Part shown: positions 1-63,288 of the stretch, piece after piece
Position numbering within the stretch: the stretch's first letter is position 1
Layout: each line of letters starts with the position of its first letter
Source: Patescibacteria group bacterium
Lineage (GTDB): Bacteria > Patescibacteriota > Patescibacteriia > 2-02-FULL-49-11
NCBI GenBank assembly: GCA_040757655.1
Contig: JBFLWV010000058.1
Location: 1-63,288 of the forward strand
Direction of reading: 5' to 3'
Length of the DNA: 63,288 nt
Made by a program: the position numbers and the translations under genes
The notes under the pieces: generated by a model
Told to the model about the DNA's origin: nothing
Database searches by the model: none
What the model saw: the letters and a program-made list of their open reading frames with translations, nothing else

Positions 1-150
1 ATCCCTCTTGAGGACTTTTTCAACTGACATCATACGATTTTGTGTTGATTTTAATAATTGCTTTGTATTTTCAAGACCTTGCTATCCTTAATTTTATCAA
101 AATAACCTAATTCGCAACAGGTCTATTAATATCTTAATGGAAGGGAGGAA

Positions 151-192
151 GGGACATTATTTTCTCGGTCGAGAAAATAATTGTCCTTTTTA
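151..192 (+). terminator. 17-bp-stem hairpin followed by a T-run
   Basis: GGGACATTATTTTCTCG-gtc-GAGAAAATAATTGTCC TTTTTA. No obvious upstream plus-strand gene in the window. Confidence 0.5.
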
Positions 193-237
193 TTGTATGC
201 CATATCTTACCTTTTATTTCTTTAAATCTTATTATAC

Positions 238-551
238 TTGCCAAATCTCTCTCTCTGCTAAAGTGGGATAGTAAAAAGATGTTTGTCAAAAAAGTTCATG
301 AAAGGAGGTGATGAAAGATGGGATTCTGGTCTTGGATTTTAGGACAGGATAAGGAGGTAGAGCTTTTCTACCTCTTCAAAAGCAATCCGACTGTAAGTGG
401 GCCAGACCGGACACCTCACCAGCGCGAGCGGCCCGAGAATCTACCCAATGGTTATGTCATTGGGTCTAGGATGGTGTCGCCAAGAAAGGCGGAAAAGCTC
501 GTGGGAAGGTGACGGTGAAGGCGAGGGCTATCAACCCCCGCCTGATTTTTT
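238..551 (+). other. orphan plus-strand unit A: promoter-like region, extended SD, 64-codon ORF (318..512), intrinsic terminator
   Basis: AAAGGAGGTGAT (301-312) lies 9 nt before ATG 318. There are several 8-bp hairpins. Terminator AGGCGAGGG-n7-CCCCCGCCT plus a T6 run at 519-551. Coding versus ncRNA is unresolved. Confidence 0.35.
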
Positions 552-607
552 AAAGAAAACCAAAGAAGCACCAAAATTTGATGCTCCTTATGCTATCAGT
601 GTTTGAT

Positions 608-726
608 CTGCGACGCTACAACCGATTAACATTCTATAGCGTGGCAGCTGGTCTGCCACCACGGTGTCGGAGACGAGCCCCCGTAGGAGAGCAAAGCACC
701 CTACGGGGCAAGTCCGACGCTACAGG
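608..726. repeat. REP/BIME-like mosaic hairpin element, copy A
   Basis: CTGCGACGCTACA ... TGGCAG-ctggt-CTGCCA ... GTCGGA[CCCCGTAGG...CCTACGGGG]TCCGACGCTACAGG. Confidence 0.8.
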
Positions 727-741
727 CGGTTGGAGTATTTG

Positions 742-2253
742 TTATCCTAAGCTCCTTCTTAAAATCCCGCTGGCGGTGATGAGGAAGGTCGCCTTTTTAC
801 GATTACGGAGTAAGGGGAGGAGTCTCTTAGCGAGCTGATAGTGTTTTTTCTCCCTCGCGGTTTGGGGGCCGAGGATCACGCCGAAAATTTTCTCTATTTG
901 CACGATATCTTCCATTATTTTATTCCAATTACGGTTGTGCTGTGCCAATTTCTTCACGTTTTCCTTATTAAGATATTTTCCCGCCTCGATGAGATTGCTC
1001 TTTATATTCACGTAATATTTTTCAAGCAGTGAGCGTTCCTTATCAGTGAGTCGTTTAAGCGTCACTCCTGTGCCAATGAATTCCGGAGGAATCCCAAGCG
1101 AGTAAAATGCCGCGGTAAAGTTAATCGCGCGCGGGAGAGAGAGCGCGCCCATTCTGCGCTGATAGGCAAGGAAGCCGACATGCAGGCGGCGTTCGCGCCG
1201 CGCCGGTACTGCGCCAAATAGCGGCTCTACATCACGTATGACTCCTGCGAGAGTGGTTTGGTATGCGGTTTCAAACTTTTTGGCAAGTTTGTGGAGTTTT
1301 TGGATTTCGTTAGGAGGGATAACGCGTGCACGGGTAGCAGGAAGATGACGATTAAGATAGGCAATCGCCCTTTTCACCTGCAGCAGCGGGTAATCGTAGC
1401 GGAACGCAGATTGGATGGTGACGGTTTTCACGCCCGCATATTCTTTAATAAATTCTTTGCAGGATGCGGGAGAAAGCCCTCCACGGAATACGAGACTCCC
1501 CACACCAATGATGGGAAATACGGGAATGCCTGTCTCTTTGGTGAAGGAGCGCATTTCCGAGAGCGCGATTTTATTTGCGATCATCGTGGCGGGAAGGCCG
1601 GAGACGAGTGCGGGATCGGAGCGCGCGAGAAAGACGCGCAAAGAGCGGGGCCGCGCGCGGAAATACCGTGCGTGCATCCGCACATATTCCCGCAGTAGTT
1701 TTCCCACGCCGATTTGGTGTTCGATGCCCTCTAAAAGCGGAATGACCTGCAAGTGCTCATTGTTGCGGTAAGAGAAATGGTCGAACGCCTGCGATTTGAA
1801 ACGCGCGAGTTTCCGGAATGAGCGTTCGATGTAGATCAGCTGTTCCGCACGTTCGGTGAGCGGAAGGATAACTTCGAACAAGGGCGGGTAGTGGAATTTA
1901 AGATCCCGCGCAAAGTCCTCGCTGGTGAGGATGACAAGCAGCGCGCGCAGGAGCCCGTAGCCTTTTTCGTGCCAGATGTTGGGGAGGCGGAAGGTGAGGA
2001 AGACGTCCTTTCCGAGTTGTCGGCGTTTAAAAAAGTCGCGGTATCCGTAAAAAAATTTATCAATCACTGCCTCGTCTGCGTGTCTGCCTTCCCAGTCCCA
2101 CATGAATTCTTCCGCGCCAAGGTCGCGGAAGCTCGACATACTTTCTTCCACTTCTTCCAAAGAGCTCACAAACCCATCGCCGTCGCGTTCCCAATAGGGT
2201 GCGGCGGCATTGTCAGGATGCTGGGTGGCCATGGTGGAGGGGATTTTGCGCAT
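742..2253 (-). CDS. ppcA: archaeal-type phosphoenolpyruvate carboxylase (PEPcase_2 family)
   Basis: ORF 742..2382. MRKIPSTMATQHPDN is the hallmark N-terminus of archaeal-type PEPC. Start moved to the ATG at 2253 because the 43 upstream codons are an Arg/Pro-rich extension. Confidence 0.8.
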   Translation of the reverse strand: MRKIPSTMATQHPDNAAAPYWERDGDGFVSSLEEVEESMSSFRDLGAEEFMWDWEGRHADEAVIDKFFYGYRDFFKRRQLGKDVFLTFRLPNIWHEKGYGLLRALLVILTSEDFARDLKFHYPPLFEVILPLTERAEQLIYIERSFRKLARFKSQAFDHFSYRNNEHLQVIPLLEGIEHQIGVGKLLREYVRMHARYFRARPRSLRVFLARSDPALVSGLPATMIANKIALSEMRSFTKETGIPVFPIIGVGSLVFRGGLSPASCKEFIKEYAGVKTVTIQSAFRYDYPLLQVKRAIAYLNRHLPATRARVIPPNEIQKLHKLAKKFETAYQTTLAGVIRDVEPLFGAVPARRERRLHVGFLAYQRRMGALSLPRAINFTAAFYSLGIPPEFIGTGVTLKRLTDKERSLLEKYYVNIKSNLIEAGKYLNKENVKKLAQHNRNWNKIMEDIVQIEKIFGVILGPQTAREKKHYQLAKRLLPLLRNRKKATFLITASGILRRSLG

Positions 2254-2721
2254 ACAGAGTCGTTCGGGTTCGACATTGGCAAACACGCGTCCCCGCCTCC
2301 TGCGCGGCGGGGCGCTCCGCCTCGCCAGCCCGATCCGCCTTCGGCGGAACCATGCTCGGGCTAACTGCGGAGGGTTTGCCAAATTGCCGAACCCTCACTA
2401 AAGAGAAGTGTTTTTGAGAATATTAAGTTTTTAACTCATTGATAAACGTATGTGGTTTTAGTAGTTGTTAGTAGTTTTGTCAAAAGGTACCACTTACGGT
2501 ATAGTAACTATACCTTATTTTATTATTCTCGCATAATTCCGCGTTACTATCCGCGTTTATCTGCTTCTATTGAATATGTGATGTTACGCACGAGAATAAA
2601 TCTTAATTGGACGGAATCTTCTATTTGAGCCAAATTTTGATCTTACGCAAGCGGTATTGGCTGATTTGAAAAATGGCTTGTGTTAGCAACATTTGAATTT
2701 TTCTGCGTAACATCAGTGAAT

Positions 2722-3783
2722 ATGATAAAAATAATGATATTCATTGACGGCACATGGTTGTATTCAAATATCCCTTCTTTGCGAGAAACATACGGGCAGG
2801 AGGATTTCCATATTGATTTCGGCAAACTCCCCATCGTGCTCACGCGAGAGGTGAGCAGGCTCGCGGGAGCGGAAGAGGTTGATCTGGTGCGTACGCACCT
2901 TTTTGGCAGCTACGCGTCAAACTATGATTTGCGTGACGATGAAGCGGTGCAGCGCCGACGCGATTTTTTCCTCATGCTCAAGGAAGAGTACCATTATGAG
3001 CTAGAGCTCTACGCAATCAATTACATGGGTAGGCGTTTGCGGAAGGCGGATCGCGATCCCGAGGATGCGTTTGAAGCGAAAGAAAAGTGCGTGGACATTT
3101 CACTTGCTGCTACCATGCTTTATGCTGCCGCGCTTCCCCATGTGTATGACGTGGCGATTGTGGTGACCGGGGATGGCGATTTCGTGCCGGTGCTGCAGCG
3201 GGTGAGGCTTTTGGGCAAACGCGTGGCGATTGCGAGTATTAGGAGCAGTTGTGCCTCTGATCTTTCTGATCCGCACGACCCCAGTAGGGTGAAAGACTTC
3301 GATACGATCTGGATTGATGACTTATTGAAAGAATTGGAGCTCACGTTCGAGCCGCACCAGTTGAGATGCGAGTCACCCATCCATAAAGGGAAAAGGGAGG
3401 TTTGGACCACTTTTTATCCGCGGAAGGGGCAGCGGTTTTATTGCGACACCTGCCGCACGGAATTCTTGGAGCAGAAGCAAATGGCGCAGGAGGAATACGT
3501 GAGTGATAGGATTACCCAAGCAGAGGAAGATGAGCGGTTTGAGGAAGTGTATACCCCTCCTACCTTAACCGGAGAATTAAGGAAGAAAGTGCCTGAGCGT
3601 GGTTTTGGGTTTATTAAGGCAGGCGACGGGAATGACTACTTTTTCCATTTTACTGACTGTACGAATGGCACCCATTTCGAAGATTTGGAGGAAGGCGCAC
3701 TTCTTGATTTTGAAGTAAAAAAAGAGCCTTCCTTCGGTAAGGCAGGCGCGGCGCAAAATGTGCGGTCGCATCGTTCGGGGTAA
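2722..3783 (+). CDS. NYN/LabA-like (PIN-fold) domain protein with Cys-rich segment and C-terminal cold-shock domain
   Basis: MIFIDGTWLY...KCVDISLA...VVTGDGDFVPVLQRVRLLGKRV is the LabA/NYN pattern. C-terminal RGFGFIKAGDGNDYFFHF is a CSD RNP motif. ATG at 2722 chosen inside ORF 2680..3783. Confidence 0.7.
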   Translation: MIKIMIFIDGTWLYSNIPSLRETYGQEDFHIDFGKLPIVLTREVSRLAGAEEVDLVRTHLFGSYASNYDLRDDEAVQRRRDFFLMLKEEYHYELELYAINYMGRRLRKADRDPEDAFEAKEKCVDISLAATMLYAAALPHVYDVAIVVTGDGDFVPVLQRVRLLGKRVAIASIRSSCASDLSDPHDPSRVKDFDTIWIDDLLKELELTFEPHQLRCESPIHKGKREVWTTFYPRKGQRFYCDTCRTEFLEQKQMAQEEYVSDRITQAEEDERFEEVYTPPTLTGELRKKVPERGFGFIKAGDGNDYFFHFTDCTNGTHFEDLEEGALLDFEVKKEPSFGKAGAAQNVRSHRSG

Positions 3784-3938
3784 CACGATTTTCTTGTTGC
3801 GGAACTCGGCTCCGCCTTCGCTCCGCTTCGGCGAGACCATCCCGCTCAGCCACCATCCTAATCAACTCCAGCTGAGCGGGACTGCCTCAGACAATCCTCA
3901 CTGCGAAAATCGATTACCCCTCACTCATAAGAGTGACG

Positions 3939-4334
3939 TTACCGTGTGTAGCCCAAGCATTCTAATTCTTGTTCAATTTCGGTGGGAAGTGGAATTGCTT
4001 CCCTCACGGGGCTTTTACCCGGATAGCGCCACGCGGTAATGACGGTGCGTGTCCCTTTCTTATCTTGATACATCACCCAGATTTCCTGCATAGTCGCAGA
4101 TTTATGCAGATTAGACGCAGATTTACGCAGAGCGTGCTGTGTGTGTTTATATTTAGTGATTGATTGCATAGCTGCAATAGTGTTAGGCGCTATGCCCTTT
4201 TCTATGCGTGTGGGATATTTTATTACGCGTTTTATGCGGGATTCACTCAACCCATAGAAGCGCATTTTTTCCTTCACGTGCAGGGTCCATTTGAGGGTTG
4301 GTGGTTGGGGAAGGGGGTTGGTCTTTGTTTGCAT
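3939..4334 (-). CDS. hypothetical small protein (possibly DUF4258-like) with repeat-derived insert
   Basis: 131-aa ORF starting at ATG 4334. The internal HALRKSASNLHKSAT segment is encoded by the tandem CGCAGAT-type repeat at 4093-4134. Confidence 0.4.
   Translation of the reverse strand: MQTKTNPLPQPPTLKWTLHVKEKMRFYGLSESRIKRVIKYPTRIEKGIAPNTIAAMQSITKYKHTQHALRKSASNLHKSATMQEIWVMYQDKKGTRTVITAWRYPGKSPVREAIPLPTEIEQELECLGYTR
4093..4134 (-). repeat. in-frame CGCAGAT-type repeat in hypothetical CDS
   Basis: GTCGCAGATTTATGCAGATTAGACGCAGATTTACGCAGAGCG. Confidence 0.85.
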
Positions 4335-4432
4335 GGTTCAACGCGGATAGGACGTATAAGATGAAGAGGATGAATAGGTCTTAAGAGGGCGAAGAGGATG
4401 AATAGGTGGGTATGATGGATTGTTGGTTATCG

Positions 4433-5338
4433 TTACCATTTTCCTGATGCTCCTCCCCCACCTGATATACCGCCGCCGAATCCCCCAAATCCGCCGCCAC
4501 CTCCGCCAAATCCGCCTCCAAAGAATCCCCCGCCTGAACGCCACCACGTGGTGGGAAGGCCTTTCTTGGCGCGTGCTTGATAATTCCTGGAGAGAATAAA
4601 GTCCAAACCAAGGCCAAAAAGCCCTAATGCTATTGCACCAATAATCACCGAGCCCAACATTCCTCCGAGCACTCCGCCTCCCACAGCGCCGATGACACCT
4701 CCTGGCCACCAGCGTTTGCTGCGCGCAAGGAAGCTACCGAGATATATGATAAAGATAATGAGTAGGTAGACGATCTGACTGTTCAATTTTATGTTGTGCG
4801 ACGGTGTTTCCTCCACGAGCGTGGGTTCTCCTTTCAATTCTCCTAAAATAGCCTCCACTGCACTTTGAAGTCCTGCGCCGTATTGTTCCTTTTGAAATGC
4901 GGGTGCCATTATGTCGCGTATGATCCTACCTGCTTTCGCATCATTTATGACCGGTTCTAAGCCGTAGCCCACTTCAATGCGCACGGCGCGGTCTTCCTTT
5001 GCCACCAGGATAAGGAGGCCATTATCTTTTTCTTTTTGCCCAATGCCCCATTGCTCAAACAGCTTGACCGCATAGTCTTCGATCGGTTCTCCTTCTAATG
5101 AAGGGATAGTCACCACGGCGATTTCATCGCCTGTTTGTTGTTTGAAATCGGAAAGTGTCGCTTCAAGCGTTTGCTTCTCTTCAGAAGTAAGGAGTTGAGC
5201 CGCGTCGGTGACGAAACTTTGGGGGGAAGGATACGTAGCTGCTTGGATTACCGCAAAGGGTAACACAACAAGAGTCATCGCGAGAACGATGACTCGAGCA
5301 TTGTGCACGAGAAGCTTTTTTGCAGAGAAAATATTCAT
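4433..5338 (-). CDS. TPM-domain (YgcG-like) membrane protein with Gly-rich tail
   Basis: Signal/TM segment, then FVTDAAQLL...IAVVTIPSL...NGLLILVAKEDRAVRIEVGYGLE (TPM pattern), a TM segment and a GGGFGG tail. Paired with lemA. Confidence 0.75.
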   Translation of the reverse strand: MNIFSAKKLLVHNARVIVLAMTLVVLPFAVIQAATYPSPQSFVTDAAQLLTSEEKQTLEATLSDFKQQTGDEIAVVTIPSLEGEPIEDYAVKLFEQWGIGQKEKDNGLLILVAKEDRAVRIEVGYGLEPVINDAKAGRIIRDIMAPAFQKEQYGAGLQSAVEAILGELKGEPTLVEETPSHNIKLNSQIVYLLIIFIIYLGSFLARSKRWWPGGVIGAVGGGVLGGMLGSVIIGAIALGLFGLGLDFILSRNYQARAKKGLPTTWWRSGGGFFGGGFGGGGGGFGGFGGGISGGGGASGKW

Positions 5339-5390
5339 GCTATAACTCCTCCCGACCTCCTCTTATCATACGAGAAGGGGAAAAGTGGAG

Positions 5391-5951
5391 TTATTCGGTA
5401 AAATTCACCTGCGGCGCAGTTTCCGCGCCTGTGGTCGCTTCGAAATACGTCCGCGCATTAAATCCGAAGACCCGCGCAAAGAGATTGGTGGGGAAACGCA
5501 GGATCATGGTGTTGTAATCACGTACCTTTTCGTTAAAACGTCCACGCTCTACTGCCACACGGTTTTCGGTCCCAGCGAGCTCATCCATAAGCGCGGTAAC
5601 ATTTTCTGCAGAACGCAATTGCGGATAATTCTCCACCACCACCAAGAGCCGCGCAAGAGCGGATTCAACCTCTCCTGCAGCCTGGGCTTTTTGGTCTACC
5701 GTGGTTGCGCCTGCATAGCGGGAGCGCGCGTCCGCGAGTTTCCCGAACACCTCCTGTTCTTGTTCAAAGATGCCTTTTACCGATTCCACGAGATTTGGGA
5801 TAAGGTCAAAACGCCTCTGGTATTGGGTTTCCACCTGTGCCCATTGGCTATCAATAGCTTGGGATGCGGTCACGAGTCGGTTGTAGACGGAAACGCCTCC
5901 GGCGGTAAGAATAACGACGATGGCGAGGATGAGGATGGTTGATCGTTTCAT
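5391..5951 (-). CDS. lemA: LemA family protein
   Basis: N-terminal TM plus YNRLV...QWAQVETQYQRRFDLIPNLV...NYPQLRS...GTENRVAVERGRFN, the typical LemA signature. Confidence 0.85.
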   Translation of the reverse strand: MKRSTILILAIVVILTAGGVSVYNRLVTASQAIDSQWAQVETQYQRRFDLIPNLVESVKGIFEQEQEVFGKLADARSRYAGATTVDQKAQAAGEVESALARLLVVVENYPQLRSAENVTALMDELAGTENRVAVERGRFNEKVRDYNTMILRFPTNLFARVFGFNARTYFEATTGAETAPQVNFTE

Positions 5952-6025
5952 ATAAAAAATGGTTACATTGTTATACTAGTAGTGTTATCTGGCAGTGTGA
6001 TGCTGAGATATAATAACACATTTTA

Positions 6026-7810
6026 TTAAAATCCTACAAACTCGATTTCTGGTTCGAGGTGTATGCCAGTTTTTTTTACAATTTCCTCGCGGATGAAATT
6101 GATGAGTGAAAGCACATCCTCCGCTGTTGCTTGTACTGTCCCTGTTGATTGTAAAAAGTTACCGTGGAAGGAAGAGATTTGTGCGGTGCGGAGCGTGGTG
6201 CTAAGGCCAATGAACCGGTCAATGTTGGCGCCTGCGGAGATGGGTACATGGTGCGCTGCCGCATCTTGTGGGGGTATGTTTTTGAATGTACAGCCCGCGG
6301 TGCCCGCGGCGGTTTGCGTGGTATTTTTGTACCGCTGCCATGCATTAAAATATTCATTAAACTCTTGCCAGAGCAAATCATCTGCTTTGGGAAGCTGGAG
6401 GGTTACTTCCCACACTAACCAGTCTTTTTGATGCTGGAGTATGCTGCGGTCATAGCTGAACGCAAAGCGGTCATGCGGCCATATCTCGGTGATGCCGGTG
6501 CGGCGGTTGAATACTGTTACCTCTTTTACATAGCGGCCGAAGTTGTCGGAGCCGCCGTGGACGTTATTACGCAAGGCGCCGCCCACCCGCGCCGGGATAC
6601 CGAAGAATGATTCCAATCCGACCAGCTTTGCCTGGTGGGTTTTTAGCACAAGCTGTTGGAGAGACGTTCCCGCGCCTGCGCGTACTTCGACGAGCGGCAA
6701 GGTTGAGGGTGCGTTTGGTTTTTGCGGAGGTGTGGGACGGTTTTCGTTGCTGTGGCTCCATCGTGCCGCGTCCTTATCTGGAGTATTGCCTACATCCGCG
6801 AGCAAAGGCTGCTCCTTACTCTTAACTCCAATCGTTATATCATTATTGGCAAGTTGCAGCACGACGCCTCTCCATCCCTGATCTGAAAAAAGAATGTTGG
6901 ATCCGCCGCCAAGGATGAAGAGGGGGATATTGAGTTCGCGGCAGGCGGTGCAGATTGTTTGAATATCCTCAAGAGTTTTAGGAGTTACGAAATAGTCTGC
7001 AGGTCCTCCCAAACGGAAGGTGGTTTTAAGGCTTAAGGGAACAGCGCGAGCAAACCATTCTTTTGAGCCGAAACGGCGTACAAGCTCTTTCCCCGCTTCC
7101 GCTTGGTAGGATCCAAGAGGAGTGATATTGGTTCCTTCAAGGGAAGTGTTGCGGTAATGCGGGTCAGGGGAGATTTTTTTTGGGGCAATGCGCAAGAATT
7201 TTTTTATAGCAGCAATGAAGGAACGGCGTTGGGCGGGATTGCGGAGTACATGGAACGCGGTCGGTGCGACAGAAGTGAGGATAATGAGGAGAATAATAGG
7301 AATGAGATACCTATCCACGCCAGGTATGGTGTCACCCAGTAAATATCCCATATAAGAGATGCCCGCTGCCCAGAGCAGGGCGCCAACCACGTTATAGAAT
7401 AAAAATTGCCTGTACTGCATCCTGCCTACGCCCGCAAGGATCGGCGCAAAGGTGCGCACGATGGGCATGAAGCGCGCGAGGATGATGGTTTTGCCGCCAT
7501 GCCGTTCATAAAAACGCCGCGAGCGTTCTAGGTGGTCACGGTGGAACAGAAGTGAATCCTCGCGGGTAAAAATTTTTGGGCCTAATTTACGACCAAAGGT
7601 ATAGCCAACACTGTCACCGAATACCGCAGCCAGAAAGCAGAGCGGTACGAGGATGCGGATATCGAAAATATGCTGCGAAGCTAAAAAACCCGCGGTGAAG
7701 AGCAGGCTATCACCGGGGAAAAATGCGCCGATGAGCAAACCAGACTCGGAAAACACCACCGCAGCGAGACCGAGGTAACCAATGGATTCGATGAAATTTT
7801 GTAAATCCAT
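6026..7810 (-). CDS. murB: DedA-family membrane domain fused to UDP-N-acetylenolpyruvoylglucosamine reductase
   Basis: One uninterrupted ORF. The N-terminal ~200 aa are DedA/VTT-like (FPGDSLLFTAGFLA, RFMPIVRTFAPILAG). The C-terminal part is MurB (TTFRLGGPADYF, ILGGGSNILF, GCTFKNIP...SSFHGNFL). ATG at 7810 preferred over TTG at 7831. Confidence 0.8.
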   Translation of the reverse strand: MDLQNFIESIGYLGLAAVVFSESGLLIGAFFPGDSLLFTAGFLASQHIFDIRILVPLCFLAAVFGDSVGYTFGRKLGPKIFTREDSLLFHRDHLERSRRFYERHGGKTIILARFMPIVRTFAPILAGVGRMQYRQFLFYNVVGALLWAAGISYMGYLLGDTIPGVDRYLIPIILLIILTSVAPTAFHVLRNPAQRRSFIAAIKKFLRIAPKKISPDPHYRNTSLEGTNITPLGSYQAEAGKELVRRFGSKEWFARAVPLSLKTTFRLGGPADYFVTPKTLEDIQTICTACRELNIPLFILGGGSNILFSDQGWRGVVLQLANNDITIGVKSKEQPLLADVGNTPDKDAARWSHSNENRPTPPQKPNAPSTLPLVEVRAGAGTSLQQLVLKTHQAKLVGLESFFGIPARVGGALRNNVHGGSDNFGRYVKEVTVFNRRTGITEIWPHDRFAFSYDRSILQHQKDWLVWEVTLQLPKADDLLWQEFNEYFNAWQRYKNTTQTAAGTAGCTFKNIPPQDAAAHHVPISAGANIDRFIGLSTTLRTAQISSFHGNFLQSTGTVQATAEDVLSLINFIREEIVKKTGIHLEPEIEFVGF

Positions 7811-7828
7811 ATAGGATGAGTGGTAATT

Positions 7829-8018
7829 CAAATTTCAAAACCCAAATGTCAAATAAAATCCTAATAACCAATATGAACTCAAAACTCAAAAGGCAAAATT
7901 CAAAGGTTCAATTCAAAAATCAAAAGTTTTGGACTATGACTTGCAATTTTGACTTTTGACCTTTGACTTTTGAATGTAGGCTTGGGATTTTATTGGAAAT
8001 GTGAAATTGGGATTTAGG
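7829..8018. repeat. ~190-bp imperfect palindrome built from A-rich simple repeats
   Basis: The left arm (CAAATTTCAAAACCCAAATGTCAAATAAAATCC...TCAAAAG) is mirrored by the right arm (CTTTTGA...GGATTTTATTGGAAATGTGAAATTGGG). Fills the murB-polA spacer. Confidence 0.8.
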
Positions 8019-8023
8019 ATTTT

Positions 8024-10834
8024 TCACTTGCACTCCTCCCAATTTCTCCCCACCCCCACATACACCTCAATGGGCACCTTCAGCGTGGCGACTGATTCCA
8101 TTTCTTCTTTGACCCATTGTGATACCTTGTCAATCAGTTCGTTTTTTACCTCAATGACCAGTTCGTCGTGCACCTGCAGGAGCATGCGCACGGGGCGGGA
8201 TGCAGGCAGCACGTCGGACAATCCTAATCCATTTTTCAGCCGTGCGTCAACTCTGATCATTGCTTTTTTCATCAGGTCGGCGGCAGTCCCTTGGATCGGG
8301 TGGTTGATCGCCATGCGTTCGGCAGCGGCTCTCAAACCTTGGTGTTCTGCGGCGATTTCGGGAAGATAGCGGCGACGGCCGAAGAGCGTTTCTACATATC
8401 CTTTTTCACGTGCCTCCGCAATAGTGTGGTCGACATACATTTTGATTCCTTTATGCACGCGGAAATAGCGCTCAATAAAGTCTTTTGCTTCATCAATCGT
8501 GAGGCCAGATCCCTCCGCGAGGCCGCGCGCGCCTAATCCGTAGAGGATGCCGAAATTAATAGTTTTTGCTTCTCTGCGTTGCTCCGGCGTTACCTTTTCA
8601 TAGGGGACACCAAGAACGTTCGATGCGGTGCGGCGGTGGATGTCCTCGTTGCGATGGAATGAGGTGATCATGGCGGCATCCCCGGTGAGCGATGCCGCGA
8701 TGCGCAATTCGATCTGGGAATAATCAGCTGAGAGGAGCCGAAAACCCCGATCTGCCACAAACGCTTTGCGGATTTCTCTCCCTTGTTCAGTCCGGATGGG
8801 GATATTTTGCAAATTTGGATTGGATGAGGAAAGGCGGCCGGTCGCTGCCACTGTTTGGTTAAAGTCAGTATGGATGCGCCCCGTTGCGGGATCAACTTGT
8901 GCCGGAAGCGCGTCGAGATAGGTGGAGCAGAGTTTAAACAATTCTCGGTACTCCAAAATCAATTCTATAATTGGATGGGTGCCCTTCAACTTCTCAAGCT
9001 CTCCTGCTGCGGTGGAGATGCCAGTTTTCGTTTTTCCTAAGCCCGTGGTTGAGATTTTGAGCTTCTCAAAAAGGATCACTTTCAACTGGGGGGGAGAGTT
9101 GATATTGAATTCCTGGCCTGCCATTTGGTGTATCTTCCTTTCGAGTCTCTGTAAGGTTTTCTTCACGCTTCGCGCCTGTCCTTTCAGTACGCTCGTGTCA
9201 ATTTTTATCCCCACTTCTTCCATGTCGGCAAGGATGGGGATGAGCGGCATTTCGAGCTCCTCAAGAAGCTGCAAGTTTTTTCGCTCCGCAAGGCGTGCGC
9301 GGTACGGTGCGATAAGCCGGAAGGTGAAATCAGCGTCCTCGCATGAATAATTTGCGATATCTTCATGGGGGACCGTTTCCATACTGATCTGATGAGGTCC
9401 TTTTCCAATGAGTTCTTCAATAGGCTGCATTTGGTATCCGAATTCCGTAAACACAGTCGAGTCAAGATTGTGTTGCCGTGATCCGGGATTTAAGAGGTAA
9501 GATGCCACCATGGTGTCGAAGGTAAATCCACACGCAGCAATGCCGGCGTGGCGCAGGACTTCCATGTCAAATTTCACGTTGTGGCCGTATTTTTCGATTT
9601 TTGGATTTTCTAATATTTCTTTCAATTGTTTGGAAATTGGAAATTGGAAATTGGAAATTACCACGTATTGAGCTTCTCCCTCCTTCCAGCAAAAACTTAT
9701 ACCGAGGAGTTTGTCTTTAAAGGGATTAAGCCCTGTAGTCTCTGTATCAAGGACAAATGATCGTTGTGTTTTTAGTACTCGGAGGAGTGCGTCAAATTTT
9801 TCTTCATCGTCAACCAGCGTATAGCGTGCCCCTTTCCATTCGCGGTGGGGGAGTGAGGTGCGCTCAAAGATGCTTCCTTGCGTGTGGCGCGTGGGTGGTT
9901 GTTTGTCTTCTCGTGAAGCTTTTTGTGTGGCAACCTCCACGGAGGTGGGGATTTTTCCTACCAACGACTGGAATCCCCATTGCCGGAAAAGTTGTACCAG
10001 TGCTTGCGTATCACAGCCACCCACGCGCGCGTCCTCAAGATTGAACATAAGCGGCGCATCTCGGACGATAGTGGCAAGTTTCTGTGAGAGAAGAGCGTCT
10101 TTTTTCCCTTGTATCAGTTTTTCCCGTATGCCAGGTTTTACGTCTGGGGTATCATGAGTCTCAATTCCCTCGTATAACCGATCGAGGGTTTTATAACGTG
10201 ACAGTAACTCCGTCGCGGTTTTCTCCCCAATTCCCTTCACCCCGGGGATGTTATCAGAAGGGTCGCCGCGGAGTGCTTTATAGTCAATCATCTGATTGGG
10301 TGCAAGGCCGAAACGCTCTTTCACTGCATCGGCATCATAGATCATGGTATCGGTGAAACCCTTGCGGAAGGTATAGACGTTCGTGTGTTCGTCAATCAAT
10401 TGAAGGGCATCCAGATCACCCGTCACGATGATTGTCTCAAGGTTGTGTTCTTGTGTTTTCGTGTTTTCGTGTTTTCGTGCTAACGTGCCAATAATGTCAT
10501 CTGCTTCAAAACCGTCTTTCTCAATGACTGGCAGGCGGAATGCGCGGATCATGTCCTTGATGAGCGGGATCTGGTCGTAGAGTTCCTGCGGTTGTGTGAT
10601 GCGCTGCGCTTTATACGCTTCGAACATTTTATCGCGGAAGGTGGGCGCCTTGGTGTCAAATGCGACCGCGCAAAACTTCGGCTTGAGGTCTTTGAGTACT
10701 TTCAGGAACGTGAGCGCAAACCCATAGACCGCATTAACGAGCTTGCCGTCCGTTGTTGTTAAGGGAGGCAGGGCATGGAATGCGCGGTGTAATAAAGCGT
10801 TCCCATCAATAATTACAAATTTTTGTAAAGCCAT
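8024..10834 (-). CDS. polA: DNA polymerase I (5'-3' exo, 3'-5' exo-like and polymerase domains)
   Basis: 936 aa. Motifs: IDGNALLHRAFHA, GDPSDNIPGVKGIGEKTA, LLSADYSQIELRI, RREAKTINFGILYG, QVHDELV. Confidence 0.95.
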   Translation of the reverse strand: MALQKFVIIDGNALLHRAFHALPPLTTTDGKLVNAVYGFALTFLKVLKDLKPKFCAVAFDTKAPTFRDKMFEAYKAQRITQPQELYDQIPLIKDMIRAFRLPVIEKDGFEADDIIGTLARKHENTKTQEHNLETIIVTGDLDALQLIDEHTNVYTFRKGFTDTMIYDADAVKERFGLAPNQMIDYKALRGDPSDNIPGVKGIGEKTATELLSRYKTLDRLYEGIETHDTPDVKPGIREKLIQGKKDALLSQKLATIVRDAPLMFNLEDARVGGCDTQALVQLFRQWGFQSLVGKIPTSVEVATQKASREDKQPPTRHTQGSIFERTSLPHREWKGARYTLVDDEEKFDALLRVLKTQRSFVLDTETTGLNPFKDKLLGISFCWKEGEAQYVVISNFQFPISKQLKEILENPKIEKYGHNVKFDMEVLRHAGIAACGFTFDTMVASYLLNPGSRQHNLDSTVFTEFGYQMQPIEELIGKGPHQISMETVPHEDIANYSCEDADFTFRLIAPYRARLAERKNLQLLEELEMPLIPILADMEEVGIKIDTSVLKGQARSVKKTLQRLERKIHQMAGQEFNINSPPQLKVILFEKLKISTTGLGKTKTGISTAAGELEKLKGTHPIIELILEYRELFKLCSTYLDALPAQVDPATGRIHTDFNQTVAATGRLSSSNPNLQNIPIRTEQGREIRKAFVADRGFRLLSADYSQIELRIAASLTGDAAMITSFHRNEDIHRRTASNVLGVPYEKVTPEQRREAKTINFGILYGLGARGLAEGSGLTIDEAKDFIERYFRVHKGIKMYVDHTIAEAREKGYVETLFGRRRYLPEIAAEHQGLRAAAERMAINHPIQGTAADLMKKAMIRVDARLKNGLGLSDVLPASRPVRMLLQVHDELVIEVKNELIDKVSQWVKEEMESVATLKVPIEVYVGVGRNWEECK
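9632..9659 (-). repeat. in-frame (GGAAATT)4 repeat in polA
   Basis: GGAAATTGGAAATTGGAAATTGGAAATT on the plus strand. Encodes ISNFQFPISK in polA. Confidence 0.9.
10445..10480 (-). repeat. in-frame (GTGTTTTC)3 octamer repeat in polA
   Basis: GTGTTCTTGTGTTTTCGTGTTTTCGTGTTTTCGTGC. Encodes ARKHENTKTQEH. Confidence 0.9.
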
Positions 10835-10852
10835 ATAGATAATTCTACCATC

Positions 10853-11962
10853 TTATAGCTCAAGTAATGAATGGATTTCTTCAATAACGTCGTGCAAATA
10901 TTGACGTTCTTCCTCTAATTCTTGCGCGCGGACTTCATAGGGGATTCCTCGCGCGGGATCAATGATTTTTCTCATTATCAGGTTCCTTGCATGGGTGCTC
11001 ACGGTGCCGGGAGGGTCAAGCTCTGGCACAAGTCCGCCATTGAAATTGATTTTGGCGAGCGCAAAGAAGAACTGCTGGAGTTGGTGGCGCAGTTTTTGAT
11101 CCGTGCTTCCCGCAAAACTCTGATGCGCGTCTTGGTACGTGGATGAGGGAGCGTTGACGTGTGCGTGTTGGATAAGGCCGGGATAGCGGTCCTCAATTTT
11201 CCGCACGACAGTTGTGGGATCGAGATCGTGGATGCGGCAGTGTTGGAAATCTATCGTAAGTCCCATATGCTGCGTGTGTGCGTCGTGGAGCAATTCTGCA
11301 AGCATTATCGGGTTGTATACAAATTCAAATTTCTCACGAGGAAGTTGCGCAATAGTGTTCCCTTGCGTTTCTATTGCGATGGCTACTTCTGGCGCAATCT
11401 TATCTCGCGCGTCGGAGAGTTTTTCGACGAGCGATGGAATGTGCGCTTCCGGATGTTTCTTATTCATCAATAGATAGGCAAGTTCTGCTGCGTGCATGAC
11501 GAGCGTTCTCGCACCGACTGCGTGAGCAGTTTCCAGTCCTGCACCAAGACGTCCTTTATCCGTTACTGTTCCGCGCGTATTCCAGGATGGAAGGAATGTT
11601 GGATGCGGGGATGTAAGGCTGTATTTCAGCTTACTGGCAAGGGTTGGCTCTTTTTCCGCACGAGGCATGGCGCAATGCACTGAACGTACTAAGCCTTTAA
11701 GATATTTTTCAAGGTCATTTGTAGATTCTTCTCGCGTAAAGAAACGATTCCCCAGCACGTATTCGATCTGCGGATGAGGTATGCCAAGTTCTCGCAGTTC
11801 TCTAGAGAATTCTTTAAGGAAGAGTGCAGTTAGTTTCAGATTCCAGCCTGTGAGTTCGGGAAACGTGGGTAGGGTGATATTATGAAAAATCCGTTCTCGC
11901 TGTTCAGGAGTTGGGCACTCTGTTTCTTGTTCTGGCATGTGACGATTTTCAAGTTCAGACAT
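10853..11962 (-). CDS. hypothetical protein, possibly xylose-isomerase-like TIM barrel (sugar phosphate isomerase/epimerase fold)
   Basis: ORF 10853..12079 trimmed to the ATG at 11962, just after the gatA stop. His/Glu-containing strand ends (LVMHAAE, AIAIETQ, TIDFQHC, HAHVN) suggest the AP_endonuc_2/TIM fold. Weak call. Confidence 0.4.
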   Translation of the reverse strand: MSELENRHMPEQETECPTPEQRERIFHNITLPTFPELTGWNLKLTALFLKEFSRELRELGIPHPQIEYVLGNRFFTREESTNDLEKYLKGLVRSVHCAMPRAEKEPTLASKLKYSLTSPHPTFLPSWNTRGTVTDKGRLGAGLETAHAVGARTLVMHAAELAYLLMNKKHPEAHIPSLVEKLSDARDKIAPEVAIAIETQGNTIAQLPREKFEFVYNPIMLAELLHDAHTQHMGLTIDFQHCRIHDLDPTTVVRKIEDRYPGLIQHAHVNAPSSTYQDAHQSFAGSTDQKLRHQLQQFFFALAKINFNGGLVPELDPPGTVSTHARNLIMRKIIDPARGIPYEVRAQELEEERQYLHDVIEEIHSLLEL

Positions 11963-11975
11963 AATAGACTGGACT

Positions 11976-13535
11976 TCATAGGACTGACATAGAGAGCGGT
12001 GTCTTGAGATGATGGTCGGTGGTCTGTTGGAAGGCTTTACCCGCATGGAAGAGTCGGGATTCACTAAACGGCGGGGCAATGAGCTGCAATCCTATCGGAA
12101 GATTTGATTGCGGATCGTCAGGTGCAGGAGCAAAGCCGCAGGGGAGGGAGATAGCCGGCAATCCTGCGACGTTCACCGCGACCGTGAAGATATCTGCCAG
12201 ATACATAGCCAAGGGGTCATTTGCCTTTTCCCCGATTTTGAATGCCACGGTAGGCGAAGTGGGGCAGGCGATGAGGTCCACCTCTTTGAACGCCTGGTTA
12301 AAATCATCCCGAATGAGCGTACGCATTTGCTGCGCTTTTTTGTAATAGGCATCGTAGTAGCCGGCGGAGAGCGCATAGGTGCCGATCATTATACGGCGTT
12401 TGGATTCAGGCCCGAGTCCCCGCGTGCGCATGTTTTCATACCACTCAATCAACGCGGACTGACGCGGAACGTCACGCTTGCCTGTATCGCGGAAGGACGC
12501 GGAAGTGTCTGCGCCATTCACACCGCCGTACCTCATCCCATCATACCGCGCAAGATTTGAAGAAACCTCGGAAGGGACGAGAATATAATAAGTGGAAAGC
12601 GCGAGGGGTGCATGGGGGAGCGGAATCATTGTGACTACCGCTCCCAAACCCTCCAATTCCTCTATAGCTTCCCGTACGCATATTTTGACGCCCTCTTCAA
12701 TTCCTTCTGCATCCCAGTTTTTGCCGACATATTCTACGGGGATGCCTATTTTGAGGCCTTTACACCCTCTCTCCGCCAGCGGGCGGGTCTCCCCCTTATT
12801 AGGGGGAGAACCTATTGAGGTGGCGTCGCGCGGGTCATTGCCTTGTATCACGTTGAACACGGTTTCTGCTTCTTCAACAGTGCGGCTGAATACGCCTATC
12901 TGGTCAAGCGATGACGCCATGGCAATGAGGCCGTAGCGCGATATGCTGCCGTAGGTACAGTGCAGTCCCACTAAGCCGCAAAGTGAAGCAGGCTGGCGGA
13001 TGGATCCTCCGGTATCGCTTCCCAACGCGTAGGGCGCGAGTCCTGCGGCAACCGCAACCGCAGAGCCGCCTGATGATCCGCCAGGCACGCGTGTGGCATC
13101 CCAAGGATTTTTTACCGAGCCAAAAGCAGAGTTTTCATTTGACGCGCCCATGGCAAATTCGTCACAATTGGTTTTTCCCAGGAGGACGTATCCTTCTTCT
13201 TGTAGCTTCTCAATCACGGTCGCGTCATAAGGCGGCGTGTAGTGTTCCAGTATTTTTGCACTTGCTGTAGTGCGGATGCCTTTAGTGATAATAACGTCTT
13301 TCACTGCCGCAGGAACGCCAGTTAGGGATTTAAGGGGAAGACCCTGTGCAATCTGGTTATCCACTTCTTGCGCGGAAGCTAATGCTTCTTTCTCTGTAAT
13401 AGTGAGGAACGCGTTCAGTGCAGGATTATATTTCTTAATCCGTCCAAGATATTCTTGCGCAAGCTCACGAGCAGAGAAGTCTTTATGGAGGAGACCTTCG
13501 TGAATTTTTCCTATTGTCAAATTCTCTATCATCAT
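11976..13535 (-). CDS. gatA: Glu/Asp-tRNA amidotransferase subunit A
   Basis: Amidase signature GGSSGGSAVAVAAG. N-terminus ELAQEYLGRIKKYNPALNAF. ATG at 13535 preferred over TTG at 13550. Confidence 0.9.
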   Translation of the reverse strand: MMIENLTIGKIHEGLLHKDFSARELAQEYLGRIKKYNPALNAFLTITEKEALASAQEVDNQIAQGLPLKSLTGVPAAVKDVIITKGIRTTASAKILEHYTPPYDATVIEKLQEEGYVLLGKTNCDEFAMGASNENSAFGSVKNPWDATRVPGGSSGGSAVAVAAGLAPYALGSDTGGSIRQPASLCGLVGLHCTYGSISRYGLIAMASSLDQIGVFSRTVEEAETVFNVIQGNDPRDATSIGSPPNKGETRPLAERGCKGLKIGIPVEYVGKNWDAEGIEEGVKICVREAIEELEGLGAVVTMIPLPHAPLALSTYYILVPSEVSSNLARYDGMRYGGVNGADTSASFRDTGKRDVPRQSALIEWYENMRTRGLGPESKRRIMIGTYALSAGYYDAYYKKAQQMRTLIRDDFNQAFKEVDLIACPTSPTVAFKIGEKANDPLAMYLADIFTVAVNVAGLPAISLPCGFAPAPDDPQSNLPIGLQLIAPPFSESRLFHAGKAFQQTTDHHLKTPLSMSVL

Positions 13536-13685
13536 AGAAAAAATTTTCAATGCCTAAAGTCCAAAAATTTTCAATGCTCAATTTTCAATTTCCAAAGAAT
13601 GTCACAATGACTCAATTTTCAAAAGTTTGGTAATTGATTCATTGGGAATTGATTGAAAATTGGTATTTGAAAATTGAAAATTCGT
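13536..13685. repeat. low-complexity inverted repeat between gatC and gatA
   Basis: TTTTCAATG/TTTCAATTTCC words on the left are mirrored by CATTGGGAATTGATTGAAAATTGG...GAAAATTGAAAA on the right. Confidence 0.7.
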
Positions 13686-13982
13686 TTACGTCTCAAATAC
13701 GCCCGGTACTTTCAAAAAGTCTCCCTCGCGCATTGAGGATTGCGACAAAAATTTATCCCGCGTCATTTCTCCTGATACGCACGTGATGTCATCATTGCGG
13801 GACACATTGAGTGCGCCTGACACGGTATGCGTAGGTTCCACTCCTTCCGTTTTTTGGCTTTGGATTTCGCTCACATAATCAAGAATGGAGGTTAATTGGC
13901 TTCCAAACCCCTTCTGCTCTTCTTCCGAGAGTTTCAAACGCGCAAGGCGGGTGATGTGCTGGATTTCATGTGACAAAGTCAT
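13686..13982 (-). CDS. gatC: Glu/Asp-tRNA amidotransferase subunit C
   Basis: 98 aa. ITRLARLKLSEEEQKGFGSQLTSILDYV is typical GatC. Sits upstream of gatA. Confidence 0.85.
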   Translation of the reverse strand: MTLSHEIQHITRLARLKLSEEEQKGFGSQLTSILDYVSEIQSQKTEGVEPTHTVSGALNVSRNDDITCVSGEMTRDKFLSQSSMREGDFLKVPGVFET

Positions 13983-14023
13983 AGCATTAAGTCATTAAGT
14001 CATGAAGGATGGAAATAGTCAAC

Positions 14024-14330
14024 TTGACTTTCAGAGAGAGAGAGTACTATTTGCCCGATTAGCCGATTAAAAAGGAGGTGAGTGCGATGGCTAAGAAACG
14101 AAATCAATTAGGTGAGGAGCAAAAAAACTCGAATGTGTCGAAGGTATAGGTGAGGTGTCGAGCTCTCCTGAAAGGTGGGGGACGATGTGATGAAATGAGT
14201 GAGGTAGGGAGCGCGAATTGTCCGAATCTGAATAACCATGCGACAAAGCGCTCGCGGGACGAGGACTTATAATCTGCTCTTCTTGGAAGGCTTGTGGGAT
14301 AAGTTAATCTTACAGGCCTTGTTATTTATT
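14024..14330 (+). other. orphan plus-strand unit B: TTGACT-N15-TACTAT promoter-like site, extended SD, 20-codon ORF (14087..14149), terminator-like hairpin
   Basis: TTGACT 14024-14029, (GA)6 spacer, TACTAT 14045-14050, AAAAGGAGGTGA 14070-14081, ATG 14087. Hairpin AAGGCTTGT...ACAGGCCTT plus a T-rich tail at 14287-14330. Both neighbouring genes are on the other strand. Confidence 0.35.
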
Positions 14331-14350
14331 GTATCGGAATTCTAATAATT

Positions 14351-14521
14351 TGTAGCGTCGGAGTTAATCTCCGACCAATCGAGTGGCAGATAAACTGCCA
14401 CGCTACAATTGTTCAATCACCTGTAGCGTCATAGCTGGTCTATGACTCAACCGATCGGGTGGCAGACCCCGATAGTAGAAGCTACGCTTCACTACGGGGC
14501 ACGCAAGCTGCCACGCTACAG
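14351..14521. repeat. REP/BIME-like mosaic hairpin element, copy B (two units)
   Basis: TGTAGCG-TCGGAG-ttaat-CTCCGA...GTGGCAG-ataaa-CTGCCAC-GCTACA; then CTGTAGCG-TCATAG-ctggt-CTATGA...GTGGCAG[...CCCCG..CGGGG...]CTGCCAC-GCTACAG. Confidence 0.8.
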
Positions 14522-14523
14522 AT

Positions 14524-16677
<2,154 letters not shown>

Positions 16678-16681
16678 TAGA

Positions 16682-17197
16682 TTAGGGTCTATACCCTCTC
16701 GACGTCAATTGGTACGTCCCCGGCGCGCCCAAAGGTGGTACCCCATGTTCAAGGTAGAAACGGATGGAGAAATCAGTGCTGGAATTATTGGAGTAGCTAT
16801 AAGCACAGGGCTGTGAGACGCTCTTCACACAAGGCGGGTTTGCGGGCGTGAGGGGATCAAAAGGCGCATGCAGGAGATAGACGGGGTCATCCGGCGAGGC
16901 TACCCAGCCTTGGTTGTCCAATGCGCTTGCGGGAGTAGTGCCAATTATCATGTTTTTCCCTTCAGGATAGGCCCCTTGGGTGTGTTCGTAGAGCGTGAGT
17001 GCAGCGCGCACTTGGCCCAAATCTGCCAGGCGCTTCACGTCCCGTGCCTCCTGCCGCACTTTTTGGATATAACCAAGAGTAAGGGAAGTAAAGACAGTGA
17101 TAATCAACATTACGAAAAAAGCCTCCACCAATGTAAAACCAATCCTCCCCTTGGTAGGGTTATATCGGTAGTTTGGGTGCAGTATATATTTTGCCAT
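16682..17197 (-). CDS. type IV pilin-like protein (prepilin N-terminal cleavage/methylation domain)
   Basis: KGRIG|FTLVEAFFVMLIITVF is a class III signal peptide. ATG at 17197 preferred over TTG at 17203. Confidence 0.75.
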   Translation of the reverse strand: MAKYILHPNYRYNPTKGRIGFTLVEAFFVMLIITVFTSLTLGYIQKVRQEARDVKRLADLGQVRAALTLYEHTQGAYPEGKNMIIGTTPASALDNQGWVASPDDPVYLLHAPFDPLTPANPPCVKSVSQPCAYSYSNNSSTDFSIRFYLEHGVPPLGAPGTYQLTSRGYRP

Positions 17198-17204
17198 GAA
17201 CAAA

Positions 17205-17290
17205 AAATCCTAAATCCTAAATCCTAAATCCTAAACAAATCCAAAAATGGATCGTTTTAGAGTTTAGAGCTTAGAATTTAGAGTTTTGCA
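17205..17290. repeat. (CCTAAAT)4 mirrored by (TTTAGAG)n inverted repeat
   Basis: AATCCTAAATCCTAAATCCTAAATCCTAAAC...TTTTAGAGTTTAGAGCTTAGAATTTAGAGTTTTG. Lies between the adhesin and pilin genes. Confidence 0.8.
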
Positions 17291-17291
17291 T

Positions 17292-19793
17292 TTACCGTTC
17301 CTGCCACTGCGAGCCGCGGAAGCAGATGGACTTGGAGCTTTGTCCCGGTGAGGGATTCGCGCCGGTTTGGCTGGTGACGTAGTAGAAGTAGATGACGTCT
17401 GGTACGATGTCACGGTCAGTGTAGGAGAGCGTGGTGAGGCCGCTTGCAATTTGCGTGGCAGATGCAAAGTTATCCACTGCGACATTACGGTACACGCGAT
17501 AACTGGTGGCACCATCGAGTGCTTGCCAGCTTAGGGTGATAAAGCCGCATGCGGAGGTAGGTGAGAGAGGATCTACGACTACCATACATGAGGGGGTGGT
17601 CACTGAAAGCGGGCAGATCACCTCTGGGGGGTCCCCAGACCAGGTGCCGGTGCAGGCAGGAGCGGAAGTGGAATTATTAAGCGTGCCTGCGGAGGGGAGT
17701 ACTGCTTTGATATAATACTGGTAAGAACTATTCGGGCTCACCGTGGTGTCATAGGTGAAGAGCCCCGTGATACCAGAGAAGCGTTGCACCCATCCCGCAC
17801 CGTCGTTACGGTAGATAGAATAGCTTTGCGCTGCTTTTGCCGCGGTCCAGGTTAAGCCCACCTCATCGCATTTGGTCGCGACTGCGCTCGTGAGTGTGAA
17901 AAAGCTCGCGCAGGTGGGTGCGGTGGTCAGGTTCACGGTATGGGAGGTGGGGGTTGAAGGATTGCTTTCATTGTCCGTGGCAGTGAGCGTGACGTTGTAC
18001 GGCCCGCCCGGTCCTTGGAGTTCTTCACTGCCGAAAGAATTAAATGTGTCGGTCATTGATTTGTATTGCGCTGCGATCCAATTTGTAGAACGGGTGCCAG
18101 AGGCTATGCGGACCTCATCGAGGGTGCCTGCGAAATTGTTGTATCCAAAATTCCAATCGCCCCATGGTGGAGTGCCGGAAAGGTTGTATTGGTGGAGCTG
18201 CGTCCCATTCCGGTACACTGTGACATTGGTGGTCGATTTCACCACGACGATATGGTACCAGGAATTTGTAGTAAAGGTGGTTACGGGTGAGAGCGAGGAG
18301 GTTGGAGTGAGGGTATCGTGCTTTGTTTCAATCGTATTCCCGTCTTTCACCTTCACGCTAAAATTGTCCGCATTCATTTCCCAAAACCACGTGTTGGAAG
18401 GAAAACTGTCTGCTTCAAACCACACTTCCCACGTGAACGGATCTTGTTGAATAGTTGCCGCAGTGGTGCGGCGGATGTAGCCTGCGCTGGTCAAACCTTT
18501 TCCAAGGCCAATTTGGCCAGTGGTAGTATAGGTCATGCCAGATTCGCTCGTACTATCAATGTTATTACTGGTGGAATCCTGGATTCTTCCAGAGGCATCA
18601 TTCATATGCCACACCATGCGGTAGTTTGTATCCCATACGGCGGTTGGGTTTTGTCCTGCTAGAGCAGACACATTGCCGTAGTACATCCAGATATAATCGG
18701 TATTTGAGGAAGCATTGATTTGCGGCACTTTCACCCACACGAACGAATTTCCTGATTCGTCCCACCGTTCGATTTCATACGAGAGGACGGTTGAGCCATC
18801 GGTATCAAGAAATCGCAGATCTTGCCCAGAGTTTTGTGTATTGGCGTAGTCTATGCGAGTGCTGTTGAGCTTAACAAGCACCGGCACGTTGACGAGGTTT
18901 TCAGCTTGTGCAGCGTTGTCAAATGTGATTTTCCGCCTCCTCGTCCACGACGTGTTCCACCAGCTTGCCGGCGTATATGTGTGATAAGGGTGTTGGACAT
19001 TGGACGTGGTGGTATCGCCTAAATCCCAGCTCCATGCGGTGATCGTACCGTCATCAGTGGAGAGGTCTTGGTATTGGACCGTGTCGGATTTTAAGGTACA
19101 CAAGTCAAATTCTGCGGTAGGAGGCGTGCCGCCGCCAGAGAGACTCACCACCACTTGATAGGTACCAGAGGGATCTGAAACGTTCGTGGGCACCGTATCA
19201 TCACGTGCGATCGTGTAGTAATCATAGGTGCCATCGGGGAGGCTGGTTTCGCTATAGGAGGGCGAGGTAACAGATCCGACCAACGAGTAGCCTCCCCCAT
19301 TCAGTTGTCGATAGACATCATATTGGCTAATGGAAACAGGTACGGAGCTCATAGAATGGGGATCAGAAGGAGTCCAGCCGAGCGTGAACGTACCTGTGGT
19401 GGAAGGATTCGTGCCAGCAGTGATGGCGGGAGTTCCTGGGGTGGAAGGAGGGGCAATGGTGATTACTGACGGATCTGATTGGAGTGAGCACTGGGTCGGA
19501 TCACATGCGACGACATAGACGGAGTAAACTCCCTCACTACTCCAACTATGGGCAGCGGTCACCGTTGCTCCGGAAGCAACCGTGCCGCTTGCAGGGGATC
19601 GCGTTTCAGGAGTACCATCGCCCCAATTGAAGGTATAATACAGCGCGTCACCTTCAGGGTCGGTGGTGGAGGCTGAATAGGTATAGGTGTGATTGATAGC
19701 ACCAGTGAGCGATTGCGCAGAGGTGTGGTGCGGCCGGGAGAAGATGACGCACGTGATCAGCGCGCACAAAAGAATGAAGATTTTTCGCGGCAT
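17292..19793 (-). CDS. large secreted surface protein with PKD, FN3-like, DUF2341 and LamG/concanavalin-like domains
   Basis: Signal peptide MPRKIFILLCALITCVIF. PKD-like DPEGDALYYTFNWGDG. DUF2341-like WWNTSWTRRRKITFDN...VPVLVKL...DLRFLD. LamG-like block, then C-terminal FN3-like repeats. Confidence 0.7.
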   Translation of the reverse strand: MPRKIFILLCALITCVIFSRPHHTSAQSLTGAINHTYTYSASTTDPEGDALYYTFNWGDGTPETRSPASGTVASGATVTAAHSWSSEGVYSVYVVACDPTQCSLQSDPSVITIAPPSTPGTPAITAGTNPSTTGTFTLGWTPSDPHSMSSVPVSISQYDVYRQLNGGGYSLVGSVTSPSYSETSLPDGTYDYYTIARDDTVPTNVSDPSGTYQVVVSLSGGGTPPTAEFDLCTLKSDTVQYQDLSTDDGTITAWSWDLGDTTTSNVQHPYHTYTPASWWNTSWTRRRKITFDNAAQAENLVNVPVLVKLNSTRIDYANTQNSGQDLRFLDTDGSTVLSYEIERWDESGNSFVWVKVPQINASSNTDYIWMYYGNVSALAGQNPTAVWDTNYRMVWHMNDASGRIQDSTSNNIDSTSESGMTYTTTGQIGLGKGLTSAGYIRRTTAATIQQDPFTWEVWFEADSFPSNTWFWEMNADNFSVKVKDGNTIETKHDTLTPTSSLSPVTTFTTNSWYHIVVVKSTTNVTVYRNGTQLHQYNLSGTPPWGDWNFGYNNFAGTLDEVRIASGTRSTNWIAAQYKSMTDTFNSFGSEELQGPGGPYNVTLTATDNESNPSTPTSHTVNLTTAPTCASFFTLTSAVATKCDEVGLTWTAAKAAQSYSIYRNDGAGWVQRFSGITGLFTYDTTVSPNSSYQYYIKAVLPSAGTLNNSTSAPACTGTWSGDPPEVICPLSVTTPSCMVVVDPLSPTSACGFITLSWQALDGATSYRVYRNVAVDNFASATQIASGLTTLSYTDRDIVPDVIYFYYVTSQTGANPSPGQSSKSICFRGSQWQER

Positions 19794-19797
19794 ACTA

Positions 19798-20277
19798 TTA
19801 TGGGGTGGTGATTTTTTCAACGCGGAGCGCAGAGAACGACGTTGATGCGGTGATATCACTGAAACTTATGACGAATACGTCATCTCCTCTCTGGAGGTCA
19901 ACAAAGGTGGTAGGGGTGCGCTCGACTGCAGCTTTTTCGGGTTGAGGTGTCATAGGAATCGTAATCCGCACAAACGTCGTGAGGGGCTTTAATACTATAG
20001 TGAGGAGTGTACCTTTCGGTGCATAGTCATCGGTGGGTTTGATGGTGAGTTTTTCACTGGTCGCGTCAATTATTATACCACGCCTTCCCCTTAGTTCGGA
20101 AGCACGAATTCCTTGTGATGTGTGTTGCGGATTTGAGGGAGGCAATGAGGGGAAGGGGAGATATTCACGTTTCTGGATAGAGGAAATAATGAGGAGCGTG
20201 CTCAGGAGTATGAGGATGAGTATGCAGCTGAGCGTGAGAATATGTTGTGTTTTCTTAGCTCTTTTTTTCCTCTCCAC
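19798..20277 (-). CDS. hypothetical N-terminally membrane-anchored protein
   Basis: 159-aa ORF with a single TM followed by a beta-rich domain. Its stop lies 4 nt upstream of the adhesin start. Confidence 0.5.
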   Translation of the reverse strand: MERKKRAKKTQHILTLSCILILILLSTLLIISSIQKREYLPFPSLPPSNPQHTSQGIRASELRGRRGIIIDATSEKLTIKPTDDYAPKGTLLTIVLKPLTTFVRITIPMTPQPEKAAVERTPTTFVDLQRGDDVFVISFSDITASTSFSALRVEKITTP

Positions 20278-20331
20278 AGGGTGTATGATTATTGGTATAC
20301 TGAGAGTGTTAATTCTTTATTATAAAGCATT

Positions 20332-20814
20332 ATGGAAAAATCAAAACCCCGCTCTATCCCCGTCTGGGTTTCTGTGAGCCTCGTGGTAATTGTCGGTCTC
20401 TTGGCATGGCTTTTCATCGTGATGAATGCTTCCAAAGTGGACCAGACAATCTCCCCAAACTCCGCCCTCCTGCCGCCCCCTGAAGAGCCTTTGCGCATTA
20501 CTTCAGTGATTGGCGTGATAACCTCTTTGAGCGCTGACCGCCTCACATTGCAGGCGTTGAAAGTAAATAATCCGCAGCTCTCCCGCGATACCGCCCTTAC
20601 CATCATTCTTCCATCAGATACGCAGGTAGCAGTGACGACGGTGCCCGCGACCATACCCAGGGGAGTGAAGGACGTGCGCAGTCTTTATCTTTCGGTGTCA
20701 GGCATGTTGAGCGATCTTAAGGTTGGTCAGCAGGTGAATGTGCGCGCACGGGAGGACGTTCGAGGATATACTGAAATCGTGGCAAAGAGCATTGAAATCA
20801 CCCTTGTCAAATAG
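20332..20814 (+). CDS. hypothetical N-terminally membrane-anchored protein (same architecture as 19798..20277)
   Basis: 160-aa ORF with a single TM and a beta-rich domain. Divergently oriented to its look-alike. Confidence 0.5.
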   Translation: MEKSKPRSIPVWVSVSLVVIVGLLAWLFIVMNASKVDQTISPNSALLPPPEEPLRITSVIGVITSLSADRLTLQALKVNNPQLSRDTALTIILPSDTQVAVTTVPATIPRGVKDVRSLYLSVSGMLSDLKVGQQVNVRAREDVRGYTEIVAKSIEITLVK

Positions 20815-20880
20815 CGCGGACTCACGCGGACAACGTTGTCAGCGTTAGTCTGCGTCCCGTCAGCGTGAGTCAGCGATCAA
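20815..20880. terminator. palindromic CGC-word hairpin between convergent genes
   Basis: GCGCGGACTCACGCGGACAACGTTGTCAGCGTTAGTCTGCGTCCCGTCAGCGTGAGTCAGCG is symmetric around CAACGTTG. Confidence 0.6.
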
Positions 20881-21612
20881 CTAGTAGATGACCCAATTCG
20901 GTTTCACAACTTCAAGCCTCCGCTCCACACCGCGGTAGCGCCCCACCCCCGTAATCAACACGCCTATGGGAAGTTCTCCTCCCGTAGGCATTATCGTATA
21001 GGTAGAGGCGGCGGAGGCGGTATTTTCTATCTTTAATTTTGTGTTATTGTCATAGCTTGGATTATTGACCGTGACTGTGGGGGCTCCCACTCCATCGTAA
21101 TTAGTCTGTGTTTGGACATTAGACGACGTCACGATAACTTCTGCTGACTTTCCCGTTTCAAGGGTAACTTGTATATTAGAGGGATAAACCGCACCATTGA
21201 TAGCAAGATCAAGGTAGAATGATTTTCCCGGGGGCAGGGTGACCTGCAAGGGGTTTGAAGAGGTAATTGGATCATTGAGGTTGCTCGTGGAGAGATTCGC
21301 ATTGCCTTTGGGAGCGTAATTTTCTGTCGTAGCGCTGGTGGTGTAGGAAGCGTTTGCGTTTCCCGGGAGCGGGGTAGCGGTGGCGGTGAGCGCGCTCAAT
21401 GAAGCACTATCCTTTTCGTATTCCCACAGCGCGCGTTCTACCGCGGTCTCCGCTGCGTAATACGCAATTTCTGAATCACCGATGGAGCGTGAGGATCGGC
21501 TCACGGTCAGGATCATGTCTGTTGCCGCGCTCGTGACGAAAATGAGCCCCCCAAGTACGGATATGGCGAGGAGTAAGGAGATACCTGGGTGTGCGATAGG
21601 TGGAGTGCGCAT
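20881..21612 (-). CDS. pilus-associated minor component (PilX/GspK-like N-terminal anchor)
   Basis: N-terminal hydrophobic anchor without the G|F site, then AYYAAETAVERALWEY typical of PilX-like proteins. Lies within the pseudopilin operon. Confidence 0.5.
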   Translation of the reverse strand: MRTPPIAHPGISLLLAISVLGGLIFVTSAATDMILTVSRSSRSIGDSEIAYYAAETAVERALWEYEKDSASLSALTATATPLPGNANASYTTSATTENYAPKGNANLSTSNLNDPITSSNPLQVTLPPGKSFYLDLAINGAVYPSNIQVTLETGKSAEVIVTSSNVQTQTNYDGVGAPTVTVNNPSYDNNTKLKIENTASAASTYTIMPTGGELPIGVLITGVGRYRGVERRLEVVKPNWVIY

Positions 21613-21620
21613 ATGTTAAT

Positions 21621-22166
21621 CTACTCTACTGATCGTTGAGGTACCGTTTGTTGCACCAGCATCTGTGCGGGCTGGTAGAGCGCGGTACTTGAAAACCGCA
21701 TTACGATAGTCGCGCGCGGTTGGCCTAGAGGGGGCTGTCCTCCGCCTTGATAGGGCGTGGTGGCAGGGGTAATGTAATAATTTAAGTCTGTCACTGAAAT
21801 CAAGGTGGAAGAAATTTGCCGCGCTGGCTGGCCGTTGACTGATACCGTAACGGCTTTGGGAGCGGGCTCATAGTTGAAGACGTATTGGTCGCCGCTCGCA
21901 TTGCGCAGAATGAGTTGGGTGGTGGGTGAGGGAATAGTACCTCCCGGATATGCGGCGTAGTCGATCTCTGAGGTGCGGATCATTTTTGCAAGGAACTCCA
22001 TCACAAACTGCGCTTCCTGTTGGATCCGGGAGAGGGAAAGTGTTTTTTTCTCCGCTCGTACCGTGGAGGTGTAAATGCCAAGTGAGATGGTCGTGAAGAT
22101 CAAAAAGATAGATACCGACACCAGCATTTCGGTAAGCGTAAATCCTTTTTTCAACTTATGATTCAT
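21621..22166 (-). CDS. pseudopilin (prepilin-type N-terminal cleavage/methylation domain)
   Basis: MNHKLKKG|FTLTEMLVSVSIFLIF. Confidence 0.7.
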   Translation of the reverse strand: MNHKLKKGFTLTEMLVSVSIFLIFTTISLGIYTSTVRAEKKTLSLSRIQQEAQFVMEFLAKMIRTSEIDYAAYPGGTIPSPTTQLILRNASGDQYVFNYEPAPKAVTVSVNGQPARQISSTLISVTDLNYYITPATTPYQGGGQPPLGQPRATIVMRFSSTALYQPAQMLVQQTVPQRSVE

Positions 22167-22198
22167 ACTCGTTAGATATCTCTTACTTTAATTCATGA

Positions 22199-22295
22199 AG
22201 CTCAAAACTCAAATCTTAGATCTCAAATCCATAACTCAAAGCCCGATAGCTTTTCAGTTTTGCGTTGTGGTTTTGAGTTTTGAGATTTGACATTT
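22199..22295. repeat. CTCAAAA/CCCGATAGC palindromic element, copy 1
   Basis: AGCTCAAAACTCAAATCTTAGATCTCAAATCC...AGCCCGATAGCTTTTCAGTTTTGCGTTGTGGTTTTGAGTTTTGAGATTTGA. Confidence 0.8.
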
Positions 22296-22307
22296 AAGTT
22301 CTCACAA

Positions 22308-22823
22308 TCATTTCCAATCCGTCAATACGGTGGTAAGGGCGTACGTGTGCACCCTTCCATGTTCGGTCCATCGCATAGTGGAGACAATCTCCTTTTCTGT
22401 CGCAGAGAGCGTATTGATGTTTACTAATCTCCAGAACAGCGTGGGGGTGCCCGCGGTGGTGCGGTATTGGTTATTGTTGAGGTAAAGAGCGCAGTTCGTA
22501 CATGCGTGGATATCAGATCCTCCGCTGAAGGTGGCAGGGGTGGTGAGTGAGGCGCTCTCCCGATCAACAATCCACGAGGTATTCCCCGGTGGCAGGGCGG
22601 AGAAACCTGCGACGTCCCTAATAGACCGCACGACTTCTATTCCTTCCCGGGCGAGGTTCACCACGACGATGAGACTCTCTGTTTGTTTTGAGAAGGCAAT
22701 GGTGGAGGTGACCAACGTGAGGCTGGCCGCGACTCCCATAAGGAGGATGCCGATGCTCACGACGGTTTCAACAAGAGTAAATCCGTGATAATATGTCATT
22801 TTTTTAACCTTAACTTCCGACAT
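22308..22823 (-). CDS. pseudopilin (PilV/GspI-like)
   Basis: YYHG|FTLVETVVSIGILLMG. Candidate starts at ATG 22823 or 22799. Confidence 0.7.
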   Translation of the reverse strand: MSEVKVKKMTYYHGFTLVETVVSIGILLMGVAASLTLVTSTIAFSKQTESLIVVVNLAREGIEVVRSIRDVAGFSALPPGNTSWIVDRESASLTTPATFSGGSDIHACTNCALYLNNNQYRTTAGTPTLFWRLVNINTLSATEKEIVSTMRWTEHGRVHTYALTTVLTDWK

Positions 22824-22853
22824 AGATGACAGTAATGGTACTTTCTGGTTTAA

Positions 22854-22951
22854 ACTCAAAACTCAGATCTTAGATATCAAAGTTATATCTTAAAACCCGA
22901 TAGCTTTCAGTTTTACGTTGTGGTTTTGAGTTTTGAGATTTGAAATTTGAG
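22854..22951. repeat. CTCAAAA/CCCGATAGC palindromic element, copy 2
   Basis: CTCAAAACTCAGATCTTAGATATCAAAG...AACCCGATAGCTTTCAGTTTTACGTTGTGGTTTTGAGTTTTGAGATTTGA. Confidence 0.8.
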
Positions 22952-23584
22952 TTATTGTATCGTGATCTGTCCTGATACGCCATCGAATGAAATGGTTTTC
23001 ACTTTTTCGGTTTGTGCGCGGTGGGTAAGCGTAATGGTGGCTGATTGTCCTTTCGTGGCATTCACATAGGATTCTGAGGTCGGAAAGGTGGAGATGACCG
23101 TGAGAGGACTTGACGGCGTGACGCTGGTGACGCTTACTTGAGAGTTCAGTTTCTCTGTGCGGATGACCGTATCACAGCCATTGTCATATTGGTGGAGCGT
23201 GGGAGAACACGTGTCGCCGAACACGGTGAATGTGCACACGCCGCTCGTGCAGGGTGAGGTGAGGGTGACGCCGTAGCCGCCGTCAGGACGCGATCCGCCT
23301 ACCAATTCGCCGGTCAGTGCCCAAAGCTGCGCTTGCCGGAGAGAGGAGACCAATTGGTCAGCATTTGATTCAACCGCAAGGCCAAATTGGAACCCTTTGA
23401 AGTTTGCCGTGTAGAGGAGCGTCATCATGGCGAAGATCCCTATGGTGACAATCATTTCCATGATGGTGAAACCGCTTGAAAATGACCAATGACTAATGAC
23501 CCCGCCTGCCAAAGCCTGTCGATAAGAACGATGCGGCTGCTCGGATGTAGCATGCAAATTTTTTAACGATACGTCCATCACCAT
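22952..23584 (-). CDS. pseudopilin (GspH/FimT-like) with unusually long leader
   Basis: SSG|FTIMEMIVTIGIFAMM. ATG at 23584 chosen. The longer ORF to 23662 runs into a simple repeat. Confidence 0.65.
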   Translation of the reverse strand: MVMDVSLKNLHATSEQPHRSYRQALAGGVISHWSFSSGFTIMEMIVTIGIFAMMTLLYTANFKGFQFGLAVESNADQLVSSLRQAQLWALTGELVGGSRPDGGYGVTLTSPCTSGVCTFTVFGDTCSPTLHQYDNGCDTVIRTEKLNSQVSVTSVTPSSPLTVISTFPTSESYVNATKGQSATITLTHRAQTEKVKTISFDGVSGQITIQ

Positions 23585-23602
23585 AGGCAGATGGCGGGCA
23601 GG

Positions 23603-23669
23603 CAATGACCAATATTGGACATTGGGATTTGAAATATTTATTGGACATTGGGGTTTGGGCATTGGGATT
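23603..23669. repeat. CCAATG/TGACCAA-word simple repeat flanking pilD (downstream side)
   Basis: CAATGACCAATATTGGACATTGGGATTTGAAATATTTATTGGACATTGGGGTTTGGGCATTGGGATTT. Confidence 0.7.
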
Positions 23670-24478
23670 TATCCTGCAAGGATAGTGTGGAGATACCATT
23701 CAAGAATTTGGTCACCCCAGAAGAGCGTAACGATTCCTGCCAAGGAAAGGAACGTGCCAAATGCGATGCGTGATTGCCATGTTTTTGATTTTAGAAAGAG
23801 CAGCGGTATGGATATGGCCGCTCCACTAAGATATGCGCCAGCAAGCGCGAGAAGGATCAGGGGGTATGAGACCGCAACACCGATAAATCCACCTACGAAG
23901 AGGTCTCCCACCCCAATCCACCGTCCCCTCGATATCACATATTGGAATCCAAAGAATCCTACCCCTATTATACCAGCTAGAAGCAGGGGTAACAACGGTT
24001 CCCCTAATATGAGATTTAGAGGGAGCGTGATAAGCCCTGCAGTGATCATGACGACATCGAAGATGAGCTGGAAACGGAGGTCAGTGACAAAGGTGATGAC
24101 CAGTGCGCTGATAATGACCCAGTCGCGGAAGAGGCTCAACGCGAGTAAAGGAGTGTAACCACCTTCCTGCAGGCGAAGGGAGAAACTAAGCGCGAAGAGA
24201 CCGCCAGTTGCCAATTCCACCGCAGGATATTGCCAGGAAATTGGAGTGTAACAGCTACGGCATTTTCCTTTAAGGAGGACAAAGGAAATCAGTGGGATGA
24301 GATCATGCCACGCGATTGCTCTATGGCAGTGTGGGCAATGCGACCGACCGTTTAATCGTTCTCCCCGCGGGAGGCGGTGGATGACCACGTTTAAGAAACT
24401 GCCGATTATCGCGCCAAAGATAAAAGTGGGGAGTATAATCATAACATAGTGTAAGAGTAGTTCTGAGGATGGTATCAT
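23669..24478 (-). CDS. pilD: prepilin peptidase (A24 family)
   Basis: GSFLNVVIHRLP, CPHCHRAIAWHDLIPLISF...GKCRSC zinc motif, polytopic membrane protein. Confidence 0.85.
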   Translation of the reverse strand: MIPSSELLLHYVMIILPTFIFGAIIGSFLNVVIHRLPRGERLNGRSHCPHCHRAIAWHDLIPLISFVLLKGKCRSCYTPISWQYPAVELATGGLFALSFSLRLQEGGYTPLLALSLFRDWVIISALVITFVTDLRFQLIFDVVMITAGLITLPLNLILGEPLLPLLLAGIIGVGFFGFQYVISRGRWIGVGDLFVGGFIGVAVSYPLILLALAGAYLSGAAISIPLLFLKSKTWQSRIAFGTFLSLAGIVTLFWGDQILEWYLHTILAG

Positions 24479-24483
24479 GAGCT

Positions 24484-24590
24484 AAATCCCAATGACCAAT
24501 CAGTGATTTAATGCCCAAATGACCAATTTTGGAATTTGGGATTTTATTGGGTCTTAGACATTGGGGTTTGGGGTTTTTTTAATTCGAGCC
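24484..24590. repeat. CCAATG/TGACCAA-word simple repeat flanking pilD (upstream side), running into the 3' end of the DUF2723 gene
   Basis: AAATCCCAATGACCAATCAGTGATTTAATGCCCAAATGACCAATTTTGGAATTTGGGATTTTATTGGGTCTTAGACATTGGGGTTTGGGG. Confidence 0.7.
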
Positions 24591-26655
24591 ATCGTTGTTG
24601 GTGGCTTAAATAATCTCTCGCATTTGCTGCGAACGGCGTGGCATCGAAGCTAAAGGCTTCAAGGAATACCTGTTCTGAAGCTTTGAGTTGGCCTTGTTCG
24701 AGCAGTGCACTCGCGCGGGCATAGAGTAGGTCAGAGATGAAGTCATTATAATACATCTGGTTCTGAAAGCGATCCTCCTCAAGATTCCGTATCTGTGGTG
24801 TGAGGGTTGTGAGGTGCGCGCGTTGCGCAGTCTCTTTATTTGGGTAGACGCGATAGACAATACCATTCGAGCGGCTTATGAGGTCTCCATTGAGCCACGT
24901 GCCCACGGGGTAGAGGGTATAGATCGGCCGTTGCGTACGTTGTGCAATTTTCCAGATTCTGTTGAGGAGTCTCGCGCGCGCGACCGGGAAAGGGAGTTTC
25001 ATGATCTGCATGCTTTCCGTGCCCACGGGGTGGTAGAAGCGCGAGGAGAGATACCCATAATCCACAATTGCCACGTCAGGCCTTACTTTTTTAATAAGCG
25101 ACAGGTACGCGAGGGTGAACACACCGCTATCTGCTGCAGGTTGTTCCGTAAAGAGGAGAAGGATGGCATGAGGCGCAAGGCTTTGGAGGAGTGCAGTCCC
25201 CCAATCGTCCGTCAGCCATATATCGCTGCGGTCAGTACTACGAGCGAAACTTAAACCTTGGGCGCTGGGGAGAAACAGGAGAAACAGGATCGCCAAGGCT
25301 GCAACGAGCGGTTTGGGGGCGGTGCCTCTCTTAAGAAAATATTTTCGTATTTGGTGGATAATTTCTGCGATGCCAATAGCCGTCCACACAAATGCCATGA
25401 GAAATGAGGAGATATAGTAGACCGTATAGATTTCTTCACTCTCTACAATATATCCCAAACGCCGGAGGATAATAATGAGGACGCTGTTTGAAAAAAATAC
25501 GCCGAGGGTGAGGAGCAGGAAGGATCGTTTGCGGAGCCACAGCGTGATAAAACCACAGAGCGATAGGAGTGCGCCAACGGGATTGAGTTGTTTAAGAAGG
25601 TCAGTGAAAAAATAGTGGACATAAATTATTTTTTTATGTTTCCATGTATCTTCGATCAGGTTGGCAGTGAAATCATTATATGATTTGCGGGAGATGTGGT
25701 GCCAGAATTCGGCGAGCGTATCAGGATGGTTCCAGTTGATGAGCGGATCGCTCCACGCGCGGAAGAGAATAAAGAGATAAAGCGAGAGGCCAAGAAAGAA
25801 AAAAAGGAGGGCGATGGGATAGGGGTGGATATTGGTATACCAATGATGCGACCGTGTCTGTGTTTGTGTGGGTATTGATTCATTGCGCGTCCACCAGCGA
25901 TTACGTTTCCAATCTATGCAGAGGATGAAGATAAGATAGACGGGCGCGACGAGAATCATCATTTGATGATTGGTAATAGAGAGGCCACAGAGGAAGGAAA
26001 AGCACAAAAGTGTTGCGTGGGAGGGTGTCTGCGCGTAACGCCAGAGAAGGATGAGCGTGGCGATGAGCAGTGCGGCGTTCAGGGTATAGACTTCTGCAAT
26101 GATGGCCTGCGACCAAAAGACAGGGGAAAAGGCGAAGAAAAGGGAGAGGGAGAGGGCAACGAGATAGGTGCTCGTGGTAGCTACACGAAAAGACACGGTT
26201 GACTTCCCCTGCGAGGAAGTCACCGCTCGGCTCTCGGTTTCGCTCTCCCCCGATATGATCGGGGGATCCATGCCCGCGAAGCCTCCGAGATGCTTTTCGA
26301 TGTGGCTACCACTCGCTGACAGTCGTTGTGTGGGAAAGAGAGAAGAGAGGATATTGATAAGGAGTAGTGAGAGCAAAGAGACAGTGATGCTTGCGCAAAA
26401 GGCGGAGAAGAGATTGACGCGCCAGGCAATGTCGCCAAAAGGGATAATGAGCGTAAAAAGTTTTCCGAGCACAACGTAGAGAGGATAGCCAGAGGGGTGG
26501 GCGATACCGAGACTCGCCACCGCCGCGATGAATTCTCCTGAATCCTCTAGTCCCACCGTGGGCGAGAGGGTGAAGAGATAGACGGTGAAGCTTATTACAA
26601 ACGTTAAGATAGTGACGAGGAATGCAGGACGGAGTTTAATAGAAAGCAGGTGCAT
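24544..26655 (-). CDS. DUF2723/TMEM260-like GT-C membrane glycosyltransferase with C-terminal TPR-like region
   Basis: VGLEDSGEFIAAVASLGIAHPSGYPLY is the DUF2723 signature. Many TM segments. Confidence 0.7.
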   Translation of the reverse strand: MHLLSIKLRPAFLVTILTFVISFTVYLFTLSPTVGLEDSGEFIAAVASLGIAHPSGYPLYVVLGKLFTLIIPFGDIAWRVNLFSAFCASITVSLLSLLLINILSSLFPTQRLSASGSHIEKHLGGFAGMDPPIISGESETESRAVTSSQGKSTVSFRVATTSTYLVALSLSLFFAFSPVFWSQAIIAEVYTLNAALLIATLILLWRYAQTPSHATLLCFSFLCGLSITNHQMMILVAPVYLIFILCIDWKRNRWWTRNESIPTQTQTRSHHWYTNIHPYPIALLFFFLGLSLYLFILFRAWSDPLINWNHPDTLAEFWHHISRKSYNDFTANLIEDTWKHKKIIYVHYFFTDLLKQLNPVGALLSLCGFITLWLRKRSFLLLTLGVFFSNSVLIIILRRLGYIVESEEIYTVYYISSFLMAFVWTAIGIAEIIHQIRKYFLKRGTAPKPLVAALAILFLLFLPSAQGLSFARSTDRSDIWLTDDWGTALLQSLAPHAILLLFTEQPAADSGVFTLAYLSLIKKVRPDVAIVDYGYLSSRFYHPVGTESMQIMKLPFPVARARLLNRIWKIAQRTQRPIYTLYPVGTWLNGDLISRSNGIVYRVYPNKETAQRAHLTTLTPQIRNLEEDRFQNQMYYNDFISDLLYARASALLEQGQLKASEQVFLEAFSFDATPFAANARDYLSHQQRWLELKKPQTPMSKTQ

Positions 26656-26666
26656 ACAACGTTATG

Positions 26667-26766
26667 AATCCAAAAGCCAAAATGCAAATATCAAAATGAA
26701 AATGAAAAATTTTTAAATTATAGTTTATCATTCTGGGTTTTGGATTTTGGATTTTACATTTGCATG
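26667..26766. repeat. CCAAAAN simple inverted repeat between DUF2723 and YfhO-like genes
   Basis: AATCCAAAAGCCAAAATGCAAATATCAAAATGAAAATG...TTCTGGGTTTTGGATTTTGGATTTTACATTTGCAT. Confidence 0.75.
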
Positions 26767-29082
26767 AGCAGTGAGCCATCTTCTGTGAAGTAATTGAATT
26801 GTGAGGAGTATTATCATTAACCACCCAATTCCAGAAATCATCGCTCCCCAGAAGAAGGTTTTTGATTGGAATTGAAACCGCACGGTGTGTTCGCCTTTTG
26901 GCACCACGATGCCCTGGAATGCGAGGTTCACTGGAATGATCTGCGTGTCATTTCCATCAATGGTCGCGCGCCAGCCCGGGTACCATGATTCATTGAGCAC
27001 GAGGAGCGCCGAGCCGTCGGTAGAGGTGCGGACGGTATAAGAGCCCTCCTCGGATGAAGTGATAGCAGCATGTGATTGCACCGCATTGAGAGAGGGAAGC
27101 GTGGTATATTCCACGATCGCGTTAGCTGCTTGGTAGTCACTCTGCATGAGCGTGGCTGCTGCCTCATCCTTTGAGGACACCGTGACGGCATTGGTCGTGA
27201 GATATACCTTGGGTTGTGCTATGGTCAATTCATAGAGATATACAGAAGCGCTCGCATCATTGATTGTCATGCGTGCTGCTTCGTTCATGAGTAAGGAGTT
27301 TAGGGGTACGGGCGAGAGAATGTATTTTACATTCGCGAGCCCTAGAAGCTTGATAGTATCATCCTTCAGGTGATAGGCATCAAAGGAAGGAGGAGATCCT
27401 TTGGCTATAACGGAATCGAACATGTTGGTATGGGTAATGGAATAATAGGAATTACTGCGCCCAAGCGGGAGCGGCGAGTAGTCAGGCAGCGATTCTATGC
27501 GGTAAAACAGGCTATAATCAGGCGGGAGCAGCTCACGCACGAGGGTGAGCCAACGCAAATCGTTTTGCCACCCTCCCCGCAGAGAGATGAGCTGCTGATA
27601 ATATTGTCCTGTGAAAAACGTGGTGAAACGGTATTCGTTATGTTGGTTGAGATACGTAGCTGCGTGAGGCGCACTCTCCCATGTCTTAATTTTCAGTTTG
27701 TTCATGGCGTTATAGTGGTAGCCAAATACCATTAAGTCGAAGAAGGCGATACCCAACAGCGTTATTCCTAAGAGGGTGATGACCGTTTTTGGAAAAATTA
27801 TTTTCCTTGCGCGTAGGAGGAGATCGACCAGCTGTTGGAACGCGTAACCCGCGAGGATGGCAAGCGAAAAATCAACCCACAGGAGGTGTCTCCCGGGAAC
27901 ACGAAATGAAGAAAATCCCGGGATCCATTTAAAACTCCATGCATACAGCGGAGAGTATTTCCCAAGGACAAGAGCAATTGCGAATAGAAGCGCGCATAAC
28001 CAAACCAGATAATACCATGCCCTTTTTCGGACCATGAAAGGGAGTGCGACAATGGATAAGAGTAAGGGGATAAGCCCTAGGTAGCCGATATTTTCCCAGA
28101 AGAGGCCTACGCGATCCGTGAGCTCGTTCCAGTTTTCTGTATAGGTGAGGTATGCCGGATTGCCAAATTCAAAGGGTTCAATAAAGGTAAGAAGATTCTT
28201 GGGATGAAAGGGGAATGTAGTTGCAAATGAGTATGAGGAGGCGAGTTCGCGCGTGGAATGATGCGCCAACTCCCACGTTGGCAAAACTTGCACGGCCGAG
28301 AGCGTGACAAAGGTGAGGGCAGTAAGGAGCGCGAATGTCCCCCAGGTTTTAATGAGCGATAATCCTTGAGTGAGTCGTTCTTTCCATGAAGGTGAAGTGA
28401 TGGCTCTCTGGTAGTAGGTGCCAATACAATAAAGGATGGTGGTGAGGACGAGAAAAAGTATGGATTGATACACAACTTGTGATGAGCCTGCAAAGAGCAT
28501 AGATGTGAGCGTTACCCCGAGCATGAGTGCATACTTGAGAGAATGTGTTATACGGAAGCGGGACACACACACAAATGCGAGGGGGGTGAGCGATGCAGAC
28601 ATGAAATAGATCACATGCTTCAGGTGCCCCACGAAGTAACCGCTAAAGGCAAAGGTGATGCCTGCGAGTGTTGCCCCCCATGATTTTATGCCTATGGTGC
28701 GACAGTACCAGTACATCCCCATGGCCGCGATCAGCGCATGCAACGGGAATAATGCGACAAATGCTTTCAAGGGGGGAAGGAAGAGAAAAGGTATCTGTGT
28801 GAGCGGATAAAAAAAAGAACTCGCGCCATTGGCAAACAAAGGATATCCTCCTCCCACCCGTGAGGTCCATAAGGGGAGAGATAAATCTTTGAGTTTTTCT
28901 GAAGAGTAGGCGAGGTAAGGGAAGTGTACTTGGAGGAGGTCAGTACCTGCCGGATCGCCGGAATAAGGGATTGCCTGCATTGTCACCTGCGGCCAATAGT
29001 AAATAATTACAGTAAAGAATATGAAGAGTACGGGGAAATAACGATATATCCTTTCTCTATGATTGATAAACATTCGAAGCAT
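26728..29082 (-). CDS. YfhO-like polytopic membrane protein (putative GT-C glycosyltransferase)
   Basis: ~785 aa with a multi-TM N-terminal two thirds and a beta-rich C-terminal domain plus a final TM, which is the YfhO layout. ATG at 29082 chosen over the Arg-rich TTG extension. Confidence 0.55.
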   Translation of the reverse strand: MLRMFINHRERIYRYFPVLFIFFTVIIYYWPQVTMQAIPYSGDPAGTDLLQVHFPYLAYSSEKLKDLSLPLWTSRVGGGYPLFANGASSFFYPLTQIPFLFLPPLKAFVALFPLHALIAAMGMYWYCRTIGIKSWGATLAGITFAFSGYFVGHLKHVIYFMSASLTPLAFVCVSRFRITHSLKYALMLGVTLTSMLFAGSSQVVYQSILFLVLTTILYCIGTYYQRAITSPSWKERLTQGLSLIKTWGTFALLTALTFVTLSAVQVLPTWELAHHSTRELASSYSFATTFPFHPKNLLTFIEPFEFGNPAYLTYTENWNELTDRVGLFWENIGYLGLIPLLLSIVALPFMVRKRAWYYLVWLCALLFAIALVLGKYSPLYAWSFKWIPGFSSFRVPGRHLLWVDFSLAILAGYAFQQLVDLLLRARKIIFPKTVITLLGITLLGIAFFDLMVFGYHYNAMNKLKIKTWESAPHAATYLNQHNEYRFTTFFTGQYYQQLISLRGGWQNDLRWLTLVRELLPPDYSLFYRIESLPDYSPLPLGRSNSYYSITHTNMFDSVIAKGSPPSFDAYHLKDDTIKLLGLANVKYILSPVPLNSLLMNEAARMTINDASASVYLYELTIAQPKVYLTTNAVTVSSKDEAAATLMQSDYQAANAIVEYTTLPSLNAVQSHAAITSSEEGSYTVRTSTDGSALLVLNESWYPGWRATIDGNDTQIIPVNLAFQGIVVPKGEHTVRFQFQSKTFFWGAMISGIGWLMIILLTIQLLHRRWLTAHANVKSKIQNPE

Positions 29083-29302
29083 AGGAGGTAGGTATAGAGG
29101 AGCACTTTTAGAAATATGATATCTACGCCGCGGGTGCCGCCTTCCAAGCTTTCGGAACTCGCTCCTCCGCAATTGCGGGGTCGCTCAAACAGTCCTCGCG
29201 GCGAAATGCGGCACACCGCGGCTATTATACGTTTAAAGTATTTTGTCTATAGGAAGAAGTGGGTTTCGTGTCGAGAACGTGGTGAGAAAAGGGATGACGT
29301 CA

Positions 29303-29336
29303 AATCATCGATCGAGGATTTTGCGTCTCACAATGG
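29303..29336 (+). promoter_or_regulatory. AATCATCGATCGA-motif copy 1 (just 3' of the PaaX-like gene)
   Basis: AATCATCGATCGAGGATTTTGCGTCTCACAATGG. Confidence 0.6.
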
Positions 29337-29340
29337 AGAA

Positions 29341-29895
29341 CTAGAGAAGGCGGAAGTGGTGTGCAAGTTCTTCCATGCCATCAAAGTATTCGAGTCGGAG
29401 GAAGCGCACAAAGCGTCCAACAGCATAATAATCAGCAATAGCGTTTATCTCATCCTGACACTCGTAGGGATAAATCCACACACTCAAGTTGAGGTAATGG
29501 AATCCTAACTGTTTCAATTTCCACCGCAGAGCATTTCTCGCTTTATTGAAATTTTCCGGAATATCAAAAATCACCATCCGCCATTTTCTATCCCACGAGG
29601 GAGGCTTTGGGATGGTGAGTTGTGCGATATGTTTCTTCTGGAGGAGTTTTTCACCCTTTTCGGTGAGGATATAATTCCATTCTGATCGTTTACTTGCACG
29701 GCGTATGCAGTTCCGGCGTTCAAGGTGTTTCAGTGAACGCTTCACGCGATCACGGGGGAATCGATGCGCATGGCCGTTGATGTCGAGAATTTGTACGATA
29801 TTGGGAGCAACAAGGGCAACCGTAAGGAGCGCGCCTGCGCCGAGGATGGGGAGTATGACATTACTGATGGTATCTTTTATTTTTTTCTGATCCAT
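29341..29895 (-). CDS. PaaX-like regulator with wHTH and Cas2-like central domain, N-terminal hydrophobic segment
   Basis: WDRKWRMVIFDIPENFNKARNALRWKLKQLGFHYLNLSVWIYP is the PaaX central/Cas2-like pattern. It is preceded by a wHTH-like KHLERRNCIRR...YILTEKG. Confidence 0.6.
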   Translation of the reverse strand: MDQKKIKDTISNVILPILGAGALLTVALVAPNIVQILDINGHAHRFPRDRVKRSLKHLERRNCIRRASKRSEWNYILTEKGEKLLQKKHIAQLTIPKPPSWDRKWRMVIFDIPENFNKARNALRWKLKQLGFHYLNLSVWIYPYECQDEINAIADYYAVGRFVRFLRLEYFDGMEELAHHFRLL

Positions 29896-29947
29896 AATTT
29901 ATTCACAGCTAAAATTATTATATCAATAATCGTTATCTCTGACCACT

Positions 29948-29977
29948 AATCATCGATCGACAATATTATGTCATTGG
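29948..29977 (+). promoter_or_regulatory. AATCATCGATCGA-motif copy 2 (~50 bp upstream of the PaaX-like start)
   Basis: AATCATCGATCGACAATATTATGTCATTGG, followed by a G/T-rich tract. Confidence 0.6.
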
Positions 29978-30024
29978 AGTGAACGGTGATGGTACTGATG
30001 GTAGTATTTAGGTATGAGATATAG

Positions 30025-30057
30025 AATCATCGGTCGAAGATTTTGTATTAGATCATT
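30025..30057 (+). promoter_or_regulatory. AATCATCGATCGA-motif copy 3 (degenerate)
   Basis: AATCATCGGTCGAAGATTTTGTATTAGATCATT. Confidence 0.5.
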
Positions 30058-30221
30058 ACTACTACAACCCAGTGCCGTATCTCTTTGATATCCCATAGTC
30101 AGGCATGATGGTTTCCCTAGATTTATAATGATAATTTCAGTGACACTTCACTATGGGGCACTAACGAGATACGGTACAAGTGATGAGCGGTAATAAACAG
30201 CGGGTGCGGGAACGGACGTTT

Positions 30222-30252
30222 AATCATCGATCGAGAATTATACGTCACTTGG
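30222..30252 (+). promoter_or_regulatory. AATCATCGATCGA-motif copy 4
   Basis: AATCATCGATCGAGAATTATACGTCACTTGG, followed by a G/T-rich tract. Confidence 0.6.
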
Positions 30253-30428
30253 TTTGAGGTGATGAATGTGGGTAGTGGGCGGATGGTGGTAAGGGCGCTT
30301 AAAAAAATTACATCTCACTTCTCTTCAGGGTATACGCTTATTTTCTCGATAAACAAGATAGATGGCTGGATATGTTATTTTTTTACGGCGTCTAAGAGGA
30401 GGAAACAAAAGGAGGAAAAATGATGCAT

Positions 30429-30466
30429 AAAAACAGGCAAGGTCTCCTTAGTCCCTGCCTTTTTTA
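30429..30466 (-). terminator. intrinsic terminator of the receiver-domain gene
   Basis: Stem AGGCAAGG/CCCTGCCT immediately after the stop at 30469, followed on the minus strand by a T5 run. Confidence 0.7.
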
Positions 30467-30468
30467 GA

Positions 30469-30834
30469 TTACTTTTTTTCCAGCAATTTATTGACAGTGT
30501 CAATCAGCCGCTTGGACCAAAAAGGTTTTGTCATAAACTCATTAGCGCCAGCCTTGACCGCCTTATTGGCGATATCCACGCTGCCAAAGCCGGTAGTGGC
30601 GATGATCCGCATATCTGGGGCCATGCTGCGCAGCTTTTCGATGACGTCCAAACCATTGAGATCGCCGGGCAGTACTAAATCCACCAGTGCTAGATCGTAG
30701 TCGTTGCACTCGGCATCCTCCAAGGCCTCATCGCCGTATTTGGCTGTATCCACAATATAACCTTCGATGCGCAGCATATCTGCTGACAAATCGCGAATTT
30801 CCTGCTCATTATCGACAACTAGGATCCGTGCCAT
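30469..30834 (-). CDS. stand-alone response-regulator receiver domain (CheY-like)
   Basis: ILVVDNE...DLALVDLVLPG...ATTGF...MTKPF carries the receiver Asp/Thr/Lys residues. 121 aa with no output domain. Confidence 0.85.
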   Translation of the reverse strand: MARILVVDNEQEIRDLSADMLRIEGYIVDTAKYGDEALEDAECNDYDLALVDLVLPGDLNGLDVIEKLRSMAPDMRIIATTGFGSVDIANKAVKAGANEFMTKPFWSKRLIDTVNKLLEKK

Positions 30835-30853
30835 GTCTTCCTCCTTACAAAAT

Positions 30854-31540
30854 TCAAAATGACTCTACCATCTTGGCCGTGATGCTATCCAGGACCAAGA
30901 TTTCTTGTGCGAATCCAATGTGTGAGCTCGCCGTAATACCGAAGGGTGAACGGTTAAGATACGGCGACTGGCATTGCTTGCCGAGATGCTCGAGAATAAG
31001 GTGTAGCCCGACAAGGTGAGAAGGGACAATCCCTCCTTGCGCCATCGGTACAAGATCCATCGCTTCTTGCGCAGAAAACCACCGGCCTTGTTCCTTCGAT
31101 TTTGGCTCGCCATCCACTGTGCAAAGAAAGAGCATGCAGAGTAAATCTGCCCTTGCACTGTATAAAGGATGGATTGTTTTGATGAGCTGGCAACTCGTTA
31201 GTTCGACGCCGATCTCCTTAGCAACGACTCGGCGAATTGCTTTAAGCTCATACTCCTCCCATAACTCAACCCCGCCGGGATAATGCCACATTCCATTGAA
31301 GGGATCGTCACCCGGTACCTCACGAAGGGTGAGCCAGAAGAAGGGAACCCCTTCCTCCTTTTTGTATACAATGACCTCGGTTGACGTTCCCGGCCTCAAC
31401 CGAATAAGACCGTTGAATAGTGGGAGCGGGAGATAGCCATTGTGGTTATCCCGCCATTTTTTCATCCACTCGATCGCGGCCTCACATACCGCGATTGCAT
31501 CTTCTTCCTTAGCGAACAGTTTTTGTGTTTTCATTTCCAC
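30854..31540 (-). CDS. NUDIX-fold protein with degenerate Nudix box
   Basis: GGVELWEEYELKAIRRVVAKEIGV approximates Gx5Ex7REUxEExGU, but REvvKE replaces RExxEE. Confidence 0.5.
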   Translation of the reverse strand: MEMKTQKLFAKEEDAIAVCEAAIEWMKKWRDNHNGYLPLPLFNGLIRLRPGTSTEVIVYKKEEGVPFFWLTLREVPGDDPFNGMWHYPGGVELWEEYELKAIRRVVAKEIGVELTSCQLIKTIHPLYSARADLLCMLFLCTVDGEPKSKEQGRWFSAQEAMDLVPMAQGGIVPSHLVGLHLILEHLGKQCQSPYLNRSPFGITASSHIGFAQEILVLDSITAKMVESF

Positions 31541-31606
31541 CTCTCCGTAATAAAATCGAACGAAATATCCGATCCCTTAGGATTTTAGGATCGGGGTGAA
31601 TTTTGG

Positions 31607-32113
31607 CTACCGTTTTGGCTTGCGGTAGCCGATGCCGTGGAGTCCGATGGTCGCCAGGACGGAATAGGCCATTAGCCTTAACGGTCCACGGGTCCACCAA
31701 CCGTCGGAGTTCCGATCGAACGGCACCCAGCCGGTGGGAACGATTTCCACATCGAATCCTTTGCGCCGCAGAAGCCGGGCACAGTAGAAGCGGTGGAATG
31801 GGTGCGCAACGAGACGGACTTCAGTGACTCCTTTCTCTTGAAGGAAGGAGTTAGCCCACCCGATTACCTCCTCCGTGTCGATATATCCTCTGGAGGAGAT
31901 GGTGAGGTCCTCCAGCGTTAAGATGCATTGATCCAATGGTGACTGGATCACGACGAGATCTTCCACCCATTGCCATGCAACCTCGTCAATAATTTTTCCA
32001 AGAGCTTCATTGGCCGCGCCAGGGCCATACTCAAGGGAACCCCCGAATGGAAAACCAATTATTGCTTTCACTTTTTTCCCTTTCGTTTTATGAATAGTTT
32101 TATGAATTGTCAA
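31607..32113 (-). CDS. DUF218/YdcF-like protein
   Basis: YIDTEEVIGWANSFLQEKGVTEVRLVAHPFHRFYCARLLRRKGFDV resembles the DUF218 core. The ORF starts with TTG at 32113; a GTG at 32071 with an upstream AAAGGGA is an alternative start. Confidence 0.45.
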   Translation of the reverse strand: MTIHKTIHKTKGKKVKAIIGFPFGGSLEYGPGAANEALGKIIDEVAWQWVEDLVVIQSPLDQCILTLEDLTISSRGYIDTEEVIGWANSFLQEKGVTEVRLVAHPFHRFYCARLLRRKGFDVEIVPTGWVPFDRNSDGWWTRGPLRLMAYSVLATIGLHGIGYRKPKR

Positions 32114-32196
32114 AGAGCACTATTACCCTAGTGCAGAGAGAGAGAGGAGTCAATGGGGATAAAGGGAATAATGATTGTGATTTCGACACCCTCACC

Positions 32197-32280
32197 CTCG
32201 CCTCCTGACACCAGGAGGCGAGCCTCTCCCTTTTTAGGGAGAGGGACGCGGCAAAAATAAAACCCTCCTTGAGTGGAGGG
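32197..32280 (-). terminator. three consecutive GC-rich hairpins downstream of the GT2 gene
   Basis: CCCTCC-ttgagt-GGAGGG (32263-32280, followed by a T-rich run on the minus strand), CCTCTCCCT-tttt-AGGGAGAGG (32223-32244), and CTCGCCTCCTG-acac-CAGGAGGCGAG (32197-32222). Confidence 0.65.
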
Positions 32281-32307
32281 TGATGACGGGATTGCTAGAT
32301 TTAGTAA

Positions 32308-33267
32308 TCAAAGAGAAGTGGGATTCTTCCTATGATTGTTGATGATCTCGCGGGTGATGGAGCGGGGACGCTGTTTCACTTCCTCGAAAATTTTTGCGAG
32401 ATACTCGGCGATGACTCCAAGGGAGAGGAGCTGGATCGCGCCAAGGAAGAGGATGACGATAAGGGTGGTCAAAAATCCGTGCGGTGCAGGATAGAAAAAT
32501 GCGAGAATCACATAGATAAGGATTGCGAGCCCGGCAAATCCTGTCACCACCAGCGCGATAAAGGAAATCCATTCCAAGGGCAGGTAGGAAAACGAGAAGA
32601 TCGCGCGTTTTGCCCAGCGCAGGTTTTTCCAAAAGCTATTAGTTGATTTTCCCCAATAGCGTTCTGGCCGTACGTACTCTGTGCCAGTTTGTTTAAACCC
32701 TACCCATGCACGCAGTCCCCGCAAGAGCCGGTCGCGCTCTGGCAGTGCATTCATCCAGTCCACTGCCCTGCGGTCAATAAGGGAAAATTCTCCCGCATCT
32801 ACGGGCACTTTCATGTAGGAGAGTTTGTTAAAGAGGACATAGAACTGGTGATAGAGCCATTCATTGATTCTTCCCATACTTTGTTCGCGACGGCGACGCA
32901 CGCCATAAACCACTTCCCAACCTTGAAGCCATTTCTCAACAAACTGCGGGATGATTTCAGGAGGGTCCTGCAGGTCGCCGTCTAAAAGAATGACCGCATC
33001 GCCCAGCGCTTGTACCATACCGGCCGTGAATGCTGCTTGCGCACCAAAGTTGCGTGATTGGATAATCACCGTAAGGTGAGAGTCATATGAGGCAAGCTCG
33101 CGTAGGATTGATTCAGAGTTATCAGGGCTTGCGTCATTCACGTAAATAATTTCCCAGTTCGGCGTGATGTTCGCAAGTGTCCGGGAGAGCCGCTCGTAGA
33201 GTGCTTTAATATTTCCTTCGTCACGGTAGCATACGACTACGGTGGAGAGCATTTTGTCGGTAAGCAT
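32308..33267 (-). CDS. family 2 glycosyltransferase (polyprenyl-phosphate sugar transferase type, two C-terminal TM)
   Basis: VVCYRDEGNI...IIYVNDASPDNS...LLDGDLQDPPE, plus a C-terminal TM pair as in DPM1/ArnC-like enzymes. Confidence 0.85.
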   Translation of the reverse strand: MLTDKMLSTVVVCYRDEGNIKALYERLSRTLANITPNWEIIYVNDASPDNSESILRELASYDSHLTVIIQSRNFGAQAAFTAGMVQALGDAVILLDGDLQDPPEIIPQFVEKWLQGWEVVYGVRRRREQSMGRINEWLYHQFYVLFNKLSYMKVPVDAGEFSLIDRRAVDWMNALPERDRLLRGLRAWVGFKQTGTEYVRPERYWGKSTNSFWKNLRWAKRAIFSFSYLPLEWISFIALVVTGFAGLAILIYVILAFFYPAPHGFLTTLIVILFLGAIQLLSLGVIAEYLAKIFEEVKQRPRSITREIINNHRKNPTSL

Positions 33268-33298
33268 ATAAATAGGGAACCAATTGTAGTTCTCCTTG

Positions 33299-34006
33299 TT
33301 ATAATTTAATCACGACACATTGGCTTGTGGCTAATTCTATGATAGTTTCGTCTTTGTCAGAGAAGAAATCCTGAAAGGCCGCTTTCACTCCAATAATATC
33401 ATTATAATCATGGGAGAGAATTATGCCACCTCTCACCATTCTCGGATAGAAAAAGGAGAGGCAATCCAACATTGTCTTGTAAATGTCAACATCCAAGTGG
33501 ACAAACGCGAATGAAGAGTTATTCACAAGATTCGCAATAGCATCGGGAAATATTCCTTTATAGATTTTAACGTTTTTATAAGGAGATAAGCGGCGTTGTA
33601 CCATTTCATAGTTTGAAGCATATTGTCCTGCCGCTATAAGAGCATCATGTGCTGTTATTTTCTGTTTTGGGAGCCCTTCAAAGGTGTCAAAGAGAAGTAG
33701 ATTTTTTTCTCCTTTTGCCTCGCAGATTAGTTGAGCTGAGGCGCCTTCAAATACTCCCACCTCTGCATAATCTCCAGGAAGTTTTCGCGCCGCAACGGCG
33801 CATGCCAAGAGTTGATAGGCTTCGAAATTCGTGAGGAGCAAGGTGGTGTGGCGGCGGATTTTTTTTATGATCTGGATCATTTGAGGATTTTTATAGTAGG
33901 AGAGAAGAAATAATTCGTAGAGATTCGGAGGAATGCGAATGAGATCCGCAATTTTTTTCGCAATGGGATTTTTCGCGTTCATGAGCTGGCGGAGCAGTTT
34001 TTTCAT
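33299..34006 (-). CDS. TylF/macrocin-O-methyltransferase-family SAM methyltransferase
   Basis: GDYAEVGVFEGAS, FDTFEGLP, HLDVDIYKTMLDCLSFFYPRMVRGGIILSHDY. Confidence 0.7.
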   Translation of the reverse strand: MKKLLRQLMNAKNPIAKKIADLIRIPPNLYELFLLSYYKNPQMIQIIKKIRRHTTLLLTNFEAYQLLACAVAARKLPGDYAEVGVFEGASAQLICEAKGEKNLLLFDTFEGLPKQKITAHDALIAAGQYASNYEMVQRRLSPYKNVKIYKGIFPDAIANLVNNSSFAFVHLDVDIYKTMLDCLSFFYPRMVRGGIILSHDYNDIIGVKAAFQDFFSDKDETIIELATSQCVVIKL

Positions 34007-34027
34007 AGAGGTGATAGGGAATGGGCG

Positions 34028-34762
34028 CTACTTTAATAATTTTTCACTGAGGGAGACAAATAGTCCATCAGGGATCATGAGGCTCATGCGATAGAGCGTG
34101 GTGGAGAGAAGAGGAAAGTAAGAGAGCTCCTTTGGTGCCTTAATCCTCGTTACAATATAGCGGGCAGCATGGGTGGGTGTGGGAGTGAGGAACGATTTCT
34201 TTCCCTCCCACATGGCGGTGGCAATGGGGCCGAAGATGATTGTAGAGAATTGAATATGTTCACTACGATAGCGCAGTGCAAGACTTTTCATCGCCGTGAG
34301 CAGTGCTGCTTTACTGGCAGGGTACCCTGCGCCGCGCATACTGCCGCGGTACATTGCCATGGAGCCGAGCGCGATGAAGTGGCCTTTGTGTAGTTGTACA
34401 TAATAAGGGAGAAGCGCGTTGATGAAGTTGAGAACCCCATAGAGGTTTATTTCAACGATAGTTCTAAATTGTTCAAGATTGAATGCTGGATGAATATCAT
34501 CAGGAAAGATGCCGGCGCCAAGCACTGCGGTGTCAGGAAGCCATTGTCGTGCGGCGAGGTCGTGTATGAATTGCTCGACCTTTTCTTGGTTGGCGACGTC
34601 GCACGCACGAGTAATGAATTTGGGTGAATGAAGTTCTCTCTGTAGCGCGTTGAGCTCTTGTTCGCGGCGGGCAATACCGATCACCTCATGACCTGCAGTG
34701 ACGAGTTGAACGACAAGCGCGCGGCCAATGCCTGAGGAAGCGCCGGTAACAAGGATGTTCAT
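34028..34762 (-). CDS. short-chain dehydrogenase/reductase
   Basis: ILVTGASSGIGRA Rossmann motif and YPASKAAL catalytic YxxxK. Confidence 0.85.
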   Translation of the reverse strand: MNILVTGASSGIGRALVVQLVTAGHEVIGIARREQELNALQRELHSPKFITRACDVANQEKVEQFIHDLAARQWLPDTAVLGAGIFPDDIHPAFNLEQFRTIVEINLYGVLNFINALLPYYVQLHKGHFIALGSMAMYRGSMRGAGYPASKAALLTAMKSLALRYRSEHIQFSTIIFGPIATAMWEGKKSFLTPTPTHAARYIVTRIKAPKELSYFPLLSTTLYRMSLMIPDGLFVSLSEKLLK

Positions 34763-34802
34763 AATGAAGAATTTAGAAGCTTGAATCTAGAAGCAAGGAT
34801 AT

Positions 34803-35756
34803 TCAATCGTCTCCAACTATTCCATATTCTTTATTCCTGATTCCTATCAACTCAAGTACTTTCTCGCAGATTTGTTCCGGATTCAGCCCGTGCTTCCCCC
34901 GCAGGTAGATTTGCGTGCCAATGGTATCTGGGAATGAATCGAGCACGCCGATGCGCTTGAAGCGAGGATGAAAAGGAGATTCTGCGAGCACTTCCGCGAC
35001 CGCACTCCCTAAACCCCCAAAGATGGAATGTTCTTCCAAGGTTACGATGGCAGGAAGGCGTTGTGCGATGTCACGCAGGAGTTTAACATCCAATGGTTTA
35101 ATGGTATGGATGCTCACCAGCATGGGAGATACTCCTTTGGCTTTGAGCAACTGTACGGTTTGTGAGGCCCCTTCCAGCATGGTGCTAGTGGCAATGAGTG
35201 TAACATCTGTCCCCTCCTCAATGATGATGCCCTTTCCTACCGTAAACACCGTACCAGGTTTATGTACCGTTGGCTCTCCCCGTTTTCCGAGACGCAGATA
35301 CGTGGGGCCGGGGAGGTTCGCAACAGCACGCACTGCTTCGCTTGTTTCCCATGGGTCGCCAGGACATATGACGGTCATGCGGGGAAGGGTGCGCATGATA
35401 CTAATATCTTCTATCGCATGGTGGGTCGCGCCGAAATAACTGTAGCTGTAACCGCCGCCCACACCAACAATATTCACGTTGAGATTTTGGTAACAGAGAT
35501 CATTTCTAATTTGTTCAAAACAGCGCATGGTGGCAAAGGGAATAATGGAATACACATAGACGATTTTCCCTTCAAGCGCGAGTCCTGCCGCAACCCCTAT
35601 CATGTTTGCTTCTGATACGCCGATGTTGAGGTAGCGGTCAGGATATTGTACCTTAAATTCATCAAATACGTTAAAGCCCAGGTCTCCTGTGATGACCATG
35701 ATATGGGGGTCTTCATGCACTAACTCCGTGAGAGTTTTTACGAAAGCATTACGCAT
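34803..35756 (-). CDS. transketolase C-terminal (pyrimidine-binding) subunit
   Basis: MRNAFVKTLTEL...GVSEANMIGVAAGLA...TLEEHSIFGGLGSAV. The start ATG at 35756 overlaps the upstream stop (ATGCGTAA). Confidence 0.85.
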   Translation of the reverse strand: MRNAFVKTLTELVHEDPHIMVITGDLGFNVFDEFKVQYPDRYLNIGVSEANMIGVAAGLALEGKIVYVYSIIPFATMRCFEQIRNDLCYQNLNVNIVGVGGGYSYSYFGATHHAIEDISIMRTLPRMTVICPGDPWETSEAVRAVANLPGPTYLRLGKRGEPTVHKPGTVFTVGKGIIIEEGTDVTLIATSTMLEGASQTVQLLKAKGVSPMLVSIHTIKPLDVKLLRDIAQRLPAIVTLEEHSIFGGLGSAVAEVLAESPFHPRFKRIGVLDSFPDTIGTQIYLRGKHGLNPEQICEKVLELIGIRNKEYGIVGDD

Positions 35757-36576
35757 ACCTTTGATAGAGTTCACATATCCCGTCCTCAACTTGTTGTGAT
35801 GTTGGGGTGTGATAATGCCATTCGAAATCATTTTCCATAAAGGAGACTCCTTTGCCTTTAATGGTATGGGCGAGGATGAGCGTGGGTTTCCCATATTGGA
35901 GAGGAAGATGACTGAAGGCAGTGATGAGCGCAGAGAAGTCGTGACCATCAAGTTCCCTCACCTCAAAACGGAAAGCGCGCCATTTGTCGGCGAGAGGCTC
36001 TAAGTCCATAACCTCCGCAATTCTGCCATAACTTTGGATTTTATTGTAATCAACAATGGCGATAAGGTTATCAAGCCCAAAATGCCCTGCGGAAAGGGCC
36101 GCTTCCCACGTAGATCCTTCGTCGCACTCCCCGTCAGAGAGCAGAACGAATACCCGTGATTGCGGCTGATCTTTTTTTAAGGCAAGCGCCATGCCGACGC
36201 CGATGGAGAGGCCGTGTCCCAGCGATCCAGTGGAAGCCTCAATGCCTGGCATAGCGGTGCGGGTCACATGACCAGCAAGTGCACTCCCATCTTTGATGTA
36301 GTGAGTAAGGATATCGGGTGAGCAAAAGCCACGCTTTGCGAGGGTGACATAGAGTGCGGCCACCCCATGCCCCTTGCTCATGATGAAGCGGTCGCGCTCG
36401 CTCCATGGTGGATTTTTAGGATCGATGCGAAGCGTGTGGAAATAGAGCGCGGTGAGAATGTCGATGCAAGAGAAGCACGATCCCACATGGCAGGATTTGG
36501 CGTCCGCAATTATACGCAAGGTCTCTTTTCTGATATCACGTGCGAGGTGAGATAGTTCCTGAAGAGTGAGCTTCAT
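35749..36576 (-). CDS. transketolase N-terminal (TPP-binding) subunit
   Basis: HVGSCFSCIDILTALYF...SKGHGVAALY...GSLGHGLSIGVGMA...LLSDGECDEGS. Confidence 0.85.
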   Translation of the reverse strand: MKLTLQELSHLARDIRKETLRIIADAKSCHVGSCFSCIDILTALYFHTLRIDPKNPPWSERDRFIMSKGHGVAALYVTLAKRGFCSPDILTHYIKDGSALAGHVTRTAMPGIEASTGSLGHGLSIGVGMALALKKDQPQSRVFVLLSDGECDEGSTWEAALSAGHFGLDNLIAIVDYNKIQSYGRIAEVMDLEPLADKWRAFRFEVRELDGHDFSALITAFSHLPLQYGKPTLILAHTIKGKGVSFMENDFEWHYHTPTSQQVEDGICELYQRYA

Positions 36577-37580
36577 ATTTTTTGCGCAATCAGATAAAAA
36601 TTTCCCGCAGGGATGGTGAGCTTTATTTCACTTAATTTAAGTATGGTGAGGAATTTAAGGACTTTCTTTTTAAGCGGTAAAGGAAGCGGGATGAGTTCTA
36701 TCCAGTGGCGAATAGTATGCGTGTTCCAAGCCGCACCCGTTTCTAACACGCGGAAATGGTGGAGAGAGAGAAGCTCAGTGATGGTTTTGATGCTAAAAAG
36801 AAATGGGTGTTCAATGTCAATGATGGGGGAAGATGCTCCCAAAGCGCGATTCGTGAACGCATCCCAATTGTGACTGATCATGAGGGCGATGCCTCCTGGT
36901 TTCAAATGTTCGTGAACTGTGTCGAGGCAGCGCGCAGGGTCGTCCATATGGTCAATAACTTGGAAAAGGCACGCATAGTCAAACGTGGACGGAGGAAAAC
37001 AATCGCAGTGATATAATCCTTGGATGATGTGTGGTTGCAATTCGGGATCGGCAGCTGCGATTGCGTGAGTGCTCGGCTCCACACCCTTCACTTCATTTAA
37101 TCCTATCCTGCGCGCTTCGGCAAGGAAGAATCCGTCACCGCAGCCGATTTCAAGAAGTGAACCCCACACCATGGCCTTAACGGCCGGAGGCCTTAAGGCC
37201 TGAATGCTCCGCGTTGGCATCGCACATTCCTCCTCGGATTTACACCCAGGGCTTCCTGTGGTGCGGGGTGATCCTTTCGCATTGCCAAAATGCAAAGCGC
37301 GGGCAAGATAATGGCGGTACGTGGCGATGAGACCGGGTTTATCCGCCTCATAAGTTATCCTGCTTCCTTCGTACAACCGAGCGAGTTCTGATGTCTCAAG
37401 GATAGGATTCGCGCGTACCAAACCGCATCGGGTGCAGCGTACCATCCGATACCTGATGCGGTCAGGGAGACGCCGTGCAGAGAACGTCGCAGTGGTTAAA
37501 TGTTCATGGGTAAAATTTGCTTCGTAGAGAAGTGCGTCGTATTGGTTTGTGTTGCATATCGCACAGATGGTGGTTCGCAT
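36573..37580 (-). CDS. class I SAM-dependent methyltransferase with N-terminal Cys4 zinc ribbon
   Basis: CAICNT...CTRCGLVRANP, then LLEIGCGDGFFL (motif I). Contains a palindrome-derived insert. Confidence 0.7.
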   Translation of the reverse strand: MRTTICAICNTNQYDALLYEANFTHEHLTTATFSARRLPDRIRYRMVRCTRCGLVRANPILETSELARLYEGSRITYEADKPGLIATYRHYLARALHFGNAKGSPRTTGSPGCKSEEECAMPTRSIQALRPPAVKAMVWGSLLEIGCGDGFFLAEARRIGLNEVKGVEPSTHAIAAADPELQPHIIQGLYHCDCFPPSTFDYACLFQVIDHMDDPARCLDTVHEHLKPGGIALMISHNWDAFTNRALGASSPIIDIEHPFLFSIKTITELLSLHHFRVLETGAAWNTHTIRHWIELIPLPLPLKKKVLKFLTILKLSEIKLTIPAGNFYLIAQKI

Positions 37581-37633
37581 GGTCTCATTATATGGTATTT
37601 AATCGTGGGAGAATAGGGTATTATGCCATAGAA

Positions 37634-37730
37634 TGTAGCGTGGTAGTGTATCTACCACATCGGGTCGCAGACGAGCCCTGTAGAGCTCCCCCCGGTGGGT
37701 GATTCTACGGGGCGAACTGCGACGCTACAG
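37634..37730. repeat. REP/BIME-like mosaic hairpin element, copy C
   Basis: TGTAGCG-TGGTAG-tgtat-CTACCA...GTCGCAG[GCCCTGTAGA...TCTACGGGGC]CTGCGAC-GCTACAG. Lies in the divergent promoter region between the methyltransferase gene and ileS. Confidence 0.8.
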
Positions 37731-37796
37731 TGAAGAAATGACGTATTTGATTTATAATGGTTTATTCGATACGCTATATTCAATAATATTACTTTT

Positions 37797-40700
37797 ATGG
37801 ATTTTTCGAAAATTGAATTAGAAATATTGGAGTGGTGGCGGAAGAACAGGATATTCGAGAAATCACTCGCAAAACCCTCATCAAAGGGCGATTTTGTGTT
37901 TTATGAGGGGCCGCCGACCGCGAACGGCAAGCCCGGCATCCACCATGTCATTTCGCGCGCGTTCAAGGACATTATTCCGCGCTTCAAGACCATGCGCGGG
38001 TACCGGGTGGCGCGCAAGGGAGGATGGGATACGCACGGGCTCCCGGTTGAACTGGAAGTAGAAAAAACGCTGGGGTTGAAGAATAAGAAGGAGGTAGAGG
38101 CGTATGGCATTGAGGCGTTCAATAAAAAATGCCGCGAGTCAGTATGGAAGTACAAATCAGAGTGGGAAAAATTTACCGAGAGGATGGGGTTTTGGCTTGA
38201 TTTGGAACACGCCTACGTTACGTATGAGGGATCGTATGTAAATGGCCTTTGGGGGGTCATGAAGAAATTCTGGGAACACGGGCTTCTCTATGAGGGACAT
38301 AAAGTAGTGCCCCATTGTCCGCGTTGCGGCACGGCGCTGTCGAGCCATGAGTTGGCGCTGGGTTACCAATCCGTAAAAGATTTGTCACTAACGATTAAAT
38401 TCGAAATCCTAAATCCTAAATCCGAAATAAATTCAAAATTCCAAATTCCAAATGACGGAAAAGTGTTTATTTTATCTTGGACTACTACTCCTTGGACGCT
38501 GCCGGGGAATGTGGCGCTCGCAGTTGGCAATGACATTATGTATGTCATTGCAAGAAACAAGAAACAAGAAACAAGAAACAATGAATATGTGATAGTCGCG
38601 AAAGATCGGTTGAATATTTTGGAAGGTGAATACGAACCCATTGCAGAAGTGAAAGGGGATGACTTAGCCGGCTTGGAGTATGAACCATTATTCGATATCC
38701 CTTCGTTGAAAACAGATACCTCTTATAAAGTATACGCAGCTGATTTTGTAAGCACTACAGAAGGTACTGGCGTGGTACACACGGCAGTGATGTACGGGGA
38801 GGATGATTATCAGCTGGGAACAGAGGTAGGTCTCCCAAAAGTTCATACTGTGGCAGAAGATGGAACATTCAAGAGGCCCGAAATCCCAAATCTCAAATCC
38901 AAAATCCAAAATGATAGTAATATTATGGAAGAGCTTGAGGGGAGATTTGTGAAAGATTCGGAGACGGAAAAATTGATCATTGGCTACCTTGATGAGAAAA
39001 ATTTAATCTTAAAGAAAGAACTCTACGAACATGATTATCCTTTCTGCTGGCGGTGCAAAACTCCTTTGTTGTATTATGCTAAACACAGCTGGTTCGTGGC
39101 GATGTCGAAATTGCGGAATGAATTGATTGAAGCGAACAGTCACATTCATTGGGTTCCTGATTACATCAAGGAAGGGCGCTTCGGCGAGTGGTTGCGGGAG
39201 GTGAAGGATTGGGCGTTTTCCCGCGAACGTTATTGGGGCACACCACTCCCGATTTGGCGATGCCAAATCGGGAAATCCCAAATCCCAAATCCCAAATCCC
39301 AAATAATTTCAAATGACCAAATACAAAATCCAGAAACAGTTGGTGGATGTGGCAGAGTTGAAGTGATCGGCAGCGTGGCGGCACTGGTTCAGAAATCGAA
39401 ACTGAAAAACCGCTATATTTTCATGCGGCATGGGGAAGCGCGTTCAAATGTTGAGAACACCAATAATGCAATAGTATCCAATTCAGATAAATATCCACTC
39501 ACTGACAGAGGGAGGGAGGCAGTAAAGGCTTCTGCGCAACAGGTATGTTCAGAACATATTGATTTCTTAGTTGCCTCTGATTTTGTCCGTACACGTGAGA
39601 CCGCGGAGATTATTGCACGAGCAGCAGGGATAGAGATACGTTATGATGAGCGGTTGAGAGAGTTTCAGACTGGCCTAAAGTATGAAGAAAGGCCAGATCA
39701 AGCATTTGCATCGCTCTTTAGCAGTACTGCAGAACGATTTACGAGAAGAGAAGAAGGAGGAGAACTTTTGGGGGAAGCACTCATACGCATGCAAGCAGTG
39801 GTACGGGATTGTGAAGAACAGTATGAGGGGAAGATCATTGTCATCGTTTCACACGGCGATCCGCTCTGGGTGCTTACCTGGGCGCTTGCGGGAAGCCCGG
39901 GGACTTTAGATGATTTTCCGTATCCGCAGTTTGCGCAGCCCATCATGGTTGATCATGGGGTATTTTTAACAGACGAGCATGGAGAACTTGACCTGCATCG
40001 GCCGCGAGTGGATGAAGTTGAGTTTCCGTGCACGTGCGGCGGTACGATGCGGCGGGTCGCAGAAGTCGCGGATGTATGGTTTGACTCTGGCGCTATGCCG
40101 TTTGCACAATATCCGGAGAATATACAAGCGCTGATCAACGCAGATACAATTCACAATACTTCTGCGTCTATCCGCGTAGATAATCAGCGTAAATCCGCGT
40201 TGTGGCAGTTTCCGGCTGACTTCATCTCTGAAGCGATTGACCAGACGCGCGGATGGTTCTACACCTTGCTCGCAGTGGCGGTAGCGCTTCAGAAAGGTGC
40301 GCCGTATAAAAACGTCATCTGCCTCGGCCACGTCTTAGACGCGAAGGGCAAGAAGATGTCCAAATCCTTAGGGAACATCATTGTTCCGGAAGAAGTATTT
40401 GCGAAGTACGGTGCTGATGCGGTGCGTTGGTACCTCTATACTATGAATGATCCCGGGCTCCCTAAGCGGTTTAATGAGAAAGAGCTGGGGGAGGTAGTGA
40501 AGAAGTTTTTCATGATATTATGGAACGTTGTGTCGTTTCATGCATTGTATCCTCCACAACAAGCTTCCGGCTTACAACTTACGGCTTCACCCTCAAATGT
40601 GTTAGATCGTTGGATTTTGGCTCGTTTGAATCAATTGACGAAATTTGTCACTGAACGGCTCGACGCCTACGACATCACCCCGGCAGGGCGTGCGATTGAA

Positions 40701-41453
40701 GAATTCGTGACCGATCTTTCCACGTGGTACGTGCGGCGGAGCAGAGAGCGCATGAAAGCAGGGGATGAGGAGGGGAGGGCAACACTCAAGTATGTGTTAG
40801 CTGAATTGTCCAAATTAATTGCACCGTTTGCACCCTTTACCGCAGAAGCGCTGTGGCAGAAGCTTACCGCGTCTGGTTTGCGGCATAAGGCTTCAGTGGA
40901 ATCGGTGCATCTGGCTGAGTGGTCGGAGGCAGGAGAAATTGACGCAGAAGTGGTTTCCTTAATGGATATGGTGAGAAAGATTGTGGAAGCGGGGTTGGCG
41001 GCGCGCGCAGAAGCAAAGATGCCCATCAGACAGCCGTTGCAGAGCGCGAGAGTCGCTATACAGAGAACAATGAGCAATGAACAATATATCGAGTTGGTAA
41101 AGGATGAATTGAACGTGAAGGAGATTGTAGTTGGAAAAACAGAAGGGTCGATGAGTGTAGAGCTTGATACCAATTTGACGGAGGAGCTCAAGCTCGAAGG
41201 CATGAAGCGGGAGTTTGTGCGCGCAGTGAACAATTTGCGTAAACAGTCAAAGCTCACGATTAAAGATCGTGTACGATTAGAAATAGTAGATTGTATTGAG
41301 GTACAGAAGTTAATGAGAGAATATAAAAATGAACTTTTCCACGCTATATTAGCAAAGGAGATTACATCTGTAAAAACAGTTACTACTACCAGTCGGTCAA
41401 TAGTTGAGCTTGGTGGTGCAAAGGTCGAGTTTGGTATAGACGTGATACAATGA
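37797..41453 (+). CDS. ileS: isoleucyl-tRNA synthetase (type 2) with inserted histidine-phosphatase-like domain and several repeat-derived inserts
   Basis: PPTANGKPGIHH (HIGH), WTTTPWTLPGN, KMSKSLGN (KMSKS), DVWFDSG. 1218 aa. Insert with FMRHGEARSN...SHGD at 39405-39983. Confidence 0.95.
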   Translation: MDFSKIELEILEWWRKNRIFEKSLAKPSSKGDFVFYEGPPTANGKPGIHHVISRAFKDIIPRFKTMRGYRVARKGGWDTHGLPVELEVEKTLGLKNKKEVEAYGIEAFNKKCRESVWKYKSEWEKFTERMGFWLDLEHAYVTYEGSYVNGLWGVMKKFWEHGLLYEGHKVVPHCPRCGTALSSHELALGYQSVKDLSLTIKFEILNPKSEINSKFQIPNDGKVFILSWTTTPWTLPGNVALAVGNDIMYVIARNKKQETRNNEYVIVAKDRLNILEGEYEPIAEVKGDDLAGLEYEPLFDIPSLKTDTSYKVYAADFVSTTEGTGVVHTAVMYGEDDYQLGTEVGLPKVHTVAEDGTFKRPEIPNLKSKIQNDSNIMEELEGRFVKDSETEKLIIGYLDEKNLILKKELYEHDYPFCWRCKTPLLYYAKHSWFVAMSKLRNELIEANSHIHWVPDYIKEGRFGEWLREVKDWAFSRERYWGTPLPIWRCQIGKSQIPNPKSQIISNDQIQNPETVGGCGRVEVIGSVAALVQKSKLKNRYIFMRHGEARSNVENTNNAIVSNSDKYPLTDRGREAVKASAQQVCSEHIDFLVASDFVRTRETAEIIARAAGIEIRYDERLREFQTGLKYEERPDQAFASLFSSTAERFTRREEGGELLGEALIRMQAVVRDCEEQYEGKIIVIVSHGDPLWVLTWALAGSPGTLDDFPYPQFAQPIMVDHGVFLTDEHGELDLHRPRVDEVEFPCTCGGTMRRVAEVADVWFDSGAMPFAQYPENIQALINADTIHNTSASIRVDNQRKSALWQFPADFISEAIDQTRGWFYTLLAVAVALQKGAPYKNVICLGHVLDAKGKKMSKSLGNIIVPEEVFAKYGADAVRWYLYTMNDPGLPKRFNEKELGEVVKKFFMILWNVVSFHALYPPQQASGLQLTASPSNVLDRWILARLNQLTKFVTERLDAYDITPAGRAIEEFVTDLSTWYVRRSRERMKAGDEEGRATLKYVLAELSKLIAPFAPFTAEALWQKLTASGLRHKASVESVHLAEWSEAGEIDAEVVSLMDMVRKIVEAGLAARAEAKMPIRQPLQSARVAIQRTMSNEQYIELVKDELNVKEIVVGKTEGSMSVELDTNLTEELKLEGMKREFVRAVNNLRKQSKLTIKDRVRLEIVDCIEVQKLMREYKNELFHAILAKEITSVKTVTTTSRSIVELGGAKVEFGIDVIQ
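38403..38452 (+). repeat. in-frame heptamer-unit repeat in ileS (AAATCCT/TTCCAAA)
   Basis: GAAATCCTAAATCCTAAATCCGAAATAAATTCAAAATTCCAAATTCCAAAT encodes EILNPKSEINSKFQIPN. Confidence 0.9.
38551..38580 (+). repeat. in-frame (CAAGAAA)4 repeat in ileS
   Basis: CAAGAAACAAGAAACAAGAAACAAGAAACA encodes ARNKKQETRNN. Confidence 0.9.
38878..38912 (+). repeat. in-frame heptamer repeat in ileS (AAATCCN)
   Basis: CCGAAATCCCAAATCTCAAATCCAAAATCCAAAATG encodes PEIPNLKSKIQN. Confidence 0.9.
39264..39332 (+). repeat. in-frame heptamer repeat in ileS splitting the zinc-knuckle region
   Basis: CAAATCGGGAAATCCCAAATCCCAAATCCCAAATCCCAAATAATTTCAAATGACCAAATACAAAATCCAG encodes QIGKSQIPNPKSQIISNDQIQNP. Confidence 0.9.
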
Positions 41454-41722
41454 ACTATATGACTAAAGAAGAAAATTTTAGTATCGAGGAGGAAGCAGGT
41501 GAATCTATCGTGTTACTTCCCTGCAGTGGTTTTGAACAAGATGGAACTCCTAACGGACACGTATATAAAGTGGTTAAAAGAAATGACAGAGGTTCCCTAT
41601 ACCCAACTGGAGAATTTCTTCCATTGCTAGATGCACAAAGTAAATATCCTATGAGCACTGTCTCAATGAGTTCTTCTTATTATCCAGAATGTAAAAGGAA
41701 AGTGGAGAGCTTGGATGGATAA
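41450..41722 (+). CDS. hypothetical small protein, start overlaps ileS stop (ATGA)
   Basis: 90-aa ORF, AT-richer than its neighbours. No recognisable motif. Confidence 0.35.
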   Translation: MNYMTKEENFSIEEEAGESIVLLPCSGFEQDGTPNGHVYKVVKRNDRGSLYPTGEFLPLLDAQSKYPMSTVSMSSSYYPECKRKVESLDG

Positions 41723-41730
41723 CTATAATA

Positions 41731-41860
41731 TGTAGCGTCGGAGTTCATCTCCGACATCACGTCTGTAGCGTCGCAGCTTGCCCTATAAATCACCCACAGG
41801 GGAGCTCTATGGGGCTTGTCTATGACTCAATCGATCGGGTGGCAGACAGGCTGCCACGCA
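41731..41860. repeat. REP/BIME-like mosaic hairpin element, copy D
   Basis: TGTAGCG-TCGGAG-ttcat-CTCCGA...CTGTAGCG-TCGCAG[inner loop is the reverse complement of copy C]...GTGGCAG-acagg-CTGCCAC. Confidence 0.8.
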
Positions 41861-42054
41861 ACCATTTGATAGTACCCAAGGGATTTAATTCATCGTATCG
41901 GAATTTCAATGTTTGAAATTCCGACAGCACTAAAGCCTGCGGGCTTAGTGCTGGACTGCGTTAGGCAGCCAGCCAGATACGACCCAGCCTCTTTCGCAGA
42001 AAGGGGCTGCCCCGCAGGGGAGTTAGTGCCCGAAGGGCCTAACTGGCGCTATTA

Positions 42055-42076
42055 TGGCTCTTTTAAGCCATTTTTT
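42055..42076 (+). terminator. terminator-like hairpin plus T6, copy 1 of a duplicated ~26-nt sequence
   Basis: TGGCTCTTTTAAGCCATTTTTTGTT. Confidence 0.5.
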
Positions 42077-42091
42077 GTTTGGCTACCCAAA

Positions 42092-42119
42092 TTGACAAAG
42101 TATGCAAAGTATATATACT
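42092..42119 (+). promoter_or_regulatory. sigma70-like promoter of the antitoxin/PIN operon
   Basis: TTGACA-N16-TATACT. The ATG at 42128 is only 8 nt downstream of the -10 and has no SD. Confidence 0.6.
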
Positions 42120-42127
42120 ATACACAT

Positions 42128-42445
42128 ATGCCTACCATAAAGACCATTTCTTCTCTTGAACTTCGTAAACGGTTTGGTGAATTAACCGATGAGGTGTTGT
42201 ACTCCAATGTGTGGCTTAAAGTGACAAAGAACAGGAAGAAAGCGTTTCTCATGAAACCTTGGGAAGAGGGGGCGCATTATTTACACAAGAGCATTTCGTC
42301 CGAAATAGAAGCAGCGAAGAAACGCAACATGGAGGAGTTTCTTAAAAAGCTTGATCGGTTGCGAAAGCAGGCTGCAAAAAAAAGTAAACTTATTAATGGC
42401 ATGAGCTGGTCTGAGTTTATCCAGTATGACCGACATCACCACTAA
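42128..42445 (+). CDS. Phd/YefM-like antitoxin
   Basis: MPTIKTISSLELRKRFGELTDEV...KKAFLMKPWEE. Overlaps the downstream PIN gene. ATG at 42128 chosen; the upstream part of ORF 41909..42445 is hairpin-rich non-coding DNA. Confidence 0.55.
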   Translation: MPTIKTISSLELRKRFGELTDEVLYSNVWLKVTKNRKKAFLMKPWEEGAHYLHKSISSEIEAAKKRNMEEFLKKLDRLRKQAAKKSKLINGMSWSEFIQYDRHHH

Positions 42446-42872
42446 ACCTCCACATCTTTGTCTCGTGGTTGATGCTTCAGTAGGGGTTAAGTGGTTGAAC
42501 GAGAAATCCGAGCAAGGAGTTGAAGTAGCACGTACCATTGCCGCACGCGCCAAGGGAGACGAAATTGTCCTTATCGTCCCTGATATTTTTCTGTATGAGA
42601 TAGGAAATGTATTGGTGAATGATAGGGGGTTGACCAACAATGATATTGAAGAACGGCTTGACTTTTTATCTGAATTTGCTCTTCAGATAGTACACATTGA
42701 TCAGTCTCTCCTTATCGCGATTACGCGATTGGCAAGAGCGCATCAAGTGACGTTCTATGATGCGGCGTATCTCGCCATTGCCGAGATGTATCGTGCTGAT
42801 CTTGTTACGGAAGATAAGGATCTTTTGCATACAGGCCTTCCCTATGTAAAGTCACTTATGCGATATCCATAA
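42426..42872 (+). CDS. vapC: PIN-domain toxin
   Basis: LVVDASVGVKW...PDIFLYEIGNVL...TFYDAAYLAIA...LVTEDKDL carries the acidic PIN residues. Confidence 0.8.
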   Translation: MTDITTKPPHLCLVVDASVGVKWLNEKSEQGVEVARTIAARAKGDEIVLIVPDIFLYEIGNVLVNDRGLTNNDIEERLDFLSEFALQIVHIDQSLLIAITRLARAHQVTFYDAAYLAIAEMYRADLVTEDKDLLHTGLPYVKSLMRYP

Positions 42873-42896
42873 AATAAAAAGAAAGGATCGTGTATT

Positions 42897-42918
42897 TGGC
42901 TCATTTGAGCCATTTTTT
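42897..42918 (+). terminator. terminator after vapC, copy 2 of the duplicated sequence
   Basis: TGGCTCATTTGAGCCATTTTTTGTT (6-bp stem, T6). Confidence 0.6.
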
Positions 42919-42965
42919 GTTGTTAACTGTTGAATCCTAGGTTAACAAGTGGTATCATTTTTTAT

Positions 42966-43232
42966 ATGCGTACTACTCATAATGATAATTTTATTTCAAC
43001 CTCTGAATTGGCCAAACTTTTGGGCTTGAGCCGTGTGGCAGTGTTTAAGAAGATAAAAAAAGGAGAAATACCCGCGGAGAAAAAGGGACGAAATTTTATA
43101 ATCAAGAAAACAGATCTCCCCGAATTTTTTGGCAGAGGGTTAAGTGAACGGCAAAAAAGTGAGGTGGAGAAGGCGGTTGAAAAGATAGTGAAGGAGTATG
43201 GCGAAACGCTTCGGTTATTGGGACAGGAATAA
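42966..43232 (+). CDS. excisionase/MerR-type HTH protein (putative antitoxin of Doc)
   Basis: ISTSELAKLLGLSRVAVFKKIKKGEIPAEKKGRNFIIKK is the HTH_17 pattern. Lies immediately upstream of doc. Confidence 0.6.
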   Translation: MRTTHNDNFISTSELAKLLGLSRVAVFKKIKKGEIPAEKKGRNFIIKKTDLPEFFGRGLSERQKSEVEKAVEKIVKEYGETLRLLGQE

Positions 43233-43236
43233 AGTT

Positions 43237-43659
43237 ATGAAAGGTATATCTTTGGTCGAGGTGGAATACATAGCACACCGCCTGGCACAACAATTTCTTA
43301 AATGGAATGAGCCGATTCCCGAGTTTGGTTCACGTTTTCCGCATGTCCTCGAGTCGTGTCTTGCCATGCCATTCCAGACCTTCGCGCAGCGCAAGCTCTA
43401 TCATGGATTAATCGGTAAGGCAGCCGTTCTTTTTTATCTGCTCATCAAAAATCACCCTTTCCAAAATGGCAATAAACGCGTTGCCATGACGACCCTTCTC
43501 TATTTCCTTTATAAAAATAACAAATGGCTGCGTGTGGATGAGAGGGAAGTCTATCTATTTGCAAAATGGGTTGCGGAGAGTAATGCCAAGGTAAAGGATG
43601 AGACAATACGGGCGATTGAAAAGCTTCTTACTACCTACATCGTTTCTCTTAATCCTTGA
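43237..43659 (+). CDS. doc: Fic/Doc family toxin (death-on-curing type)
   Basis: HPFQNGNKRVAMT matches the Doc variant of the Fic motif HxFx(D/N)GNKR. Confidence 0.75.
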   Translation: MKGISLVEVEYIAHRLAQQFLKWNEPIPEFGSRFPHVLESCLAMPFQTFAQRKLYHGLIGKAAVLFYLLIKNHPFQNGNKRVAMTTLLYFLYKNNKWLRVDEREVYLFAKWVAESNAKVKDETIRAIEKLLTTYIVSLNP

Positions 43660-43666
43660 TTGAGGT

Positions 43667-44302
43667 ATGTACGCCACCACGCCCGCGATTATCCTCTCAA
43701 GCGCGCCCTATCGCGAGTGGGGGAGATCGTTTTTCCTCCTTACCGCGCAGAAAGGGCTGATACATGCCCATGCGATTGGGGTCGCACGGATGCGGTCGAA
43801 GTTGGGCCCAAAACTCACGCCCTACCACCTTCTCTCCCTTACCCTTGTGAGCAGGTTCACGGATCGCATTATTGGCGTGGACGTTATCGAGACTTTCTCA
43901 AACCTTTGGCGCGATGCGCGCCGGCAGGGATATGCCGCATGGGGTCTGGCTGCCATACAAGGCAGTTTAAAACCAGGATTAGCAGATGTGCGGATTTTTG
44001 ATCTTTGTCTTGAATATTTGCGTACCCTCAATACCCTTTCCGTGTTTGACAAAACATTTCCCTCCTTGCGCCTTGCATTTGTGGTAAAGCTTCTTCATTT
44101 CTTGGGGTATCGCCTCAAGGAAGGTGAGAACGCACCACTGCGGTCAGGAGTGATTCCCTTTCTCGGAGATGGCTCATTGCGAGAGGTTGCGGGTGCGATG
44201 AGCCCGGTACAAAAGATTGTTCACGAACGATCAGAGGAGATGGTGAGAGAAATTATGGGAGAACGTATGGTTCCGCTTGCACGTTATCTCACGGCCCTAT
44301 GA
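43667..44302 (+). CDS. recO: DNA repair protein RecO
   Basis: N-terminal OB pattern (AIILSSAPYREWGRSFFLLTAQKGLIHAHA), size and layout are RecO-like. GAGG lies 5 nt upstream of the ATG. Confidence 0.65.
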   Translation: MYATTPAIILSSAPYREWGRSFFLLTAQKGLIHAHAIGVARMRSKLGPKLTPYHLLSLTLVSRFTDRIIGVDVIETFSNLWRDARRQGYAAWGLAAIQGSLKPGLADVRIFDLCLEYLRTLNTLSVFDKTFPSLRLAFVVKLLHFLGYRLKEGENAPLRSGVIPFLGDGSLREVAGAMSPVQKIVHERSEEMVREIMGERMVPLARYLTAL

Positions 44303-46197
44303 AAGACGGAATGACTCGGAGAGAATTCTTACGCACGGCAGCTCTTGCCGGTGTGGGGGTGCTGGCGAAGCCTGAGGTAGGGGGAGGAAGAGACAGAAGA
44401 GAAGAGTCTATGGTGGAAGAAGAGAAAGCGCGTGAAGAGTATCGGAGAAGGATTCTTGAGCACGTGAGGGAATTTTTTGGCGATACCTATCTGCAAGAGC
44501 ATCCTTATTTATTTTCTTTGTTTGTCATGAGTGGGGGGCGGGAGGTGGTTGAGGATGCGCGCAGAGAAGCGTACGGGAAGGAAAAATTTACAGAGACGGT
44601 GAACGAAGCGGCAGTATTGTTTATTCAGACGGACGTGCGGGGAAAGGGTGTCACAGGCAAGATGAGCACTGACGCGCGGGAACCTTTGACCGATGCAGAA
44701 ATTGCCGCATGGAAGCAAAGACTCAAGGAAGAACTCACCTTTTCGGTGGTATATGGGCCAGATGCTGATCAGAGAGAGGCGCGATGGGTGAAGTATAAGA
44801 AAGCAGAAATACCCATTCTCCAAGCACTCGCTCTGTCGCAGGATCGCAAGGTACGTGGTAATTTAGTAAAAGCGGTAAAGGCGCTTCTTGATTATAATCA
44901 GACTGCATGGGCTGACTGGGGCGCGCGCGGGGGATTGCCGCATATCTACCGTGATAAGAAGTGGTATCCCATGTATCCTATGGACAGCGCGGGGGCGTTG
45001 CTCAACTATACGCGCGCTCTCCATGCCGTGTGGAGGGAATTAGAGACTCCAGAGAGAGAGCGATATCTTGAGTCCATACAACGCGGCATTGCTGCGTTTA
45101 AGAACATAGCAGGAGAATTCGAAGGAATCCTACCCCGCTATATTGGTTTAAGGGCGGGCGAGCCGCTCTCACCGCAGTCAGCGCCAGATGACGACACGGC
45201 GCCACCCACAGCCATGTTGTCATATCTGAGTACGTTGTTACGAGACATGGGTGCGTATGCGCTTGCTGAGGAAACATTACAGTTTGTCCGCGCTCTTATG
45301 GCAAGGACCGATGAAATTTTCTATCACGAAGTATCCTTTCCTGTGGAAGGTCAAGAGGTACGTTTTGGTCAGAGTTTGGGACATTGCGATGTGAGCAAAG
45401 CGCGGGAAGCAGCGGAGAAAGAAAAGAGGCCATTCACCGATACGGCGCGGCACATGGCAGAACCCAACATCCCAGCAGACGGTACCCGTCTTGCAGAAGC
45501 AAGGATCGGACTTGTGGAGGCGATGCTGCAAAAGACGCAAAGAGGCAAAGAAGAGACCCTTTCATGTCGCACGCATATCCTGCGCGCCATGGCAGAGTTA
45601 AGGACGTATATGAGGATTGCGAGGAGAATTCCTTTGTTTATTGTGAGTGAAGAGACAGGAGAATTTGTGGCGCCAGATGAGGTGCGGGAGCGCTTCTTCA
45701 GTGGACGAGTGATAGGTACCAATGCATGGGGGAAGGTGGAGGATCTCGCGATTCAGAGAGGGCTCGCGCGCTATCTTGCGCCGAACGAGAATGAAGGCAC
45801 TCATCGCGAGTGGCCGCGAGCATTTGCCGCATGTTTTGATTTTTTTTATAATCAGAAGCTTCGATCGCGCCTTCAAGAGGTGGTGGGAAAAGAAGAGTAC
45901 GGGGTGCTCAAAGACGCCATGAGCGCGTTTGCAGAAGAAGCACGCGAGTTTCTCGTCGCGCTTTTTGAGGGAAGCAGAGGAGCGTACAGAGAGCGGGAGA
46001 AATGGTATAATGAATTAGTCGTACAGAAGGGCGAATCAGAAGCGACCAAACAAGCACGTAATCAGCACATCGAGCCTCCCCAGCCAAATCAGATGAGAGG
46101 GCTGATGGAGAATTTTATCTTAACCACCATGCCTGCCGGTGCGAAGTGGGGAAGTCGAGGTGAGGAGGATGGCTTGTTACCCGTGGTAGGGAAGTAA
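44299..46197 (+). CDS. hypothetical protein with twin-arginine (Tat) signal peptide
   Basis: MTRREFLRTAALAGVGVLA is a canonical S/T-R-R-x-F-L-K Tat motif. The remaining ~600 aa are helical and Glu/Arg-rich with no motif I recognise. The start overlaps the recO stop (ATGA). Confidence 0.6.
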   Translation: MKDGMTRREFLRTAALAGVGVLAKPEVGGGRDRREESMVEEEKAREEYRRRILEHVREFFGDTYLQEHPYLFSLFVMSGGREVVEDARREAYGKEKFTETVNEAAVLFIQTDVRGKGVTGKMSTDAREPLTDAEIAAWKQRLKEELTFSVVYGPDADQREARWVKYKKAEIPILQALALSQDRKVRGNLVKAVKALLDYNQTAWADWGARGGLPHIYRDKKWYPMYPMDSAGALLNYTRALHAVWRELETPERERYLESIQRGIAAFKNIAGEFEGILPRYIGLRAGEPLSPQSAPDDDTAPPTAMLSYLSTLLRDMGAYALAEETLQFVRALMARTDEIFYHEVSFPVEGQEVRFGQSLGHCDVSKAREAAEKEKRPFTDTARHMAEPNIPADGTRLAEARIGLVEAMLQKTQRGKEETLSCRTHILRAMAELRTYMRIARRIPLFIVSEETGEFVAPDEVRERFFSGRVIGTNAWGKVEDLAIQRGLARYLAPNENEGTHREWPRAFAACFDFFYNQKLRSRLQEVVGKEEYGVLKDAMSAFAEEAREFLVALFEGSRGAYREREKWYNELVVQKGESEATKQARNQHIEPPQPNQMRGLMENFILTTMPAGAKWGSRGEEDGLLPVVGK

Positions 46198-46199
46198 GT

Positions 46200-46574
46200 A
46201 TGAGACAGATACCTCTTCCGTTTCAAGTGATGAAATTAGTAATCATCGATACGGTCCTTGATATCATCATGTGGCCGGTGTGGTGGTTTACGCAAGGGTT
46301 ATGGACCACCTTGCGATGGGTGGGGCGCGGGATCGCGAATGAGTGGTTTGATTTTGGGCTTGGGCCGTGGTTGAAGAGCATGTTCACGCCCATGTATGCA
46401 GATTACTCGCTTGCCGGCCGCGCCATCAGTTTCGTCGCACGCGTTATCATCCTTGCATTCCGTCTCCTCCAATTTTCACTGTGGGTGGTGTTTTATGTGG
46501 TGGGCGTAGCGCTTTACCTCGGGCTTCCTGGTGCGGCCGTATATCTATTAGTTACCTTTTATCATACATCTTAA
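46200..46574 (+). CDS. hypothetical polytopic membrane protein
   Basis: 124 aa with 3-4 hydrophobic segments. Starts 2 nt after the upstream stop. Confidence 0.5.
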   Translation: MRQIPLPFQVMKLVIIDTVLDIIMWPVWWFTQGLWTTLRWVGRGIANEWFDFGLGPWLKSMFTPMYADYSLAGRAISFVARVIILAFRLLQFSLWVVFYVVGVALYLGLPGAAVYLLVTFYHTS

Positions 46575-46683
46575 CTCAAAACGCAAAACTCAAATCTCAA
46601 AACCACAACGCAAAATTAAAAACTATACGGCTTTGGGATTTGAGATATGGATTTGAGTTTTGAGATTTGACCTTTGAGTTTTT
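46575..46683. repeat. CTCAAAA/CCCGATAGC-family element, copy 3 (inverted, diverged centre)
   Basis: CTCAAAACGCAAAACTCAAATCTCAAAACCACAACGCAAAAT...CGGCTTTGGGATTTGAGAT...TTTGAGTTTTGAGATTTGA. Confidence 0.7.
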
Positions 46684-46686
46684 ACT

Positions 46687-49440
46687 GTGTCTCCACCACC
46701 ATCACAAGAGAATAATCTGAATCCTCACCCTTGTGCCCACGACGGCAAGGCGCCATTTCGCTGTTCTTTATGCTACGGCACCGGCGTCGTATGGGAGTAT
46801 GAGGGAAAGGTCTTTTGCTGGGCGAGACCAATTTCAACCCTGCGCATTATGGCGGATGAAGTGGGCAGATCAGTGCACCTTGGCATTGGGGGTGGAATGT
46901 TTTGTATGGCTGCGCTCGCGGTGGTATCGCTTGGATACCTCGTGGTGCGCGCACAAGATGACTATGCGGTGGTGGTGCAGCATCTCCGGTACGGGAGTGA
47001 GGTGGCGGCGGTAGGAGTGTGGATCGGTCTCCTTGCCGCGTCCTATCTCTTCTACCGCTTTGTGAGCGAGCAACAAAAAGGGACAAATATAAGGAAAGCA
47101 GTAACGAAATCAGTCATGAAGGGTCGTTGGTCTACCCCGTTCCTGCGTACACTCATGGGGTTTGGGCGCAGTGAACGAGGGACCGATATTGCACCTTTTT
47201 TCACTGAAGCAGCACAGCGCATCATTGAACACGCATATGAATTTGCGAAGCGTCTGCAAGCGAAGGAACTTTCGTCCCTCCATATCCTCGCCAGCGCGGT
47301 GAGCGATCCGAGTATCGGCTTGATGTTTTCACGTCTCTCAGTTGACGGGACGTTGTTTGCAGAAAAGGTAAAGCGCCTTCTCTCGCGGAAGGCATTTGGC
47401 GAAGGCGCACCGCGGGTGAATCAAGAATGTTATCTGTTGTTTTTGCGCGCATTTCAAGGCGCGTTTTTGCGAGCGCACGCGCGCGTGAAGTCTACTGATC
47501 TCCTCATAGCGTTGAGCAGCCCCTTGTGCGTTGATCCTTTTGCGATATTTACCGACCTTGAGATTACTGAACGCGCGGTAGGGCACGTCGCAGAATGGAT
47601 TGAGCTCCATAGAGAGCTCGTGCGGAGAAGTCGCCACTTTGCGCGGAGGGCAGCGTATAAGCCAAAAGGTGCCATGAACCGAACGTATACGTCGGTGGCA
47701 ACACCTCTCCTGGATCGGTGCTCGCGAGACCTTACTATGTATGCACGCGCAGGTGCACTTCCCCTTGTAGTGGGACGTGAGCGAGAGGTGGGTGAACTTT
47801 TCCGAGTCTTCTCGGCAGGGGAGCAGGGAGTGTTGCTCGTGGGTGAAGAAGGCGCAGGTAAATCGTCCATTATTGGGCATATTGCAGATGCCATGGCATC
47901 TGAAGAAGTGCCGCATATCTTGGGGGATAAGCGTCTCATAGAACTCTCCGTCCCCGCGCTCGTGGCAGGGGGGGGTACGTTGGGCGGCATGGAGGATACT
48001 CTCCTTAGAATGTCAAGGGAGATACGGAAAGCTGGTAATATTATTTTAGTGGTTGAGAATGTCCACGCGCTCGTAGGGACGCGTTCCACGGGAGGCGCGG
48101 CATTTGACATCGCGGGGATTGTGGCGGAGCTTTTAGAGCATAAACAGATTTTTCTTATTGCCACAACCACACCCCAGGAGGCACGGGAATTTATTGAAAA
48201 TTCTCCTCTCGGGCGGCTGCTTGCGCGGGTGGATGTGGGGGAAACAGACCGCGAGCAGACCATCAGGGTGCTTGAATCAAAAGCCCCGTACCTTGAGGGA
48301 AGGTTAAAGGTTTATTATTCTTATCCTGCGCTCGAAAAAATAGTTGACCTATCCCTGCGTTACCTCACGGAAGGGCACCTTCCTGATAAGGCAATACGCC
48401 TGATGGAGGAAGCAGGAGAAGCCGTGCGAGAAGAGCGCAAAGAATGGGCGGTGGTGCATCCGGAGGACGTCGCAGCAGTAGTATCAGAGAAAACGCGCAT
48501 ACCCTTAACCTCAATTTCAGAAGATGAGAGTTCAATGCTGCTTTCGCTCGAGGTGAGGCTTCACGAGCGCATTATTGATCAAGAGGAAGCGGTGAATTTG
48601 GTGGCGAATGCAATTCGTCGCGGCAGGACTGAACTTAGAGACCAAAAGCGCCCGATTGCCTCATTCCTCTTTCTGGGCCCCACTGGCGTGGGAAAAACAG
48701 AAGTGGCGCGCGCAGTTGCCGAATTGTATTATGGCAAGGAGAGCGCTATGGTGCGGCTTGATATGTCGGAGTATCAAGGAGCTGACGCGTTGGATAAGTT
48801 ACTGGGAAGCGTCGCAGCAGGTGCGTTTGGATATCTGACAGAAGCGATCCGTAGACAACCATTTTCACTGGTGGTGCTGGATGAGTTTGAAAAAGCCTCC
48901 AGCGACGTGCTCAATCTTTTCCTGCAGGTGTTGGAAGACGGGCGATTGACGGATGCGCATGGCAGGACCGTGAATTTCACCAACGCCATCATCATTGGCA
49001 CATCAAACGCGGGCGCAGAGCTTATTCTTTCGATGCTGCGTGCAGGAGATACGATTGAGAAGATACGAACCGAGCTTATCCAAAATGAACTTCCGAAGCG
49101 GTTTAAGCCCGAGCTTCTCAATCGTTTTGACGGGGTGGTGGTGTTTAAGCCATTGTCAGTGGAGCACGTGCAGGCCATTACCCGCCTGATGCTGTCACGC
49201 GTAGAGCGTGGTCTGAATGAGAAGGGGATTGGATTAAAGGTTGAGGAAGTTGCAGTAATGGACCTTGCGCGCGAGGGGTTTGACCTCGCTTACGGCGCAC
49301 GGCCCTTGCGGCGCCTTATTCAGGAACGGGTGGAAGACCCTATTGCGCAGTTTCTGCTCGCGGGGCAGCTCGCGCGGCGCGATGTGGTGATTCTCGAATA
49401 TGGCGGCCGTCCGCGCGTGGAGAAAGCTCCACCACTATAG
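46687..49440 (+). CDS. membrane-anchored Clp/Hsp100-family AAA+ ATPase with N-terminal CxxCxGxG zinc finger
   Basis: CSLCYGTGVV, two TM segments, a Clp_N-like repeat, D1 with GEEGAGKSS but Walker B ILVVENVH, and D2 with GPTGVGKTE and VVLDEFEKA. GTG start. Confidence 0.85.
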   Translation: MSPPPSQENNLNPHPCAHDGKAPFRCSLCYGTGVVWEYEGKVFCWARPISTLRIMADEVGRSVHLGIGGGMFCMAALAVVSLGYLVVRAQDDYAVVVQHLRYGSEVAAVGVWIGLLAASYLFYRFVSEQQKGTNIRKAVTKSVMKGRWSTPFLRTLMGFGRSERGTDIAPFFTEAAQRIIEHAYEFAKRLQAKELSSLHILASAVSDPSIGLMFSRLSVDGTLFAEKVKRLLSRKAFGEGAPRVNQECYLLFLRAFQGAFLRAHARVKSTDLLIALSSPLCVDPFAIFTDLEITERAVGHVAEWIELHRELVRRSRHFARRAAYKPKGAMNRTYTSVATPLLDRCSRDLTMYARAGALPLVVGREREVGELFRVFSAGEQGVLLVGEEGAGKSSIIGHIADAMASEEVPHILGDKRLIELSVPALVAGGGTLGGMEDTLLRMSREIRKAGNIILVVENVHALVGTRSTGGAAFDIAGIVAELLEHKQIFLIATTTPQEAREFIENSPLGRLLARVDVGETDREQTIRVLESKAPYLEGRLKVYYSYPALEKIVDLSLRYLTEGHLPDKAIRLMEEAGEAVREERKEWAVVHPEDVAAVVSEKTRIPLTSISEDESSMLLSLEVRLHERIIDQEEAVNLVANAIRRGRTELRDQKRPIASFLFLGPTGVGKTEVARAVAELYYGKESAMVRLDMSEYQGADALDKLLGSVAAGAFGYLTEAIRRQPFSLVVLDEFEKASSDVLNLFLQVLEDGRLTDAHGRTVNFTNAIIIGTSNAGAELILSMLRAGDTIEKIRTELIQNELPKRFKPELLNRFDGVVVFKPLSVEHVQAITRLMLSRVERGLNEKGIGLKVEEVAVMDLAREGFDLAYGARPLRRLIQERVEDPIAQFLLAGQLARRDVVILEYGGRPRVEKAPPL

Positions 49441-49556
49441 CAATAAGGTACCGTAGATATAAACGCGGATTAACGCAGATAACCGACCGCACCTTGTTGT
49501 GAAGAAGTTTAGGGTTGTGTGCGTATGCGGTCGGACGCTGATTTACGCAGAAATAT

Positions 49557-49823
49557 ATGGATACTGTCGAGAATTTAGAAAAGAGAATCGCGGCGATTGA
49601 GGAGCGCAACAGAAGGGTAGAGGCAGAGAAAGCTTGGGAAACAAGTGTCATACGTACGCTTTCAATATCTGCTGCAACGTATGTTATTGCGGGCATCTTC
49701 ATGCAGTCGGTGCATCTTTCGTATCCGTGGCTCAACGCCTTCGTGCCTACCATCGGCTATTACCTCTCCACCCGTTCTTTGCCGTTTGTGAAAAAATGGT
49801 GGATGAAGAGGCGCATCGGATAG
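49557..49823 (+). CDS. hypothetical small membrane protein
   Basis: 88 aa with an N-terminal coiled-coil-like segment and two TM segments. Followed by a terminator at 49842-49867. Confidence 0.45.
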   Translation: MDTVENLEKRIAAIEERNRRVEAEKAWETSVIRTLSISAATYVIAGIFMQSVHLSYPWLNAFVPTIGYYLSTRSLPFVKKWWMKRRIG

Positions 49824-49841
49824 CGTCATAAGAAACATATC

Positions 49842-49867
49842 CGGGAGATTTTTTCTCCCGTTTTTTA
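49842..49867 (+). terminator. intrinsic terminator
   Basis: CGGGAG-atttttt-CTCCCG followed by TTTTTTATTT. Confidence 0.75.
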
Positions 49868-49889
49868 TTTATGTGTCAAGAGAAAAGGG

Positions 49890-49898
49890 TGTTATAAT
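49890..49898 (+). promoter_or_regulatory. extended -10 promoter element
   Basis: TGTTATAAT. ATG 49905 lies 6 nt downstream of the -10. Confidence 0.5.
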
Positions 49899-49904
49899 AC
49901 ATAA

Positions 49905-51359
49905 ATGATAGTTAAATGGAATAGTATGCGCATCACATTTTACGGCGGCGCGGGCGGGGTGACGGGATCAAAGCATTTGGTTGAAATCGGCGGCGCGCGC
50001 ATCCTGTTTGATTGCGGATTTTTTCAAGGGCACCGCGTAGAGGCGCGGGAGCAGAATGCACGTCTGCCGTTTGATCCTACCACGATTGACGCGGTGGTCT
50101 TGTCGCACGCGCATCTTGACCACTGCGGCATGTTGCCGCTTTTGGTGAAAGGAAGATTCAAGGGTAACATTTATGCGACTGCGGCTACGCGGGATGTGGC
50201 GGAATGGATAATGAAAGACGCGGTACACGTGCAGATGCAGGATATGGTGCATTTACAGCGGCAGCAGTCTCAAGGAACTTCCCTTGCCGAGCCGTTCTAT
50301 ACGTTTGATGATATTGAACAAACGCTTGCACGGTTTGTGGATGTGCCGTATGTGAGAAATACTGGAGAGTGGTTTAATATGCGTGTAGGGGCGAACGGCC
50401 GTTCGCCCGTACAAATGAAATTGTATGACGCCGGGCATATTCTCGGTTCTGCAGTTATAGTGCTCGAGGCTCGGGGTGAGAGCGGCAGGATAGAGCGCGT
50501 GGTGTTTACCGGCGATCTTGGGCGCTGCGGCGCACCGCTCATTCCTGATCCGGAATTTGTGCATGAATCGTCAGAGGTGCTTCTTTTAGAGAGCACCTAT
50601 GGCAATCGCGTGCATGCGGATTTTGCGCAGGCAAAGGAGCGATTAAAGGCAATTATCCACGCGACGTTGGAGAGGCGCGGAAAGCTTGTGGTGCCCGCAT
50701 TCGCGCTCGGCCGCACGCAGGAGCTGCTCTACCTCCTGCACCGATTGACCGATGATAAAGAAATTCCCCGTATTCTCATTTTTGTCGACAGCCCGCTTGC
50801 CGACCGCGTGACAGAAGTGTATAAAAATCATATTGACGATTTTGACATCGAGACCTGGAAAGAATTCGGGAGACGTGGCGATGAGCCACTCGTATTCCGC
50901 AATCTTACCCTGATTCAATCCGTAGAAGAGTCAAAGCGACTGAATATGATGGAGGGGCCATTTATCGTAATTGCCGGATCTGGCATGTGCGAGCATGGGA
51001 GGATCCAGCACCACCTTGCCCGCGCCATCAACGATCCGCGCAACACCATACTCATTACCGGCTTCCAGGCAATAGACACGCTGGGAAGGAGGCTGGTGGA
51101 GGGCGAGAAGAGGGTTAGAATTTATGATGAATTTTTTGAGGTGCGCGCGCGGGTTGAGAAGCTGAATGAATTGTCAGCACATGCCGACCGCAATGAGCTG
51201 CTCGAGTATGCGGAACACGTGAATGGCGTGAAGAATATTTTTTTGGTTCATGGTGAGAAACCTCAAGTGATTGGTCTGCAAACCTTATTTCATGAACATC
51301 ATCCTGACTGGCGGGTGGATATTCCGGAGAGAGGGCAATTGTTTAACGTTGAGAAATAA
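49905..51359 (+). CDS. MBL-fold beta-CASP RNA-metabolising hydrolase (CPSF/RNase J-like)
   Basis: HAHLDHCG, LYDAGHILGSA, LLESTYGNR, GRTQELL, SAHADRNELL. An alternative ATG lies at 49926. Confidence 0.8.
   Translation: MIVKWNSMRITFYGGAGGVTGSKHLVEIGGARILFDCGFFQGHRVEAREQNARLPFDPTTIDAVVLSHAHLDHCGMLPLLVKGRFKGNIYATAATRDVAEWIMKDAVHVQMQDMVHLQRQQSQGTSLAEPFYTFDDIEQTLARFVDVPYVRNTGEWFNMRVGANGRSPVQMKLYDAGHILGSAVIVLEARGESGRIERVVFTGDLGRCGAPLIPDPEFVHESSEVLLLESTYGNRVHADFAQAKERLKAIIHATLERRGKLVVPAFALGRTQELLYLLHRLTDDKEIPRILIFVDSPLADRVTEVYKNHIDDFDIETWKEFGRRGDEPLVFRNLTLIQSVEESKRLNMMEGPFIVIAGSGMCEHGRIQHHLARAINDPRNTILITGFQAIDTLGRRLVEGEKRVRIYDEFFEVRARVEKLNELSAHADRNELLEYAEHVNGVKNIFLVHGEKPQVIGLQTLFHEHHPDWRVDIPERGQLFNVEK
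50385..50412. repeat. perfect 20-bp palindrome GGGCGAACGGCCGTTCGCCC (GTA-flanked) inside the beta-CASP hydrolase CDS
   Basis: GTAGGGGCGAACGGCCGTTCGCCCGTAC, palindrome core 50389-50408. Translated VGANGRSPV. Confidence 0.95.
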
Positions 51360-51443
51360 AAGATATGGATCTGATAGTACAAGGTATATATGAAGGAAGA
51401 TGACGATATTGAAAAAAAGACTTATTTCTATTAGAATAGGGGC

Positions 51444-51740
51444 ATGAGTAAAGAATTAGAGAAAAGTCTAGAGGTGCTGCGGCAGCAGAAGCCGTATTTA
51501 CAGAAAGCCTACCACGTGAAGGAGTTGGGCGTGTTTGGTTCGTTTGCGCGCGGGGATTTCACCGATACGAGTGATATGGATGTACTGGTTGATTTTTGTA
51601 AAAGTCCTAGCCTATTGAAATATATCCATTTAGAGAACTATTTAACAGAACAGCTGGGGCGCAAGGTAGACCTTGTTCATAAGCCAGGTCTCAAGCGGGC
51701 AATCAAAGACGACGTTTTAAGTGAAGTCGTGTATGTCTGA
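51444..51740 (+). CDS. minimal nucleotidyltransferase (MNT-type, antitoxin-like)
   Basis: LGVFGSFARGDFTDTSDMDVLVDF is the GSxxRG...DxD NTase motif. Confidence 0.8.
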   Translation: MSKELEKSLEVLRQQKPYLQKAYHVKELGVFGSFARGDFTDTSDMDVLVDFCKSPSLLKYIHLENYLTEQLGRKVDLVHKPGLKRAIKDDVLSEVVYV

Positions 51741-51758
51741 GCGAAAGTCAGCATTGTT

Positions 51759-53156
51759 ATGATTACGGATGCATCGTTAATGGATAAAATCGTGTCCCTG
51801 GCAAAGCGCCGGGGGTTTGTGTTCCCCGGCAGCGAAATCTACGGAGGCCTTGCCAACTCGTGGGATTACGGGCCGTTGGGGGTTGAACTAAAGAATAACA
51901 TCAAGCAACTATGGTGGAAGCGGTTTGTGCAGAGCATGGACGATATGGTGGGGATTGACACGGCACTCATCATGAATCCAAGGGTGTGGGAAGCCAGCGG
52001 CCATTTGAAGAATTTTAACGATCCCTTGGTAGAGTGCAAGAAATGCCATAGCCGCGCGCGCGCGGATAAGTCTGATGGTACGTGCGTGAATTGTGGAGGT
52101 AAAGATTTTACCCCCGCGAGGCAATTTAATCTCATGTTCAAAACATTCGTGGGCCCTGCAGAGGAGCAGGCGAACGTCGCATACTTCCGTCCCGAGACCG
52201 CTCAAGGGATGTTTGTGAATTTTAAAAACGTATTGGACACCACGCGACGGAGGCTGCCATTCGGTATAGCCCAGATCGGGAAAGCGTTCCGCAATGAAAT
52301 CACGCCTGGGAATTTCATATTCCGCACACGCGAGTTTGAGCAGATGGAAATTGAATACTTTATTTCACCGGATGACGATTGGAAGATTCACTTTGAAAGG
52401 TGGAGTAAGGAAATGAAAGAATGGATGAAAGATATTGGGCTGGATCTTCGTCATGTCCATGGGGCAGAGATTCCCGAAGAGGAACGCGCGCATTACTCAA
52501 AGCGCACGATTGATTTTGAGTATGATTTCCCCTTCGGGAGAAGCGAATTGTATGGCTTGGCATACCGCACTGATGTTGACCTCAAGAACCATCAGGAGAA
52601 TTCAGGGCAGACACTGGAGTACACCGATCCCGAAAGCGGCAAGAAGTTTACGCCGCACGTGATCGAGCCAACGTGGGGAGTGGATCGGTCGGTACTTGCC
52701 GTATTATGTGAGGGTTATCGGGAAGAACCCGCCTCCGCTCAAGCTTCGGGCGAGGCAAGGGGAGAGGGAAAAGATAAAAGAGTATACTTAAAGTTGCCCG
52801 TAACGCTTGCGCCTTTCAAGGTTGCGGTATTTCCTCTGCTTGCGAACAAGCCAAAACTTATGGAGCTCGCGCGTTCAATTTATGACACTTTGCGGCCTCA
52901 TGTTATGACCGCATGGGACGACCGCGGCAACATCGGCAAACGTTATTATTCCCAAGACGAAATCGGCACGCCATTTTGCATCACGGTTGATTTTGAATCG
53001 CTCACGAAAGGGGATGTGACGGTGCGGGACAGGGATACCATGAAACAGGAGAGGATTTCCATACATGAAGTACAGGAGTATATCAGCAATAAACTGGAGT
53101 TTAATTATCAAGGTACAAGTTACAAGAAACAAGATACAAACGTGTTTGGGATTTGA
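51759..53156 (+). CDS. glyQS: glycyl-tRNA synthetase (dimeric class II type)
   Basis: RRGFVFPGSEIYGGLANSWDYGPLG, FRNEITPGNFIFRTREFEQMEIEYF, GVDRSVLA. Confidence 0.9.
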   Translation: MITDASLMDKIVSLAKRRGFVFPGSEIYGGLANSWDYGPLGVELKNNIKQLWWKRFVQSMDDMVGIDTALIMNPRVWEASGHLKNFNDPLVECKKCHSRARADKSDGTCVNCGGKDFTPARQFNLMFKTFVGPAEEQANVAYFRPETAQGMFVNFKNVLDTTRRRLPFGIAQIGKAFRNEITPGNFIFRTREFEQMEIEYFISPDDDWKIHFERWSKEMKEWMKDIGLDLRHVHGAEIPEEERAHYSKRTIDFEYDFPFGRSELYGLAYRTDVDLKNHQENSGQTLEYTDPESGKKFTPHVIEPTWGVDRSVLAVLCEGYREEPASAQASGEARGEGKDKRVYLKLPVTLAPFKVAVFPLLANKPKLMELARSIYDTLRPHVMTAWDDRGNIGKRYYSQDEIGTPFCITVDFESLTKGDVTVRDRDTMKQERISIHEVQEYISNKLEFNYQGTSYKKQDTNVFGI

Positions 53157-53249
53157 GTATTGGTGATTGGGAATTGTTTGTAACTTGTTACTTGGTGATT
53201 GGTGTTTCTCAATAGTGTTTCTCGTATCCTTGCTTTTTTCTTTTCCCCT

Positions 53250-54512
53250 ATGGTTCATAAATCACTTCTTCCCAACGGCACGACCGTGCTTTTCTGCCCC
53301 TTAAGGGAAACCGAGGCGGTGACGGTGTTGGTGTTGGTGAAAGTCGGGTCGCGGTATGAAACCAAGGAGGTGGTGGGCGTTTCGCATTTTATTGAGCATA
53401 TGATGTTTAAGGGAACCCGTCGGCGCCCTTCCAGCCTTGCGCTCACCAAGGAGCTTGATAGCGTGGGTGCAGAATTTAACGCCTACACCTCGAAAGACCA
53501 TACCGGCTATTACGTGAAAGCGGTCAAGGAGCAACTGCCGCTCGCGCTTGATATCCTCTCCGACATGCTCCACCATTCTTTGTTTAAGGGTGACGAACTG
53601 GACCGCGAACGCGGCGTGATTATCGAGGAAATCAAGATGTACGAGGACAATCCTTTGATGAGTCTTGGGGATGTGTTTGAGGGGAGCATGTACGGCGATC
53701 ATCCTTTGGGGTGGCATATTGCCGGCACGATTCCTATGATGAAGTCATTATCGAGGGAAGAGGTTATGAGGTACTTACATGCGCAGTATCATCCTGACCG
53801 CACACTGGTGGTCGTCGCGGGGAATTATGCGCCCTCTGTCAGGCGTTTGGTGAGGAAGTATTTTGGCAGAAGAGGTGAGTGCGGTGCGGTGCATGAGTAC
53901 AGACAGGCGCCTGAAAAAATCAGGGAGGGCGTGTTCATAAAGGAAAAAGACACCAAACAAGTGCACCTTGGATTCGGCACACGTGGATACCCTTTGGGTC
54001 ACCCTGATGCGGAGGCAGCCACCCTTCTTTCCATCATCATGGGCGGTACGATGTCATCACGTTTGTTTATTTCGGTGCGCGAACGGAAAGGATTGTGTTA
54101 CTACATCCGCGCGGGATTGAATGCATACGAGGATACGGGCAATTTCGGCATATTTGCCGGCGTGGATTTGAAGCGCGTGGAGCTGGCATTGAAGACAATA
54201 ATCAGTGAATTGCAGAGCGCACGGCGCAAGGGGTTCACAAGAGAGGAATTACGGCGGGCGAAGGAATATATCCGTGGGAAGGTCACGCTCGATCTCGAGG
54301 ATTCAGAATCCATAGCGGAGTGGTATGGGAAACAGTACTTCTTTCTCAAAGAGCTACAGACCCCCCATGAGAAGCTGGAGCGCTATTTGAAGGTCACGAT
54401 GGATGATATCAAACGTGTGGCAAAGCAGTTGCTTGACCACCGCCGCTATACCTTGGCGCTTATTGGGCCGTTGAAGGATGCGAAACCTTTTACGAAAATC
54501 ATAAAGGCGTAG
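53250..54512 (+). CDS. M16-family zinc peptidase (insulinase-like)
   Basis: HFIEHMMFKGT (HxxEH) and EREVIIEE-like RERGVIIEEI. ATG at 53250 chosen. Confidence 0.85.
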   Translation: MVHKSLLPNGTTVLFCPLRETEAVTVLVLVKVGSRYETKEVVGVSHFIEHMMFKGTRRRPSSLALTKELDSVGAEFNAYTSKDHTGYYVKAVKEQLPLALDILSDMLHHSLFKGDELDRERGVIIEEIKMYEDNPLMSLGDVFEGSMYGDHPLGWHIAGTIPMMKSLSREEVMRYLHAQYHPDRTLVVVAGNYAPSVRRLVRKYFGRRGECGAVHEYRQAPEKIREGVFIKEKDTKQVHLGFGTRGYPLGHPDAEAATLLSIIMGGTMSSRLFISVRERKGLCYYIRAGLNAYEDTGNFGIFAGVDLKRVELALKTIISELQSARRKGFTREELRRAKEYIRGKVTLDLEDSESIAEWYGKQYFFLKELQTPHEKLERYLKVTMDDIKRVAKQLLDHRRYTLALIGPLKDAKPFTKIIKA

Positions 54513-54548
54513 CTTCTATTACGTATCGAAGTATGGTATATTAGTGAT

Positions 54549-55583
54549 ATGGTTATCCCGGTAAACACTCTCTCAGACATCTCCTATCGTTCTATATTCC
54601 GCGTCCTCGGAGTCCTTGCGGTGATGGGGTTTCTTTATGTAGTGCGCGATATTATCGCCCTTCTTTTTGTTGCGCTGGTATTCTCAGCCGCTATCGATCC
54701 ATTCGTTGATTCTTTCGCAAAGCGGCAGATACCACGCGCGCTCGGCATCCTTATCGTCTATGTGCTCGTACTTGGCATCTTTGGTATTACGCTTACGCTC
54801 CTCATCCCCCCTTTGGTCACTGAAGTGCGGCAACTTGCGGAGAGTTTCCCCTACTATTACGACAAGCTCTCCATGGGCGTCAACTACCTTCGGGATGCGT
54901 CCGGCGGCGTAGCCAGCAGCGAGAATGTACAACAGATAGTGGGTTCGTTTGAAAAGGCGCTTACTACTGTCACCGCGGGGGTCTTCACCACCATCTCCTC
55001 CATTTTTGGTGGGGTGGTGTCCTTCTTCATCATCCTCGTCCTTACGTTCTATATGGTGGTGGATGAAGATGGTATTAAGAGATTTTTACAGGTCGTCACG
55101 CCCGAGAACGCCCATCAGGGGGTGATAGCACTCACCATAAAAATTCAGGACAAGATTGGGTTGTGGCTCCGTGGACAGCTTATACTCATGCTGATTATTG
55201 CATTACTCACCTTTATCGGGCTTACCCTCATCGGTGTGCCCTACGCCTTAGTGCTCGCGCTTGTCGCAGGCGTCACGGAGATTATTCCTTACGCGGGGCC
55301 CGTGATCGGCGCCATACCCGCCATCTTCATTGCGTTTACTGTCTCACCCTCTATGGGTCTCTGGACAGTATTCTGGTATATCCTTGTGCAGCAAGCAGAG
55401 AATCACCTGATCGTACCCAAGGTGATGCAGAAGACCACGGGTTTAAATCCCATCATCGTGATTTTGGCAGTACTCATCGGCGCCAGACTTTCAGGTATCT
55501 TAGGCGCACTCCTTGCGGTACCGATTGCATCTGCGATTGAAGTGATTATTCATGAGCACTTCGATCACAAAACGACCGTATAA
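54549..55583 (+). CDS. AI-2E family transporter (PerM/UPF0118)
   Basis: ~8 TM with a conserved C-terminal region (VTEIIPYAGPVIGAIPA...ENHLIVPKVM). Confidence 0.8.
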   Translation: MVIPVNTLSDISYRSIFRVLGVLAVMGFLYVVRDIIALLFVALVFSAAIDPFVDSFAKRQIPRALGILIVYVLVLGIFGITLTLLIPPLVTEVRQLAESFPYYYDKLSMGVNYLRDASGGVASSENVQQIVGSFEKALTTVTAGVFTTISSIFGGVVSFFIILVLTFYMVVDEDGIKRFLQVVTPENAHQGVIALTIKIQDKIGLWLRGQLILMLIIALLTFIGLTLIGVPYALVLALVAGVTEIIPYAGPVIGAIPAIFIAFTVSPSMGLWTVFWYILVQQAENHLIVPKVMQKTTGLNPIIVILAVLIGARLSGILGALLAVPIASAIEVIIHEHFDHKTTV

Positions 55584-55682
55584 CTCATATCTCAAATGTC
55601 AAAACTCAAAACCATAACTCAAATCGTAAAGCTATCGGGTTTTAAGATCTGGCTTTGGGATTTGCGTTTTGAGTTTTGAGAT
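55584..55682. repeat. CTCAAAA/CCCGATAGC-family element, copy 4 (inverted)
   Basis: ...TCAAAACTCAAAACCATAACTCAAATCGTAAAGCTATCGGGTTTTAAGATC...GCGTTTTGAGTTTTGAGAT. Confidence 0.8.
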
Positions 55683-56441
55683 ATGGCCACTCTTTATATA
55701 GTTGCAACCCCGATAGGAAATTTAAGCGATATTACCATTCGCGCCCTAGAAATCTTACGGCGCGTTTCTGTTGTGTATGGCGAAGATACGCGCGTGACGA
55801 GAAAGCTCTTTGAGCGGCACGGGATTACGACGCTTTTAAGGAGTTATCATCAGCATTCGTCGAGTCAAAAGGTTAAAGAAGTGATTGAGTCTCTACAACA
55901 TGGCGATGTGGCGCTCGTGACTGATGCAGGGACACCGGGAGTCGCGGATCCGGGAAATGAATTGGTCGCCCAATTAGTATGGGCGAACGGCCGTTCGCCC
56001 GTACTTTCAGAGATCAAAATCGTACCTATCCCCGGGCCTTCAGCAGTGATGGCAGCGGCAAGCGTGTGTGGGTTCAATATGAGCGCGTTTACGTTCTTAG
56101 GATATGTGCCAAAGAAGAAAGGACGGCAGAAATTTTTTAGGGCGATTGCCGAAAGCGATATTCCTGTGACACTCTATGAAACGCCGCACAGAATCATACG
56201 AACTTTGGAAGAATTACACGGAACAATCGTTGAGTGGGTTAACTCTACCCAACCTCCTCTTAAGGTAAGAGGAGGAGAAGGAGGAGTTATGAAATATGAG
56301 AGACGGAGACTGGTCGTCTGCCGCGAGCTCACGAAGATTTACGAATCCATCTACCGCGGCACGATTGAGGAAGTCCTTGCGCAGGTTCGTAGAGATCCCA
56401 TGAGGGGAGAATATGTAGTGATAATTGATGGGAATACATGA
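55683..56441 (+). CDS. rsmI: 16S rRNA (cytidine1402-2'-O)-methyltransferase
   Basis: LYIVATPIGNLSDITIRALEIL...GEDTRVTRKL...VTDAGTPGVADPG. Confidence 0.85.
   Translation: MATLYIVATPIGNLSDITIRALEILRRVSVVYGEDTRVTRKLFERHGITTLLRSYHQHSSSQKVKEVIESLQHGDVALVTDAGTPGVADPGNELVAQLVWANGRSPVLSEIKIVPIPGPSAVMAAASVCGFNMSAFTFLGYVPKKKGRQKFFRAIAESDIPVTLYETPHRIIRTLEELHGTIVEWVNSTQPPLKVRGGEGGVMKYERRRLVVCRELTKIYESIYRGTIEEVLAQVRRDPMRGEYVVIIDGNT
55977..56004. repeat. same 20-bp palindrome inside rsmI CDS
   Basis: GTATGGGCGAACGGCCGTTCGCCCGTAC, core 55981-56000. Translated VWANGRSPV. Confidence 0.95.
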
Positions 56442-57883
56442 GCAAGTTCTACATCACCACCACGCTTCCCTATGTGAATGCTGATCCGCATATCGGGTTT
56501 GCGCTGGAAATCGTGCAGGCCGACGTGATTGCGCGGTGGCACCGAAGGGTGGGGGATGAGGTTTTTTTCAATACCGGCACTGACGAGCATGGCTTGAAGA
56601 TTTACCGCGGCGCGCAAGGAGAGGGAATGGATCCGAAAGCATACGCGGATCTCCATGCAGCGAAGTTTGAGGCACTGAAAACCGCACTCAACCTAAGCTA
56701 TAATAATTTCATACGGACCACTGATCCGCATCATGTGGCGGCTGCGCAGGAATTTTGGCGGCGCTGTGCGGAGAAGGGCGACATTTACAAGAAAAATTAC
56801 CGCATTAAATACTGCGTCGGCTGCGAGCTCGAGAAGACGGAATCGGAGCTTGAGGATGGCCGCTGCCCCCTCCATCCCCATCTTGCGCTGGAACAGGTGG
56901 ATGAGGAGAATTATTTTTTCAGGTATTCGCGTTACCAAGATGCTCTATTGGAATTATATAAGAATAATCCGCAGTTTGTCGTGCCGAAGAACAGAATGCT
57001 CGAGATCGTCAAATTTACCGAGCGGGGGCTGCAGGATTTCAGCATATCGCGGCTTAAATCAAAAATGCCATGGGGCGTGCCTGTGCCGGGCGATGATGCG
57101 CAGGTGATGTATGTGTGGTTTGACGCGCTGGTCAATTATATTTCAGCCCTCGGCTGGCCGGACGACCTCCAGAAGTTCAATGCATTCTGGCCGGGCGTGC
57201 AGGTGGCGGGCAAGGACAACCTGCGCCAGCAGTCGTCCATGTGGCAGGCGATGCTCCTCTCTGCCGGGCTCCCGCCATCCACCCAGATATTGATACACGG
57301 GTTTATCACTTCACGAGGACAAAAAATGTCGAAATCGCTCGGCAATGTGGTGAGCCCGTTTGAGTATGTGGAAAAGTTTGGCGCGGACGCGCTTCGGTAT
57401 TACCTTCTTCGGGAAATTCCCACGCTCGATGACGGCGATTTTACGCATGAGCAGTTCCTCGCGCGCTATAATGCAGACCTTGCCAATGGCCTCGGGAATC
57501 TTGTCCAGCGCGTGAGTACTATGATCGCGAAATATTCAATCAATGTAGGGGCGAACGGCCGTTCGCCCGTACAGAGTGTGTTGAGAAAAGAGATTGATAA
57601 TTGTATTCAGCGATATCAGCTCGATCAAGCATTGGCGGTGATTTGGGAAAAAATCGCTGCCTGCGACAAACGTATTGATAACGAAAAACCGTGGGCATTA
57701 GCAAAGGACACTTCCCAGCATGAAAAGTTAGAAGCTTTGTTGTCTAGCTTGGTTGCCGACCTTCGGGAAATAGGCGTTGCGCTTTTGCCCTTCCTTCCCT
57801 GCACTGCGGAGAGTATACTGAAGGTGGTGGGTGCGGAAAAGATTGTGCCACCCGCAAAGCCGCTGTTTCCGAGAGAAACATAA
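56438..57883 (+). CDS. metG: methionyl-tRNA synthetase (short form)
   Basis: YITTTLPYVNADPHIGF (HIGH-type), zinc knuckle CVGCE...CPLH, KMSKSLGN. Confidence 0.9.
   Translation: MSKFYITTTLPYVNADPHIGFALEIVQADVIARWHRRVGDEVFFNTGTDEHGLKIYRGAQGEGMDPKAYADLHAAKFEALKTALNLSYNNFIRTTDPHHVAAAQEFWRRCAEKGDIYKKNYRIKYCVGCELEKTESELEDGRCPLHPHLALEQVDEENYFFRYSRYQDALLELYKNNPQFVVPKNRMLEIVKFTERGLQDFSISRLKSKMPWGVPVPGDDAQVMYVWFDALVNYISALGWPDDLQKFNAFWPGVQVAGKDNLRQQSSMWQAMLLSAGLPPSTQILIHGFITSRGQKMSKSLGNVVSPFEYVEKFGADALRYYLLREIPTLDDGDFTHEQFLARYNADLANGLGNLVQRVSTMIAKYSINVGANGRSPVQSVLRKEIDNCIQRYQLDQALAVIWEKIAACDKRIDNEKPWALAKDTSQHEKLEALLSSLVADLREIGVALLPFLPCTAESILKVVGAEKIVPPAKPLFPRET
57545..57572. repeat. same 20-bp palindrome inside metG CDS
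   Basis: GTAGGGGCGAACGGCCGTTCGCCCGTAC, core 57549-57568. Translated VGANGRSPV. Confidence 0.95.
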
Positions 57884-57997
57884 TCCAAAATCCAAAATCC
57901 AAAATCCAAAATGAAGGTGTCCCGACGCGGTCGGGACGATTCCCCAACATTTTGGATTATGATCTATCATTTTGATTTTTGGTGTTTGGATTTTACA
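57884..57997. repeat. composite element: (CCAAAAT)4 - ATGAAGG - GTCCCGAC hairpin - (ATTTTGG)n, copy 2
   Basis: TCCAAAATCCAAAATCCAAAATCCAAAATGAAGGT-GTCCCGACgcgGTCGGGAC-...CATTTTGGATT...TTTTGATTTTTGGTGTTTGGATTTT. Confidence 0.8.
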
Positions 57998-58005
57998 TTA
58001 ACCTT

Positions 58006-58542
58006 ATGACTCTCCTCGACCTCATCCTCGTCCTCATCATCTTCTTCTTCACTTCCACCGGTTTCTGGTGCGGGCTGATCCATGCGTTGGGCGCCCTGGT
58101 CGGCACCATCGCGGGCGTGCTTGTCGCGGGACATTATTTCGAGACTTTTTCAGTAAAGCTTTTAGGGCTTGCGATGGGCAATAGCGGTGTTGCTAAAGTG
58201 GTTGCCTTTATCCTTATTTTCCTCGTGGTGTCGCGGCTGGTGGGGTTTGTGTTTTGGATTATCAATAAGATGTTCAATGTCATTGCGAAAATCCCAGTGC
58301 TTAAGAGCTTCAACCATATCGGCGGCGGCATCTTGGGATTTGCCGAAGGAGTGGTGGTAACCGGCATTGCCTTGGTGATGGCCGGGAAATACATCACCAC
58401 CGGGTGGTTTGTGGATGCGGTTGCTGCGTCGCAAGTCGCGCAGTGGCTCTTAAAGTACGGCCAGATACTCGTGCCGCTTCTCCCCACGTCCGTGAAAGAC
58501 ATACGGAGCATCTGGGAGCAGAGAGCACTATACGGGTTGTAA
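58006..58542 (+). CDS. cvpA: CvpA-family membrane protein
   Basis: 4 TM. The N-terminal LDLILVLIIFFFTSTGFWCGLI layout is typical of CvpA. ATG at 58006 chosen. Confidence 0.6.
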   Translation: MTLLDLILVLIIFFFTSTGFWCGLIHALGALVGTIAGVLVAGHYFETFSVKLLGLAMGNSGVAKVVAFILIFLVVSRLVGFVFWIINKMFNVIAKIPVLKSFNHIGGGILGFAEGVVVTGIALVMAGKYITTGWFVDAVAASQVAQWLLKYGQILVPLLPTSVKDIRSIWEQRALYGL

Positions 58543-58641
58543 TCATTCTGCGTTGCTCTGCGTAACTATCGGCGTTCTTCTGCCACTAAAAGGTTGTAGA
58601 AGCGGATCAACGCAGATGGTAACGCGGATTAACGCTGAAGG

Positions 58642-59511
58642 ATGAATCCTTTATTAATAGACATCCACTCCCACGTCAATTTCGCCGCCTTCAAAGAGGA
58701 CGGCGATGCTGTTATTGCGCGCGCGTTAGAAAAAGGAATCTTGGTCATGAATGTGGGATCGCAGATTAACACTTCTCATCGAGCTGTGGAGATTGCGGTG
58801 AAATACCAAGAAGGGGTGTATGCGATCGTGGGACTGCATCCGATTCATCTGGAAGAAATGGAAGTGGATGAGGAAGAACATCACTTTACCACGCGGGCGG
58901 AGGAGTTTAATTATAAAACGTATCTCGAACTCGCGCGGCATCCAAAGGTAGTCGCGATTGGCGAATGCGGACTTGATTATTACCGCATAGACGCGGATCA
59001 ACGCGGATTATCACGCGGATCAACGCAGAACGTTGTTGAACGGCAAAGGGAAACTTTGATCCAACACATCGCATTGGCGAATGAATTAAGAAAGCCGCTC
59101 ATGATTCACCTCCGCGCGGGAAAAGATGACCCGGACGGGGCATATATGGATTTAGCAGAGATTATTCGTGTCCACCCTTTGGACGCGGGTGGCGATGTGC
59201 ACTGTTTCAGCGGGTCTAAAGCAGCTGCTCGTGCGCTTCTTGATCTCGGGCTTTACCTTTCATTCACCGGCATTATCACATTTAAAAACGCGCATGACGC
59301 GCGTGAATTGGTGCGGTATGTACCGCTTGAGCATTTAATGGTGGAAACCGATGCGCCCTACCTTGCGCCTGACCCTTTCAGGGGGAAAAGGAATGAGCCG
59401 CAGTTTGTAGAGTTCGTGGCGCGGAAGGTGGCGGAGGTGAAGGGTTTAAGCTTTGAGCAGGTCGCAGAAGCGACGACGGGTAATGCAATGAGACTTTTTC
59501 AGTTAAAATAG
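58642..59511 (+). CDS. tatD: TatD-family metal-dependent hydrolase
   Basis: IDIHSHVNF, AIGECGLDY, IHLR..., HCFSG, ETDAPYL. Confidence 0.85.
   Translation: MNPLLIDIHSHVNFAAFKEDGDAVIARALEKGILVMNVGSQINTSHRAVEIAVKYQEGVYAIVGLHPIHLEEMEVDEEEHHFTTRAEEFNYKTYLELARHPKVVAIGECGLDYYRIDADQRGLSRGSTQNVVERQRETLIQHIALANELRKPLMIHLRAGKDDPDGAYMDLAEIIRVHPLDAGGDVHCFSGSKAAARALLDLGLYLSFTGIITFKNAHDARELVRYVPLEHLMVETDAPYLAPDPFRGKRNEPQFVEFVARKVAEVKGLSFEQVAEATTGNAMRLFQLK
58990..59032 (+). repeat. in-frame CGCGGAT(C/T)AA-type repeat in tatD
   Basis: GACGCGGATCAACGCGGATTATCACGCGGATCAACGCAGAACG encodes DADQRGLSRGSTQN. Confidence 0.9.
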
Positions 59512-59565
59512 ACGTGAACCAACGCGAAGCAGGTTGTCAAGGGGGATACGATGGAGGGAAAGGTG

Positions 59566-59660
59566 GTAGCGTGGCAGCTTGTCTGCCACCGATCGCTCGA
59601 GTCATAGGCAAGCTATGACGCTACAGGTAATTATGTCGGAGATGAACTCCGACGCTACAC
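59566..59660. repeat. REP/BIME-like mosaic hairpin element, copy E
   Basis: GTAGCG-TGGCAG-cttgt-CTGCCA...TCATAG-gcaag-CTATGA-CGCTACAGG...GTCGGAG-atgaa-CTCCGAC-GCTACAC. Lies between convergent tatD and the antiporter gene. Confidence 0.8.
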
Positions 59661-59680
59661 TATTGATTAGTGATTAGTTA

Positions 59681-61105
59681 CTAAGATGAAGAGGGAGATT
59701 TTTTCAGCAGATAGGTGAGGATGGGCGGCGTGAGCAGGGTGGTGAGGATAACCATGATGACAATAACCGAATAGGTGGTGTCAGATACCACCCCCAATCC
59801 CTTGCCGATGGTGGCAAATATCAAACCTACCTCTCCCCGCGGCACCATACCCCATCCCACCAGCGATTTGCGCACTTTTCCTGCGGCAACGCAGGAGACG
59901 ATTTTTCCGATGAAGGCTACGGCGGTAAGGCCCAAAGCGACTAGGAGCACCGGTACATTGAAGAGCGTTTCCAGCTTTACTCCGAATCCGGTCATGACGA
60001 AAAATATGGGGACGAGGAAGTAGCTTAAAGGTTCAATGATGTCTTCCACGTGGCGCTGTGCATGCTGTTCAAGGGTAAACGTGAGCCTATCCTTGTGCGG
60101 CTGGGGTATGTCCATGGAGATTTCCTGAATATCGTGCACGATGTGCGCACTTTTGAAATAACGGAAATGCACGGGATCAAGCACGAGGCCTGCGGCGAAC
60201 GCGCCGACAATTGGCGCGAGCCCGATGAGGTTCGCACAGTAAGCAAAGATAAGGCCGAAGGCAATGGCGAGCGTGAATTTCATGCCCACCCCGGTGTGGA
60301 TTTTGGAAAGCGCTTTCCCCAGCAGCGGCGCTGCCAGTTGTCCCACGATAATGGAGCCTGCAAGGAAGAGCACCGCTTTTGCGGTAATCCACGAAATCGC
60401 GCCAATGCTTACCGCGCCTACGCTCACGATTGCGGATACCACCGCGAGAATGATAAGGCCCAGCACATCGTCAATGACCGCGGCGCCGAGTACGATTTGC
60501 GCTTCCGGTGTTTGCAGTTTGCCGAGATCTCTGAACACGCGGGCGGTGATGCCTACTGACGTCGCCGTGAGGGTTGCGCCAAGAAAGAGATACGCATTAG
60601 AGCTTAATCCCGGCAACAGCCACGGGCCCGCCACGTAGGTGCCCAGCACAAACGGCGTGATGACGCCCACTACAGCCACGAGGAATGCCCGCATACCCAC
60701 CTTAGCCATTTGTTTGATATTGGATTCAAGCCCTATCTGAAATAGGAGAATTACCACTCCCAGTTCAGCGAGGAATGTTATGATGGCATCCTGTTTAAGG
60801 GGATCAAGCACATGGATGCCTAAAAGGGCTAAATTGCCGAGGATGACGCCGATGACCAATTCGCCCAAGACCGAGGGCTGTCCCCAGCGCTCAATTAAGC
60901 TTGAAAGTTTGGCGGCCACCAGTATGATCGCGATCCAGAGGAAGGTGAGCGCAAAATTATGGTTTGCCGCCTCCCCGCTTCCTCCTTCTGAAGCAAATAA
61001 AAGTATTGGTAAGAATGCAAAAAGAAATGCCAAATATCTTCCTATCCTCGCGCGTTTTAACCATGCAGGAGTCGGCATAAGATGGGTGGAAATTTTTTTA
61101 TTCAT
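59681..61105 (-). CDS. cation:proton antiporter (CPA2/Kef-type)
   Basis: ~12 TM. QPSVLGELVIGVILG and TLTATSVGITARV are typical of the Na_H_Exchanger family. Confidence 0.8.
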   Translation of the reverse strand: MNKKISTHLMPTPAWLKRARIGRYLAFLFAFLPILLFASEGGSGEAANHNFALTFLWIAIILVAAKLSSLIERWGQPSVLGELVIGVILGNLALLGIHVLDPLKQDAIITFLAELGVVILLFQIGLESNIKQMAKVGMRAFLVAVVGVITPFVLGTYVAGPWLLPGLSSNAYLFLGATLTATSVGITARVFRDLGKLQTPEAQIVLGAAVIDDVLGLIILAVVSAIVSVGAVSIGAISWITAKAVLFLAGSIIVGQLAAPLLGKALSKIHTGVGMKFTLAIAFGLIFAYCANLIGLAPIVGAFAAGLVLDPVHFRYFKSAHIVHDIQEISMDIPQPHKDRLTFTLEQHAQRHVEDIIEPLSYFLVPIFFVMTGFGVKLETLFNVPVLLVALGLTAVAFIGKIVSCVAAGKVRKSLVGWGMVPRGEVGLIFATIGKGLGVVSDTTYSVIVIMVILTTLLTPPILTYLLKKSPSSS

Positions 61106-61231
61106 AATGCTATATAGCAGAAGAAGCCGCGGGGCTTCTTTGTTTTTAATAAATTGTATGCAACCAAAAGGTATGGTAGCATAGGAGACATACCATGTAA
61201 ATACTTATTTTCAACGTGTCCGATATAATAT

Positions 61232-62176
61232 ATGGGAACCACTGTCATAATTATCATCGCGGTGCTTATTGGGTTTATCGGTGTGGCGGTATTTGTGGCG
61301 AAAAAATTGAAAAGCTTGGAAGAGAAACAGAAAGGCGACCAAAGCCTTTTGATGTTGAACCAGAATTTGCAGGGCATGCAGGCGCGGATTGACGAGACCA
61401 CGCGCGCCATCAACGAGCGGCTGGACAATGCCGCGAAGGTGGTCGCGGGGGTTGCCAAGGAGCTGGGCGCCGTGCAGGAAATGGGCAGGGGCATGAAGGA
61501 TTTACAGGATTTCCTGCGTTCGCCGAAACTCCGCGGCAACATCGGCGAGCAGGTGCTGCGGGATTTGCTCGAGCAATATTTTCCCAGAGAGCACTTTGAG
61601 TTGCAATACACGTTTCAGTCAGGCGAGCGGGTTGACGCTATTTTGAAAACCGACAAAGGTTTGATCCCGATTGACTCGAAGTTTCCCATGGAGAATTTTG
61701 CCAAGATTCTGAAAGCGGAATCAGATGGGGAGAGGGACGCGTTGCGGCGTGAATTTGTGAAGGACGTGAAGAAGCACGTGGATGCGATTGCAAAGAAATA
61801 CATCCTACCGCAGGAGGGGACCGTTGATTTTGCGGTGATGTATGTACCGTCCGAGTCTGTGTATTACGAAATCATCCGCGATGAGGGAGACCTTAATAAT
61901 TATGCGAATGGGAGAAAGGTATTTCTCGTGTCGCCGAATTCATTCTTTTATTTCCTGAAAGTCATCATGATGGGCATGGAAGGCAAGCGCATCGAAGAGC
62001 AGGCGAAGAGGATTCTTGAACTTTTAATCGCGATGCAGCAGGATGCGGGGAAATTTGGTGAGACTCTGGGCGTGGTAACGACCCATGTGACCAACGCGAA
62101 AAACGCGGTTGACCGCGCGAATACGGAGTACATGAGGCTGGCGGGGAAGATTGAACAGGTGAGGATGCTTAAATAA
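61232..62176 (+). CDS. rmuC: DNA recombination protein RmuC
   Basis: N-terminal TM plus coiled coil, then RGNIGEQVLRDLLE...IPIDSKFPME...VMYVPSESVYYE. Confidence 0.85.
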   Translation: MGTTVIIIIAVLIGFIGVAVFVAKKLKSLEEKQKGDQSLLMLNQNLQGMQARIDETTRAINERLDNAAKVVAGVAKELGAVQEMGRGMKDLQDFLRSPKLRGNIGEQVLRDLLEQYFPREHFELQYTFQSGERVDAILKTDKGLIPIDSKFPMENFAKILKAESDGERDALRREFVKDVKKHVDAIAKKYILPQEGTVDFAVMYVPSESVYYEIIRDEGDLNNYANGRKVFLVSPNSFFYFLKVIMMGMEGKRIEEQAKRILELLIAMQQDAGKFGETLGVVTTHVTNAKNAVDRANTEYMRLAGKIEQVRMLK

Positions 62177-62245
62177 TGACCGGTGTATGAGTCGTTGTGG
62201 CAACTACTCACTCACCGTCCGTCACTGAGTTACGTATGATGCGTT

Positions 62246-63160
62246 ATGACCATACCGAATCTTCCCACCTATCTGGGTGACCGGCGCATGCCGATTGAAA
62301 AATTGTATGCTTCGTATGCACCCTTGGATCGCGCGGGATGGAAACGAGAATGTATCTTTCTTCAATCGTTCATTTTACGCGGAATGCAGTATACCCTCCC
62401 GATCTTATCTTATCGCAGTGTACGAAAAGGACCAGCGTTATGGTTTCTCGCGGGGGTGCATGGTGAAGAACCTGCAGGTCCCAATGCGGTGGCGCAGTGC
62501 ATTGCGTATATAAGGGAGTTGGGGGAAAAAGTTCCAGTGGTGCTGTTCCCATTATTAAATCCTTCCGGTTATCGCCGCAATTGGCGCTATCCAGATCGGC
62601 GGTACCGGCCGCGGGATAATAAAAGTTTCCAGAGCGTGAGCGATGCTGAGCATGTGCTATTGGATCTCGCGCATCCTCATAAACCCCGTCATCGCGCGCC
62701 GTCTTCAGTGCTTGCCGCGCGCATGATTAACGCTATCTTACAGATTAGTAAGCAATACCCGCCGAAGCTGGTATGTAACCTCCACGAAGATGTGAGCAAT
62801 GTAGATCCTTATATTTACGTAAATAGTGCGCGGGGGGCGGAGGACCCTGTGGCGCGGGAGGTCGTGAAGATTATCAGACGCCATGGGTTTAAATTAAAGC
62901 AGCGCGGGAAGGTGTGGAATGGGGGAATGAAAGTTGAGGTGCAGAATGGCATTGTCGCAAACGTCAATGACGGATCAGTGGACGAGCTTTTGAGTGCAAA
63001 AAAGATTTATCTCCACGGCAAGGTCGTGCGCGGCCCTTCTGCCAAGTGCGCGGTGGTGGTGGAAACTAAAGCTCTTCATGTACCGCTTAAAAAGCGCGTA
63101 CAAGTTCATGCGGCAATCATTAAATCACTTGGACGTTTTTGGAGCATGCTTACGAGATGA
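62246..63160 (+). CDS. M14-like zinc carboxypeptidase / AstE-AspA (succinylglutamate desuccinylase) family protein
   Basis: LWFLAGVHGEEPAGPNAV (HxxE zinc motif) and a later LHED segment. Confidence 0.5.
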   Translation: MTIPNLPTYLGDRRMPIEKLYASYAPLDRAGWKRECIFLQSFILRGMQYTLPILSYRSVRKGPALWFLAGVHGEEPAGPNAVAQCIAYIRELGEKVPVVLFPLLNPSGYRRNWRYPDRRYRPRDNKSFQSVSDAEHVLLDLAHPHKPRHRAPSSVLAARMINAILQISKQYPPKLVCNLHEDVSNVDPYIYVNSARGAEDPVAREVVKIIRRHGFKLKQRGKVWNGGMKVEVQNGIVANVNDGSVDELLSAKKIYLHGKVVRGPSAKCAVVVETKALHVPLKKRVQVHAAIIKSLGRFWSMLTR

Positions 63161-63166
63161 GTATGT

Positions 63167-63288
63167 TCAAGTCCACGAACATAATTGACAGTCAATAAGA
63201 GCTTGTTTTGCGTGTGAAAGTTCGACCGTTTGGGTTAGTTTGGCATCGATAAATTTCATCAGCGCTTCGATTTGTTCCTGTCGTTTCA
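63167..63288 (-). CDS. 3' end of an unidentified gene (partial, continues beyond window)
   Basis: An open frame from the window edge reads ...KRQEQIEALMKFIDAKLTQTVELSHAKQALIDCQLCSWT and stops at TGA 63167-63169. Too short to assign. Confidence 0.3.
   Translation of the reverse strand, partial: KRQEQIEALMKFIDAKLTQTVELSHAKQALIDCQLCSWT

Follow-up and report, generated by a model that had tools for sequence, protein, structure and literature searches.

The question raised by this locus is how one and the same palindrome came to lie inside three unrelated housekeeping genes of a single bacterium. The stretch of DNA analysed here (63,288 nt, referred to below as the window) belongs to a Patescibacteria (CPR) MAG near Uhrbacteria. 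An exact search of it confirmed the observation from which the question arose, namely that the 20-mer GGGCGAACGGCCGTTCGCCC, which is its own reverse complement, occurs exactly three times (50389-50408, 55981-56000 and 57549-57568). No copy was expected, none was found in 100 shuffles of the window, and the window held no additional copy with up to three mismatches. A literature search with the 20-mer gave no match. Taken together, the results set out below suggest that the three elements are probably GTAG-tagged 'double-foot' REP copies, which were spread by a RAYT and survived in tolerant loops.

The preliminary description had extended the palindrome to a 28-nt unit by the flanks GTA(G/T) and GTAC, and this was found at all three copies (search pattern GTNNGGGCGAACGGCCGTTCGCCCNTAC; Table 1). 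The 28-nt units were identical at 27 positions across the three copies, copies 1 and 3 being identical throughout and copy 2 carrying GTAT in place of GTAG as its 5' foot. Pairing extended one base past the palindrome on each side (T...A or A...T), giving arms of 15 nt that were 93% complementary, and the hairpin consisted of the stem GGGCGAAC/GTTCGCCC closed by the loop GGCC. DNA folding predicted a ssDNA hairpin with a dG of -12.1 kcal/mol (z -4.9) for the sequence of copies 1 and 3 and of -12.0 kcal/mol (z -4.1) for that of copy 2, while the canonical GTAG/CTAC form reached -13.4 kcal/mol (z -5.1). All three copies were on plus-strand ORFs with GTA as a codon in each, and the ORF translations bore out the in-frame reading V-(G/W)-ANGRSP-V in three unrelated genes.

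Table 1. Host genes and REP copies in the window
Feature	Position	Strand	Description
Host gene 1: MBL-fold/beta-CASP hydrolase	49926..51359	+	477 aa from NCBI start; ORF opens 49905
REP copy 1	50385..50412	+	GTAG-GGGCGAACGGCCGTTCGCCC-GTAC; VGANGRSPV; in beta-CASP hydrolase
Host gene 2: rsmI, 16S rRNA (cytidine1402-2'-O)-methyltransferase	55683..56441	+	252 aa
REP copy 2	55977..56004	+	GTAT-GGGCGAACGGCCGTTCGCCC-GTAC; VWANGRSPV; in rsmI
Host gene 3: metG, methionine--tRNA ligase	56438..57883	+	481 aa
REP copy 3	57545..57572	+	GTAG-GGGCGAACGGCCGTTCGCCC-GTAC; VGANGRSPV; in metG

The identities of the host genes were taken from the NCBI names and Pfam domains of identical proteins. The beta-CASP hydrolase was 100% identical to P0241 (domains Lactamase_B, Beta-Casp and RMMBL), RsmI to P0121 (PF00590) and MetRS to P0001; the match to MetRS in the PDB had an E value of 5e-118, and a search of the contig index for proteins identical to the window MetRS gave none. 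A surface-loop location had been expected for the encoded peptide, and the structure models placed the element in coil or low-pLDDT segments. In the AlphaFold model of the beta-CASP hydrolase, copy 1 formed a coil linking two strands, with a block pLDDT of 74 compared with 94 and 95 in the adjacent blocks. Copy 2 was located in an RsmI loop of variable length (alignment A2; model pLDDT block 64), and copy 3 in the hypervariable MetRS loop that joins the catalytic and anticodon-binding parts (alignment A1), where it replaces the native loop of Aquifex aeolicus MetRS (2CSX) with no net lengthening. The host loops were indel-prone and carried other inserts in relatives, and in the case of MetRS other small hairpins occupied the same loop. 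All three copies sit in frame in loops of essential genes, in a Patescibacteria bacterium with a tiny genome.

Outside the window, at least 119 genome contigs, spread over about 15 phyla, carried the 20-mer, mostly as the perfect 28-mer GTAG-GGGCGAACGGCCGTTCGCCC-CTAC. The phyla among the matches listed included Cyanobacteriota, Chloroflexota, Nitrospirota, Planctomycetota, Omnitrophota, WOR-3, Bipolaricaulota, Desulfobacterota and Patescibacteria (Falkowbacteria), as well as others. Among the matches listed, GTAG accounted for 143 of 248 feet, GTAG/CTAC was the commonest pair (51/124), and a C was present at +1 in 92 of 124 copies. Foot variants co-varied (GCAG/CTGC, GTAT/ATAC, GTCG/CGAC). The 3' foot GTAC recurred as a sub-variant, being that of every CPR copy and of copies from several cyanobacteria, and the GTAT 5' foot of copy 2 was likewise seen in other genomes. 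Past ±5 of the element there was neither sequence conservation nor duplication. In other genomes, among the matches listed, about 96 of 128 copies were extragenic or at gene ends when ORFs were used as a crude criterion. Others lay in frame in the RibD, CobA/HemD, MurD, AcrB and ArgRS genes of other phyla. Phage carriage was rejected as the cause of this spread, a scan of viral contigs having given two matches only.

These features correspond to those of GTAG REPs, which are defined by a GT[AG]G foot and comprise canonical and double-foot forms, of which the double-foot form goes with subclass 2.4 of the RAYTs (TnpA_REP; Quentin et al. 2018, BMC Genomics 19:475, PMC6006769). Copies 1 and 3 carried the GT[AG]G tag, which stands 0-2 nt 5' of the hairpin in such elements, directly at the foot. 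The element also presented the short loop and the G+C-rich paired basal stem (7-20 nt, at least three G/C in the first four) of a REP, and its 3' end GTAC matched the double-foot consensus C[TC]AC at three of four bases.

The preliminary description had further proposed a link to a hairpin-binding transposase, and this was supported in other genomes, where the element lay at or in Y1_Tnp/RAYT genes, so that recognition by an HUH transposase is probable. Y1_Tnp ORFs were found at the element in five loci (L067, L069, L011, L102 and L006). The element adjoined RAYT genes or was contained in them, where it was again read as VGANGRSPL, and in L158 the exact 20-mer stood just upstream of a RAYT gene as an inverted pair, each copy with a single foot. 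When 80 metagenomic relatives of the RAYT were compared, an element of the form GTAG-GGGC-N12-GCCC-CTAC was present at 54 and inside the gene in 47, with centres that were lineage-specific and always palindromic. One and the same REP, at one place in RAYT genes, was read in different phases (L128 versus L129), indicating that the DNA is the conserved entity there. In the 63-kb window itself we found no RAYT or Y1_Tnp ORF. The tetranucleotide correlation of the 80 metagenomic RAYT loci with the window was at best 0.75, on an uncalibrated baseline, and none of them was assignable to Patescibacteria; a literature search for RAYTs in Patescibacteria gave irrelevant matches only.

The shared codon phase of the three copies was weak evidence. 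The element had been described as free of stops in every frame, which holds for the 20-nt core only: with the GTAG foot included, a TAG falls in the +2 phase of copies 1 and 3. The TAG of the foot closes one phase out of three, contrary to the view that stop avoidance plays no part in the shared phase. Usage of the two open phases was 19:9 among other host genes and 27:20 among RAYT genes (about 60:40). Of the 47 REPs within RAYT genes, 20 were in phase 1, which translation showed to be the open GT-AGG phase, read as RGxxxxAPT, and not the TAG phase. Since one phase is closed and the other two are used at about 60:40, three of three copies in one phase has a chance probability of about 0.2. 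Similarly, all copies in the window are genic and none is intergenic, as had been reported, which is unremarkable given that the window is about 88% coding (0.88^3, about 0.68).

In the mechanism we propose, the element consists of a 5' GTAG guide tetranucleotide, a 20-nt G+C-rich palindrome with a GGGC/GCCC stem base, and a mirrored 3' foot, which is CTAC in most genomes and GTAC in this CPR lineage. The RAYT/TnpA_REP proteins, HUH-Y1 nucleases of the IS200 superfamily, would bind REP hairpins as ssDNA and are thought to cut and copy them; hairpin binding and cleavage have been shown for E. coli TnpA_REP only (cited in PMC6006769). The relevant RAYT would be of subclass 2.4, with the motifs NH[IFV]H, WQ and YIxNNP, and one encoded elsewhere in the genome, or since lost, may have spread the REP here by a copying or a cut-and-paste mode. 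In a genome that is about 88% coding, most insertions would hit genes, and the survivors would be those in tolerant surface loops, with the frame kept and the TAG phase avoided. The flanking codons may later have been trimmed or remodelled, and near-identity at the DNA level would come from recent or repeated insertion or from homogenisation between copies, the encoded peptide being a passenger. To our knowledge, RAYT-mediated REP transposition has never been shown directly in vivo, and it is a hypothesis in the papers cited here too.

Among the CPR relatives compared, some sites were occupied and others empty or decayed. In the beta-CASP gene, site A was filled in the window and in L121 (with one substitution), empty in L122, and held a different insert in L120. 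The site of the window's RsmI copy was unoccupied in the closest relative (L120/L123), whose element is at a second site of rsmI; at this second site, site D, L120/L123 carry the element, L125 has a decayed copy and the window has none. A further copy was present in the ArgRS gene of a Falkowbacteria MAG. The different occupied sites in relatives, together with one empty site, indicate that the element moved in the CPR lineage. The proposal that a small hairpin enters ORFs in frame, in analogy to the Rickettsia palindromic elements (RPEs), was upheld by the dispersed 28-mer, its place at or in RAYT genes, the differing CPR sites and the empty site. A clean insertion of 27-30 nt, which had also been anticipated, was not: the net gain was 18 nt in the beta-CASP gene compared with the closest empty orthologue (L122) and about zero in MetRS, and none of the three sites showed a clean gain of 27-28 nt. 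Because no site gained the full element length, simple insertion was not demonstrated; a net gain below 27 nt would follow from the trimming or remodelling of flanking codons proposed above. The empty site of L122 (GGCGGACGG) was also considered as a relic of the REP arm (GGCGAACGG) or a microhomology target for it and rejected, its loop MPGGRF being the ordinary xPG plus three-residue form of distant orthologues.

The same comparison bears on whether the copies are inactive relics, that is, old entries or recombined gene segments whose RAYT is gone and whose identity was kept by gene conversion or recent recombination. We consider this somewhat unlikely. It would account for the lack of a RAYT in the window, for the site-A copy held in common with L121 even though the host proteins are only 79% identical, and for the decayed RsmI copy of L125, in which 5 of 28 positions were changed, roughly the background rate. 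The relic reading is, however, at odds with the near-identity of the window copies and with site A, where the window and L121 agreed at 26 of 27 positions while third codon positions of the same gene were 53% identical. Neutral copies this old would be expected to show decay, so that an active process (re-insertion or conversion) would still be needed. Against the RAYT-spread REP, in turn, stands the position of the window as the outgroup to L120, L121 and L122, with a site-A copy common to L121 only, which requires two hits at one codon, or loss or replacement. The lack of a RAYT in the window, the GTAC and GTAT feet, the single state of the copies and the missing full-length gain count against it as well. 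The relic reading overlaps the RAYT-spread REP that we favour, the main difference being one of timing.

Conservation at the DNA level could also mean that the hairpin itself is what is selected, as a protein-binding or processing site, a translational pause, or a recombination or replication signal, and not the peptide. We think such a putative function improbable as the explanation of these copies. Site A was the best conserved of 467 nine-codon windows between the genes of the window and L121, and eight synonymously identical codons exceed coding need with p ~0.009. A compensatory A...T double change preserved the palindrome in L124, and the co-varying feet and the differing phases of the REPs in RAYT genes (L128 versus L129) would fit as well. 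On the other hand, close relatives differ in their occupied sites, one orthologue is empty, the host genes are unrelated and the L125 copy has decayed, while palindrome-preserving changes are equally predicted by a RAYT or by hairpin-templated repair.

A different mobiliser, such as an IS200/IS605 TnpA, another HUH nuclease or hairpin-templated repair synthesis, with a coincidental link to RAYTs, is very unlikely. REP hairpins do resemble the subterminal hairpins of IS200/IS605 (PMC6006769), and the window lacks a RAYT. Nevertheless, the association with a single RAYT lineage is tight, 47 of 80 genes carrying their own variant internally and the centres co-varying with lineage, the GTAG guide tetranucleotide is a RAYT hallmark, and the window contained no IS200-like ORF. 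Finally, we give practically no credence to the view that the sequence is no insert but an old peptide motif kept by descent, or else an artefact of assembly or adapters. Nothing but the in-frame reading speaks for this view: the peptide was absent from most orthologues, identical DNA lay in three unrelated genes, and the same sequence was found in isolates (Planktothrix PCC 11201, Nostoc LEGE 06077 and Cuspidothrix CHARLIE-1) and in independent ENA, JGI and Logan assemblies.

With the RAYT-spread REP as the preferred reading, a broader one may be put forward, which we regard as doubtful. The 28-mer might belong, as a single allele, to a pan-bacterial superfamily of REPs (GTAG-GGGC-N12-GCCC-CTAC) that moves between phyla in frame inside its own RAYT gene and is actively homogenised or selected at the DNA level after seeding; in essential genes of ultra-small CPR genomes it would be retained with an unchanging orientation, its GTAG foot always on the G-rich sense strand, as a functional ssDNA/RNA hairpin site and not as neutral junk. 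If this were true, CPR bacteria would offer a natural system for REP biology acting on coding sequence. REPs are usually regarded as extragenic and largely species-specific, and a 2025 survey reported low similarity of REP consensus motifs between genomes (PMC12306157); here, in contrast, one exact 28-mer occurs in about 15 phyla and inside its own transposase gene. In the gene-dense Patescibacteria, the 28-mer would persist only in loops of essential proteins. REPs and several other small hairpins in the same loops inflate and diversify CPR protein sequences. Such inserts may distort sequence alignments, phylogenies and the placing of domain boundaries, and they yield recurrent peptides such as VGANGRSPL. 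Close relatives, in which a site may be filled, empty or decayed, provide a tractable setting for asking how REPs move and if RAYTs homogenise them. The finding is of interest for its occurrence in a CPR bacterium, for a sequence that is identical from phylum to phylum and for conservation at the DNA level.

Several known classes of repeat were compared with the element and rejected. MITEs measure 70-300 bp, with terminal inverted repeats matching an IS and a target-site duplication, while the element has 28-30 nt and flanks that are not conserved or duplicated past ±5. CRISPR repeats form regular arrays with spacers of similar length, whereas the three copies are 5592 and 1568 nt apart and all in genes. 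DNA uptake sequences (about 10-12 nt, about one per kb) are lineage-specific; the element has 28 nt, occurs once per 21 kb in the window and is found in about 15 phyla.

The RPEs that Ogata and colleagues are said to have described in 2000 and 2002 are reportedly in-frame palindromic repeats in surface-exposed parts of functional proteins of a reduced genome. RPEs are specific to Rickettsia, RPE-1 is about 100-150 bp long and encodes 30-50 aa, and we know of no link between RPEs and RAYTs. The window element is like them in its in-frame behaviour only, and differs in its 28 nt and nine-codon footprint, its Patescibacteria host and its membership of a family with a cognate HUH nuclease. In heterocyst-forming cyanobacteria, the small dispersed repeats SDR4-6 of the Nostocaceae are reportedly mobile palindromic repeats of 21-27 nt, an account attributed to Elhai and colleagues (2008). 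Many cyanobacterial matches of the window 20-mer came from the heterocyst-forming group.

REPINs consist of two inverted REPs with a short spacer and are the proposed replicating REP unit (Bertels & Rainey 2011, PMC3116915). The window element belongs to the same REP/RAYT system, in which the inverted pair of L158 is a likeness, but unlike REPINs its copies are single, 1.5 and 5.6 kb apart, with no partner at up to three mismatches. In-frame GTAG/CGTC REPs within genes were reported by Di Nocera, De Gregorio & Rocco (2013, BMC Genomics 14:522, PMC3733652, Additional file 3), including dozens of intragenic REPs in Opitutus terrae (e.g. HrpA, UvrA, FtsY and RF3). Many of these use GTA as a Val codon (VGPALAAG, VAGVADP), and the authors argued that intragenic REPs survive in linkers and loops (PMC3733652). 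Their REPs belong to other families (GTAG-1 to -24), in large genomes, and are mostly extragenic, whereas the window element is in a reduced genome; dimers make up over half of the inserts within their genes, whereas the window copies are singletons; and unlike those families, the window 28-mer is identical across phyla.

The closest counterpart is the double-foot REP of Quentin et al. (2018, PMC6006769), with which the element has in common the 5' GT[AG]G foot, a stem base of three G-C pairs and, in most genomes, the mirrored 3' foot, as well as occurrence in Cyanobacteria and scattering across many phyla. It differs in that the 3' foot of the window copies is GTAC and not C[TC]AC, with GTAT as the 5' foot of copy 2, and in that all window copies are in housekeeping genes on a contig without a RAYT, in Patescibacteria, a group that this paper does not mention. 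The novelty implied by the preliminary description does not hold, GTAG REPs, the double-foot form and in-frame genic copies all having been published (PMC6006769, PMC3733652). The kind of element is already known and defines no new mechanism, and what is new is the CPR host and the setting.

The three window copies are a genuine in-frame set of a GTAG-tagged REP (repetitive extragenic palindrome), probably of the double-foot type. The 20-bp core, GGGCGAACGGCCGTTCGCCC, is its own reverse complement, and searching the window returned no match beyond the three tabulated, even with up to three mismatches allowed, and none in 100 dinucleotide-preserving shuffles of the window. The arms reached 15 nt at 93% complementarity once one further complementary base per side was counted, and single-stranded DNA folding gave a hairpin of about −12 kcal/mol for each copy (z −4 to −5). 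All three lay in plus-strand ORFs, with GTA as a codon, and were read as V-(G/W)-A-N-G-R-S-P-V, bearing out the palindrome and the in-frame genic copies of the preliminary description. That all copies are genic also stood, but is unsurprising in itself because about 88% of the window is coding. Proteins identical to the host products are named at NCBI as MBL-fold (Beta-Casp) hydrolase, 16S rRNA (cytidine1402-2'-O)-methyltransferase and methionine--tRNA ligase ('Patescibacteria group bacterium'), and the nearest named relative was a Candidatus Uhrbacteria MAG; the window spans its contig completely. The copies fell within 7.2 kb of the plus-strand gene block; GC skew was positive over the entire contig (1-63288), although near 37.7 kb the genes turn from minus-strand to plus-strand orientation.

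Table. Positions of the REP copies and of other hairpins in the window and at two related CPR loci
Feature	Position	Context	Sequence	Peptide
REP copy 1	50385-50412 (core from 50389)	beta-CASP hydrolase gene	GTAG...GTAC	VGANGRSPV
REP copy 2	55977-56004 (core from 55981)	rsmI	GTAT...GTAC	
REP copy 3	57545-57572 (core from 57549)	metG	GTAG...GTAC	
Hairpin, 10-bp stem, 3-nt loop	56253-56275	rsmI	CCTCCTCTTAAGGTAAGAGGAGG	PPLKVRGGEGG
Hairpin, G+C-rich	12785-12812	minus-strand ORF 11976-13550	GGTTCTCCCCCTAATAAGGGGGAGACC	IGSPPNKGETRP
Two neighbouring perfect hairpins	32197-32244	intergenic gap between ORFs 31607-32113 and 32308-33267	CTCGCCTCCTGACACCAGGAGGCGAG, CCTCTCCCTTTTTAGGGAGAGG	
Tandem REP pair	L125 4076-4127	rsmI, second site	decayed copy + GTAGGGGCTGAAAATTTTCAGCCCGTAC	ANGRS; VGAENFQPV
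REP copy	L124 6084-6111	end of TatD gene	GTAGGGACGAACGGCCGTTCGTCCGTAC	

An exact 20-mer scan of one genome per species yielded at least 128 copies on at least 119 contigs, as compared with about 0.5 chance matches expected in 596 Gb by our own estimate. The listed matches included many Cyanobacteriota (among them the isolates Planktothrix PCC 11201, Nostoc LEGE 06077, Cuspidothrix CHARLIE-1 and Okeania), Chloroflexota, Nitrospirota, Planctomycetota (including anammox bacteria), Omnitrophota, WOR-3, Bipolaricaulota, Desulfobacterota, Gemmatimonadota, Calditrichota, Bacteroidota/Ignavibacteria, Acidobacteriota, Spirochaetota, Pseudomonadota MAGs and Melainabacteria, and the CPR (Patescibacteria) was represented by one Candidatus Falkowbacteria MAG. 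Among these matches the feet, that is, the flanking tetranucleotides, were strongly conserved as GTAG and CTAC; GTAG accounted for 143 of 248 feet, and GTAG/CTAC was the commonest pair (51/124 copies). Beyond the feet, position −5 showed a weak T and position +5 a weak A, with no conservation farther out; the unit is therefore a 28-30-nt palindrome scattered in unrelated contexts. Some foot variants co-varied (GCAG/CTGC, GTAT/ATAC, GTCG/CGAC), and the GTAG/GTAC form of the window recurred in cyanobacteria and in every CPR copy. Scanning viral contigs for the element gave only two matches.

We built an HMM of RAYT (TnpA_REP, the REP-associated tyrosine transposase) from the sequences in Additional file 5 of Di Nocera et al. 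(2013) and ran it against six-frame ORFs from the window and from 119 loci. No ORF matched in the window, the one contig of this genome that was searched. Five matches were obtained among the 119 listed loci, each at the element, and four of them passed the Pfam Y1_Tnp threshold. The proteins of loci L067 (WOR-3), L069 and L011 (Syntrophaceae) carried MPNH[IL]H ... WQRN[YF][YW]E ... YIxNNP, the signature of subclass 2.4. Scanning metagenomes with an alignment of these RAYTs gave at least 581 relatives; among the 80 retained, 54 had a GTAG-GGGC-N12-GCCC-CTAC element of 27-29 nt, which in 47 lay inside the RAYT match itself. Its central 12 nt varied between lineages yet were always palindromic (GATTCGCGAATC, AATTCATGAATT, ACGGCATGCCGT, GCAAGGCCTTGC, GACCGGCCGGTC and others). 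At another locus, L158, two inverted single-foot copies of the exact 20-mer preceded the RAYT gene and a third lay 9.6 kb away, which is the classical REP/RAYT arrangement. The window element is therefore an allele within a large superfamily of REPs for which a cognate HUH nuclease exists.

In the alignment of beta-CASP proteins, typical orthologues had a three-residue turn followed by a strand (LPD-VHV, APG-IQI), and the CPR relative L122 (80% identical) had an empty site, MPG-GRF, where the window read R-[VGANGRSP]-VQM. At the same codon relative L121 (79% identical) also carried the element, differing by one substitution (CGT to CAT); a different insert, TPSSDGVSRT, occupied this site in L120 and in the related protein P0248, and a third was present in P0247. 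In the AlphaFold model (mean pLDDT 86) the nine residues formed a coil between two strands, seven residues ahead of the motif-3 histidine strand, and the pLDDT of the 10-residue block was 74, versus 94 and 95 on either side. The RsmI copy followed LVAQLV, in a loop with other palindromic inserts in relatives, and its block in the AlphaFold model, where a helix ends, had a pLDDT of 64. RsmI of the closest relative (L120/L123) was without the element there and carried GTAC-core-GTAC (VRANGRSPV) at a second site, after LEEL, where the window was empty. At this second site L125 held a tandem pair, a decayed copy, altered at 5 of 28 positions, fused to another REP variant that has the same feet, which shows that the CPR holds more than one REP allele. 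In MetRS the element replaced the native loop of the A. aeolicus enzyme, within a hypervariable inter-domain loop that contained other small hairpins in relatives. The Falkowbacteria copy lay at residue 69 of an ArgRS gene, and that of L124 had a compensatory A...T double change that preserved the palindrome, and its GTAG foot supplied the TAG stop codon of TatD. Taken together, the different filled sites, the empty site and the decayed copies demonstrate past mobility of the element in these CPR lineages.

The preliminary description anticipated a clean insertion of 27-30 nt, yet none of the three window sites had a clean gain of 27-28 nt. Relative to L122 the beta-CASP gene showed a net change of +18 nt; for RsmI the figure was roughly +9 to +15 nt, and for MetRS it was at most about +6 nt. 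Simple insertion is therefore a putative mode of integration. Either flanking loop codons were later trimmed or the loops are too variable to compare. The expected surface-loop location agreed with the modelled beta-CASP coil and low-pLDDT RsmI block and with the inserts of relatives in the same loops, which supports the view that copies survive only where a surface loop is structurally permissive.

The same three loops carried varied short palindromic inserts in related CPR genomes (beta-CASP of L120, P0247 and P0248; rsmI of L123/L125; metG of L123/L124), for example TPSSDGVSRT, AIASGAKQSR...PRNDN, CAGTTTGTCAGTT...AACTGAAAAACTG, CHCERSEAIS and CCCCTCCTTCTAAAGGAGGGG; several families of repeats thus share these loops as hot spots. 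The unrelated second hairpin of the window rsmI had identical DNA at the orthologous place in L120/L123, and its segment was absent from most CPR RsmI proteins and had an AlphaFold pLDDT below 50. This genome seems to carry small hairpins in its coding sequence quite generally, and the intergenic pair are probably terminators.

The shared phase had been considered free of stop avoidance, on the grounds that the element has no stop in any frame. This holds for the 20-nt core; in copies 1 and 3, however, the full 28 nt contain TAG in the +2 phase. Among listed matches well inside long ORFs, 19 read VGANGRSPL, nine RGERPFAPT and three GRTAVRPY, the last requiring a non-GTAG foot; for several of them Pfam bore out a real host gene, namely RibD, CobA/HemD, MurD, AcrB, ArgRS and an Eco57I-type methylase. 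REPs inside RAYT genes used the two open phases 27:20 and the TAG phase never. Given this usage (19:9 and 27:20), three of three window copies in the VGA phase have a chance probability of ~0.2, and the common phase is explained by avoidance of stops together with a mild general bias, with no phase-specific mechanism. Conservation of the DNA and orientation were more striking than phase. The orthologous RAYT genes of L128 and L129 bore the same REP, GTAGGGGCGACCGGCCGGTCGCCCCTAC, at the same place, read as VGATGRSPL and RGDRPVAPT, respectively; inside RAYT genes the conserved entity is the DNA, not the peptide. The beta-CASP genes of the window and L121 share 79% of protein residues and 53% of third codon positions, and where the residue is the same the codon agrees in only 55% of cases; the element itself nevertheless matched at 26/27 positions, the top of 467 nine-codon windows. 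Because the window is an outgroup to L120, L121 and L122, this conservation reflects independent hits on the same codon, copy homogenisation or selection on the hairpin. The GTAC foot was 3' on the sense strand in 5/5 independent CPR copies (p ~0.03 under random orientation), and in the window the GTAG foot was always on the G-rich strand. This bias, in small numbers, would be consistent with insertion of single strands in a strand-specific way, which is known from the IS200/IS605 family.

New, within the literature searched, are the Patescibacteria host with all copies so far at or inside genes, the exact identity of one 28-mer over about 15 phyla, and conservation at the DNA rather than the peptide level. 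The REP kind, the RAYT link and intragenic in-frame REPs are already known. The anatomy of the element is that of the published GTAG-tagged REPs, catalogued by Di Nocera et al. (2013) in Proteobacteria, Cyanobacteria, Chloroflexi and the PVC group, with many in-frame intragenic copies in known-protein genes (dozens in Opitutus terrae, for instance), many of which use GTA as a valine codon (PMC3733652). More precisely, the anatomy fits the 'double-foot' REPs that Quentin et al. (2018) tied to TnpA_REP/RAYT subclass 2.4, in which a stem with three basal G-C pairs stands between 5' GT[AG]G and 3' C[TC]AC; they are known from Cyanobacteria, Bacteroidetes and scattered phyla (PMC6006769).
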